A DNA stretch of 43,883 nucleotides from an uncultured Eubacterium sp. (GCA_905236225.1 CAJOPM010000045.1:1-43883); one strand, 5' to 3'; shown: positions 1 to 43,883, numbered from the stretch's first letter. Numbers and translations: made by a program. Notes: generated by a model from the sequence alone, not told the origin.

Positions 1-54
1 AAGACCATATATGAAATGACAAGTACAGGATGGCCGGTATTTGTACATTATTAA
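1..54 (+). CDS. 3' end of a CDS entering the window, probably an L,D-transpeptidase (YkuD-like) C-terminus
   Basis: Frame 1 reads KTIYEMTSTGWPVFVHY-stop (TAA 52-54). This resembles the 'xxIYxxxxxGxPVxV' tail of YkuD domains; only 17 residues are visible. Confidence 0.5.
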   Translation, partial: KTIYEMTSTGWPVFVHY

Positions 55-78
55 ATGAAATCAATATTTTACCGCAGT

Positions 79-108
79 GTAAGCAATCCCTCGCTTCAAA
101 AGAGCGAG
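79..108 (+). repeat. Short copy of an IS200/IS605-like hairpin repeat
   Basis: GTAAGCAATCCCTCGCTTCAAAAG (79-102) matches 42679-42702 at 23/24 nt; forms a CTCGCT/AGCGAG stem. Confidence 0.65.
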
Positions 109-144
109 TCTTGACGTCTGAGATATAAAAATAAGACTTATTTG

Positions 145-173
145 ACAGCGCCCCATGTAAAATGGGGCGCTGT
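145..173 (+). terminator. GC-rich hairpin, possible terminator of the upstream gene
   Basis: ACAGCGCCCCAT-gtaaa-ATGGGGCGCTGT, a perfect 12-bp stem, but no clear U-tract. Confidence 0.55.
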
Positions 174-201
174 TGCACTGTTAAATTAAAATAGATATAA
201 T
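173..201 (+). promoter_or_regulatory. sigma-A promoter of the transglutaminase/PilC/PilT operon
   Basis: TTGCAC (173-178), 17-nt spacer, TATAAT (196-201). Confidence 0.7.
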
Positions 202-208
202 GTTAGAT

Positions 209-1204
209 ATGATTAACTCTAAATATTTTCGCAAACAAAATACATATAGTCTTATTATTTGCGTTACAGTTATTATTGCGTTATGTCTTATATTTGGCGC
301 CGGATGTAGCATAGGGACAGATGATGAAGATATAGAGGTTTCTGATTTAGAAGCCGATGATCAAGTAGGCATTATGGAATATTCCGGTGACAAAGAGGGT
401 GAATATGTAACTCCCGAATTTAATGATTCAGCCTTTAATGATGAAAAGGCTGATGATTATGGACAAGTCAGATTAGATATTTCATCTGTTAATCTAGGGT
501 ATTTCGGCATTGAAGTTTCAAGCGACAATTCACTTAAACTTCAGGTTATAAAGGGCGATGATACATATACCTACGATATCAATTCTGAAATGAATCCCGA
601 AATTATACCGCTTAATATGGGCAATGGCAAGTATGAGATCAAAGTTATGGAAGCAATCGGCGAGCAGAAGTATGCAAAGCTTTGGTCTGATACTATAAAT
701 GTGGAGCTTGATACAAAATATAGCGCTTTTTTAAGACCCAGCAAGATGGTAAATTACAATCAGGACTCACAGTGCGTTAAGCTTGGGCAAGAGATAGCGA
801 ATGCATCGGATAGTGATTTGGAGCTGGTTTCGAATGCTTATGAATATCTTTGCGAGGCTATATCCTATGACAATAACAAAGCGGCATCCGTGACAAGCGG
901 ATATATACCCGATCCGGATGCGACACTTGAGGAAAGAAAGGGGATATGCTTTGATTATGCGGCGCTTTCGGCTGCAATATTTAGAAGTCAGGGCATACCT
1001 TGTCAGTTGATTACAGGTTACGTGACAAGTGAAAATGTATATCATGCATGGAACAAGGTTTATATTAAATCAGAAGGATGGGTTACGGTAGAGATATCTG
1101 CCGATGCTAATGACTGGCAGAGAATAGATATTACATTTGCTGCCAGTGGAATAGATGAAGAATTAGGAGAAGATAACGAGTATACACAGCTTTATGTGTA
1201 TTGA
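209..1204 (+). CDS. Transglutaminase-like domain lipoprotein (ORF track start 200; ATG 209 preferred)
   Basis: N-terminal hydrophobic stretch ending in lipobox-like GAG-C; acidic linker; transglutaminase-like core motifs GICFDYA (Cys), HAWN (His) and RIDIT (Asp). Confidence 0.85.
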   Translation: MINSKYFRKQNTYSLIICVTVIIALCLIFGAGCSIGTDDEDIEVSDLEADDQVGIMEYSGDKEGEYVTPEFNDSAFNDEKADDYGQVRLDISSVNLGYFGIEVSSDNSLKLQVIKGDDTYTYDINSEMNPEIIPLNMGNGKYEIKVMEAIGEQKYAKLWSDTINVELDTKYSAFLRPSKMVNYNQDSQCVKLGQEIANASDSDLELVSNAYEYLCEAISYDNNKAASVTSGYIPDPDATLEERKGICFDYAALSAAIFRSQGIPCQLITGYVTSENVYHAWNKVYIKSEGWVTVEISADANDWQRIDITFAASGIDEELGEDNEYTQLYVY

Positions 1205-1215
1205 TGGAGGTTTAT

Positions 1216-2259
1216 ATGAGCAATAAGAGAATGTCAGATGCGGCAGTTAGCGTATTTTGCCGTAATATGGCTATGATGTTATCGGGCGGCATCAGTCCGG
1301 TCGAAGCGGTTCATCTTCTAGGTGAAGACTCAGTAGAAGAAGGGTTTCAAGAGAAGATGAAAACCTTACAAGAGAAGCTGATTTTAGGAGAAGGATTTGC
1401 CGTAGCTATTGATAGTAGCGCTATTGTGCCTCCTTATGCCTGCGAGATGATTAAGATAGGTGAACAATCAGGTAGAACAGAGAACGTTTTATATTCACTT
1501 TCGGATTATTATGAGAATAGATTTGAATTGCAGCAAAAGTTCAAATCTGCAGTATTTTACCCAATGATATTACTTATAGTGATGTGCGCTGTCCTTGCAC
1601 TTATGGTGTTTAAGATTCTGCCTGTATTTATACAGGTATATGAAAGTTTATCAGGCTCCATACTTGCATCGTCATATGCATATGTTAAGGTTTCAATGGT
1701 AATTGCAATTATTGCACTTATAATTACGGCTATTTGCTGCTTTATGATTATTTTTATCATGATTAGATATAAAAGTGAAAAAGGCCGAAAACAACTTATA
1801 AAAATGCTTGAAAAAATTAAATTTAGCAAAAAAGCTATGAGAAAGTCGGGAGTGCTGCAGCTTTTAGAATCTCTCAGACTCCTTATGGCAAGCGGAATGA
1901 ATACCGATCAGGCAATGGAAATTGCATCTGATGCAGTAGATAATGATAGTGTAAAAAAGGATGCAAAATTAGCCCTTGATATGATGAGAGAGGGCAAGAG
2001 CCTTTCACAGGCAATATATGATACAAACATTTTAGAACCCCTTTATGCAAGAATGCTTATAAGTGCTTCGCATACGGGTAAACTTGATTCTACACTTGAT
2101 AGTGTAACTGAAATTACCAATAATGATATGCAAAATGAAATAGGAATGCTAGTAGGCACAGTTGAACCGATTCTTACGGGATTTTTAACCGTGGCAATCG
2201 GAATATGCTTAATAAGCGCCATGCTTCCACTTACAGGAATAATTGCCTCAATGGGCTGA
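1216..2259 (+). CDS. Type II secretion F / PilC-family inner-membrane platform protein
   Basis: Two T2SSF-like repeats (FCRNMAMMLSGG...GEQSG...YPMIL; LMASGM...TGKLD...VEP) with TM helices; GGAGG RBS before ATG 1216. Confidence 0.9.
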   Translation: MSNKRMSDAAVSVFCRNMAMMLSGGISPVEAVHLLGEDSVEEGFQEKMKTLQEKLILGEGFAVAIDSSAIVPPYACEMIKIGEQSGRTENVLYSLSDYYENRFELQQKFKSAVFYPMILLIVMCAVLALMVFKILPVFIQVYESLSGSILASSYAYVKVSMVIAIIALIITAICCFMIIFIMIRYKSEKGRKQLIKMLEKIKFSKKAMRKSGVLQLLESLRLLMASGMNTDQAMEIASDAVDNDSVKKDAKLALDMMREGKSLSQAIYDTNILEPLYARMLISASHTGKLDSTLDSVTEITNNDMQNEIGMLVGTVEPILTGFLTVAIGICLISAMLPLTGIIASMG

Positions 2260-2270
2260 TAGGAAATATT

Positions 2271-2606
2271 ATGTATCATGAAAAACCAAAACATCACAAA
2301 GGAATAATAATAGTAATTTGCTTCTTGGCCGCTGTAGCTGCTGCCATAATCATTATTTTGGGTTGCAGAGCAATATATAATAATATTCTTTACAGCCAGA
2401 CGCAGCAAATAAAAGAAACTGTTATAAAAGACTGCGTTCAGTGTTATTGCATTGAAGGTGTATATCCTTCTAATTTAGAGTACTTAGAAGATAATTACGG
2501 TTTAATAATTAATCATGACAAATTTATTGTTTCGTATGAGGCGTTTTCGTCAAATGTACTTCCGAGTGTTAAAGTACTTGTAAGAGGAGAGGAGTCAGAT
2601 GATTAG
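2271..2606 (+). CDS. Small pilin-like protein with one N-terminal TM helix
   Basis: Basic leader ending in G, hydrophobic helix, then CYCIEGVYPSNLEYL (pseudopilin-like 'GxYPxxLxxL'). ATG 2271 preferred over track start 2205. Confidence 0.65.
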   Translation: MYHEKPKHHKGIIIVICFLAAVAAAIIIILGCRAIYNNILYSQTQQIKETVIKDCVQCYCIEGVYPSNLEYLEDNYGLIINHDKFIVSYEAFSSNVLPSVKVLVRGEESDD

Positions 2607-3063
2607 AGGCAAATCTAATAATATAAGCTCATCTATGATAGTAATTTTATATGCCTTTTTAATAGCAGCTCTTCTTATAGCAATGCTTTGCGCAGGAAGA
2701 CTTTTTAGGAATTTTGTTGAGTCGGATCATATCAACGAGAATAAAAGGGCAACTATATCTTATATTGAAAGCAAAGTCATAAGTCTTGACAGTAAGGATT
2801 TTATTAGTGTAAATGAAGGAAAATACTCACAGGTTTTAATCCTAAAAGAGAGTATGTCCGATTATGAGACAAGGATTTTTTTGTACGACGATAAGCTGCT
2901 TGAGGAGTTTGCAAAAAGCGGCAGTGATATCGATTTGGATAATTGTTATGAAATCAGCGATGCAAGCAGCTTGGATTTTTATTTGGACAAAGAATATAAT
3001 CTGCTTAAAATTGAAATAGATGATGAGGGCGGATACGTTCATATCAGAAGCAAGGTGGTGTAA
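2599..3063 (+). CDS. DUF4860-like pilin-like protein
   Basis: N-terminal TM, then RATISYIESKV...YETRIFLYDDKLLE pattern recalled for DUF4860; overlaps the upstream stop; GGAG RBS. Confidence 0.65.
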   Translation: MIRGKSNNISSSMIVILYAFLIAALLIAMLCAGRLFRNFVESDHINENKRATISYIESKVISLDSKDFISVNEGKYSQVLILKESMSDYETRIFLYDDKLLEEFAKSGSDIDLDNCYEISDASSLDFYLDKEYNLLKIEIDDEGGYVHIRSKVV

Positions 3064-3068
3064 ACGAT

Positions 3069-3512
3069 ATGAGAAAATACAAAAATAACAGCCCTATATT
3101 TATGGCGGCCTTGCAGCTTATTATTTTAATCGTCATTTTTTTGCTTGTAATGATTTTTTTGCTAAAAGCTTTCTCAGGGGCTATATCTACCAGTAAAGAA
3201 TCAAGCAGATTACAAAATTCGGTAGATATATGTCGTAATGCGGCTGAAATATTTGCAGCAACAGATTCTATTGAAGATATCCATAATATGTTAGATGCAG
3301 AGCATTTATCTGAAGATGAAGCTATTTATTATAATAATGACTGGCAGATATGCAGCGCAGATAAGGCATCTTATATATTGAAAATTAATACAGCTACACA
3401 AGATTCTGCTGCGGGAAAGCTAATAAGTGCAAATATTGCGCTAAGTAATGTTGATGATGAAATAATATATGAACTTAATACAGAAAAATATGTTGGAGAA
3501 GCCGATGAATAA
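3069..3512 (+). CDS. Pilin-like protein (N-terminal TM)
   Basis: Basic leader plus ~22-aa hydrophobic helix (LQLIILIVIFLLVMIFLL) and a small soluble domain; operon context. Confidence 0.55.
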   Translation: MRKYKNNSPIFMAALQLIILIVIFLLVMIFLLKAFSGAISTSKESSRLQNSVDICRNAAEIFAATDSIEDIHNMLDAEHLSEDEAIYYNNDWQICSADKASYILKINTATQDSAAGKLISANIALSNVDDEIIYELNTEKYVGEADE

Positions 3513-3918
3513 CAATAAATTAAGGCTGGGCAGTATCAGTATATTATTTACAGTTATAATAATATGTACGATCCTGATTACGATTGCGGCGCTTTCATAT
3601 GCCAAGGCTGATTATAAAGAAAGCAAAGCATATGCAACTCATATTACTACAATGTATGAGACAGAGAGCTTAGGACAAAACTGGTTGGCTATGATTTCAG
3701 GCATCATTTGCGATGAACAAAAAAATATAGATGATGTAGCTGATGTTGATAACACAAAAGTAGATGGCAATATAATCTCTACATCAATTGAACATCAAGG
3801 TCAAAGACTTGATATAGAATTAAAAATAGATTCTAAAGGTAATTATTCAATTATAAAATGGAATAATTATACAACGTGGGTTGAAGATACATCTGTTAAT
3901 TTGTGGCAGGAGGAGTAG
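3505..3918 (+). CDS. Pilin-like protein (N-terminal TM)
   Basis: MNNNKLRLG|SISILFTVIIIC... leader, Gly and hydrophobic helix; GGAG RBS before ATG 3505 (track start 3469). Confidence 0.55.
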   Translation: MNNNKLRLGSISILFTVIIICTILITIAALSYAKADYKESKAYATHITTMYETESLGQNWLAMISGIICDEQKNIDDVADVDNTKVDGNIISTSIEHQGQRLDIELKIDSKGNYSIIKWNNYTTWVEDTSVNLWQEE

Positions 3919-5004
3919 ATGGAAGAGAATAATCAATTAGTAAATATGCTAAAAAGTGCTGTAAATGTCAATGCATCTGATATTTTTATCGTTGCCGGAA
4001 GATGTACAATCTTTAAAGTTAACGGCGCTCAAATTGAACATAACAAAGATAAAGTATTAATGCCGGAAGATACAAACAAGCTTGTTAATGAGATTTATCA
4101 AGAAGCGCATAGAGACGTTTTAAGGATAAGCAAACCGGATGCCGATGATGATTTTTCATTTGCTTTAAACTCAGTCGGAAGATTTAGAGTAAATATATTT
4201 CATCAAAGAGGCTCCCTTGCTGCAGTTATCAGGGTTATAAAATTTGGCTTGCCATCGGCTAAAGAGATGAGAATTCCGGATAAAATAATGGAAATAGCCA
4301 ATTTTAAAAAGGGAATTGTACTTGTTACAGGACCGGCGGGATCGGGCAAGTCGACTACTCTTGCTTGTATACTTAATAAAATCAATCAGTCAAGAAGCGG
4401 CCACATACTTACGCTTGAAGATCCGGTTGAATTTATTCATAGGCACAACAAATGTATAGTAAGTCAAAGAGAAATATTTACGGATTGTCCAAGTTACATA
4501 TCGGCACTTAGAAGTGCTCTTAGAGAGAGCCCGGATGTGATTTTGCTTGGGGAAATGAGAGATCATGAGACTATGGATGTTGCAATGACGGCGGCTGAGA
4601 CGGGACAGCTTTTGTTTAGTACTCTTCACACAACCGGAGCGGCAAATACGGTCGATAGAATAATTGATGAATTTCCGGCAAACCAGCAATCACAGGTTAG
4701 ATTGCAGCTTTCAATGGTGCTTCAGGCGGTTATAAGTCAGCAGCTTGTACCGTCTGTTGATGGCAAATTGGTGCCGGCATTTGAAATTATGTTTATGAAT
4801 ATGGCAATCAGAAACCTGATAAGAGAAAGTAAGACACATCAGATAGATGCGGCAATATCAAGTGGGGCATCAGAGGGTATGAAAACAATGGATACCTCGC
4901 TACTCGAGCTGTATAAAGAAGGAATTATTACAAAAGAGACTGTTCTTACAAGGTGTCATGATTTTGATATTATGCAAAAAAAGCTGGAGATACTTAATAG
5001 ATAA
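3919..5004 (+). CDS. pilT: PilT/PilU-family type IV pilus ATPase
   Basis: Walker A GPAGSGKSTT, Asp box LEDPVE, Walker B ALRESPDVILLGEMRD, His box STLH and the PilT-diagnostic AIRNLIRE motif. Confidence 0.92.
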   Translation: MEENNQLVNMLKSAVNVNASDIFIVAGRCTIFKVNGAQIEHNKDKVLMPEDTNKLVNEIYQEAHRDVLRISKPDADDDFSFALNSVGRFRVNIFHQRGSLAAVIRVIKFGLPSAKEMRIPDKIMEIANFKKGIVLVTGPAGSGKSTTLACILNKINQSRSGHILTLEDPVEFIHRHNKCIVSQREIFTDCPSYISALRSALRESPDVILLGEMRDHETMDVAMTAAETGQLLFSTLHTTGAANTVDRIIDEFPANQQSQVRLQLSMVLQAVISQQLVPSVDGKLVPAFEIMFMNMAIRNLIRESKTHQIDAAISSGASEGMKTMDTSLLELYKEGIITKETVLTRCHDFDIMQKKLEILNR

Positions 5005-5022
5005 TCAAGGAGAACTTAAAGC

Positions 5023-6030
5023 GTGATTAGGACTGACTTAGAAGAGATGGAAAGCTCAATTTTAAGTGAATATGCTGTGCTTAGTAAAAATTCATTGGGA
5101 AGAGATGTCAAAGAGACAGAGTGTGATATAAGAACTGTATTTCAAAGAGACAGAGATAGGATATTGCATTCTAAGTCTTTTAGAAGACTTAAGGATAAGA
5201 CGCAGGTTTTTTTGTCGCCAAAAGGTGACCACTACAGAACCAGACTTACACATACCTTAGAAGTGTCTCAAAATGCCAGAACAATTGCAAAAGCACTCAG
5301 GCTTAACGAGGATCTTGTTGAAGCAATATCTTTAGGGCATGATTTGGGACATACACCGTTTGGACATGCCGGAGAGAGAGCTCTTAATGAGGTGTGCAAA
5401 TTAGGCTTTAAGCATAATGAACAAAGCGTAAGAATTGTAGAAAGAATTGAAAAAGATGGAAGAGGGTTAAACCTTACCAAAGAAGTAAGAGACGGTATTT
5501 TAAATCATCAAACCGCACTTATGCCGGCTACTCTTGAGGGAAAAGTCGTAAGGCTCTCAGATAAGATTGCATACATTAACCACGATATTGATGATGCAAT
5601 ACGAGGACAGGTCATAAAAGAAGAAGATATTCCTGTGCAGTGTAGACAAATCCTTGGTAAAACTACAAGGGAAAGAATTAATACGATGATTCATGACATT
5701 GTTATTAATAGCAGCCAAAAAAATGATATTTGTATGTCGGAGCGAGTCTTAGACGCAATGAAAACACTTAGAAATTATTTGTTTAAAAATGTATATACAG
5801 ATCCGATAGCAAAAGGACAGGAAGGTAAGGCAAAAGAACTTGTAAAAAATCTTTTTCTCTATTATAATGAAAATCCTGACGAAATGTCTCAATTGTATAA
5901 TGAGCTTATTAGACAAGGCGAAGAACAAGAACGAGTGGTCTGTGATTATATAGCAGGAATGACAGATCAGTTTGCTATACATAAATATAACGAGTTGTTT
6001 ATACCTAAGTCGTGGTCGGTGGTAGAGTAA
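5023..6030 (+). CDS. dgt: Deoxyguanosinetriphosphate triphosphohydrolase (HD family)
   Basis: FQRDRDRILHS, RTRLTH, GHDLGHTPFGHAGE, DYIAGMTD motifs; upstream of dnaG. Confidence 0.93.
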   Translation: MIRTDLEEMESSILSEYAVLSKNSLGRDVKETECDIRTVFQRDRDRILHSKSFRRLKDKTQVFLSPKGDHYRTRLTHTLEVSQNARTIAKALRLNEDLVEAISLGHDLGHTPFGHAGERALNEVCKLGFKHNEQSVRIVERIEKDGRGLNLTKEVRDGILNHQTALMPATLEGKVVRLSDKIAYINHDIDDAIRGQVIKEEDIPVQCRQILGKTTRERINTMIHDIVINSSQKNDICMSERVLDAMKTLRNYLFKNVYTDPIAKGQEGKAKELVKNLFLYYNENPDEMSQLYNELIRQGEEQERVVCDYIAGMTDQFAIHKYNELFIPKSWSVVE

Positions 6031-6051
6031 TAGTGTGTTTGAGGTGAGAGG

Positions 6052-7827
6052 GTGGCTTACTATTCAGATGACATAATAGAACAGGTTAGAGGTAGTAATG
6101 ACATAGTAGATATAATATCCGGATATGTTAACCTCACACGAAAAGGCAACAGTTATGTAGGCCTTTGTCCGTTTCATGCTGAAAAGAGCCCGTCATTTAG
6201 TGTATCAGCTGACACACAACTTTATCATTGTTTTGGATGCGGCGCCGGCGGAAATGTTTTTACTTTTCTTATGGAATATGAGAATATGACATTTCCTGAA
6301 GCAGTTAAGGAATTGGCAGCACGTGCATCGATTTCGCTTCCGCAAAGCGATATGTCTAAAGAGGCAGCAAAAGAAGTCAGTGATAGAAGCGTTGTACTTG
6401 AGATTAATAAATATGCCGCAAAGTATTTTTATAGTCTTCTTCATAATAATATGGGAAAAAGAGCTTTGGATTATTTTAAATCAAGAGGACTAAGTGATAG
6501 TACTATAGCGCATTTTGGGCTTGGATATTCAAGCCAATACAGTAATGATTTATACAATGCTCTTAAAAAACAGGGCTATTTAGACGATATAATTAAGAAG
6601 TCCGGTGTTTGCAATATTGAAGAAAAAACAGGCGGACGAGATAGATTTTGGAACAGGGCAATGTTTCCTATTATGGATGAAAGAAGCCATGTGATTGGAT
6701 TCGGTGCCCGTGTAATGGGAGATGGGGAGCCTAAATATTTGAATTCTCCCGAGACGATTGTATTTGATAAAGGGCGAAATCTTTATGGACTTAATTTTGC
6801 AAAAAAATCAAAACGTAAAGGTTTCATTCTTTGTGAAGGATATATGGATGTTATCACACTGCATCAAGCAGGATTTGATAATGCTGTTGCAACACTTGGG
6901 ACGGCGCTTACACCTGGACATGCAAGTCTTTTAAAGAGACTAAGGGTTGAAAGTGTTTATCTTTGCTATGACAGTGATAAAGCCGGCACCAAGGCGGCTC
7001 TTAGAGCAATTCCTATTCTAAGACAATTTGGAATCAGCAGTCGAATTATTCATATGGAGCCTTACAAAGATCCCGATGAGTTCATTAAAAATCTTGGCGC
7101 TGATGAATACGAAGAGCGTATTAATCAGGCGCAAAACGGTTTTTATTTTGAACTTGATCAAATAGAGAAAAAATATGACATGAATGATCCTGCTGAAAAA
7201 ACAAGGTTTTTTCAGGAGGTTTCGTCGTTGATATTGACACTTGAAAAAGGCATAGAGATGGATTCGTATATTCAAAGTGTGGCTCAAAAATATTCAATTC
7301 CTATTGATGATATTAAAAGTGCTGTTAGCGTTCAGGCCGCAAAAGGGTATGAAAGCAAGAAAAGTAAGCCGCTAAAAAGCGGGATACAATCACACAAAAA
7401 GGAAGATGCCACGCTTCAAAGCCAAAAAATGCTCCTGACATGGATTGTGCAACAAGAAGGCCTCATAGATAGGGTGTCTGAGTACATTACTGCTGAGGAT
7501 TTTACAGATGAATTTATGCACCAAATTGCTTCGGGACTTTTTGAACAGGCTGCGAATGGTCGTATGAATCCTGCGGCGCTTGTAAGTGAATTTGAAGATG
7601 AACAGTCACAAAGAAAAGTCGCAGATATCTTTAATACACCGCTTGAGATGATTGAGTCGCAAGAAGCAAGAAATAAAGCCTTATATGATATCATTATCAA
7701 AATAAAGGAAAATAGCATAGAAAATACTCTTGCTAATCTTGCAGACGATGACATTGAGGGACAGCAAAAATACATAGAAAACAAAAAACGTCTTGATAAG
7801 TTAAAGAGCGGTAGGATAATTATTTAA
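6052..7827 (+). CDS. dnaG: DNA primase
   Basis: Zn finger CPFH...CFGC, PKYLNSPET, TOPRIM EGYMD and DSD, KDPDE. Confidence 0.97.
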   Translation: MAYYSDDIIEQVRGSNDIVDIISGYVNLTRKGNSYVGLCPFHAEKSPSFSVSADTQLYHCFGCGAGGNVFTFLMEYENMTFPEAVKELAARASISLPQSDMSKEAAKEVSDRSVVLEINKYAAKYFYSLLHNNMGKRALDYFKSRGLSDSTIAHFGLGYSSQYSNDLYNALKKQGYLDDIIKKSGVCNIEEKTGGRDRFWNRAMFPIMDERSHVIGFGARVMGDGEPKYLNSPETIVFDKGRNLYGLNFAKKSKRKGFILCEGYMDVITLHQAGFDNAVATLGTALTPGHASLLKRLRVESVYLCYDSDKAGTKAALRAIPILRQFGISSRIIHMEPYKDPDEFIKNLGADEYEERINQAQNGFYFELDQIEKKYDMNDPAEKTRFFQEVSSLILTLEKGIEMDSYIQSVAQKYSIPIDDIKSAVSVQAAKGYESKKSKPLKSGIQSHKKEDATLQSQKMLLTWIVQQEGLIDRVSEYITAEDFTDEFMHQIASGLFEQAANGRMNPAALVSEFEDEQSQRKVADIFNTPLEMIESQEARNKALYDIIIKIKENSIENTLANLADDDIEGQQKYIENKKRLDKLKSGRIII

Positions 7828-7877
7828 ATAAAAATTGTCCATGTATTAATGGCTAGTAGAAAGGATGAATATTCTTA

Positions 7878-9101
7878 ATGGACGAGAAGTTAATAGCTGA
7901 AAAAACAAAAGAGCTGATTAAGGCTGCAAAGAAAAAGAAAAACATTATTGAATACCAAGAAATCATGGATGCATTTAAAGATCAGCCTTTAGATGCGGAA
8001 CAGATGGAAAAGATATTAGAACAGATTGAGGGCAGTGGAGTAGATGTTCTAAGGATTTCCAATATGGATGAAGATGTTTCGGATGATATCATTCTTGCTG
8101 CGGAAAACAAAGAGGAAGATGACATATCTAAGATTGATTTATCCGTACCTGACAATGTATCTATTGAAGATCCTGTTAGGATGTATCTTAAGGAGATTGG
8201 CAAGGTACCGCTGCTTACTGCTGAGGAAGAAATTGAGCTTGCTCAGAAGATGGAAAGCGGCCTTGCGGCTTTAAAAGAATATAACGAGCTCAAAAAGAGC
8301 GAGATGCCTGATGATGAAGCTTTAATTGAAGAAAGAAAAGCGAAAGAAAAAGAACTTAAAAATATTATCGGTCAGGGTGAAGATGCTAAGAAAAAATTAG
8401 CAGAGGCAAACCTGCGCCTTGTTGTAAGTATCGCAAAAAGATACGTAGGAAGAGGAATGTTATTTTTAGACCTTATTCAGGAAGGTAATTTAGGTCTTAT
8501 TAAGGCTGTAGAAAAATTTGACTATCAGAAGGGATATAAGTTTAGTACCTATGCAACATGGTGGATAAGACAGGCGATAACAAGGGCTATAGCCGATCAG
8601 GCAAGAACTATCAGAATTCCTGTTCATATGGTTGAGACTATAAATAAATTAATTCGTATTTCAAGACAGCTTTTACAGGAACTTGGCAGAGAACCCACAC
8701 CTGAAGAAATTGCTGAAGAAATGAAGATGCCGGTTGAAAGAGTTAGAGAAATCTTAAAGATTTCACAGGAACCCGTTTCATTAGAGACGCCTATTGGCGA
8801 GGAGGAAGATTCTCACCTTGGCGATTTTATTCAAGACGAGAATGTACCGGTTCCGGCAGAGGCGGCAACATTTACACTTCTTAAAGAACAACTTGATGAA
8901 GTTTTAGGAACTCTTACTGAAAGAGAACAAAAGGTTCTTACGCTCAGATTTGGATTGGATGACGGAAGAGCCAGAACATTAGAGGAAGTTGGACGTGAAT
9001 TTAATGTTACAAGAGAACGAATAAGACAGATTGAGGCAAAAGCTTTAAGAAAACTGCGTCATCCATCGCGCAGTAGAAAGCTTAAAGATTATCTTGAGTA
9101 A
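7878..9101 (+). CDS. rpoD: Primary RNA polymerase sigma factor SigA/RpoD
   Basis: [51 protein letters not shown]. Confidence 0.98.
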
Positions 9102-9819
9102 AATGAAACTCTCAGAACGTCTCTTAAATGTTGCAAGTCTTGTTTCGTCAGACGGTATATTAGCTGATATTGGAACAGATCACGGATATATACCCATATA
9201 TTTGGTTCAACAAGGTAAAATTAGGGGCGCCATAGCATCAGATGTTAATATGGGGCCCTTAAATCGTGCTTTAGAAAATGTTAAATTATATAATTTGCAG
9301 GAATATATCTCGTTAAGGCTTTCCAATGGGCTTGAAAAATACAGTTTGGGTGAGGTTTCGAGCATTGTCATGGCAGGCATGGGCGCAGATCTTATGATGG
9401 ATATTATAAAAAGGGGCGAAGATATATGCCATGAAGTTTCAGAGATTATCTTGCAGCCACAGTCTAATGCAGCACAATTTAGATTGTTCCTCACAAATGA
9501 AGGATATAAGATAACAGATGAAAAGATAGTCCTTGAAGATGGCAAATATTATCCCATGATGAGAGTTTACTTCAAAGGAATACCCTCAACGATTAAACAT
9601 GAACTTAGCGAAGATGAATATTTTGGTAAGCTGCTTCTTGATAGAAAAGATCATATTCTAAAAGATTATTTGATGAAAGAAATTATAATAAACGATAATA
9701 TTACCAATAAACTTAAAGCAAACCTTAACACTAAAAACAGTGCATCTAAATCCAGATATGAAGAAGTTACTAAGTATCGTAACTTTATTGATAAAGCACT
9801 CGCACGATTTGAGGAATGA
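9094..9819 (+). CDS. trmK: tRNA (adenine22-N1)-methyltransferase
   Basis: [28 protein letters not shown] motifs; canonical position after sigA. The start may be ATG 9103. Confidence 0.9.
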
Positions 9820-9822
9820 TAT

Positions 9823-11475
9823 ATGGCGGTTAAATTAAATATTAATTCAGTTACAAAAGAATATGATGAAGAAACCACTTATCTTGAGATAGCAAATGAA
9901 TATCAAAAGGACTACAAAGATGATATTGTTTTGGTTCTAAGCGATAACAAGCTTAGAGAATTGGATAAAAAGGTTGAGCAATGTGATAACCTTAAATTTA
10001 TCACTACAGCTGATCCTGCTGGAAGAAGCGCTTATAGACGCAGTATGAGTATGCTTCTTCAAAAAGCTATAGACAACCTTTACAAAGAAAAAAAACTTAC
10101 AGTAAGGGTGTGTCACAGCATATCGCAAGGATATTTTTTTAGAATTGATGGAATGAAACAAATAGATAAAAGTTTCTTGCTTTCAATTAAACTCGAGATG
10201 CTTAGATTAAGCGATGAAAACATTCCTATTGTCAAAAAAGAATGGCACACTGATAAAGCCAGAAAAATGTATAGGAAATGGGGAATGTATAACAGGGAGC
10301 TTATCTTAAAATACCGTTCAAGCTCTCAAATGAATGTATATGAAATAGACGGATATTGCGATTATTATTATGGGTATATGGTGCCAAATACCGGATATCT
10401 TAAATATTTCGATTTGGACTTGTATGAAGATGGATTTGTGCTATTGTTTCCTAACGAGAACACCAAGCTTACAGCAGAATTTAAGCCGTCTAATAAGATA
10501 TTTAAAGTATTAGATGAAGCATCAAATTGGGGATCGATGCTTAATTCAGGCACGATAGGTGCTTTTAACGAAGCTCTAACCAACGGCCTTGGACGTGAAT
10601 TAGTGCTTGTGCAAGAAGCGCTTATGGAAAAGAAAATAGGCGAAATTGCTGAGAAGATATGCAGTGATAAAAATAAAAAGTTCGTTATGGTTGCAGGACC
10701 ATCCTCGTCCGGCAAGACCACATTTGCCAACAGGCTTTGCATACAGCTATTGGCACATGGCGCATTTCCGCACCTGATAAGTCTTGATGATTTTTACAAA
10801 GACAGAGATCAGGCACCTATAGGTCCCGACAATCTGCCGGATTTTGAGTGCTTAGAGGCGCTTAATGTAGAATTGTTCGAGGAAGATATGAACAAACTTT
10901 TAAACCATGAAGAAATAAATTTGCCAAAATTTAACTTTGTTAACGGAAGAAGTGAAGACAGTGGCAAAAAAATAAAACTTCAAGGTAATGATGTGCTTGT
11001 TATTGAGGGGATTCACGGGCTTAATGAAAAACTTTGTAAGACCATCCCGAAAGAGAACATATTTAGAATATATATAAGTGCTTTAACACAGCTTAATATT
11101 GATGAGCATAATTTACTTTCAACAACAGATGGAAGACTATTAAGAAGAATAGTCAGAGACGCAAGAACCAGAGGAACTGATGCAAAAAGTACAATCAGAA
11201 GTTGGGGATCTGTAAGACGAGGAGAAGAAAAGCATATCTTTCCTTTCCAGGATAAAGCGGATGTGATGTTTAACTCAGCGCTTATATATGAGCTTTCTGT
11301 CTTAAAGCCTTTTGCACAACCGCAACTTTATGCAATCGATAGATCTGAAAGGGAGTATGTGGAGGCTAAAAGGCTTTTAAAACTTATGGATTATGTATTG
11401 CCTATGCCTTCTGAAGGAATTAATTACAATTCAATTATCAGAGAATTTATAGGCGGCAGTGTCTTTAACGTATAG
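9823..11475 (+). CDS. Uridine/nucleoside kinase family protein with an N-terminal ThrRS-like (TGS/editing) region
   Basis: C-terminal P-loop AGPSSSGKTT, SLDDFY, EGIHGLN, RRIVRD. N-terminal region resembles ThrRS N1/N2 (T..GRSAYRRS, DYYYG.MVP.TG). Confidence 0.85.
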   Translation: MAVKLNINSVTKEYDEETTYLEIANEYQKDYKDDIVLVLSDNKLRELDKKVEQCDNLKFITTADPAGRSAYRRSMSMLLQKAIDNLYKEKKLTVRVCHSISQGYFFRIDGMKQIDKSFLLSIKLEMLRLSDENIPIVKKEWHTDKARKMYRKWGMYNRELILKYRSSSQMNVYEIDGYCDYYYGYMVPNTGYLKYFDLDLYEDGFVLLFPNENTKLTAEFKPSNKIFKVLDEASNWGSMLNSGTIGAFNEALTNGLGRELVLVQEALMEKKIGEIAEKICSDKNKKFVMVAGPSSSGKTTFANRLCIQLLAHGAFPHLISLDDFYKDRDQAPIGPDNLPDFECLEALNVELFEEDMNKLLNHEEINLPKFNFVNGRSEDSGKKIKLQGNDVLVIEGIHGLNEKLCKTIPKENIFRIYISALTQLNIDEHNLLSTTDGRLLRRIVRDARTRGTDAKSTIRSWGSVRRGEEKHIFPFQDKADVMFNSALIYELSVLKPFAQPQLYAIDRSEREYVEAKRLLKLMDYVLPMPSEGINYNSIIREFIGGSVFNV

Positions 11476-11497
11476 GAAGCGATTAATTGTTGATATT

Positions 11498-11841
11498 TAA
11501 GAGTGGGACAGACGATCGCGGCTGCATCTTATGATACAGACGAGGAAAGTCCGGGCTTCATAGGGCAAGGATGCCGGATAACGTCCGGTGGAGGTGACTC
11601 CAAGGCCAGTGCAACAGAAAAGTGTACCGCCATCTTTAGATGGTAAGGGTGGAACGGCAGTGTAAGAGACTACCGGCCCTCCGGTGACGAAGGGCGCATT
11701 GTAAACCCCATCCGAAGCAAGACCGAATAAAGCGTTTACGTGGCCCGCCAGCTTTAGGTAGGTCGCTTGAGATAATCGGCAACGATTATCCTAGATAGAT
11801 GATCGTCAGATACATAACCCGGCTTATAGTCCCGCTCTTAA
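11498..11841 (+). ncRNA. rnpB: RNase P RNA (bacterial type A)
   Basis: P1 pairing TAAGAGTGGGAC/GTCCCGCTCTTA; conserved GAGGAAAGTCCGGGC, AGTGCAACAGAAA and AACCCGGCTTA motifs. Confidence 0.97.
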
Positions 11842-11887
11842 TAATAAATAACGGCTAAATGAGATATACGCTCCGCGAGGATGCGCA

Positions 11888-11947
11888 GGGATTTGCGTCA
11901 GCTAAAGCTGACGCAAATCCCGCGCCAAGTCTCGCGAGCGAGACTTG
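11888..11947. repeat. Tandem perfect GC-rich palindromes (REP-like)
   Basis: GGGATTTGCGTCAGC-taaa-GCTGACGCAAATCCC (11888-11921) and CAAGTCTCGC-ga-GCGAGACTTG (11926-11947). Confidence 0.75.
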
Positions 11948-11961
11948 AATAGAGGTTAGCT

Positions 11962-12357
11962 ATGAGAGAAAAAATACAAAGATTTATGCAAGGAAGATAT
12001 GGCGGACAAGATGAACTTAATAAGTTTTTGCTTATAATAACTGTAGTCCTTTTTGTCTTGTCTTTATTTACTGTAAGGTTTTTCTATATTGTTGCTGTAA
12101 TTTTACTGATTTTTAGTTACTACAGAATGTTTTCGAGAAATATTTCCCAAAGATATGCGGAGAACCAAAAATTTTTATTTTTAAAAAATAAGATATTTTC
12201 AAAATTCAGGAAATATAAATCTATGGCAAGTCAAAGCAAAGAATATAGATTTTATAAATGCCCGGCATGTCATCAAACAGTCAGAGTTCCAAGAGGGAAA
12301 GGGCGTATTATGATCAAGTGTCCGCGTTGTACAAATGAGTTTATCAAAAGGACCTAA
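11962..12357 (+). CDS. Conserved membrane protein with C-terminal zinc ribbon
   Basis: FMQGRYG.DEL, two TM helices, CPAC...RVPRGKG...CPRC. Confidence 0.8.
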   Translation: MREKIQRFMQGRYGGQDELNKFLLIITVVLFVLSLFTVRFFYIVAVILLIFSYYRMFSRNISQRYAENQKFLFLKNKIFSKFRKYKSMASQSKEYRFYKCPACHQTVRVPRGKGRIMIKCPRCTNEFIKRT

Positions 12358-12407
12358 GAGTAGTGCATTTAAGATGCTGATTATTGTTTGCTTAACAGAA
12401 GGTAAAT

Positions 12408-13247
12408 ATGTTTGGATATATAAATGTCGATGAAGCCCAGCTTAATGATGATTCTAAAGAACATTACAAAGCGTTTTATTGTGGCCTGTGTGATGTTCTA
12501 CGAAGAAACTGCGGCATTAAGGGGCGAATGCTTGTTAATTTTGATATGACATTTTTGATCATATTGCTTAGTGGTTTATACGAACTAAATAATGATGAGA
12601 TTATGTATCATTGCCCTATTCATCCGGCTAAAAAAAGAAAGATATGGGTAAATGATGCGACGAATTATGCTGCAGATATGAATGTTTTGTTTGCATATCA
12701 AAATTTTAAAGACGATTATAAAGACAACAGGTCTTATTCTAGGCATATGCTTACCAGGATATTTGACAAAGATTATGAAAGGATCAGGTCAAAGTATAAA
12801 AGGCAAAGTAAGGCAATAGAAGATTATATTGATAAACTTGATAAAGCAGAAAGCAACAATGAAACAAATATAGATTACATATCATCGTTTACGGCCGATA
12901 TGCTCTCAGAGATATTTGTCTATAGACAGGACGATATCTGGGCAAAAGACCTTAAAATTATGGGGTATTATATGGGAAAATTCATTTACCTTATGGATGC
13001 CTTTGATGATGTGGAAAAAGATATAAAAAACAACGATTTTAATCCCTTGATTAATCTGTTTAATGAGAATAAAAAAGACTTTGATATGCTGTGCAGATTG
13101 ATGCTTTCAAGTATGATGAGTGAGTGCTCTAAAGCGTTTGAAAGATTGCCTATTTTAATGTATGTCGATATTCTCAGAAATATATTATATTGTGGTGTGT
13201 GGTCCAGGTTTAAAATAAGAACCAATAAAAGAAAAGGGGAAATTTAA
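12408..13247 (+). CDS. DUF5685-like protein
   Basis: MFGYI...YCGLC...[32 protein letters not shown] pattern recalled for DUF5685. Confidence 0.75.
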
Positions 13248-13249
13248 TA

Positions 13250-13894
13250 ATGATTAATCCCTATAGTGTTTTAGGCGTATCATCGAGTGCTACAGATGAT
13301 GAAATAAAAAAAGCATACAGAAAACTTTCCAGGAAATATCATCCTGATGCAAATGTTAATAATCCTAATAAAAAACAGGCTGAAGAAAAATTCAAAGAAG
13401 TTCAGCAAGCTTATGATCAAATAATGAAAGAAAGACAAGCAGGATACAGTTATAACTACAGTGATTCTCAAAGCTTTCATTCATCCGGTACGTATAGCGG
13501 GGCAAATAACGGCGCTTATCAGCAGTACTATACTAAATACCGAGCAGCTGCCAATTATATAAATAATCGATATTTTGAGCAGGCATTAAGAACTCTTGAA
13601 GAAATACCTTTTTCGGCAAGAATGGGCGAATGGTATTATTATAGTGCGGCAGCACATGCGGGATTGGGCAATACTGCTAATGCAATTCAATTTGCAAAAA
13701 GAGCCATCGAATTAGATCCTGATAATGTTCAGTACCGGCAACTATATAATCAGTTGCAGATGGGGGCGCAGTGGTATACGCAAATGGGTAATGGTTATGG
13801 ATTTGAGAATCCCTTTGGCTCAACAATGGGTAAGGTATGTGCAACAATAGCGGCAATTAATTTGTTATGGATGTGTTGTTTAAGGCCTTGCTAA
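13250..13894 (+). CDS. J-domain (DnaJ-like) protein with TPR and Cys-rich hydrophobic tail
   Basis: NPYSVLGV...[13 protein letters not shown] (HPD motif); TPR-like repeat ([13 protein letters not shown]...AIELDPDN); C-terminus [10 protein letters not shown]. Confidence 0.88.
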
Positions 13895-13977
13895 GATGTT
13901 GGGAAATTGACATTATCTATCTGATGTGAGAAAATTAAAAAAAGATATAACATTTGTTATAAGGTGGGATAATTAGT

Positions 13978-15327
13978 TTGAATAGTAAGAACAGTGAAAT
14001 TAAAACACTTGATAAATTATATAATAAATCTCACAGCCCGATAGCTGTTTTGTATGGCAGAAAAGGTGTAGGAAAGAATGAGATAGTTAAGCAGTTTGCT
14101 ACCGGCAAGAAGTGCATCAGCTATATTTCAAGAAACGCATCTTGCAAATTACAGCTTGAATTTTTCGCTCAAGAGCTTGGCATAGATATTAGCGAAAAAG
14201 ATGATTGTGATTTTGAGTCGATAATAGAGGGAGTACTTGATAATTCCGACGATAAAACTCTTATTATAATTAATGAATTTGAACTGATTTTTAAAAAAGA
14301 TGATACTTTTTTTAATCAACTTATCGATTTAAACGATAGATTTAATCTGATGATAGTTCTTACATGTTCTGAAATCCCATGGATTAATAAAGAATTTATC
14401 GAATGTATCAACAATAATAAATATAAAGACAAAGTTTATCTTGAAAAGATAGAAGAATGGAGCTTTTTAGATACAGTAAGAGCGTTTGAGGATTATTCGA
14501 TAGAAGAACTTGTTAAACTTTACGGAGTGTTCGGCGGGGTAAACAGGTATCTTTCTTATATTGACCAGTCATCTTCGGTTGAGGATAATATCAAAAAGCT
14601 GGTGCTTAATAAAAAAGGTTCATTATATGATGAAGCAGAGAAATTTCTCTCTTCTGAACTAAGGGAAATTTCTGTATATAATACAATTTTGTATGCTATT
14701 GCATCGGGAAATACCAAGCTTAATGAATTATACAAAAGTACAGGTTTTTCAAGAGCAAAGATAAGCGTATATCTTAAAAATCTTGCGGCATTTGATGTGG
14801 TAGAGAAAATTGAATCCTTTGATACAGGCGGATGGCAAAATGCCAAAAAAGGTGTATATGCAATCAAGAATAATTTTATAGATTTTTGGTTTAGATTTAT
14901 TTATCCTAATTTGAACGACCTTGATAGATTGACCGGCGATGAATTTTACGCAAAACATATAGAAAACAAACTAGATATTTATTTGGATAGATATTTCATT
15001 AAAATATGCAGAGAATATCTAATGCTTATGAACTATAGTAATGAACTGCCTCTTGAGATTAAAAATATCGGCACGTGGCAGGGAAAGAGCGGAAGTATTG
15101 ATATTGTTGCTCAAAATGATATACGTGAGCAGCTTGTCGCTAAATGTTTCTGGAAGGAAGATATAGTTACGGATGAAGATTTTAAGAAGCTTCTTGAAGC
15201 TGCGAACAAAGCTAAGATTAAGCCTAAGTATTATTATATTTTTGCATCCGGAAGTTTTAATGAGAAATTAAAGGCACTTGAAAGCCAACTTAGTAGTGTG
15301 GTGCTTATAGATATTGGTTCACTGTAA
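13978..15327 (+). CDS. Archaeal-type ATPase with winged helix and DUF234-like (PD-D/ExK) C-terminus
   Basis: LYGRKGVGK Walker A, FGGV.RYL, FWFRFIYPN, IGTW...IDIVA. Several catalytic positions look degenerate. Confidence 0.8.
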   Translation: MNSKNSEIKTLDKLYNKSHSPIAVLYGRKGVGKNEIVKQFATGKKCISYISRNASCKLQLEFFAQELGIDISEKDDCDFESIIEGVLDNSDDKTLIIINEFELIFKKDDTFFNQLIDLNDRFNLMIVLTCSEIPWINKEFIECINNNKYKDKVYLEKIEEWSFLDTVRAFEDYSIEELVKLYGVFGGVNRYLSYIDQSSSVEDNIKKLVLNKKGSLYDEAEKFLSSELREISVYNTILYAIASGNTKLNELYKSTGFSRAKISVYLKNLAAFDVVEKIESFDTGGWQNAKKGVYAIKNNFIDFWFRFIYPNLNDLDRLTGDEFYAKHIENKLDIYLDRYFIKICREYLMLMNYSNELPLEIKNIGTWQGKSGSIDIVAQNDIREQLVAKCFWKEDIVTDEDFKKLLEAANKAKIKPKYYYIFASGSFNEKLKALESQLSSVVLIDIGSL

Positions 15328-15338
15328 GGAGATTATAT

Positions 15339-17345
15339 ATGGCAAAGTCTTTATTCATTGCCGAAAAGCCATCAGTTGCAAGAGAATTCGCAAGAGTTTT
15401 AGGAATGGCAACGTCTTCAAAAAAGGGATATATAGAGTCAGATAAATACGTGGTCACCTGGTGCGTAGGGCATCTGGTGACCATGAGTTATCCTGAAAGC
15501 TATGATATGAAGTACAAAAAATGGCGGCTTGATACGCTGCCCTTTATTCCGGATACTTTTAAGTACGAGATTATTCCATCGGCAAAAAATCAATATGATA
15601 TCGTATCAAAACTGTTAAATAGAGATGATGTCGATGTGATTTATATTTGTACTGACTCCGGAAGAGAGGGGGAGTATATATACAGACTTGTGGATCAAAT
15701 GGCGCAGGTTGAAAACAAGATCAGAAAAAGAGTATGGATAGATTCGCAGACCGATGAAGAAATAAAAAGAGGAATAAGTAGCGCAAAAGATTGGTCAGAG
15801 TATGATAATTTATCGAGCGCGGCATATCTTAGAGCCAAAGAAGATTACCTTATGGGGATTAATTTTACCAGAGTCCTTACTCTCAAATATGGAGATACTT
15901 TAGCAAGACTGTTAAACAAAAAATATGCTGTTATATCTGTAGGACGCGTAATGACATGTGTTTTGGGAATGGTTGTAAAAAGAGAAAGGCAGATAAGAGA
16001 ATTTGTAAAAACGCCGTTTTATAAGATATTGTCTAAAATGAATTACAATGGCTTTGAATTCGATGCTGAATGGAAACTATCAGAAACATCAAGGTATTTT
16101 AATACTGACAAGATATATAGAGATAATGGATTTTTGGATAAAGATGTGGCAAATCATTTTGCAAAAGATTTAGAAAATGAGTGCGAAGGCAAAATGGAAG
16201 TTACAAGTATTCAAAGGAAAACAGAAAAGAAAAATCCGCCGCTTTTATATAATCTTGCAGAGCTTCAAAATGACTGTTCGAAGCTATTTAAGATTAGTCC
16301 TGATGAAACCCTTAAAAATGTACAGGAGTTGTATGAAAAAAAACTGGTAACATATCCGAGGACAGATGCAAGAGTTTTATCAACAGCTGTAGCTAAGGAA
16401 ATATATAAAAATATAAATGGTCTTACTAATCTTAGAGCGGTAGCAAAATCTGCACAGTATATACTTGATAATGGAACGTATAAAAATATTTCAAAAACCA
16501 AATATGTAAACGATAAGCTTATAACCGACCATTATGCAATAATACCTACAGGACAGGGAATTAAAGCGGCAGCCAATCTTACAGCTATTCAGGTTAAAAT
16601 ATATGAAGTTATAGTAAGAAGGTTTTTGGCAATATTTTATCCAAGCGCACAATATCAGAAGGTGAGTCTTGTTTTAAATATATCAAATGAGACATTTACA
16701 GCTTCGTTTAAAGTGCTTAAAGAGGCCGGATATCTTGATTTGATGAATTATACATTTTCTAAAAAAAATTCAGATGAATCTTTAGAACATGAAGATGGCG
16801 TAGCAATAGATAAGCTAAAAAATCTAAAAAAGGGAATGAAGGTTTGTGTTAATAGTTTTGAGATTAAAGAAGGAGAGACATCACCGCCTAAAAGATACAA
16901 TTCGGGCTCTATTATTCTCGCTATGGAAAATGCAGGTCAGCTTATTGAAGATGAGCAGCTTAGAGAACAAATAAAGGGGTCGGGAATCGGGACATCGGCA
17001 ACCAGAGCTGAAATCCTAAAAAAACTTTTTACAAACAAATATATGTCGCTTAACAAAAAAACACAGATAATTACCCCCACGCTTTTAGGTGAGCTGATTT
17101 ATGATGTTGTATATTGTTCTATAAGAGCGCTTCTTAATCCCGAGCTAACAGCAAGCTGGGAAAAAGGCCTTACCTTTGTATCTGATGGAGAGATAACAGA
17201 AGATGAATATATGGTTAAGTTAAAGGACTTTATAGAAAAGAAAGTTGCCCTAACAAGAGGGGTAAACAACCAACGGATAATAAACTCGGCATTTCAAAAG
17301 ATAGCGCCATTTTATCTTTCGAACAAAAAGAATATGAAAAAATAA
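15339..17345 (+). CDS. topB: DNA topoisomerase III (type IA)
   Basis: IAEKPSVA, TWCVGHL, TDSGREGE, catalytic TYPRTD, DHYAIIPT, GIGTSATRA. Confidence 0.9.
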   Translation: MAKSLFIAEKPSVAREFARVLGMATSSKKGYIESDKYVVTWCVGHLVTMSYPESYDMKYKKWRLDTLPFIPDTFKYEIIPSAKNQYDIVSKLLNRDDVDVIYICTDSGREGEYIYRLVDQMAQVENKIRKRVWIDSQTDEEIKRGISSAKDWSEYDNLSSAAYLRAKEDYLMGINFTRVLTLKYGDTLARLLNKKYAVISVGRVMTCVLGMVVKRERQIREFVKTPFYKILSKMNYNGFEFDAEWKLSETSRYFNTDKIYRDNGFLDKDVANHFAKDLENECEGKMEVTSIQRKTEKKNPPLLYNLAELQNDCSKLFKISPDETLKNVQELYEKKLVTYPRTDARVLSTAVAKEIYKNINGLTNLRAVAKSAQYILDNGTYKNISKTKYVNDKLITDHYAIIPTGQGIKAAANLTAIQVKIYEVIVRRFLAIFYPSAQYQKVSLVLNISNETFTASFKVLKEAGYLDLMNYTFSKKNSDESLEHEDGVAIDKLKNLKKGMKVCVNSFEIKEGETSPPKRYNSGSIILAMENAGQLIEDEQLREQIKGSGIGTSATRAEILKKLFTNKYMSLNKKTQIITPTLLGELIYDVVYCSIRALLNPELTASWEKGLTFVSDGEITEDEYMVKLKDFIEKKVALTRGVNNQRIINSAFQKIAPFYLSNKKNMKK

Positions 17346-17354
17346 TAAAAAAGC

Positions 17355-17384
17355 TTGACTTTATATATATACAAATAGTATACT
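17355..17384 (+). promoter_or_regulatory. sigma-A promoter for the tRNA pair
   Basis: TTGACT, 18-nt spacer, TATACT, with an A-rich UP-like tract upstream. Confidence 0.6.
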
Positions 17385-17412
17385 GTCTCAGTCGGTCATT
17401 CGACAATCAATT

Positions 17413-17485
17413 GGGATCTTAGCTCAGCTGGGAGAGCATCTGCCTTACAAGCAGAGGGTCACAGGTTCGAGCCCTGTAGGTCCCA
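17413..17485 (+). tRNA. tRNA-Val(TAC), CCA not encoded
   Basis: Acceptor GGGATCT/AGGTCCC, D-arm AGCTCAGCTGGGAGAGC, anticodon stem TCTGC-ctTACaa-GCAGA, T-loop GTTCGAG. Confidence 0.97.
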
Positions 17486-17535
17486 TTATAGAGGCACATA
17501 CCTCTATATCAAGCGATAGATTTATCGCATCATAT

Positions 17536-17609
17536 GGCGAAGTAGCTCAGCTGGCTAGAGCACACGGTTCATACCCGTGGTGTCGAGAGTTCGAGTCTCC
17601 CCTTCGCTA
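17536..17609 (+). tRNA. tRNA-Met(CAT), elongator type, CCA not encoded
   Basis: Acceptor GGCGAAG/CTTCGCT, anticodon stem CACGG-ttCATac-CCGTG, GTTCGAG; resembles Firmicutes elongator tRNA-Met. Confidence 0.93.
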
Positions 17610-17615
17610 TTACAG

Positions 17616-17641
17616 CCGCCGATATTATATCGGCGGTTTTT
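17616..17641 (+). terminator. Rho-independent terminator after the tRNAs
   Basis: GCCGCCGATAT-t-ATATCGGCGGT followed by a T-tract. Confidence 0.85.
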
Positions 17642-17709
17642 GCTTTATTTAGACATATATGTTGTGGTAAGATATAAATATGTTATAAATTGTTTTAAAG
17701 GAGGTTTCT

Positions 17710-17901
17710 ATGAGAGCATTTGGCAGAGCGATCAGAACTTTAGCAGCATTAGCAATTATAGGTTATATCATATACAAGATATATGATGCATTTATTAAAG
17801 ATAAAAAGTATGACGATTACGAAGAAGAGTATGAAGATATAAAAGACAGACTTAAAAATGCGGCATACAAAATGAAAGATACATTTTTAGGACAGGACTA
17901 G
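17710..17901 (+). CDS. Small membrane-anchored hypothetical protein
   Basis: GGAGG RBS, single N-terminal TM helix, acidic tail. Confidence 0.7.
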   Translation: MRAFGRAIRTLAALAIIGYIIYKIYDAFIKDKKYDDYEEEYEDIKDRLKNAAYKMKDTFLGQD

Positions 17902-17911
17902 TTGATCAAAT

Positions 17912-19987
17912 ATGAAATATTCGAATTTGTACAAAGAGCGTAATGAGATAGCAGCTGACAGATACGAGCTTGCTATAGACAGAATCAGATTAATACCATC
18001 CGAAAGACAAACTGAGCAGCAGGAATTTTTTAATGAATGCGCTCAGTTTATAATCTGTGTAGATGAAATTCTAACATCTATTTCGGATGGTAGCTTTTAT
18101 GCATTATCTTTTGAAGAAATGCAAGATATAAATAAACGCCTATATAATGATTTATTTATAGATAACTATAATACATCATTTCTTAATCCTGATTATGCGA
18201 ACAGTAAATTGGGAATAAGGATCGGAGCTTTTTTAAGTTTTCTGTATTCGGAGTTAAGAGCAATTGTATATTATGCCTTTGAGCTTAGAATAGCGAATAT
18301 TACGATACTCTTAGAATTGTTTCTTGAAGTGTACGGGATTTTTTCAGCAGATGAATTCAAACTTGAAGATGCAAAAAATGCCGTCAAATCGTTTTTCCAT
18401 GATTATACTGAATGGTTCAGTGCAGATGCAATAATTACATCTATAGATCCTAAAGAAGAATTTTTTAAGGATATTATTACTAACAGTGATCTTTCGGATT
18501 TGAGATATTTATATAAATATGGCAGTTATATATCGAATAACGAGATTAATACTGCTAAGTATTTAAACTCACTAAGCGCTGATAAAATTAAGAAAATTGC
18601 AGATACTTACACTGAAGGATACAGAATCGGATTTGAGGTTACAGGTAAGGATTTGTCAAAAAAATCCGTTGTACAAATAACGTATCCAATTGGGTTTGAA
18701 AGAGTAGTTAAAGCATCTATAGCAAACTTTGCCGAGCTTGGATTAAATGTGGCGATATCCAGAGAAAAAATATCTTCATATACATCTATGAGAACCGGTA
18801 AGGCGGGATGTTATACCACCGGTATTAATCCGCAGTATGATTACGATCATCAGATGGATATGGGGTATTTTCTTGACAAATCATTTTTGGATAGAAGACT
18901 TGAAGTGCTAAGAGATGTATATGAAAAAAACAAAGATAAAGCTGCATTGGTAGCAGGGCCTGCGGTGATAGAGGTTTTCGGCAATAATCCTTTCTCGCCG
19001 GAATTTAAAGAAGGACGGTTTAAGATTGATGCTCATCAGCAGAAATTGTTTGTTGATTACCAAAGCAAGGCTGCACAAATCACTAATAAATATATTATAG
19101 GCGAGGAAAGAAGCTTTACGATTATAGCTTTCCCGATACCGGAAATTGGTGATAACTATGAGAAAATATTTGATGAGACCATTAAGATAAATACACTTGA
19201 CTATAAACAATATCAAAAAATTCAGCAGAGTATTATTGATGAACTTGATAAAGCTGATGTTGTAAGGGTTACAGGAAGAGATGATAATCTTACAGACCTT
19301 ACAATCAAAATTAAAAAGCTCGATAACCCCCTTATGCAGACAGCATTTGAAAATTGTGTAGCCGATGTCAATATTCCGGTCGGTGAGGTCTTTACATCGC
19401 CAACACTTCAAGGAACATATGGGTTGCTTCATGTAAAGGAAGTTTACTTAAACAAGCTCAAATATACTAATCTTAAGATTAGATTTGAAGATGGAATGGC
19501 CGTTGAATACAGCTGCGACAATTTTGATGATAAGGATGAGTCGGTTAAGTATGTGTTGGAGAATGTACTTGCAAATCATGAAAAACTTCCTATGGGAGAA
19601 TTTGCAATAGGCACTAATACAACAGCGTATAAAATGGCAAAGGAATATAGTATATTTGACAGACTGCCAATTTTGATTGCAGAAAAGACGGGACCTCATT
19701 TTGCGGTTGGTGATACATGTTACAGTTATGCTGAAGATATTAGGGTATATAATCCAAACAGTAAGGAAATTGTAGCAAAAGATAACGAAATATCGATTAA
19801 GAGACGCGATGATATATCGGAGGCATATTTTAACTGTCATACGGATATAACAATACCATTTGATGAATTAGATAGAATATATGTAGTTACTGATGATGGT
19901 AGTACAATAGATATTATTAATAAAGGGCGGTTTGTGTTGCAAGGGTGCGATGCTCTTAATAAGCCCTTAGATAATCAGGAGGAATAA
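17912..19987 (+). CDS. Aminopeptidase (M29/thermophilic metalloprotease-like) with long N-terminal extension
   Basis: [32 protein letters not shown] motifs. Confidence 0.8.
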
Positions 19988-19989
19988 TT

Positions 19990-20493
19990 ATGGCACAGGT
20001 TAGTATTGTAATGGGTTCTGATTCAGACATGCCCGTCATGAAGAAAGCGGCAGATATTCTTGAAAAACTCGGAATTGAGTTTGAGATGAGAATTATTTCT
20101 GCACACAGGGAGCCGGATGAATTTTTTGAATATGCCAAAAATGCCGAAGATAAAGGTATTAAGGTTATTATTGCAGGGGCGGGAATGGCAGCTCATCTCC
20201 CCGGAATGTGCGCAGCAATTTTTAATCTTCCGGTTATTGGTGTGCCAATGCATACTACTTCACTTGGAGGAAGAGACTCGCTTTATTCTATAGTGCAGAT
20301 GCCTACGGGAATACCTGTGGCAACCGTGGCAATTGGAGGAGCAGCAAATGCAGCTTTGCTTGCGGCCAAAATATTAGCTGTCAGTGATGGCGAATTGTTA
20401 TCTAAAATAAAAGCTTATTCAGAAGATTTAAAAAATCAGGTTATAGCAAAAGACAATAGGTTAAGCGAAGTAGGATACAAAGAATACAACTAA
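19990..20493 (+). CDS. purE: N5-CAIR mutase
   Basis: [37 protein letters not shown]. Confidence 0.97.
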
Positions 20494-20514
20494 TTTCAGG
20501 AGGATATATATTTT

Positions 20515-21540
20515 ATGGATTACAAGAATTCCGGAGTTGATATTGAAGCAGGATATAAGTCAGTCGAACTTATGAAAAAACACGTTCAAGAGACTATGAG
20601 ATCTGAGGTTTTGACCAATCTTGGAGGTTTTTCGGGCGCATTTTCAATTGAAAGATTCAAAAATATGAATAAACCGACACTTATATCAGGCACAGATGGA
20701 GTTGGAACCAAGCTTAAATTGGCTTTTATTATGGACAAACACGATACAGTCGGAATAGATTGTGTGGCAATGTGTGTAAACGATATAGCGTGTGCAGGGG
20801 CAGAACCCTTGTTTTTCCTTGATTATATTGCATGCGGCAAGAATTATCCTGAAAAGATTGCAACAATTGTAAGTGGCGTGGCCCAAGGATGCAAATTATC
20901 AAATGCAGCGCTTATAGGCGGAGAGACAGCAGAGATGCCGGGATTTTATCCCGAGAATGAATATGATCTGGCCGGTTTTGCCGTAGGTATTGTTGATGAG
21001 GAAGATATAATAACCGGAAAAGATTTATCTGCAGGGGATATTTTGATCGGATTGGCTTCTTCAGGCGTTCACTCAAATGGATTCTCGCTCGTTAGAAATG
21101 TATTTCCAATGACTAAAGACGGATTGTTCAAACATTATGACGAGTTGGGAACAACACTTGGCGAAGCTTTAATAGAGCCGACAAAGATCTACGTCAAGGC
21201 TCTCCATAATATTAAAGAAGCAGGAGTTAAAATTAAAGCATGCTCGCATATTACAGGCGGAGGCTTTTATGAGAATGTTCCTCGTATGCTGCCGGAAAAT
21301 AAAACAGCTATAATTAACAAGAACAGTTATGAAGTACCGCAGATATTCAGACTTATAGCCAAAGAGGGCGATGTTGAAGAAAAAGTTATGTATAATACAT
21401 ACAACATGGGAATAGGAATGGTTTTGGCAGTATCGGGCGAAAATGTTGATAAAGTATTCGAGGCTATAAAGGTTGCCGGTGAGAAAGGGTATGTTATAGG
21501 AGAGATAAAGGACGGCGATAAAGGAGTTACATTATGCTAA
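20515..21540 (+). CDS. purM: AIR synthetase
   Basis: [38 protein letters not shown]. Confidence 0.97.
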
Positions 21541-22160
21541 AGATTTGCGTATTAGTATCCGGCGGCGGAACTAATCTTCAAGCTATCATTGATGCTTTGG
21601 ATAATAAGACGATTAACAATGCAAAAATAGTCGGTGTAATAAGTAATAATCCGGGAGCGTTTGCTTTAGAAAGAGCAAAGAAAGCCGGAATTGACTGCAA
21701 GTGCATCAGTCCTAAGACATTTGATAAAAGAGAAGAGTTTGAAGATGCACTTATAGCCGGGGTGGATGAATATAAGCCGGATTTGGTTGTGCTTGCCGGC
21801 TTTATGGTGGTTATTCCGCCTAAGATGATCAGAAAATATAAAAACAAAATTATAAACATTCATCCCTCTTTAATACCATCATTTTGTGGTACGGGCTATT
21901 ATGGACTTAGAGTACATGAAGCAGTATTAGAAAGAGGAGTTAAATTAACCGGGGCCACTGTTCATTTTGTTGATGAAGGCACTGATACAGGGCCAATCAT
22001 TATGCAAAAAGCAGTTGAGGTAAAAAGCGATGATACACCGCAGGTGCTTCAAAGAAGAGTAATGGAACAGGCAGAATGGATTATTATGCCGCGCTCAATA
22101 GATCTTATTGCAGCAGGTAAAGTAACGGTCAAAGATAACAAAACGATTATTGATAAATAA
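21534..22160 (+). CDS. purN: GAR formyltransferase
   Basis: [28 protein letters not shown]. Confidence 0.97.
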
Positions 22161-22181
22161 TACAGTGAGGAATTTACAGAT

Positions 22182-23456
22182 ATGAACATACTGATAGTAG
22201 GTAGTGGCGGAAGAGAACATGCAATTTGCGAAAGCGTAAGACGCTCTGACAAGGCGCAGAAAATTTATTGCGCACCCGGTAATGCCGGAATAGCATCTAT
22301 TGCTGAGTGTGTGCCGATAGGAGCAATGGAATTTGAAAAATTGGCCGATTTTGCTAAAGAACATAATGTTGATCTTACAATTGTGGGTATGGATGATCCT
22401 CTTGTAGGAGGCATTGTTGATGTATTTGAAAGCAGAAATCTAAAAGTATTCGGGCCATCAAAAAAGGCTGCGATTTTAGAAGGAAGCAAGGCTTTTTCAA
22501 AAGACCTTATGAAAAAATATAATATTCCGACTGCTGCATATGAGGTATTTGAAAATGCACAAGAGGCGATAGAGTATCTCAAAGACGCCAAGATGCCGGT
22601 TGTTCTTAAGGCAGACGGACTTGCTCTTGGAAAAGGCGTTCTTATTTGCAATACTTATGAGGAAGCAAAAGACGGCGTAAAGCAGATTATGGAAGACAAG
22701 AAGTTTGGAACTGCCGGGAGTCGTATGGTTATTGAAGAATTTATGACCGGACGAGAAGTTTCCGTGCTTTCATATTGCGATGGAAAGCATATCAAGATTA
22801 TGCCTTCATCACAGGATCATAAAAGGGCGCTAAATGGCGATAAAGGTCTAAATACTGGCGGAATGGGAACGTTTTCGCCTAGCCCGTTTTATACTGACGA
22901 AGTTGATAAAATTTGTAAAGAAAAAATTTATCAGGCTACAGTTGATGCAATGCGAAGCGAAGGCAGAGAATTTAAAGGAATCATATTTTTCGGACTTATG
23001 ATTACGAAAGAAGGTCCTAAGGTACTTGAGTATAATGCCAGGTTTGGAGATCCTGAGGCGCAGGTTGTGCTTCCGAGAATGAAAACAGATATCATAGATG
23101 TTTGCTTGGCTTGTATAGATGGCAGTCTTGATAAAATTGACATAGAGTTTGAGGATAATGCAGCGGTATGTGTTGTTTTGGCTTCTGATGGTTATCCGGT
23201 TAAATACGATAAGGGATTCGAAATTACTGGGCTTGATAAATTTGACAGTAATGATGGATATTATTGTTTCCATGCCGGAACCAAGTTTGATGCAAACGGT
23301 AAAATTGTTACAAACGGTGGACGCGTTTTAGGTGTTACGGCAAAAGGAAATGATTTGAAAGATGCTAGAAATAATGCATATAAAGCAACAGCTTGGGTTG
23401 ATTTTTCCAACAAGTATATGCGTGATGATATAGGCAAGGCAATAGATGAAGCGTAA
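22182..23456 (+). CDS. purD: Phosphoribosylamine-glycine ligase
   Basis: GSGGREHA, KADGLALGKGV, QDHKR, NTGGMG, EYNARFGDPE. Confidence 0.97.
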   Translation: MNILIVGSGGREHAICESVRRSDKAQKIYCAPGNAGIASIAECVPIGAMEFEKLADFAKEHNVDLTIVGMDDPLVGGIVDVFESRNLKVFGPSKKAAILEGSKAFSKDLMKKYNIPTAAYEVFENAQEAIEYLKDAKMPVVLKADGLALGKGVLICNTYEEAKDGVKQIMEDKKFGTAGSRMVIEEFMTGREVSVLSYCDGKHIKIMPSSQDHKRALNGDKGLNTGGMGTFSPSPFYTDEVDKICKEKIYQATVDAMRSEGREFKGIIFFGLMITKEGPKVLEYNARFGDPEAQVVLPRMKTDIIDVCLACIDGSLDKIDIEFEDNAAVCVVLASDGYPVKYDKGFEITGLDKFDSNDGYYCFHAGTKFDANGKIVTNGGRVLGVTAKGNDLKDARNNAYKATAWVDFSNKYMRDDIGKAIDEA

Positions 23457-23543
23457 ATAATAGTAAAGTCTTGAATTTTAATATTACTTTGGCTAAAATA
23501 ATTATTGAACATTAATTTACAACATAATTTAGGAGGAGAAAAT

Positions 23544-24566
23544 ATGGCTGTAAGAGTAGCAATTAACGGATTTGGACGTATTGGTAGATTGGCATTTAGA
23601 CAGATGTTTGGTGCCGAGGGATATGAGATTGTTGCAATCAATGATCTTACTAGTCCTAAGATGCTTGCATATCTTCTTAAGTATGATTCTTCACAAGGAC
23701 GTTACATAGGACTTGATGAGGCTGACAAAGTTACAGCTGATGAAGATTCCATTACTGTAGACGGAAAGAAGATTAAGATATATGCAGAGGCTGATGCTGC
23801 AAATCTTCCGTGGGGAGAGCTTAAGGTTGATGTGGTGCTTGAGTGTACCGGATTCTATACTTCTAAAGATAAAGCTGCTAAACATATTGAAGCAGGCACT
23901 AGAAAGGTTGTTATATCTGCTCCGGCCGGCAATGATCTTCCGACAATAGTATATAATGTTAACCATACAAAACTTACACCGGATGATAATATTATTTCAG
24001 CTGCTTCGTGTACTACAAACTGTCTTGCACCTATGGCAAAAGGACTTAATGATTTAGCTCCTATTCAAAGCGGTATCATGAGCACTATTCATGCATATAC
24101 AGGTGATCAGATGGTTCTTGACGGACCACAAAGAAAGGGCAATCTTAGACGTTCAAGAGCAGCTGCAGTAAATATTGTTCCTGCTAGTACAGGTGCAGCT
24201 AAGGCAATAGGACTTGTTATACCTGAACTTAATGGCAAATTAATTGGTTCGGCTCAAAGAGTTCCTACGGCTACAGGCTCAACTACAATACTTATCGCAA
24301 CAGTAAAAGGTAAGGTTACAGAAGAACAGGTTAATCAAGCTATGAAAGCGCAAGCCAATGAATCATTTGGATACAATGAAGAAGAGATTGTTTCAAGTGA
24401 TGTTATTGGAATGACATATGGCTCTTTATTTGATGCAACCCAGACAATGGTACTTCCTATCGAAGGAACAGATTGTACACAAGTTCAGGTTGTTTCATGG
24501 TATGACAATGAGAATAGTTATACATCACAGATGGTAAGAACTATCAAATATCTTGCAGAACTTTAA
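23544..24566 (+). CDS. gap: Glyceraldehyde-3-phosphate dehydrogenase (type I)
   Basis: [24 protein letters not shown]; AGGAGG RBS before ATG 23544 (track start 23505). Confidence 0.98.
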
Positions 24567-24574
24567 TTCAGTCG

Positions 24575-24618
24575 GTGAAATCCTCCACTTCTTAGCATAA
24601 CGCAGGTGGGGTTATAAC
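24575..24618 (+). repeat. Degenerate IS200/IS605-like hairpin
   Basis: AATCCTCCACTTC...AGGTGGGGTT parallels AATCCCCCGCTTC...AAGCGGGGGTT at 42685-42723. Confidence 0.45.
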
Positions 24619-24639
24619 AAACTTAAACAGTCTATTAAA

Positions 24640-24669
24640 GACCCGGTCTATATTGGGCCGGGTCAGTTT
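24640..24669 (+). terminator. Hairpin between gap and pgk (partial terminator or stabiliser)
   Basis: GACCCGGTCTA-tat-TGGGCCGGGTC stem with GU pairs, weak T-tract. Confidence 0.6.
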
Positions 24670-24742
24670 ATTCTATGATATTTTCAAAATCAAATCCGAA
24701 ACAAGATTTTAAAGTTAATCTTGACAAATAGGGGGAAGTAAT

Positions 24743-25948
24743 ATGCTTAATAAACTAACAGTTGATGATATTGATGTTAAAGGCAAGAAAGTGTTATTAA
24801 GATGCGATTTCAACGTTCCTTTAAAAGATGGAGAAATCACAGATGAAAACCGTCTAATAGCAGCATTGCCTACTATCAAAAAGCTTATAGACGGCAAAGC
24901 TAAATTAATTCTTTGTTCACATCTTGGAAAACCTAAAGGAGAGGCAGTGCCCTCACTTTCTTTGGCGCCTGTAGCAAAGCGACTCTCCGAGCTGCTTAAT
25001 AAAGAAGTTAAATTTGCAGCTGATGACGAAGTTGTAGGAGCGAATGCCAGAGCTGCTATAGAAAATATGAAAGAGTCAGATGTAATTCTTCTTGAAAATA
25101 CAAGATACAGAAAAGAAGAAACGAAAAATGAAGAGGCATTTAGTAAAGATTTGGCTTCAATTTGTGATGTATTTGTAAATGATGCTTTTGGCACAGCACA
25201 TAGAGCGCATTGTTCTAATGTTGGAGTTGCTTCATTAAAGAGTGTCGCAGCAGTTGGATATCTTATGCAAAAAGAAATTGACTTTTTGAACAATGCCGTA
25301 GAGTCGCCCAAGCGTCCTTTTGTTGCAATACTTGGAGGCGCTAAAGTCGCTGATAAGCTTGCCGTTATCTCAAATCTTTTGGATAAGTGTGACACTCTGA
25401 TTATCGGTGGCGGAATGGCGTATACATTCCTTAAAGCTAAGGGATACGAAACAGGATCATCCTTAGTAGATGACGAGAAAATTAAATACTGCAAGGAAAT
25501 GATAGATAAAGCTGAAAAGTTAGGAAAAGAGCTTTTGCTTCCGATTGACAGTGTGGTAGCTAATAGCTTTCCGGATCCAATAGATGCGGATATTCAAACA
25601 CAGGTTGTTGACGCAGATGCTATTGGCAAGGATGTTATGGGATTAGATATTGGACCTAAGAGCGCCAAAATGTTTGCAGAAGCTGCAAAAGGGGCAAAAA
25701 CAGTAGTATGGAATGGACCTATGGGAGTGTTTGAGAACCCAAAACTTGCAAAGGGTACGCTTAGCGTAGCACAGGCTTTAGCAGAGTCGGATGCTATTAC
25801 CATTATAGGCGGAGGAGACTCAGCAGCAGCTGTTAATCAGATGGGATTAGCTGATAAAATGTCGCATATATCAACCGGAGGAGGAGCTTCTCTTGAATTT
25901 TTAGAGGGTAAAGAACTCCCGGGAATTGTTGCAGCAAATGACAAATAA
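24743..25948 (+). CDS. pgk: Phosphoglycerate kinase
   Basis: [42 protein letters not shown]. Confidence 0.98.
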
Positions 25949-25964
25949 TTAGGAGGAATATATT

Positions 25965-26714
25965 ATGTCTAGAAAAAAGATTGTAGCCGGTAACTGGAAG
26001 ATGAACATGACACCGACTCAAGCAGTTGATTTGTGCAAAAGATTATCGCCGCTTGTAAAAAGTGATGATGTAGATGTAGTATTTTGCGTTCCGGCTATTG
26101 ATATCATACCGGTTATGGATGCGGTAAAAGGTACCAATATTAAGGTTGGTGCACAGAATATGTATTTTGAGGAAAAGGGTGCTTATACCGGTGAGATTTC
26201 GCCGGATATGCTAACGGATGCCGGAGTAAAATATGTTATTATAGGTCATTCCGAAAGAAGAGAATATTTTGCCGAAACTGACGAAACGGTTAATCTTAAG
26301 GTGCTTAAAGCTTTTGAACACTCATTAATACCAATTATATGCTGTGGCGAGACCTTGACTCAAAGAGAGCAGAAAGTTACGATAGACTGGATTAGAAAGC
26401 AGATTAAAATTGCATTTTGCAATGTTACAGCTCAGCAGGCAAAACAAGCTATTATTGCATATGAACCTATTTGGGCGATTGGAACAGGTAAGACGGCAAC
26501 TTCTGAGCAAGCCGAGGAAGTGTGTAAAGCAATAAGAGATTGCATTAAAGAGCTCTACGGCGAAGAGTGTGCACAGGAGATTAGAATACAGTATGGCGGT
26601 TCTGTAAATGCATCTAATGCTGCAGAATTGTTTGCACAACCGGATATAGACGGTGGTCTTGTTGGAGGAGCTGCACTTAAGGAAGATTTTGGAAATATTG
26701 TTAATTACAAATAA
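25965..26714 (+). CDS. tpiA: Triosephosphate isomerase
   Basis: [29 protein letters not shown]. Confidence 0.98.
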
Positions 26715-26735
26715 TTATAGACAGGATGGAGACAT

Positions 26736-28274
26736 ATGAATAAAAAGCCTACAGTGCTTATGATTTTAGATGGATTTGGGCTCAATGATAATACGGAAGG
26801 AAATGCAGTTTATGCTGCAAATACGCCAAATATAGATATGCTTATGGAAAAATATCCATGGGCAAAAGGAAATGCCAGTGGTCTTGCTGTCGGTCTGCCG
26901 GATGGTCAAATGGGTAATTCCGAGGTCGGGCATATGAATATGGGAGCAGGCAGAATTGTTTATCAAGAGCTTACAAGAATAACCAAAGAAATTGAAGATG
27001 GAGATTTCTTTGAAAATGAAGTACTTCTTGATGCTATGAATAACGTTAAAGAGAATGATTCATCGCTCCATATATACGGATTATTGTCAGATGGAGGCGT
27101 TCATTCTCATAACACTCATTTGTACGGACTTTTAGAGTTGGCAAAGAGACAGAAAATAGACAAGGTTTACATTCATTGTTTTATGGATGGAAGGGATACA
27201 TCGCCGACATCCGGTAAGGCTTATATTGAGGAGTTGTCTCAAAAAATAAAAGAAATAGGCACAGGCAAAATCGCTTCAATATGTGGCAGATATTATGCTA
27301 TGGATCGTGACAATAGATGGGATCGAGTTAAGAACGCATATGATATGCTCACTAAAGGTATTGGAGATTATTATGATGATCCGATTGAAGCAATATCTGC
27401 ATCTTATTCAAATGATGTGACAGATGAGTTTGTTAAACCAATTGTTATAACAGAGGATAACAAACCTGTGGCAACTATTTGTGAGCATGATTCCGTTATT
27501 TTTTATAATTTCAGACCGGATAGAGCCCGCCAAATCACAAGAGCTTTTTGTGCTGATGCGTTTGATGGCTTTGATAGAAATAAGCTAGATGTTCATTATG
27601 TTTGCTTTACACAGTATGATGCTACGATACCGAATACACATATAGCGTTTGAGAAGGTAAAGCTTAATCAGACATTTGGTGAATTTTTATCAGATCATAA
27701 TATGACACAGGCTAGAATAGCTGAAACTGAAAAGTATGCACATGTAACATTCTTTTTTAATGGTGGAGTAGAAGAGCCAAACAAAGGCGAAGACAGAATA
27801 CTTGTTAATTCCCCCAAAGTGGCTACATATGACTTGAAACCACAAATGAGTGCGTATGAAGTTTGCGACAAGTTATGTGAAGCAATTTCTTCGGGGAAAT
27901 ATGATGTCATTATAATTAATTTTGCAAATCCTGATATGGTTGGACATACCGGGGTTATAGAGGCGGCCATTAAAGCTGTCGAAGCTGTGGATGAGTGCGT
28001 AGGAAAAGCATATAATGCTCTTATTGAGTCAGGTGGTTGTATGTTCCTTTGCGCAGATCATGGTAATGCAGAACAACTAATTGATCCTGTTACTAAGGAG
28101 AGCTTTACAGCTCACACTACAAATCCCGTTCCGTTTGTCCTGATTAATTATAAAGAGGGATATTCACTTAGGGAAGGTGGACGGCTTGCGGATATAGTTC
28201 CAACCTTAATTGAAATGATGGGTTTGCAAAAGCCTGGTGAAATGACAGGAGAGTCTTTATTGATTAAAAATTAG
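26736..28274 (+). CDS. gpmI: 2,3-bisphosphoglycerate-independent phosphoglycerate mutase
   Basis: ILDGFG, GQMGNSEVGH, AETEKYAHVTFF, DMVGHTG, ADHGNAE. Confidence 0.98.
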   Translation: MNKKPTVLMILDGFGLNDNTEGNAVYAANTPNIDMLMEKYPWAKGNASGLAVGLPDGQMGNSEVGHMNMGAGRIVYQELTRITKEIEDGDFFENEVLLDAMNNVKENDSSLHIYGLLSDGGVHSHNTHLYGLLELAKRQKIDKVYIHCFMDGRDTSPTSGKAYIEELSQKIKEIGTGKIASICGRYYAMDRDNRWDRVKNAYDMLTKGIGDYYDDPIEAISASYSNDVTDEFVKPIVITEDNKPVATICEHDSVIFYNFRPDRARQITRAFCADAFDGFDRNKLDVHYVCFTQYDATIPNTHIAFEKVKLNQTFGEFLSDHNMTQARIAETEKYAHVTFFFNGGVEEPNKGEDRILVNSPKVATYDLKPQMSAYEVCDKLCEAISSGKYDVIIINFANPDMVGHTGVIEAAIKAVEAVDECVGKAYNALIESGGCMFLCADHGNAEQLIDPVTKESFTAHTTNPVPFVLINYKEGYSLREGGRLADIVPTLIEMMGLQKPGEMTGESLLIKN

Positions 28275-28287
28275 AAACATATGATCA

Positions 28288-28330
28288 TATACATAAATAA
28301 TCCGGCTTTATGCCGGATTATTTATGTATA
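28288..28330. terminator. Bidirectional terminator between convergent gpmI and the PilZ gene
   Basis: Perfect 19-bp inverted repeat TATACATAAATAATCCGGC-tttat-GCCGGATTATTTATGTATA, overlapping the PilZ stop codon. Confidence 0.8.
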
Positions 28331-28657
28331 ACTATTTAGAAGCTTTGATATATCTCGAGGCAGTCCTTCGAAAACTGCCCCATATTGAAAAGTTTCATTA
28401 TCTATTGCGTTGCTCCTTACTATCTTGACTATTGTAAATATAGAAGATAAATCAGAACCAAATGAAAGGTTTGCATTGAAATAGTAGTTTTCGGGCAATA
28501 TGCATTGAGAAATAAAACCTATGCCTTTTTCCGAGATGTCAATTACCGTAATCGGTGAATCAAGATTGGTTATATGCATATTATCTTGTGCAAATAAATC
28601 AGAAATACTAAGATGCAACGTAACAGGAAGTCTTTTGTGTGACCGTTTTTCTGTCAT
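28322..28657 (-). CDS. Stand-alone PilZ domain protein (c-di-GMP binding)
   Basis: RxxxR (RSHKR), DxSxxG (DISEKG), C-terminal YGAVF. Confidence 0.85.
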   Translation of the reverse strand: MTEKRSHKRLPVTLHLSISDLFAQDNMHITNLDSPITVIDISEKGIGFISQCILPENYYFNANLSFGSDLSSIFTIVKIVRSNAIDNETFQYGAVFEGLPRDISKLLNSYT

Positions 28658-29169
28658 TAAATATATTTAACCTTAATACGATCGGCAGGGATGTTACGCT
28701 TAGAAATTGTCTCATCAGTTTGACCGATTACAATGCCTGCCATTGGCTTAAAGCCATCTTCTAAAGAAAGCTTTTTAACTAATGCCGGATTTGTGTTTAG
28801 CCCGGCTATTGCGCCATATATATCACAGCTTCCTATACCGATGTCGGTAGCTGCAAGTGCCATATTGTGTATAATCATTGCAGCGTTTGCATCGGCAATA
28901 TTATTTTCCTTTGATACAACGAGGATAAGCACAGGAGCTCCATATAGCGGATGTGCATCCGGGTTGTTAAAGAAATTAGCTCCATTTTTGTCAAGCTCAT
29001 CAAGAAGTGCTTTGTCCTTAATTACTATTAGCTGAATCTCTTCGTATTTACCCATGCCAACCGGTGAAGCATTAGCTGCTTCAAGCACAGCATTGATCTG
29101 CTCGTCGGTTATTTGCCCATTGTAGCTACGAATAGATTTTCTTGATAAAATAGCATCTCTTGTTTCCAA
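28657..29169 (-). CDS. Nitroreductase family protein
   Basis: AILSRKSIRSY, AANASP, YGAPVLI, NMALAATDIGIGSC; AAGGAGG RBS on the minus strand. Confidence 0.88.
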   Translation of the reverse strand: METRDAILSRKSIRSYNGQITDEQINAVLEAANASPVGMGKYEEIQLIVIKDKALLDELDKNGANFFNNPDAHPLYGAPVLILVVSKENNIADANAAMIIHNMALAATDIGIGSCDIYGAIAGLNTNPALVKKLSLEDGFKPMAGIVIGQTDETISKRNIPADRIKVKYI

Positions 29170-29290
29170 AGAAATCTACCTCCTTAAATTTTTAAAAAAA
29201 GTATACCACATTATGCAAAATTACAACAGAAAGTAAAAAAAATTAACTTTATTTGGTGATTATAATAGGTTGCTAAAAGGGCATTATTGA

Positions 29291-29319
29291 TTGACTTTAC
29301 CCAATATTTTTCATATACT
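29291..29319 (+). promoter_or_regulatory. sigma-A promoter of purC-purF-purB
   Basis: TTGACT, 17-nt spacer, TATACT. Confidence 0.75.
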
Positions 29320-29362
29320 AAGAAAGTTCCCGAAAATAAGCTAAGGATAGGAGCATAGAATA

Positions 29363-30070
29363 ATGGAAAAACTTGATCAGTTATACGAAGGAAAAGCAAA
29401 GAAAGTTTATAAAACAGACGATGAAGACTTACTTATTGTTGACTACAAGGATGATGCTACAGCATTTAACGGTGAGAAAAAAGGCACGATAGTTGGTAAA
29501 GGTGCGATCAATAATCGCATGACTAATTATGTATTTCAGGTGCTTGAAAAAAATGGTGTACCTACTCATTTTGTAGAGGAACTTTCTAATACCGAAACTT
29601 TGGTTAAAAAGGTTGAAATAGTACCGCTAGAGGTAATAATCAGAAATGTTGCAGCGGGAAGTTTTTCAAAAAGACTTGGAGTAGAGGAAGGCAAAGAGTT
29701 ATTATGCCCGACACTTGAGTTTAGTTATAAAGATGATGATCTTGGCGATCCACTTATTAATTCTTATTTTGCACTTGCTTTAGGGCTTGCTACAAAAGAA
29801 GAAATAGATAAAATTACAGAATATGCTTTTAAAGTAAATGAAGTTCTTAAGAAATTCTTCAAAGAAGCAGGAATAGATTTAATCGATTTTAAGATAGAAT
29901 TTGGTCGTTATAAGAATACTATTATATTAGCAGATGAGATTTCGCCCGATACATGCAGACTTTGGGATTCAAAAACCAAGGAGAAGCTTGACAAAGATCG
30001 CTTTAGAAGAGATCTTGGCGGAGTAGAGGATGCTTACAAAGAAGTTATGAAGCGCATTGGATTAGCCTGA
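29363..30070 (+). CDS. purC: SAICAR synthetase
   Basis: [37 protein letters not shown]. Confidence 0.98.
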
Positions 30071-30085
30071 TTACAGAGGGAAAGA

Positions 30086-31534
30086 ATGAATAATAATTTC
30101 GATAATTTTTGCGATGATGTTGATATGGGACTTCATGAAGAGTGCGGTGTATTCGGAATGTATGATTTTGACGGCAAGGATGTAGCAAGATCGATATATT
30201 ACGGACTTTTTGCCCTGCAGCATAGAGGCCAGGAAAGTTGTGGTATTGCAGTAAGTGATACATCCGGCCCTAAAGGATTGGTTTCATCACATAAGGGGAT
30301 GGGGCTTGTCAATGAAGTGTTTACATCTGAATCACTTTCAAAACTTCAGGGTAATCTGGGAGTGGGGCATGTGCGTTATTCTACTGCCGGAGCTTCCGTG
30401 CCTGAAAATGCACAGCCGCTTGTACTTAATTATATAAAAGGTACTTTGGCACTTGCGCATAATGGCAATTTGGTTAATGCTGCACAGTTAAGAAGTGATT
30501 TGGAGGCAACGGGCGCTATTTTCCAGACTACAATTGATTCTGAAGTAATAGCATACCATATAGCAAGAGAAAGACTTGTTTCAAAGTCTGTTGAAGAGGC
30601 TGTAAAAAAGGCCTGTCAAAAAATTAAGGGTGCATATTCGCTTGTAATTGCAAGTCCGAGGAAATTAATTGCAGCAAGGGATCCGTATGGTTTTAGACCG
30701 CTTTGTATAGGCAAAAGAGACAATGCATATATTGTTACTTCTGAGACATGTGCCCTAGAGACGTTGGATGCTCAGTTTGTCAGAGATGTTGAGCCCGGAG
30801 AGATAGTTACTATTACTGAAAATAAAATTGAATCAGATAGAACGATGTGTCTTGATGCTTCAAAACAAGCAAGATGTATATTTGAATATATTTATTTTGC
30901 AAGACCCGACAGTCGTATTGATGATGTTAGTGTATATCAGTCCAGAATCCAGGCAGGTAGATTTTTGGCGATAGATTCGCCGCAGGATGCTGATTTGGTT
31001 GTTGGCGTGCCTGAGTCCGGTAATCCCGCAGCGCTGGGATATGCAATGGAATCAGGAATTCCTTACGGAACAGCTTTCATTAAGAATGGCTACGTTGGAA
31101 GAACATTTATTAAACCCGGACAATCATCAAGAGAGTCAGCGGTTAGAATTAAACTTAATGTTCTAAAAGAGGCTGTTAAGGGTAAACGCATTATTATGAT
31201 TGATGATTCTATTGTAAGAGGAACTACGTCTGATAGGATTGTTGGAATGCTAAAAGAAGCCGGCGCAAGCGAAGTTCATGTTAGGATATCATCCCCACCG
31301 TTTTTATGGCCATGTTATTTTGGTACGGATATACCGGAAAGAAATCAGCTTATAGCTTATAATCGCTCAGTTGAAGATATCAGAAAGATTATTAAAGCTG
31401 ATTCTCTTGCCTATTTAAAACTGGATAGGCTTAATGAGATGGCTCAGGGGTTATCAATTTGCAACGGGTGTTTTACCGGCAAATATCCGATAGAACCGCC
31501 TAAAGATGATATTCGAGGAGACTATATACATTAA
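30086..31534 (+). CDS. purF: Amidophosphoribosyltransferase
   Basis: EECGVFG propeptide/Cys1, LQHRGQE, GHVRYST, HNGN, IDDSIVRGTT. Confidence 0.98.
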   Translation: MNNNFDNFCDDVDMGLHEECGVFGMYDFDGKDVARSIYYGLFALQHRGQESCGIAVSDTSGPKGLVSSHKGMGLVNEVFTSESLSKLQGNLGVGHVRYSTAGASVPENAQPLVLNYIKGTLALAHNGNLVNAAQLRSDLEATGAIFQTTIDSEVIAYHIARERLVSKSVEEAVKKACQKIKGAYSLVIASPRKLIAARDPYGFRPLCIGKRDNAYIVTSETCALETLDAQFVRDVEPGEIVTITENKIESDRTMCLDASKQARCIFEYIYFARPDSRIDDVSVYQSRIQAGRFLAIDSPQDADLVVGVPESGNPAALGYAMESGIPYGTAFIKNGYVGRTFIKPGQSSRESAVRIKLNVLKEAVKGKRIIMIDDSIVRGTTSDRIVGMLKEAGASEVHVRISSPPFLWPCYFGTDIPERNQLIAYNRSVEDIRKIIKADSLAYLKLDRLNEMAQGLSICNGCFTGKYPIEPPKDDIRGDYIH

Positions 31535-31552
31535 TTACAAGGAGGAGCTTTG

Positions 31553-32986
31553 ATGAGCACAGATATATACAGTAGTCCGCTTTCACAGCGTTATGCAAGT
31601 AAGGAAATGCAACATATTTTCTCACAGGATGTTAAGTTTTCAACATGGAGAAAATTGTGGATTGCCCTTGCTCAAAGTGAGATGGAACTTGGACTTCCTA
31701 TAAAAGAAGAGCAAGTTAAAGAAATGCAAAGTCATATCTATGATATTAACTATGATGTAGCAAGGGAAAGAGAAAAACTTGTAAGACATGATGTTATGTC
31801 TCATGTTTATGCATATGGTCAGCAGTGCCCTAACGCAGCAGGAATCATACATTTAGGCGCGACTTCTTGCTATGTCGGAGACAATACCGACATTATTATA
31901 ATGCGCGAGGCTCTTGAACTTGTCAGGAAGAAGCTGATAAATGTAATTGAAAAGCTCTCTCGTTTTGCAGATGAGAATAAATCTGTGCCGACTCTTGGAT
32001 TTACTCACTTTCAGCCTGCACAGCCAACAACGGTAGGAAAGAGAGCAACGCTTTGGATTCAAGAGTTTTTAATGGATTTAGAGGATATAGATTATCTTAT
32101 TCCATCATTAAAACTTTTAGGATGCAAAGGAACTACAGGAACTCAGGCCAGTTTCTTAGAATTGTTTGAAGGCGATTATGAAAAAGTTAAAAAGCTTGAT
32201 AAAATGATAGCTGAAAAAATGGGATTTGAAAAATGTTATCCTGTATCAGGCCAGACATATTCAAGAAAGGTTGATCAAAGAGTAGCTAACCTTCTTTCAG
32301 GTATAGCGGCAAGTGCTCACAAGATGTCAAATGATATCAGATTGCTTCAACATCTTAAAGAAGTAGAAGAACCGTTTGAGAAGAATCAGATTGGTTCATC
32401 GGCTATGGCATACAAGAGAAATCCGATGAGATCTGAAAGAATTGCGTCTCTTTCAAGATATGTTATGATTGATGCTCTTAATCCGGCAATTACATCTGCC
32501 GTACAATGGTTTGAAAGAACTTTGGATGATTCAGCTAATAAAAGAATCAGCATTTCAGAAGCTTTTCTTGCTATCGATGGAGTACTTGATCTGTGTATTA
32601 ATGTTACAGACGGACTAAAAGTTTATGATAAAGTTATAAGACGACATTTGATGAGTGAGCTTCCATTCATGGCGACTGAAAATATCATTATGGATGAGGT
32701 GAAAAAGGGCGGCAACAGACAGGAATTACATGAGAAGATAAGACAACTTTCAATGCAAGCCGGAAAATGCGTAAAAGAAGAAGGAAAGGATAATAATCTT
32801 TTAGAACTAATAGCTTCAGACGAAACATTTTCAATGACTCTTGAAGAACTTGAGGAAAATATGAAACCTGAAAATTATGTGGGCTGTGCACCTATGCAGG
32901 TTGATGATTTCCTAAATGATTATGTTAAGCCTGTTCTTGATGCAAATAAAGATTTGCTGGGGGTTAGCGCTCAGATAAATGTATAA
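31553..32986 (+). CDS. purB: Adenylosuccinate lyase
   Basis: HDVMSH, HLGATS, THFQPAQ, GSSAMAYKRNP; AGGAGG RBS (TTG 31550 or ATG 31553). Confidence 0.97.
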   Translation: MSTDIYSSPLSQRYASKEMQHIFSQDVKFSTWRKLWIALAQSEMELGLPIKEEQVKEMQSHIYDINYDVAREREKLVRHDVMSHVYAYGQQCPNAAGIIHLGATSCYVGDNTDIIIMREALELVRKKLINVIEKLSRFADENKSVPTLGFTHFQPAQPTTVGKRATLWIQEFLMDLEDIDYLIPSLKLLGCKGTTGTQASFLELFEGDYEKVKKLDKMIAEKMGFEKCYPVSGQTYSRKVDQRVANLLSGIAASAHKMSNDIRLLQHLKEVEEPFEKNQIGSSAMAYKRNPMRSERIASLSRYVMIDALNPAITSAVQWFERTLDDSANKRISISEAFLAIDGVLDLCINVTDGLKVYDKVIRRHLMSELPFMATENIIMDEVKKGGNRQELHEKIRQLSMQAGKCVKEEGKDNNLLELIASDETFSMTLEELEENMKPENYVGCAPMQVDDFLNDYVKPVLDANKDLLGVSAQINV

Positions 32987-32993
32987 CATATTC

Positions 32994-33022
32994 TTGCACA
33001 TTAAATTATAATATGGTATACT
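32994..33022 (+). promoter_or_regulatory. sigma-A promoter of secG
   Basis: TTGCAC, 17-nt spacer, TATACT with extended TG. Confidence 0.7.
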
Positions 33023-33089
33023 ACTTTGCGTTGTGAATTTTTTGATTTAATTATATTTATATGGTTTCAGACCATAGGAGGTCATTATT

Positions 33090-33335
33090 TTGGATATATT
33101 AAGAGTTATTCTATATATAGTACTTATAGCAGCTTGTGCGCTTTCAGTTATTATTATCCTTATGCAGGAAGGCAAGCAGAATGGATTGGGTTCTCTTAGC
33201 GGAGCCGTAGAGGATACATACTGGACCAAGAATAAGGGAAGATCAATGGAGGGTAATCTCGTTAAGATAACCACTCTTTTAGTAGTTTTATTTATGGCAA
33301 TATCTCTTGTTCTTGAGATGGAAATTATGCAATAA
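33090..33335 (+). CDS. secG: Preprotein translocase subunit SecG
   Basis: Two TM helices flanking ILMQEGK..GLGSLSG; AGGAGG RBS; canonical secG-rnr-smpB-ssrA synteny. Confidence 0.93.
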   Translation: MDILRVILYIVLIAACALSVIIILMQEGKQNGLGSLSGAVEDTYWTKNKGRSMEGNLVKITTLLVVLFMAISLVLEMEIMQ

Positions 33336-33346
33336 TGATTAGGTAA

Positions 33347-33372
33347 GGCTGTTGTTTATATAAACAACAGCC
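33347..33372 (+). terminator. secG terminator hairpin, separated from its T-tract by an insertion
   Basis: Perfect 26-bp palindrome GGCTGTTGTTTATATAAACAACAGCC; the TTTT tract now lies at 34984-34987. Confidence 0.8.
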
Positions 33373-33419
33373 ACTCTGCTATACTACATATAGTGATATA
33401 ATTGGAGACTGCATCAGTT

Positions 33420-33599
33420 TTGAAGAAGTTGGTGAATTCATATCGCGGCTATTCGACCAGCATTGAGTTCAGTGAAGATGAGAATGTTTACATTGGGATA
33501 GTTAAGGATATCGCAGAGGGTTTTCGAGGTAGAACCATCGACGAGGCATTGAAATGATTCCACTCGGTGGTTGACCGGCATATCAATATCGGAGGATAA
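33420..33599 (+). pseudogene. HicB-like antitoxin remnant with in-frame stop
   Basis: TTG-KKLVNSYRGYSTSIEFSEDENVYIGIVKDIAEGFRGRTIDEALK*FHSVVDRHINIGG*; resembles the HicB N-terminus (YKGY...E.S.ED..F.G....G.T..E....F...VD); TGA at 33555-33557. Confidence 0.6.
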
Positions 33600-33600
33600 C

Positions 33601-33759
33601 ATGTTCGATTTCACAGATCCCGGATTCCTTGGGCTCATGGAGTCCGAAGGGATGATGGATACAAACGAAGGACTGATCTCCCGCGTTTCAAAGGTGCTGG
33701 AGAACAGCCCGAGCAATGTTAAGTCTTATAGTTTTTGTGCGGAGCATAACGATGACTGA
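33601..33759 (+). CDS. Short hypothetical ORF, possibly a truncated gene
   Basis: GGAGGA RBS before ATG 33601; 52 aa; its end overlaps the start of the next gene. Confidence 0.4.
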   Translation: MFDFTDPGFLGLMESEGMMDTNEGLISRVSKVLENSPSNVKSYSFCAEHNDD

Positions 33760-34177
33760 GAAGAAACGAAAAGCCTTGCGGAACATCGATGTGAGACTTC
33801 TGTATATTCTCCCATCTTTGCTCGCACTCGTGATTGCATTCACAGTGTTTGCGTATCAGTTCGGGAACGAGATCGTGGATCTGAAAAACACCTGCTACAC
33901 GATCTACATGAATACGCCAGAGAACAGAACGGAAGATGAAATGATCGAAGAGTTGGATGAAATGCTGGTGAATTATGATATCTCAGGCTTTACGATCAAC
34001 CTGAATACCCAGGGCGCGTATGTTTCAGACGGCAAGATTCAGCTCGACAATTCGCTGCAGATTGCGTTCATGGATATCGCAAGAGATACAGTATACAAAA
34101 TTGCAGAGGACTTGCGGGAAACTTATGGCGTGACGATCATGATACAGGAATCTGTCGTGAAGGTCTCGTATCTGTGA
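33752..34177 (+). CDS. Membrane-anchored DUF3574-like protein
   Basis: N-terminal TM, then YTIYM...GFTI...QGAY..DG....NSLQI.F....V.KIAEDL pattern; GGAG RBS before ATG 33752. Confidence 0.55.
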   Translation: MTEKKRKALRNIDVRLLYILPSLLALVIAFTVFAYQFGNEIVDLKNTCYTIYMNTPENRTEDEMIEELDEMLVNYDISGFTINLNTQGAYVSDGKIQLDNSLQIAFMDIARDTVYKIAEDLRETYGVTIMIQESVVKVSYL

Positions 34178-34188
34178 GGTCAGCGCCC

Positions 34189-34776
34189 ATGAGTTACGTT
34201 TTATGCCTGGTCATTTCAAACTGTCTGTCGTTCGTCGGCTTTTTACTGGTCGTTTACTACAGCATCCATATCAACAGAGACAGCATGCTGCGGATCAGCA
34301 TAGTCATGACGTTGCTGCAGATCACAGCGTATGTCATCATCGGCTGCTTTAATGCGGCAGTGGCTTCTCTGTTTGCGCTGCTACGGAGTTATATTTGTCT
34401 GAAATACCCGAACATAAAAGAAGGCACGCTTATCAAAACAGCGAACCTCATAGTCGGAACAGCCTTCTCGATGTGGTGCGCATATCACGGCGACGGCACA
34501 TGGGTCGCTTATCTGCCGGCGGCGAGCTTCCTGTTCTGCTCCATCGGTTATTATTTGACGAAAAGCCCCGGCGCACTGCGGATCATCAACGCATTGGATG
34601 TCCTGTTGTTCTGGATGGTGTTTGACTTTGTCAATCTGATGGTATTTTACGTTGTGGTGGATCTGTTCATCGTCACTTTCCCCATCGCAGAGCGATATGT
34701 GAATCTAGACAGAACAGATTTTGCGGAACATACGCAGAAGAGCAACCCTCAAAATAAGGCGTTCAGAGATTCATGA
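34189..34776 (+). CDS. YgjV-like inner membrane protein
   Basis: About six hydrophobic helices with a duplicated 3-TM pattern (LRISIV.../LRIINA..FW.VFD); GAGG RBS before ATG 34189 (GTG 34174 is an alternative). Confidence 0.65.
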   Translation: MSYVLCLVISNCLSFVGFLLVVYYSIHINRDSMLRISIVMTLLQITAYVIIGCFNAAVASLFALLRSYICLKYPNIKEGTLIKTANLIVGTAFSMWCAYHGDGTWVAYLPAASFLFCSIGYYLTKSPGALRIINALDVLLFWMVFDFVNLMVFYVVVDLFIVTFPIAERYVNLDRTDFAEHTQKSNPQNKAFRDS

Positions 34777-34909
34777 TATCAACTCGTTCCATACAGAGTG
34801 TGTGGCGTTGATGTCAAAGAAATAAGTAAATCCTGCTAATGTATATTGAGGAGGAAGGAACACTACGACAAAACTGATCGTAGCATTAATGTATAGTTTC
34901 TACATAAAG

Positions 34910-34964
34910 TAATACATTCCCAATCTGCCGGCACTGTATAGTCCGGCAGATTGGGAATGTATTA
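34910..34964. repeat. Perfect 22-bp inverted repeat at the right end of the insertion
   Basis: TAATACATTCCCAATCTGCCGG-(11 nt)-CCGGCAGATTGGGAATGTATTA, directly abutting the direct repeat at 34965. Confidence 0.9.
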
Positions 34965-35010
34965 GTTTATATAAACAACAGCCTTTTATTAAATTCAAGG
35001 AGATGCAAAT

Positions 35011-36942
35011 TTGGGATCAAAAGCTAAATACCTTAGAGGGGTTTTTATGGCTAATAAAAACGGATATGGATTTGTCAGCGTAGATGATGAGGATGAAGAT
35101 GTATTTATATCACCTGATAATACTCATAACGCTTTTCATATGGATAAAGTGCGAATTAAGATACTTCCTGTAAAGAGTGGACATTCCAGGGAAGGTAAGA
35201 TAGTAGCAATTGAAGAGCATGGAATTGACAAGGTAGTGGGAACCTATGTTAATAATGGGGAATACGGGTTTGTCATAGCTGATAATGCAAAAATAACAAA
35301 AGATATTTATGTTACAGCAGCTAATTCTAAGAACGCTTTAGACAATCAGAAGGTCGTAGCACTTATTACTTCATATGGAGATAAAAAACATAAGCCTGAA
35401 GGTAAAATCATAGAAATTCTTGGCGATAGGGAAACTGTGGGAGTTGATATTTCCTCTATAGCTAGAGAATACGATATAGATGAAGAATTCCCTAAAAAGG
35501 TTTTAAAACAGGCTTTGAATGTATCCTCTAAGGTTAGCCGGACGGATATAGAATGGAGAAGCGATCTTAGAGATCTTACCATGGTAACTATTGATGGTGA
35601 AGATGCTAAGGATTTAGATGATGCGGTATCTTTGACTGTTAGGGATGGATATTATTATCTGGGGGTTCATATTGCAGATGTATCAAATTACGTTCAAGAG
35701 GGAAGCGCACTTGATAAAGAAGCCCTAAAAAGAGGGACATCTGTTTATTTGACCGGAAGAGTTATTCCAATGCTTCCTAAAGAACTCTCAAATGGTATTT
35801 GCTCTTTAAATCAAGGCCAGGATAGGCTGGCACTTAGTTGCATAATGAAGATTGACAAAAATGGCGTTATTCAAGACCATGAAATCAAGGAAAGCGTAAT
35901 ATGTGTTAATCATAGGATGACATATGGAGAAGTTAATAGTATTATCTGTGGTGGTGATGACACATTAACAAAGAAATATTTTGATGTCATAGATATGCTA
36001 AAGCAGATGCATACTCTTTCGTTAATGCTTCGCCAAAACAGAGAAAAAAGAGGCGCTATTGATTTTGATTTTCCAGAGACGGATGTGATTCTTGATAATA
36101 ATGGACACCCGATAGATATAAAAGCCCACGAAAGAAATGATGCGACAAGGTTAATTGAGGATTTTATGCTTGCTGCAAATGAGACAGTCGCAGAAGAATA
36201 TTATTGGAGAAGTATTCCTTTTTTATATAGGACTCACTTAAAGCCTGATTTAGAAAAAATTGACTATCTTTCGGAAATGGTTACAAAATATGGTTGTTAT
36301 CTAAGAATTGTTAAAGATGAGATACACCCAAGACAAATACAGGAAGTTTTAAGAAAAATAAAGGGCAGTCCGCAAGAAGCTTCGCTTAGTGTTATGGTGC
36401 TTAGAGCTATGCAACAGGCTAAATATACATCCGCATGTGACGGACATTTTGCACTTGCAGCTAAATATTACTGCCATTTCACATCGCCAATCAGAAGATA
36501 TCCTGATTTGCAAATACATAGAATTATTAAAGAAGTAATAAACGGCAAATATGATGAAAAGAGAAGAAGCCATTATTCTTCAATAATTGATGATGTTGCA
36601 CAGCAATGCAGCGAATTGGAAAGAAGAGCGCAGGAAGCAGAAAGACAAAGCGTAAAACTAAAGGTTTCTGAATATATGAAGGAAAACATCGGAAAGATTT
36701 TTGATGGTGTAGTAAGCTCTGTTACATCTTTTGGAGCATATGTTCAATTGGAAAATACAGCAGAAGGACTTGTGCACATATCACAAATTATAGATGATTA
36801 TTATATATATGATGAAAAAGAAAATGCTTTGTGTGCTACTAATAGCGGACGACAAATATGCATAGGTGACAAAGTCAGAGTTGTTGTAAGCTCTGCGGAT
36901 ACTAACATGCGGACAGTTGATTTTAAATTTGTGGAGAATTAA
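35011..36942 (+). CDS. rnr: Ribonuclease R
   Basis: Cold-shock domains (GYGFV), RNB motif TIDGEDAKDLDDA, HFTSPIRRYPDL, C-terminal S1 domain. Confidence 0.96.
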   Translation: MGSKAKYLRGVFMANKNGYGFVSVDDEDEDVFISPDNTHNAFHMDKVRIKILPVKSGHSREGKIVAIEEHGIDKVVGTYVNNGEYGFVIADNAKITKDIYVTAANSKNALDNQKVVALITSYGDKKHKPEGKIIEILGDRETVGVDISSIAREYDIDEEFPKKVLKQALNVSSKVSRTDIEWRSDLRDLTMVTIDGEDAKDLDDAVSLTVRDGYYYLGVHIADVSNYVQEGSALDKEALKRGTSVYLTGRVIPMLPKELSNGICSLNQGQDRLALSCIMKIDKNGVIQDHEIKESVICVNHRMTYGEVNSIICGGDDTLTKKYFDVIDMLKQMHTLSLMLRQNREKRGAIDFDFPETDVILDNNGHPIDIKAHERNDATRLIEDFMLAANETVAEEYYWRSIPFLYRTHLKPDLEKIDYLSEMVTKYGCYLRIVKDEIHPRQIQEVLRKIKGSPQEASLSVMVLRAMQQAKYTSACDGHFALAAKYYCHFTSPIRRYPDLQIHRIIKEVINGKYDEKRRSHYSSIIDDVAQQCSELERRAQEAERQSVKLKVSEYMKENIGKIFDGVVSSVTSFGAYVQLENTAEGLVHISQIIDDYYIYDEKENALCATNSGRQICIGDKVRVVVSSADTNMRTVDFKFVEN

Positions 36943-36945
36943 ACT

Positions 36946-37413
36946 ATGTCAAATGATGTTACGAAAATGGTTGCTAATAATAAAAAAGCATATCATGATT
37001 TTTTTATAGAAGAAAAAATTGAGGCGGGAATTGCGCTGGCCGGTACAGAAGTGAAATCTTTACGTATGGGGAAATGCAGCATTAAAGAAGCATATATTCA
37101 AATAAAAGATAATGAAGCTTATATTTATGGCATGCACATATCTCCATATGAGATGGGAAATATCTTTAATAAGGATCCACTAAGAGTAAGAAAGCTTTTG
37201 CTTCACAAATCTCAAATTAATCATTTGATTGGGAAAATCAAAGAAAGAGGTTATTCTATTGTACCGCTAAGTGTATATTTTAAGGGAAATTACGCCAAGG
37301 TTGCCATAGCTTTGGCTAAAGGTAAAAAACTGTATGATAAACGTGCGGATATTGCCAAAAAAGATATGAAAAGAGAGGCACAAAGAGAGTTTAAAGTGCG
37401 TAACTTAAGATAA
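36946..37413 (+). CDS. smpB: SsrA-binding protein
   Basis: NKKAYHDF, EAGIAL.GTEVKSLR, RKLLLHK, GKKLYDKR. Confidence 0.98.
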   Translation: MSNDVTKMVANNKKAYHDFFIEEKIEAGIALAGTEVKSLRMGKCSIKEAYIQIKDNEAYIYGMHISPYEMGNIFNKDPLRVRKLLLHKSQINHLIGKIKERGYSIVPLSVYFKGNYAKVAIALAKGKKLYDKRADIAKKDMKREAQREFKVRNLR

Positions 37414-37437
37414 AAAATATGTGAAAATGCAGCTATC

Positions 37438-37466
37438 TTGACGAAAATACTTATTTTAAATATAAT
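37438..37466 (+). promoter_or_regulatory. sigma-A promoter of ssrA
   Basis: TTGACG, 17-nt spacer, TATAAT. Confidence 0.8.
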
Positions 37467-37519
37467 AGTTTTCATAATAAATATTACTAGTTATTAAACT
37501 TTATTTTTGCTTTAATTTT

Positions 37520-37865
37520 GGGACAGTAAAGGTTTCGACGGGGGTCTTGAAGTCGGAGAAGCTATCCGCAGGATGATGCGTTAAATCTCACATTAAAATT
37601 AAACGCTAAAGATAATAATAAATTAGCAATTGCTGCCTAAGGCAGCGCTTGCCCTTCCTTTGGCACCTGCGCTTTAGGTTTTGGGTATCGACTTCGCAGG
37701 AAACGACATATGCAAAGCTTTGAGTATATGGGCGTATTATGAAGCTACCAAACCCGGGAGAATGTCAGGTTTTCGCCCGGCAGAGGGAATTTAAAACAAC
37801 CGACTATGATAGTAGAAGTACGATGGATGGGCTTTCGGACACGAGTTCGATTCTCGTCTGTTCCA
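37520..37865 (+). ncRNA. ssrA: tmRNA; tag peptide (A)AKDNNKLAIAA
   Basis: Acceptor GGGACAG/CTGTTCC with G3-U pair, GGTTTCGAC, T-arm ACGAG-TTCGATT-CTCGT, tag ORF 37605-37640; follows smpB. Confidence 0.97.
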
Positions 37866-37877
37866 TTAACATCAATC

Positions 37878-37907
37878 TGCCGGAAATTTATTTCCGGCAA
37901 TTTTTTT
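37878..37907 (+). terminator. tmRNA terminator
   Basis: TGCCGGAAAT-tt-ATTTCCGGCA followed by T7. Confidence 0.85.
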
Positions 37908-37916
37908 GAGGAAGAT

Positions 37917-38504
37917 ATGAGCGAAGAAGCTAACACCAATTTTAATGTAAATGGGTATATTTTTGAGACAAAAACTGAGTTTGACAGAGCAAATAAGGAA
38001 TTTCAGGTGTGCAAAATTATTAGACAAAAGCTTGAATTTGCTGCGCCTGAAAAAATTCTTATGATATACAATAAGCTTATCGAAGAAAAACTTTTAGAAA
38101 CTCCTGTCGGGCTTGAATTTTTAATGGAGATTCGTAATCATCTGATTGCAACGCAGACTATTCCAAAAGATAAAATATATGATATACCTGTTCCGTCAAA
38201 GGTAGATAAATTAGAGACTGCGAAAACTGAAAACATAGATGAAATAGTTGATAATAAAAAAAGAAAAAATCAGATTTCAAAAGAAGAAAAGGTATATAGA
38301 GGTCGATTTATTACAGCTCTTGTGATAATTTTTGCGCTTATAGGCGTAATTATTGCAATGTTTTATATATCTAATTCATCTGAAAACATTACAATTCTCA
38401 ATTACAAAGAGCAAATTATTAATCAGTATGAACAATGGGAAGCTGATCTTAATGAACGAGAGCAAGTAATCAGAGAATATGAAGAAAAATATGGAATCGA
38501 GTAA
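37917..38504 (+). CDS. Hypothetical protein with one TM helix near the C-terminus and a coiled-coil tail
   Basis: GAGG RBS before ATG 37917. Track start 37806 lies inside tmRNA and is rejected. Confidence 0.75.
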   Translation: MSEEANTNFNVNGYIFETKTEFDRANKEFQVCKIIRQKLEFAAPEKILMIYNKLIEEKLLETPVGLEFLMEIRNHLIATQTIPKDKIYDIPVPSKVDKLETAKTENIDEIVDNKKRKNQISKEEKVYRGRFITALVIIFALIGVIIAMFYISNSSENITILNYKEQIINQYEQWEADLNEREQVIREYEEKYGIE

Positions 38505-38515
38505 AGGTGGTATAT

Positions 38516-39199
38516 ATGAGCAAAGGTAAAATTTTAGTTGTAGATGATGAAAGCAGAATGAGAAAGCTTGTCAGGGATTTTCTTGTACATAATGATTATG
38601 AAGTTTTAGAGGCAGCTGATGGCGAACAGGCACTTGATATTTTTTATAAGGACAAGGAAATTGTGCTTATTATTTTGGATGTAATGATGCCAAAAAGAAG
38701 TGGTTGGGAGGTTTTGAGTGAAATTAGGGAAACATCTGAAGTCCCGGTAATAATGCTTACGGCCAGGACAAGCGAAAATGATGAGCTTCAAGGTTTTGAT
38801 ATTGGCGCAGACGAGTATATCGCCAAACCTTTTAGCCCTAAGATTCTAGTTGCCAGAGTTGAAGCTATTTTAAGACGAAGCACTTCAAAGGAAGAAGAAG
38901 GAAAGAATATAGAGATAGGTGGTATTACGATAGATAAAGCAGCACACACTGTTGAGATAGACGGAAACAGAATTGAGCTTAGTTTTAAAGAATTCGAACT
39001 TTTGGTTTATTTTGCGGAAAATACGGGTATTGCTTTATCAAGAGAAAAAATCCTGAATCATGTATGGGATTATGATTATTTTGGCGATGCGAGAACTATT
39101 GATACGCATGTTAAAAAGCTACGTAGTAAAATGGGAGAAAAGGGAAATTATATAAAGACTATTTGGGGTATGGGATATAAATTCGATCCCGAAGCATAA
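38516..39199 (+). CDS. OmpR-family response regulator
   Basis: ILVVDDE, LDVMMP, MLTA, KPF, winged helix RTIDTHVKKLR.K...TIWGMGY. Confidence 0.95.
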   Translation: MSKGKILVVDDESRMRKLVRDFLVHNDYEVLEAADGEQALDIFYKDKEIVLIILDVMMPKRSGWEVLSEIRETSEVPVIMLTARTSENDELQGFDIGADEYIAKPFSPKILVARVEAILRRSTSKEEEGKNIEIGGITIDKAAHTVEIDGNRIELSFKEFELLVYFAENTGIALSREKILNHVWDYDYFGDARTIDTHVKKLRSKMGEKGNYIKTIWGMGYKFDPEA

Positions 39200-39232
39200 A
39201 GAACTCATTATTTATAAGGAGCGTCGTCTGTT

Positions 39233-40741
39233 ATGAGAAAGGCTGTAAAAAAAACAAGGTCGATTACTAAGCAGATAGTTGTCATTACTGTTGGAATTAT
39301 TATTGGAGTAGTATTGCTTTGTATTGCTCTTAACACCACTCTTCTCGGTACTTATTATTCATACAAAAAACAAAATATCCTCTGCCAGGGCTATAAGACG
39401 ATTAATGAAGCCTGTATAGAAGATACTTTGTACAATAACTCTTTTGACATAGAGTTTGAATCTATTGCGGCAAATGGAAATCTAACCATATCAATTCTTT
39501 CTCCAAGCTGGAGTCTTATTCGTTCATCGGCGAGCAATTATTCTGCTCAAACAGACCTTATTTATCAAATCAGATTTGGCGATCAGTCAAATGTCGATAT
39601 ATTAAAAGAAAGTGAATACTATTACGTTGAAAGAGTGCTTGATAATAGGCTTGATGAGCAATATTTGGTGCTCATAGGCTCGCTCTATGATGGGAATCAG
39701 ATACTAATGAGAACACCACTTGAGGGGATTAGAGAAAGTGCGATAATAGCAAATCAGTTTTTGATTATTGCCGGAATAATAGCTGTTTTTGTCAGTATTT
39801 TTGTTGTAATAATTGTCTCTAAAAAAATCACAAATCCTATTCTTGAGCTAAGCGAAATATCTAGGCGTATGAGTGAGCTTGATTTCGAGGCTAAATTTTG
39901 CCCACATCATGAATATGAAAATGAAATCGATGTATTAGGCGATCATATGAATGCGCTTTCAAGAACGCTTGAAGAAACCATATCTGAACTAAAGAGCGCA
40001 AATCTTGAGATGAAAAGAGACATTGAGAAAAAAGATGAGATCGAAAAAATGCGCACGGAGTTTTTGGCTAATGTATCTCATGAATTAAAAACGCCCATAG
40101 CATTAATATCAGGTTATGCCGAGGGGCTAAAAGAGAGTATAGATGATGATAGAGAGAGCAGAGACTTTTATTGCGAGGTTATCATGGATGAAGCTAAGAA
40201 AATGAATGAGATGGTGAAAAAATTGCTCTCTTTAAATCAATTAGAGTTTGGTAATGAAATGATTGATATGAAGCGGTTTGATGTTACCGAGCTTACGGGA
40301 GGAGTTATCAGTGCTTCGCAAATTTTAGCTCAACAAAATCAAATTACGATTGAATTTCACCAAGATAAGCCGATATATGTATGGGCAGATGAATTTTTAA
40401 TTGAAGAAGTTCTTACAAATTATGTTAGCAATGCAATTCATTATGCAAAAAATGAGAAACGTATTATCATTAGTTTTACAGATTTTGGCGAGTCGCTAAG
40501 AGTCAGCGTGTTTAATACGGGGGATAATATACCGGCTGAAGATATAGAGAATATATGGGATAAATTCTACAAAGTCGATAAAGCCAGGACCAGAGAATAT
40601 GGTGGTAACGGGATAGGTTTATCAATTGTAAAAGCAATTATGCAATCACATGATCGCGATTTCGGAGTTATTAATAAAGAAAACGGAGTCGAATTTTACT
40701 TTGAACTTGACAAAAAAACAGGTGATGTAGAAAATGCTTAA
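39233..40741 (+). CDS. HAMP-domain sensor histidine kinase
   Basis: Two TM helices, HAMP, H-box SHELKTP, N-box NYVSNA, FYKVDKAR, GNGIGL. Confidence 0.95.
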   Translation: MRKAVKKTRSITKQIVVITVGIIIGVVLLCIALNTTLLGTYYSYKKQNILCQGYKTINEACIEDTLYNNSFDIEFESIAANGNLTISILSPSWSLIRSSASNYSAQTDLIYQIRFGDQSNVDILKESEYYYVERVLDNRLDEQYLVLIGSLYDGNQILMRTPLEGIRESAIIANQFLIIAGIIAVFVSIFVVIIVSKKITNPILELSEISRRMSELDFEAKFCPHHEYENEIDVLGDHMNALSRTLEETISELKSANLEMKRDIEKKDEIEKMRTEFLANVSHELKTPIALISGYAEGLKESIDDDRESRDFYCEVIMDEAKKMNEMVKKLLSLNQLEFGNEMIDMKRFDVTELTGGVISASQILAQQNQITIEFHQDKPIYVWADEFLIEEVLTNYVSNAIHYAKNEKRIIISFTDFGESLRVSVFNTGDNIPAEDIENIWDKFYKVDKARTREYGGNGIGLSIVKAIMQSHDRDFGVINKENGVEFYFELDKKTGDVENA

Positions 40742-40760
40742 AACGCTATAAAACCAACAC

Positions 40761-40789
40761 TTTACCGAAAGATTAAAGAATGATAAAAT
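40761..40789 (+). promoter_or_regulatory. Probable sigma-A promoter
   Basis: TTTACC, 17-nt spacer, TAAAAT with extended TG. Confidence 0.5.
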
Positions 40790-40830
40790 AATAAATGTAG
40801 ATTTTGTATTACTTTGGAGATGGAATATTT

Positions 40831-41604
40831 ATGCGTAAAAGATTAATACTATTATGGACATTAATTTGCATATCGTCTTTTGTGCTTACAGGGTGTACTA
40901 TAGGTGATGAGATGATACCATTGACAGAGGAAGAACAAAGTACAATAGCATCATACTGCGCACATATAGTTTCTAAATATAATTCAAAGTCAAAATATGG
41001 ACTTGTTAATCCATCGCCTCAAGAAGAAGAGGAAGAAGAGGAAGAAACATCTTCATCTGATGTAGAAGAACAAGCACAAACAGATGCCGATTCATCAAGT
41101 GATGAGAGTGATTCGTCTGAGACAGATGATAGTGGCGATGGCTCTGAGAGTTCATCAACAGGCGACGAATCGCAAGACGAAGAGACTGCTGTGGCGGCTA
41201 TGTCCATGACAGAAGCAATGGGAATTGATGGAGTATCTTTTGAATATAAAGGATATGATGTTGCATCAACTCTTTCGGAAGGATCGTACTTTTCTATTGA
41301 TGCAGCAGATGGATATAAGTATCTTAAACTTAAATTTAAAATGAAAGCCAGTAAAGATGCTTCTATTAATGTGATGGGTCTAGATCCGAGATTCAGAGTG
41401 GTTATTAACGAAGATGAGACGTATGTCTCACAAGCTACATTGCTGCTTAGTGATCTTTCGACCTTTGATGAAAAGATTAAAAGCGGCGAATCAAGAAATG
41501 TATTTTTGGTTTTTGAAATAGATAAATCGGTTGCCAAATCAATAGAAGGCATTTTGCTTACTGTGACAATAGATGACAAAGCAGGGGAGGTTGCTTTGCA
41601 ATAG
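40831..41604 (+). CDS. Lipoprotein with acidic Ser/Glu/Asp linker and a beta-rich (DUF4352-like) C-terminal domain
   Basis: MRKR leader plus lipobox LTG-C; low-complexity linker; GYKYL.LKF...IKSGES...LVFEI. Confidence 0.7.
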   Translation: MRKRLILLWTLICISSFVLTGCTIGDEMIPLTEEEQSTIASYCAHIVSKYNSKSKYGLVNPSPQEEEEEEEETSSSDVEEQAQTDADSSSDESDSSETDDSGDGSESSSTGDESQDEETAVAAMSMTEAMGIDGVSFEYKGYDVASTLSEGSYFSIDAADGYKYLKLKFKMKASKDASINVMGLDPRFRVVINEDETYVSQATLLLSDLSTFDEKIKSGESRNVFLVFEIDKSVAKSIEGILLTVTIDDKAGEVALQ

Positions 41605-41670
41605 ATGGCTTCAAAAACAGAACATATGACTAAATAATTAAAAAAAATCACTGTTTTTTGAAGGGGCTTG

Positions 41671-41679
41671 TGGTATAAT
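41671..41679 (+). promoter_or_regulatory. Extended -10 promoter element for cheV
   Basis: TG-G-TATAAT about 40 nt upstream of the ATG; poor -35. Confidence 0.5.
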
Positions 41680-41717
41680 TTTATTGATTGTAAAGGATTT
41701 TGCGGGAGGAGACACAT

Positions 41718-42659
41718 ATGGATACTAATATTCTACTTGAGAACGGTACAAATGAGCTGGAAGTACTTGAATTTACATTGGGAGACAATCATTACGGGAT
41801 CAATGTGGCGAAGATCCGTGAAATATTATCTTATCAGCCTGTAACACCGATCCCTAATCCACATCCTTTTGTTGAAGGTATATTTATGCCTAGAGATACT
41901 ATGATTACAGTTGTTAATCTTAGACGTTCGTTAGGTCTTAATGACAGCGAAGAAGATGGCCTTTTCATAATTACTAATTTCAACAAGCTTAATATTGCAT
42001 TTCATGTTGATACTGTTATCGGAATACATAGAGTTTCTTGGGCTGAGATTATTAAGCCTGACCATTCAATTAATGCAAATGAGAAGGGGGTTTCCACTGG
42101 CGTTATTAAGATTGATGAAAAGTTGATTGTAATACTTGACTTTGAGAAAATCGTTACCGATATTAGTCCGGAGACAGGCCTTAAGGTTTCAGATATTGAG
42201 CAACTTGGAGAAAGAAATCGTTGTGATATGCCGATTGTTATTGCAGAGGATTCACCGATGCTTAGTAAGATGATAACCGACTTCCTTAAAAAAGCCGGAT
42301 ATACTAACCTTAATGTCAACGGTAATGGTAAGGAAGCGTGGGATAAGCTTCTACAATACAAAGCAGACGGCACTATAGATAAATTTGCAAAATGCGTTAT
42401 CACTGATATAGAGATGCCGGTTATGGATGGGCACAGACTTACAAAGCTTATCAAAGATGATGATGAATTAAAGCATGTTCCGGTTGTTATATTCTCGTCA
42501 CTTGTAAATGATGAAATGCGCAGAAAGGGAGAACAGCTCGGTGCAGATGCACAGCTTTCAAAACCTGAGATTGGTCAATTGGTACAGGCAATTGATAGAT
42601 TGATTAAGATTGCGCCGAGCTCTGCACAGGAGCCGGCAGCCGTAGCGGCAGCTGAATAA
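41718..42659 (+). CDS. cheV: Chemotaxis coupling protein CheV (CheW + receiver)
   Basis: ILLENGTNELEVLEF, YGINVAKIREI, IAEDS, ITDIEMP.MDG, FSS; GGAGG RBS before ATG 41718. Confidence 0.95.
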   Translation: MDTNILLENGTNELEVLEFTLGDNHYGINVAKIREILSYQPVTPIPNPHPFVEGIFMPRDTMITVVNLRRSLGLNDSEEDGLFIITNFNKLNIAFHVDTVIGIHRVSWAEIIKPDHSINANEKGVSTGVIKIDEKLIVILDFEKIVTDISPETGLKVSDIEQLGERNRCDMPIVIAEDSPMLSKMITDFLKKAGYTNLNVNGNGKEAWDKLLQYKADGTIDKFAKCVITDIEMPVMDGHRLTKLIKDDDELKHVPVVIFSSLVNDEMRRKGEQLGADAQLSKPEIGQLVQAIDRLIKIAPSSAQEPAAVAAAE

Positions 42660-42678
42660 ATATCATATTGAACACAAC

Positions 42679-42830
42679 GTAAGCAATCCCCCGCTTCAAA
42701 AGCGTTAGCTTTAAGCGGGGGTTGAAGCTTACTAGTGTCAGGAGGTGTGAAAGCCCCCTTTTGAGACGGAGCACGAAGTGTTTCTGTGTTTATGAGGAAG
42801 AAGCGAAGCGGACCCTGAATGTCCGCTTTA
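42679..42830 (+). ncRNA. Putative structured RNA / non-autonomous IS200/IS605-derived end (omega-RNA-like)
   Basis: Four consecutive stems at 42679-42732, 42735-42767, 42768-42784 and 42806-42828; 5' end repeated at 79-102. Family assignment and strand are inferred. Confidence 0.5.
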
Positions 42831-42857
42831 CCATGATTTAAGTAGTAGGCATTATTT

Positions 42858-42889
42858 AAATAGGACGTGACAAGTCACGTCCTATTTTT
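42858..42889 (+). terminator. Rho-independent terminator
   Basis: AAATAGGACGTGAC-aa-GTCACGTCCTATTT followed by TT. Confidence 0.8.
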
Positions 42890-42908
42890 AAGATTAGGGA
42901 GGAAAGGC

Positions 42909-43883
42909 ATGAGCCGTAGCGAAGATTATTTGGATAATCTTTTAAATTCAGTCACAAGCTTTAAAGAGGAGCTTGATGAAAAGACGGGAGTAAAGGATTT
43001 AGCTGTCAAACGACAGATGGAAGACTTTACTGATTATGACCCGGAACTTGAATCGCTTATGTCTGAAAGCGAAGATGACGATGAGGCGTTTCTTGAAGAA
43101 TTTGAAAAAGAACTTATAGCTGATCAAGAAGATGTTTATGGTGACAGGAAAAACAGGAATTATATACCATCGGATTATACGTCATCAAATAAAGAAGCAA
43201 ATGACTTTTTTGATGATATAGACAGTTTCGAACTTGAAGATAATGAGGATATTTTTGATGATGCTAAGTCTTTTGAACATGAAGAAAGTACAAGCGCTTT
43301 AAATGAGAATGTGCCATTGCAGGATGAAAGTGATGAATCCGATAGTCAGCAGGTTCAAAGTATACAAGAAGAAGCAGCACAAAATGAGCCTGAAGAAGTA
43401 AATGCAGATGAAAAACAGCAGGTTTTAGGCAATGAAGATAATCTTGAAGGAGATGTTTTTGTTCCTGAACAAAGCGAATCTGATGAGGAGACAACTAATG
43501 ACGTTGCTCAAAACGATAATGATAAGGCCCAAAGCGATACACCTGAAGATAATGCTGATGAACAAGAACTTATGGATTTGCTTTCGGGACTTTCCGATGG
43601 AGGAGAAGTAAGCGAACTATCAGATCTACTTAATGACAATAATGAGAGTTTTGAGGTTGATACTATATCAGAAGAGGTGGCTGAGGATCAACCCAAAGAG
43701 GATAATGTTAATGAGCAGGAAGATGATATAGATGGCCAGGAGCCTTCACTTGAAGAAGCACTTAGTGAAGAAACTGCTGAGCCGGGCAGCCCGCAAGAAG
43801 CAGCCAATCTTATAAAACAGGAAATGGAAGATGCAGCTTCTGAAAAAGAAGCTATAAAAAACAAAAAAAAGAAAAAAGATAAA
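42909..43883 (+). CDS. Highly acidic, probably disordered hypothetical protein (3'-partial)
   Basis: GGGAGG RBS, ATG 42909; reads MSRSEDYLDNLLNSV... with no stop to the window end (325 codons). Absent from the ORF track because it lacks a stop. Confidence 0.85.
   Translation, partial: MSRSEDYLDNLLNSVTSFKEELDEKTGVKDLAVKRQMEDFTDYDPELESLMSESEDDDEAFLEEFEKELIADQEDVYGDRKNRNYIPSDYTSSNKEANDFFDDIDSFELEDNEDIFDDAKSFEHEESTSALNENVPLQDESDESDSQQVQSIQEEAAQNEPEEVNADEKQQVLGNEDNLEGDVFVPEQSESDEETTNDVAQNDNDKAQSDTPEDNADEQELMDLLSGLSDGGEVSELSDLLNDNNESFEVDTISEEVAEDQPKEDNVNEQEDDIDGQEPSLEEALSEETAEPGSPQEAANLIKQEMEDAASEKEAIKNKKKKKDK

What the first reader, a model, noticed from the sequence alone, without database searches (positions are those of the whole stretch)
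209..5004. Minimal PilT-only type-IV-filament-like operon with a transglutaminase-like lipoprotein and four non-canonical pilin-like genes
Seen: seven tightly packed or overlapping genes under one sigma-A promoter. They encode a lipoprotein with an intact Cys-His-Asp transglutaminase-like triad, a PilC/GspF platform, four 110-155 aa proteins with a short basic leader and one hydrophobic helix, and an ATPase with the AIRNLIRE motif. Established: type IV filament systems need a PilB/GspE/ComGA extension ATPase and a prepilin peptidase, and AIRNLIRE marks PilT retraction ATPases. Neither PilB nor PilD, nor PilMNO, is in this operon. Inference: this may be a distinct machine in which one PilT-clade motor works with unprocessed pseudopilins, and the surface enzyme cross-links or cleaves subunits or wall proteins. 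I recall DUF4860 neighbourhoods of this kind in Clostridia but know of no functional characterisation.
Basis: partly seen in the sequence, partly recalled or inferred. Interest (0 to 1): 0.78.

Follow-up and report, generated by a model that had tools for sequence, protein, structure and literature searches.

The report
Shaft-less pilus tip with retraction motor
These seven genes form a conserved operon of gut Clostridia that keeps a pilus platform, a retraction-type motor, four tip-pilin relatives and a surface enzyme, and it persists in genomes with no pilus-assembly motor or pilin-processing enzyme, so it likely works as a membrane-anchored machine that builds no long pilus.

Summary
Observation confirmed: seven packed genes (transglutaminase-like lipoprotein, PilC, four small proteins, PilT); the promoter is plausible only. 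This genome also carries a separate ordinary type IVa pilus, but the operon does not need one. Of 35 operon genomes, 16 lack PilB and 14 lack both PilB and a PilD-type peptidase; the closed Blautia producta genome lacks PilB too. Ten genome pairs show purifying selection. The small proteins are pilins: two AlphaFold models match pilin folds. All four align with prepilins of a complete transglutaminase-pilB-pilT-pilC pilus locus (G298), the likely ancestor, whose probable major pilin has no counterpart here. Cleavage signals are mostly lost (s1: 0 of 112). Best reading (0.4): an uncleaved four-subunit tip complex on PilC, moved by PilT, acting with the enzyme on wall-bound proteins. Against 'PilT-only': some lineages lost pilT, and one genome has no traffic ATPase. 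The function is untested and no complex model could be run. The scan found this operon before on other genomes; I found no paper on it.

The parts
144..174 (+). 13-bp hairpin, likely the terminator of the upstream L,D-transpeptidase-like gene (ends at 54)
   Evidence: RNAfold -26.1 kcal/mol; upstream genes on overlapping contig C128
173..201 (+). Candidate sigma-A promoter TTGCAC-N17-TATAAT; ATG 209 lies 7 nt after the -10 with no Shine-Dalgarno (possible leaderless mRNA)
   Evidence: Read from sequence; same spacing in G001 and G002; not listed by the promoter scan
209..1204 (+). tgl: transglutaminase-like predicted lipoprotein (lipobox Cys codon 305-307; Cys/His/Asp codons at 947, 1043, 1127)
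   Evidence: PF01841 E 5.8e-22; triad invariant in 23 of 23, motif found in 95 of 98; PDB relatives 3isr, 6g49, 4xz7
1216..2259 (+). PilC/GspF-family platform, 347 aa, lacking the ~50-aa N-domain
   Evidence: PF00482 two stretches; matches GspF model from position 57 and ComGB model from position 6; N-domain motif in 2 of 112 operon PilCs; operon PilCs on one side of a branch, SH-aLRT 99
2271..2606 (+). s1: small pilin-fold protein with no class III signal; matches the second (not the first) pilin of complete tgl-T4aP loci
   Evidence: AF2 pLDDT 89; PilA4 6xxd Z 8.7, rmsd 3.3, 101 aligned; EpsG Z 6.5; hhalign 94% to second pilin vs 15.6% to first; strict signal in 0 of 112
2599..3063 (+). s2: DUF4860, a GspJ/PilW-type minor pilin
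   Evidence: AF2 pLDDT 92; TTHA1219 Z 10.0, EpsJ 9.4, XcpW 9.3, GspJ 9.3; hhalign 98.6% to a G298 prepilin
3069..3512 (+). s3: pilin, likely PilV/GspI-type; G-1 lost and E5 replaced by Gln here
   Evidence: 13 of 34 family members match N_methyl; profile hits type IV pilins in PDB; hhalign 95.9%; PilV/GspI label inferred from gene position, not from a fold
3505..3918 (+). s4: likely PilX/GspK-type cap pilin (invariant Gly, no Glu5)
   Evidence: G9 invariant in 34 of 34; hhalign 95.6% to the N-terminus of the 861-aa G298 protein; no Pfam or PDB sequence match; label inferred
3919..5004 (+). PilT-clade ATPase with intact Walker A/B and His box and AIRNLIRE (4804-4827); clade-specific H23F and T140A
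   Evidence: TIGR01420 403 bits; Aquifex PilT E 3e-102 vs PilB ~1e-24; catalytic residues in 43 of 43; trees

Best explanation
The operon is a reduced descendant of a type IVa pilus locus that kept the platform, PilT, four pilin relatives and the transglutaminase-like enzyme, and it likely works as a shaft-less tip complex that stays in the membrane and is moved by PilT to act on wall-bound proteins. Shown: the gene set; independence from PilB, PilD and PilM; pilin folds (s1, s2) or pilin homology (s3, s4); loss of cleavage signals; intact catalytic residues; purifying selection. Inferred: s1-s4 assemble one each into a priming complex on PilC; their uncleaved basic N-termini keep them from leaving the membrane, so no long fibre forms; PilT cycles drive short strokes or rotation of this stub; the lipoprotein next to it cuts or cross-links surface proteins (adhesins, sortase- or SipW-handled fibres) or the wall, under control of SARP-type or ECF regulators. 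In lineages that lost pilT the stub would work passively or borrow another PilT.
For: Independence: no PilB in 16 of 35 operon genomes (14 of these at least 94% complete); PilB in 15 of 23 operon genomes vs 135 of 277 others in the class sample, Fisher p 0.19; neither PilB nor PilD N-domain in 14 of 35; no full PilM in 17 of 18 PilB-less genomes; no class III prepilin in 14 of 17 PilB-less genomes, and only s3 itself in the other three. B. producta DSM 2950 (closed) has only the operon PilT plus a Tad-type ATPase; C. hongkongensis (draft) and G028 have the operon PilT as sole traffic ATPase and no A24 peptidase. No shaft: in the complete locus of G298/G122 (tgl-pilB-pilT-pilC-pilin1-pilin2-PilW-pilM...-PilV-PilX) s1-s4 match pilin2 and the three downstream prepilins in the same order (94-99%), while pilin1 matches s1 at only 15.6%. 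Strict signal in s1 0 of 112, s2 3 of 111, s3 14 of 110, s4 0 of 108; basic residues precede the helices. Glu5 and leader removal matter for polymerisation, and tip complexes are capped by a Glu5-less pilin (PMC10191384, passages). Enzyme link: the tgl subfamily is in 22 of 23 operon genomes vs 20 of 278 others, 19 of those 20 with PilB. Context within 2 kb: BTAD regulator 20 of 111 loci, ECF sigma 18 of 111, sortase abutting in 6 of 111; in 3 of 5 genomes tested the adjacent BTAD gene is the only one. dN/dS at most 0.26 in 57 of 59 computable gene pairs.
Against: The s1 model's closest solved folds are major pilins (PilA4, EpsG, PulG), and s1 is the best conserved of the four, so it could be a shaft subunit. 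Calling pilin1 of G298 the major pilin rests on its position and divergence only. No complex model exists. The surface-protein link is weak: 88 of 111 loci have none of BTAD, sortase, SipW or TasA nearby, and this window has none. PilT is dispensable in some lineages. Most PilB-less genomes have a Tad-type ATPase, and 32 of 35 have some A24 peptidase. Most genomes are drafts, and kin are not independent.
Confidence: 0.4

Rival explanations
1. s1 is a true major pilin that polymerises, uncleaved, into a short endopilus capped by s2-s4, and this PilT extends as well as retracts it, like a Com pilus run by a PilT-clade motor.
For: s1 fold is closest to major pilins and pseudopilins. The gene set mirrors Com (ATPase, N-domain-less platform, small pilins; PMC10790770 and PMC10191384 passages). 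One PilT can adopt both extension-type and retraction-type conformations (PMC6858323 passages). The leaderless clade has fixed changes H23F (97%) and T140A (100%).
Against: s1 has no strict class III signal in 112 of 112 copies and keeps a basic N-terminus. It matches the second, not the first, pilin of the ancestral-type locus. PilT-less copies stay under selection.
Confidence: 0.25
2. The operon is an accessory that works with another filament system in trans (alternative tip, or retraction module, for T4aP or Tad pili).
For: This genome has a full T4aP and a Tad-type ATPase; 19 of 35 have PilB and most of the rest a Tad-type ATPase; PilT-less copies often have an orphan PilT elsewhere (4 of 5).
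Against: G028, G032 and C. hongkongensis have no other traffic ATPase; no enrichment for PilB (p 0.19); own platform clade.
Confidence: 0.13
3. It is a minimal DNA-uptake machine that pulls DNA through the wall for natural transformation.
For: Com-like simplicity; an MBL-fold gene (ComEC-like by recall) follows s4 in G037; orphan PilTs sit beside a ChlI/comM-type gene in PilT-less lineages.
Against: Head domains are net acidic in 95-98% of 108-112 copies of each pilin. No competence gene recurs among the 22 commonest neighbour clusters of 111 loci. The orphan PilTs are ordinary T4aP-type.
Confidence: 0.12
4. It is a decaying relic of a lost pilus.
For: Eroded leaders; loss of pilT in several lineages; diverged copy in G237.
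Against: Low dN/dS in all ten pairs, including PilB-less and PilT-less ones; at least 596 matching stretches in GTDB; 51 of 63 uncut loci have the exact seven-gene order.
Confidence: 0.03

Closest known systems
Type IVa pilus of Clostridia (pilB-pilT-pilC-pilins-pilMNO-pilD), especially the tgl-headed loci of G298/G122
   Same: PilC, PilT, four homologous pilins in the same order and the same transglutaminase subfamily; their PilT is sister to the pilT-first operon variant (SH-aLRT 99) and their PilC is the nearest canonical one
   Different: No PilB, PilMNO, PilD or probable major pilin; PilC N-domain and class III signals mostly lost
Com (T4dP) competence pilus, ComGA-GG plus ComC
   Same: Only an ATPase and a platform at the membrane; platform without N-domain; small pilins; monoderm hosts
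   Different: The motor is PilT-clade, not ComGA (403 bits vs 131); four pilins, not five; no peptidase needed; acidic heads; extra enzyme
T2SS GspH/I/J/K (PilHIJK, FimU-PilVWX) minor-pilin tip complex
   Same: s2 has the GspJ/XcpW fold; s3 keeps Glu5 in most copies; s4 has none, like the cap subunit
   Different: No GspE, GspL/M, secretin or peptidase in the operon; s1 resembles major-type folds rather than GspH/FimU in the listed rows (inconclusive)
Tad (T4cP) pilus with bifunctional CpaF
   Same: A single ATPase drives the system (PMC6668835 passage on PilT-independent retraction; PMC11300603 search listing only)
   Different: Different ATPase clade; one two-domain PilC instead of TadB/TadC; no Flp pilin or TadV
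Bacterial transglutaminase-like Cys proteins (PDB 3isr, 6g49, 4xz7; LapG as a functional analogy, recalled)
   Same: Cys-His-Asp core
   Different: Lipoprotein with an uncharacterised N-terminal region, tied to pilus loci; activity and substrate unknown

Membership tests
Type IV filament superfamily (ancestry) | PilT/VirB11-family ATPase plus PilC/GspF platform | tested here: met
Type IV filament superfamily (ancestry) | Subunits with type IV pilin fold | tested here: met
   s1 Z 8.7 and s2 Z 9-10 to pilins; s3 and s4 by profile homology only
Type IV filament superfamily (ancestry) | Forms a polymeric filament | not testable with these tools
   needs EM or proteomics
T4aP | PilB extension ATPase | tested here: not met
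   none in 80 named loci; absent from 16 of 35 genomes
T4aP | Prepilin peptidase PilD and class III signals | tested here: not met
   PF06750 absent in 15 of 35; strict signal in 0/112, 3/111, 14/110, 0/108
T4aP | PilMNO alignment complex | tested here: not met
   PilM tested: full-type hit in 1 of 18 PilB-less genomes, three partial hits of 272-285 aa; PilN and PilO not searched genome-wide
T4aP | Major pilin | tested here: inconclusive
   s1 matches pilin2, not pilin1, of complete loci, but its fold is nearest to major pilins
T4aP | PilT retraction-clade ATPase | tested here: met
   lost in some lineages
Com pilus | ComGA-type extension ATPase | tested here: not met
   ComGA model 131 bits (cut-off 300) vs PilT 403
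Com pilus | Platform lacking the N-domain | tested here: met
Com pilus | Five processed pilins and ComC | tested here: not met
   four pilins
Com pilus | DNA uptake | not testable with these tools
   acidic heads argue against direct DNA binding
Tad pilus | CpaF ATPase, split TadB/TadC, Flp pilin | tested here: not met
   PilT-clade ATPase and a single two-domain platform
T2SS | GspE, GspL/M and secretin | tested here: not met
   no such ORFs in the operon; GspE model 124 bits vs cut-off 630
Minor-pilin tip complex | s2-s3-s4 bind each other as a heterotrimer | not tested
Transglutaminase-like superfamily | Cys-His-Asp triad in a Transglut_core domain | tested here: met
Transglutaminase-like superfamily | Cross-linking or peptidase activity | not testable with these tools
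   needs an assay

The most novel reading that the evidence does not exclude
A type IV filament machine that makes no filament: a pilus priming complex, freed from extension motor, peptidase and major pilin, repurposed as a PilT-driven membrane actuator for a surface protease or cross-linker in hundreds of gut Clostridia. If s1 does polymerise instead, it would be a filament built from uncleaved pilins by a 'retraction' ATPase, which is equally unprecedented in what I could search.
Probability: 0.55. Interest if true: 0.88.

Novelty: new variant of a known kind. Interest (0 to 1): 0.73.

Why it matters
Type IV filament models treat an extension ATPase and a prepilin peptidase as essential (PMC6668835 and PMC10191384, passages). 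This system lacks both in many genomes yet is under purifying selection, so it offers a natural test of two open questions: what fixes the direction of a PilT-family motor, and whether pilins can work without leader cleavage. It gives DUF4860 a fold (GspJ/PilW-like) and ties an unstudied transglutaminase-like lipoprotein to clostridial pilus loci. It is present in cultured gut commensals (B. producta DSM 2950, C. hongkongensis), where it can be tested without a second type IVa pilus.

Tried and rejected
RNA evidence: no RNA holder was listed; no reads were laid. Sequence searches that gave nothing useful: s1, s2 and s4 profiles vs PDB sequences; s1 and s4 vs Pfam; Foldseek gave no E <= 0.001, though pilins ranked first; Atlas gave only unnamed clusters. 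'pilB/pilD just upstream': rejected. 'All operon PilTs are one clade': rejected, AU p 0.004; 28 of 31 rows form the main clade and three pilT-first operons group with G298/G122. 'PilC N-domain binds PilB, so its loss follows PilB loss' (my idea): not supported; the PulF paper calls the domain dispensable with unknown partners. Both PilT trees and the PilC tree are quick trees with SH-aLRT only; careful runs did not finish. Rows dropped: partial L167; 17 rows (long branches, near duplicates, thinning); three of 80 named loci, as duplicates of loci already held. My Tyr-anchored position count for s1 was off by 1-2 residues and is not used. Literature: ten searches; those aimed at this system listed no description of it, and DUF4860 occurs in 0 papers. 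Denise et al.'s file s022.xlsx, which I take to be their full systems table, was too large to read and might list these loci as 'generic'. MacSyFinder was not available.
Full report
Observation. The window is the start of contig C45 of a 1.8-Mb, 94%-complete genome. Seven + strand genes run from 209 to 5004 with gaps of -8 to +11 nt and are followed by dGTPase, dnaG and rpoD (dnaG and rpoD named by eye). Pfam and NCBIfam give a transglutaminase core, a two-domain T2SSF platform, DUF4860 on the second small protein and a PilT above its cut-off. The Cys-His-Asp triad is invariant in 23 of 23 homologues, and AIRNLIRE is present. The promoter is TTGCAC-17-TATAAT. The scan did not list it and its hit count equals chance, but the spacing recurs in two same-genus loci. 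Contig C128 overlaps the window start by 87 bases and carries no pilus genes.

The host genome. It has an ordinary type IVa pilus elsewhere: pilM-N-O-B-T-C on C100, and pilD with canonical prepilins on C80 (pilM/N/O named by eye). Absence from the operon therefore proves nothing by itself, and I tested other genomes.

Distribution and independence. DUF4860 passed its cut-off in 13 of 41 relatives and in 23 of 300 class-wide genomes, giving 35 genomes including this one. In the 34 other loci, pilC-s1-s2 is always present and s3-s4 were detected in 33; pilT is adjacent in 30 and tgl in 22. Genome-wide, PilB is missing in 16 of 35, the PilD N-domain in 15, and both in 14. PilB is no commoner in operon genomes (15 of 23) than in the rest (135 of 277), p 0.19. 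Fourteen of 17 PilB-less genomes have no class III prepilin; the other three have only s3. A full-type PilM was found in 1 of 18. The closed B. producta DSM 2950 chromosome has only this PilT and a Tad-type ATPase. C. hongkongensis and G028 have this PilT as sole traffic ATPase and no A24 peptidase. Against a clean picture: most PilB-less genomes carry a Tad-type ATPase and 32 of 35 have some A24 peptidase; most are drafts; kin are not independent. dN/dS is at most 0.26 in 57 of 59 computable gene pairs from ten genome pairs (the others are 0.38 and 0.47, both s3; several dS values are near saturation), so this is not a relic.

The small proteins. The AlphaFold model of s2 (pLDDT 92) matches TTHA1219 (Z 10.0, rmsd 2.9, 109 aligned), EpsJ, XcpW and GspJ (Z 9.3-9.4), well above unrelated rows (at most 4.4). 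DUF4860 is thus a GspJ/PilW-type pilin. The s1 model (pLDDT 89) matches PilA4 (Z 8.7, rmsd 3.3, 101 aligned), with pilins in the top 14 rows; these Z values are modest for a helical protein. The s3 profile hits PDB pilins, and 13 of 34 members keep the N-methyl motif. s4 has an invariant Gly and no Glu5. Strict class III signals occur in 0 of 112 s1, 3 of 111 s2, 14 of 110 s3 and 0 of 108 s4; 13 of the 14 s3 cases lie outside the leaderless PilT subclade to which this window belongs. Heads are net acidic in 95-98% of copies.

Ancestry. The tgl subfamily occurs in 22 of 23 operon genomes and in 20 of 278 others, 19 of which have PilB. Where it is not adjacent it usually lies elsewhere in the genome. 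In G298, G122 and G336 it is the gene before pilB. G298 and G122 read tgl-pilB-pilT-pilC-pilin1-pilin2-PilW-like-pilM-(one gene)-PilV-like-PilX-like. s1, s2, s3 and s4 align with pilin2 and the three later prepilins of G298 at 94, 99, 96 and 96% probability, whereas pilin1 scores 15.6% with s1; the G122 pilin2 scores 61%. If pilin1 is the major pilin (inferred from position), the operon kept the minor set and lost the shaft subunit. All 29 operon PilCs fall on one side of a branch (99), nearest the G298/G122 PilCs. Operon PilTs form a main clade (40 of 43 rows; 28 of 31; support 99) apart from the hosts' T4aP PilTs, plus a pilT-first trio sister to G298/G122; a single clade is rejected. Catalytic residues are intact in 43 of 43, and the leaderless subclade has fixed H23F and T140A.

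PilT is not always there. G037, G123, G318 and nine named loci lack an adjacent pilT; 4 of 5 tested have an ordinary PilT elsewhere. G237 (100% complete, about 20 contigs) has pilC-s1-s4 with no tgl, no traffic ATPase and no prepilin. 'PilT-only' describes the main form, not all.

Context. Within 2 kb of 111 loci: a BTAD/SARP regulator in 20, an ECF sigma factor in 18 (one related group), an abutting sortase in 6, SipW-like in 2 and TasA-like in 1 (SipW and TasA seeds named by eye or by a weak Pfam hit). In three of five genomes tested the adjacent BTAD gene is the only one. This points weakly to surface-protein handling; 88 of 111 loci, and this window, lack BTAD, sortase, SipW and TasA genes.

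Mechanism. Best reading (0.40): an uncleaved s1-s4 priming complex anchored on PilC, cycled by PilT, working with the lipoprotein on wall-bound proteins. Rivals: a short s1 fibre extended by a bifunctional PilT (0.25; McCallum et al., PMC6858323, passages: one PilT adopts both conformations); an accessory to another pilus (0.13); DNA uptake (0.12); a relic (0.03). Assembly, motion and enzyme activity are all inferred; no complex model and no expression data were obtained.

What is known. I read search passages only of PMC6668835, PMC3244431, PMC10790770, PMC10191384 and PMC6858323, and searched part of the supplements of the first. They define T4F as needing an extension ATPase and a peptidase, and the passages seen do not describe this system. 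Searches found no description. The scan's earlier agents reported the same operon type on five other windows. The whole-genome independence, the ancestral-type locus, the probable loss of the major pilin and the motorless variants were worked out here.

Verdict. Real, conserved and selected; a new variant within the type IV filament superfamily that fails membership of T4aP, Com, Tad and T2SS. Interest 0.73.

Noticed in passing
G000:C80:5143-14337: A 3064-aa protein with a class III-like prepilin N-terminus directly after pilD, followed by canonical minor pilins: a giant modular pilin in this genome's ordinary T4aP.
   Followed up: no
window 196-211: ATG 209 lies 7 nt after the -10 hexamer with no Shine-Dalgarno, so tgl may be translated from a leaderless mRNA; the same-genus loci have a normal ribosome-binding site.
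   Followed up: partly
L205:1298-17900 and L206:1136-17892 (minus strand): Complete clostridial T4aP loci headed by the transglutaminase gene, with a PilM-PilN fusion (526 aa) and an 861-867 aa PilX-like protein.
   Followed up: yes
L223:8504-11266 (G237): Intact but diverged pilC-s1-s4 in a 100%-complete genome with no T2SSE-family ATPase, no tgl and no prepilin.
   Followed up: partly
L061, L063, L187-L189: An orphan ordinary pilT sits next to a ChlI/comM-type gene (and a dprA-like gene in G123) in Lachnospiraceae, including genomes without PilB.
   Followed up: partly
L224:1474-3073 (B. producta): A lone canonical prepilin (273 aa) followed by a gene resembling the BTAD regulator by eye, in a genome with no PilB and only a TadV-sized peptidase.
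   Followed up: no
L024:6195-7169, L025:5853-6818, L102:3082-4056, G000:C95:8213-9121: A secreted Lys/Thr-rich protein family lies near the operon in 8 of 111 loci; one member has a weak ATLF-family metallopeptidase match.
   Followed up: no
Atlas rows for window 2271-2606 and 3505-3918; L167; L174: Structural look-alike clusters are mostly Actinomycetota, so the system may extend beyond Clostridia. Two loci labelled Prevotella and Succinivibrio may be binning errors.
   Followed up: no
window 63-131 and 42679-42702: A short sequence near the window start recurs on at least six other contigs (blastn); possibly an intergenic repeat.
   Followed up: no
L102 and L167: The operon pilT appears split into two ORFs in these two loci; assembly error or decay not resolved.
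   Followed up: no

Follow-up and report, generated by a model that had tools for sequence, protein, structure and literature searches.

According to excerpts of one source (PMC12116815), a single copy of the insertion sequence ISEcp1 moves neighbouring DNA by using its true end together with an imperfect second end that has 3 to 12 matching bases, and excerpts of another (PMC3281130) describe the transposable modules of ISPme1, of the IS1380 family, as bounded by a true end and an imperfect second end. Both ISEcp1 (ISEc9) and ISPme1 are IS1380-family elements with an intact transposase and a clean duplication of 4-5 bp. Insertion sequences of the IS1634 family, as far as the excerpts of a 2008 survey extend (PMC2266710), make AT-rich duplications of 5-6 bp, have ends that begin with C within a poorly conserved consensus, and mostly have an incomplete YREK motif, with the R present in 5 of 32 members; for ISPfe2 an AT-rich duplication of the 5-6 bp type is recorded (PMC3281130, in excerpt). 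For IS1634 and IS1549 the same survey excerpts record repeats that are long and variable, from 8 to 514 bp, and for which no mechanism had been put forward by 2008 (PMC2266710). Long duplications also appear, again in excerpts, for IS1630 of Mycoplasma fermentans, an IS30-family element (19-26 bp in PMC2853133 and 16-26 bp in PMC3317919), and for restriction-modification (RM) genes inserted with a long target duplication, which lie between long direct repeats without a mobile enzyme in a set whose repeats were selected to exceed 30 bp (PMC2853133). Our literature search, which covered few subscription papers, found neither a single-copy capture by an IS1634-family element nor a mechanism for the long repeats of that family.

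Here we describe a gene cassette between secG and rnr of an uncultured Eubacterium sp. that resembles an ISEcp1-type unit in having a true element end at one boundary (tip at 34964) and an inverted, imperfect candidate end at the other (33361-33388). It differs from ISEcp1 and ISPme1 in that the element is IS1634-like and collapsed to 55 bp, the flanking repeat is 19 bp long and ends in a microhomology with the donor, and the left tip is overwritten by host bases. The locus lies in a 43,883-nucleotide stretch (GCA_905236225.1, CAJOPM010000045.1:1-43883), hereafter the window, to which all coordinates refer; the assembly comprises 1.8 Mb in 235 contigs and is 94% complete. We consider it probable that the cassette was brought into the secG terminator by an IS1634-like transposase which paired the true right end with a cryptic end 1.55 kb away in the donor DNA, in the style of ISEcp1, and that the 19-bp repeat is a 6-base target plus a repair junction and not an integrase site; that the element was involved in some form we hold to be nearly certain. 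The insertion site has the following features:

33090-33335, + strand: secG, the upstream host gene (Pfam PF03840, E 1.8e-17)
33345-33372, no strand assigned: left remnant of the secG terminator, with hairpin retained (-16.4 kcal/mol) and U tract gone, the cargo following directly
33354-33372, + strand: left 19-bp repeat, read as the target GTTTAT (33354-33359), six host bases and the 7-nt host/donor microhomology AACAGCC (33366-33372)
34965-34983, + strand: right 19-bp repeat, from the strand-transfer point on, with the old U tract behind it
35011-36942, + strand: rnr, the downstream host gene (Pfam RNB, S1 and CSD2)

A repeat finder recovered the two identical 19-mers (33354-33372 and 34965-34983, spacing 1611) that a preliminary description of this DNA had reported, and when as many as 3 mismatches are allowed the 1.8-Mb assembly contains no further copy, the third match being the other strand of the palindrome. 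When the insert is excised in silico, the space between secG and rnr again contains, as had been claimed, a 30-bp palindrome without a mismatch and a run of T after it, and the rebuilt terminator folds at about -18 to -19 kcal/mol. The elevated GC content of the insert was likewise reproduced (45.2% versus 36.9% for the window), with GC3 values of 0.60-0.63 in two cargo genes versus 0.26-0.32 in secG, rnr and purB. As six pairs of exact 19-bp repeats spaced at 0.5-3 kb occur in the assembly, the repeat by itself is weak proof; it is because the terminator is rebuilt and the composition shifts that the insertion of 1.6 kb of foreign DNA in the secG terminator is real. We also agree that this is a foreign cassette without an intact mobilising enzyme. 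Two genus relatives (G001 and G002) have secG, a terminator of other sequence and rnr, with the insert absent in both; secG is present in a third (G004), and a fourth (G003) gave no secG match. An empty allele of the same species was not found in GTDB, which holds one genome per species, and the flanks occurred only in run X1 among the metagenomic runs compared; the five host proteins found in protein clusters form single-member clusters.

The right copy of the hairpin has lost its folding (-0.2 kcal/mol) and the left hairpin has no U tract, the latter in line with the loss of the T-tract and of the secG terminator asserted earlier. On these grounds secG transcription is predicted to run on into the cargo, with the old terminator gone from before rnr. 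A terminator scan made no call in the region. In rnr itself the start codon is TTG, with a well-placed ribosome site, and about 65 N-terminal residues seen in G001 and G002 are absent; this short N-terminus is probably a trait of the species and not caused by the insertion. The same window also contains a tmRNA gene downstream of smpB (37520-37865) and genes for tRNA-Val and tRNA-Met (17412-17610).

The right edge of the insert is occupied by a remnant of a mobile element:

34910-34964, + strand: collapsed insertion sequence of 55 bp, with a left-end stub (tip 34910), the final six codons of the transposase with its stop (34921-34941) and a complete 28-bp right end (34937-34964)

By repeat finding and folding this segment is a hairpin with perfect 22-bp arms that touches the right repeat. 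A search with the insert against 401 genomes of the family yielded matches in seven others, four of them at the 55-bp hairpin, and in one of the genomes (G181) the hairpin match forms the 3' end of a gene for a DDE transposase (PF01609, with NF033559 IS1634 as the best family). A 21-letter pattern of the end was found in 8 of 400 further genomes, two of which are probably chance matches. Alignment of the element ends reveals a common 28-bp terminal repeat with TA first; the right end in the window stops at 34964, the base preceding the right 19-mer, agrees in motif and tip position with 17 ends from other genomes, and is identical to one of them (L033) at 28 of 28 positions. The hairpin moreover encodes QSAGTV-stop, the C-terminus of two transposases (P0129 and P0131). 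Judged from these comparisons, 34910-34964 is an element of ~1.8 kb collapsed to 55 bp; in a related locus (L074) an 8-nt repeat is so placed that deletion between its copies would yield the same product. No integrase was found in the insert, as stated earlier; the companion statement, that transposase sequence and terminal inverted repeats are missing, is wrong, given the element ends and the last six transposase codons present here. This hairpin (-40 kcal/mol) may act as a pause or stop of transcription ahead of rnr. Compared with known RNA families, it retrieved only sub-threshold microRNA models, as would any long hairpin by chance. Lone hairpins of ~50 bp made of the ends of the same element are seen in two other draft genomes (L024, 597-650; L047, 3433-3490), and collapse of the element to a hairpin may be a recurrent event.

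Copies of the parent element with both ends and both flanks number ten, four more that touch a contig end having been omitted. Seven of these have a 6-bp duplication (TTAAAA, ATTTAT, GTTAAA, ATTAAC, GTTTAT, ATGAAT and ATCAAC), three have none and none has a longer one; the right flank of the remnant in the window, GTTTAT, is the same hexamer as the duplication in one of them (L064). In the flanks of the 17 ends, position 2 is T in all and position 5 is A in 16, so that the pattern NTNNAN fits 16 of 17 ends versus 8.8% of genome positions. When rebuilt, the seven duplicated targets fold at 0 to -4.2 kcal/mol versus -17.8 kcal/mol at the secG terminator, and none is a hairpin. This argues that the terminator was chosen for its AT-rich centre and not for its shape, and does away with the proposal of an element targeting terminator hairpins, since the element prefers AT-rich NTNNAN hexamers. 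In this it is unlike IS1630, whose original paper, by its title, reportedly describes inverted repeats as the target: it belongs to another family, has hairpins in 0 of 7 targets and normally makes a 6-bp duplication.

Coding copies with a duplication are 1761-1917 bp long (n = 6), inside the 1500-2000 bp typical of the IS1634 family, and NF033559 (IS1634) is the best family in 13 of 13 transposases, although the first of them scores 87.7 bits versus a cut-off of 100 and the best E-value, 5.3e-31, corresponds to an estimated ~108 bits for one member. No IS1380 model is among the family matches of the transposase. Across the 13 sequences the YREK motif is complete, with Y376, R379 and K390 invariant and E383 nearly so, and the putative triad of D182, D256 and E383, assigned by motif, has spacings of 74 and 127, which lie within the IS4-family range D(60-110)D(100-150)E. 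D-D-E spacing and YREK are thus common to the element and the IS4 family, the duplication being ~10 bp in the latter and 6 bp here. With IS1634, IS1549 and ISPfe2 the element shares a DDE transposase closest to NF033559, a single ORF in 1.76-1.92 kb and AT-rich 6-bp duplications, but it differs in that its ends begin with TA, not C (17 of 17), its YREK is complete and long repeats occur in 0 of 10 plain copies. Accordingly, we call it IS1634-like, its membership of that family not being a clean one given the TA ends and the complete YREK.

Relatives of the transposase amount to at least 1505 proteins at E <1e-20; it gave no match in plasmids and phages and one locus in viral contigs, where the end motif has no occurrence. 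A transposase of this kind was not found in the 94%-complete, 235-contig assembly, from which repeats may be missing. The parent element is abundant and poorly named, and captures like that at secG may be common and mistaken for att sites. Internally deleted derivatives are seen at three loci (L082, 1351-1663, 313 bp; L034, 908-1329, 422 bp; L076, 1501-2354, 854 bp). The first of these is non-coding and has its own 6-bp duplication, from which it follows that short forms move in trans and that it is a mobile MITE. The secG cassette resembles MITEs and mobile insertion cassettes in having no transposase gene and in relying on element ends as cis sites, but in those the content lies between two true ends, whereas the secG cargo lies outside the two true ends. 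The transposases (L032, 1765-3348; P0074-P0193) have C-terminal basic repeats with RGRP motifs, which we take to be AT-hook-like and which may be the reason for the AT-rich targets. In the same set the transposase reading frame stops within the right terminal repeat, and the end of the coding region pairs with the repeat into a hairpin.

Part of the region is contained in 20 metagenomic runs, of which six were compared (X1, X2, X3, X4, X6 and X15). Run X1 contains both the flanks and the cargo, the listed pieces showing 0-3 differences each at a depth of 2.5-5, and may be the source of the sequence. X2, X3 and X4 have the cargo at roughly 90-99% identity and lack the host flanks. On the right, X2 and X3 match up to 34909, the base before the left tip of the element, and continue with other sequence. 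On the left, all four runs covering that end (X2, X4, X6 and X15, from four studies) match from 33366, and the same foreign flank precedes this position in X2, X4 and X6. Gut metagenomes thus contain the cargo in a different setting. The part of the donor next to the remnant is:

34777-34909, + strand: donor intergenic tail ending in the hexamer ATAAAG, a presumed earlier insertion site in the donor, after which X2 and X3 diverge

On the left, then, donor alleles have in common with the 19-base repeat only its last 7 bases, in 4 of 4 runs, and on the right, in 2 runs, not a single one, which means that the 19-mer is not a property of the cassette and hence not an att core. An att core had been the earlier reading, in which a site-specific recombinase acting in trans would target terminator hairpins or an integrase island would have left its scar, and an exact 19-bp repeat with a palindromic start, in a tRNA-free intergenic site near smpB and tmRNA, does suit it. 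We nevertheless find it scarcely credible: cargo alleles elsewhere are without the core, the right repeat adjoins the tip of an insertion sequence, and a third copy of the 19-mer is absent from the genome. The sole tyrosine recombinase found, which beyond its matches we take to be Xer-type, sits beside lexA on another contig. The contigs of the four runs compared across both ends, which cannot show absence, contain no circle joint of the kind that the preliminary description had suggested looking for. Of a decayed integrase island there is no sign, the mobile remnant being a DDE insertion sequence.

Both flanks of the remnant, ATAAAG and GTTTAT, fit the target pattern, yet they differ. Its left junction thus represents an insertion in the donor, and its right junction an insertion in the present host. 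None of the runs compared shows a donor allele with the element adjoining the cargo, and no donor genome was identified, the six genome loci that carry the two main cargo genes being only 69-77% alike in DNA. The cargo gave no match in plasmids, phages or viral contigs, and a cargo gene was found in 0 of 4 genomes of the genus.

The window comes from a fragmented metagenome assembly, no X1 contig among those listed spans either junction, and the lone hairpins in L024 and L047 likewise sit in draft genomes; hence the joint could be an assembly effect, with a full-length element present in the cell and its repeated interior dropped, or with host and cargo misjoined. This we regard as very unlikely. 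In X1 the depth of the flanks is similar to that of the cargo (2.5-5), with 0-3 differences in each piece, and a chimera would not restore a terminator. Moreover, 8 of 10 proteins queried were found elsewhere: five host proteins (smpB, purF, purC, purB and a histidine kinase) and both cargo proteins recur letter for letter, each on 4-6 contigs, the longest in each case being a shared one of 175,042 bp, whereas the 52-aa ORF of the cargo is only on contigs of up to 927 bp. Host and cargo are thus very likely linked in a longer assembly as well, although its 175,042-bp contig may share a sample with the window. A dropped interior, for its part, would alter only the second step of the capture set out below.

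At the left junction the cargo begins within a candidate element end:

33361-33388, + strand: cryptic (look-alike) element end facing the true right end, with positions 6-28 donor-derived and the first five bases host-derived

It agrees with the right end at 17 of 28 positions (cargo mean 7.0, maximum 16). Its inner positions 13-28 (33373-33388) lie wholly in cargo, from the first cargo base on, and so do not depend on the repeat; 11 of these 16 agree, and their score of 7.4 on a matrix of the 17 ends is the best of 25 offsets. None of 3014 cargo positions scores as high, and in the rest of the window 13 of 84,206 positions do; the left stub of the remnant, whose inner motif is lost, scores -10.5 versus +7.4. 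The chance background is 1.5e-4 to 4.8e-4 per position, or after 25 offsets ~0.004 by matrix to ~0.012 by identity. Several points weaken the match: it lacks the conserved TTC (positions 8-10), by identity across positions 6-28 two cargo sites do equally well, inner scores above 7.4 arise by chance in other loci of 10-14 kb, and the register implies an offset of 7 bp, not 6 bp. Overall, these comparisons give the candidate end moderate, not overwhelming, support. In the donor alleles four of its first five bases differ from those of the window and there is no TA tip; the tip bases in the window are host sequence. AACAGCC occurs three times in the 1.55 kb of donor DNA, which puts the probability of the microhomology by chance at ~2e-3, versus 5e-5 from base composition; the two other sites in the cargo are unused and not end-like, one of them being a longer, 9-nt match nearer the element (34458).

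We propose that the element had first inserted into a donor replicon just after a two-gene operon, at ATAAAG|34910, a junction that is preserved here. Its interior would then have been lost between short repeats in the left end and in the 3' end of the transposase gene, resulting in the present 55 bp with a left stub that lacks the inner motif; we infer that this collapse preceded the capture. A transposase, probably supplied in trans, would have engaged the cryptic end (33361-33388) together with the intact right end, and transferred the latter to GTTTAT, an AT-rich hexamer in the loop region of the host terminator, in keeping with the observed tip position and target type. The cryptic end would have held the donor beside the target and, because donor alleles have no TA tip there, would not have been cleanly transferred. 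By microhomology repair following transfer of a single end, the free 3' end of the host would have copied 19 target bases and joined the donor at AACAGCC, which accounts for the junction sequences. The joint also supplies the cryptic end with a TA tip, and the cassette may now be a better substrate than it was in the donor. The evidence for this course of events comes from one locus: no second capture was found, none of three one-ended loci having a cryptic end together with the duplication to match.

The same final sequence would result if a larger unit, such as a composite transposon with a second copy of the element further to the left, had inserted with a 6-bp duplication and later lost its left part to recombination with an empty allele, through long secG homology and the 7-nt cargo microhomology, the end-like sequence being there by chance. 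The family of the parent element does make 6-bp duplications, truncated copies are common, and an IS1634-family composite transposon, Tn6097, is known from an excerpted source (PMC3281130). We consider this history unlikely all the same: it requires two events, the 30 donor bases left of the junction contain no element end, and it does not explain why the junction falls on the best end-like site, given the longer and nearer microhomology at 34458.

A variant closer to the proposed capture would have both ends, the true right one and the cryptic one, transferred normally with a 6-bp duplication, five or six bases of the left tip being then overwritten by template switching that perfected a near-palindrome and so produced the 19-bp repeat. 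It draws on the facts that the 6-bp target ends exactly at the palindrome centre (33359|33360) and that the cryptic tip is at most 1 base from the canonical position. We judge it quite unlikely, since the 7-nt match would be superfluous to insertion and hence luck (5e-5 to 2e-3), and the donor tip is not TA, versus TA in 17 of 17 true ends.

No new recombinase targeting terminators is needed at this locus, and a false lead is removed. If the cassette was captured through the cryptic end, as we prefer, the locus would be a recent single-copy gene capture, resolved to the base and with known donor junctions on both sides, by an element that belongs to neither the IS1380 nor the IS91 family. Like the RM insertions it is a gene cassette in long direct repeats, but it has an element end at one junction and non-RM cargo. 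Tentatively, one may go further and envisage that IS1634-like transposases capture neighbouring genes via a cryptic end, and that upon failed transfer the host copies the target up to a microhomology; the locus would then have preserved the way in which the long variable repeats of the IS1634/IS1549 type arise, and also a capture route in gut Firmicutes that leaves lookalikes of integrase-free att islands. This possibility at least offers a testable account of the long variable repeats of the IS1634 family, although at secG the repeat flanks captured cargo and in IS1634 and IS1549 a bare element.

The cargo comprises:

33377-33385 and 33394-33402, + strand: two candidate extended -10 promoter boxes, picked by eye and not called by a scan
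33402-33599, + strand: HicB-like antitoxin ORF (phrog_9151, E 0.0066), with a premature stop at 33555-33557 that is absent from X2 and X4
33601-33759, + strand: whole 52-aa ORF without a family match, conserved in gut metagenomes (a cluster of 9, nearly all 52 aa)
33752-34177, + strand: 141-aa protein with an N-terminal hydrophobic helix, a predicted PII/CutA-like fold and a DUF3574 lead
34189-34776, + strand: 195-aa YgjV-family inner-membrane protein (Pfam PF10688, E 9.6e-08)

The gene fragments reported earlier are borne out only for the HicB-like ORF, which is broken and whose HicB label beyond the phrog_9151 match is our assumption; the 52-aa ORF is a small gene in its entirety. Both ORFs are missing from one X2 contig (depth 2.4, with 24 bases on its short side), which skips 33394-33735, and they may have joined the donor operon later. 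There is no recognised resistance or virulence gene in the cargo. The 141-aa protein has no Pfam match; its fold is predicted at a pLDDT of 78.8, with matches to SbtB and CutA at E ~1e-4 and a DUF3574 lead of 0.85. Its gene lies next to that of the YgjV-family protein in 6 of 6 genome loci, which come from several families and varied settings, an arrangement reminiscent of the SbtA-SbtB and AmtB-GlnK pairs. The two are likely a small transporter and its putative PII-like partner. The hosts of the pair (L016-L021) are Lachnospiraceae, Ruminococcaceae, Ruminiclostridium and one Eggerthellaceae genome, and by eye three of the loci lie near apparent amino-acid ABC transporter genes. In one genome of 59% GC (L017, ~9550-9620) the pair follows what by eye is a tRNA-like gene and a low-GC stretch, and there it is likely a separate island arrival.
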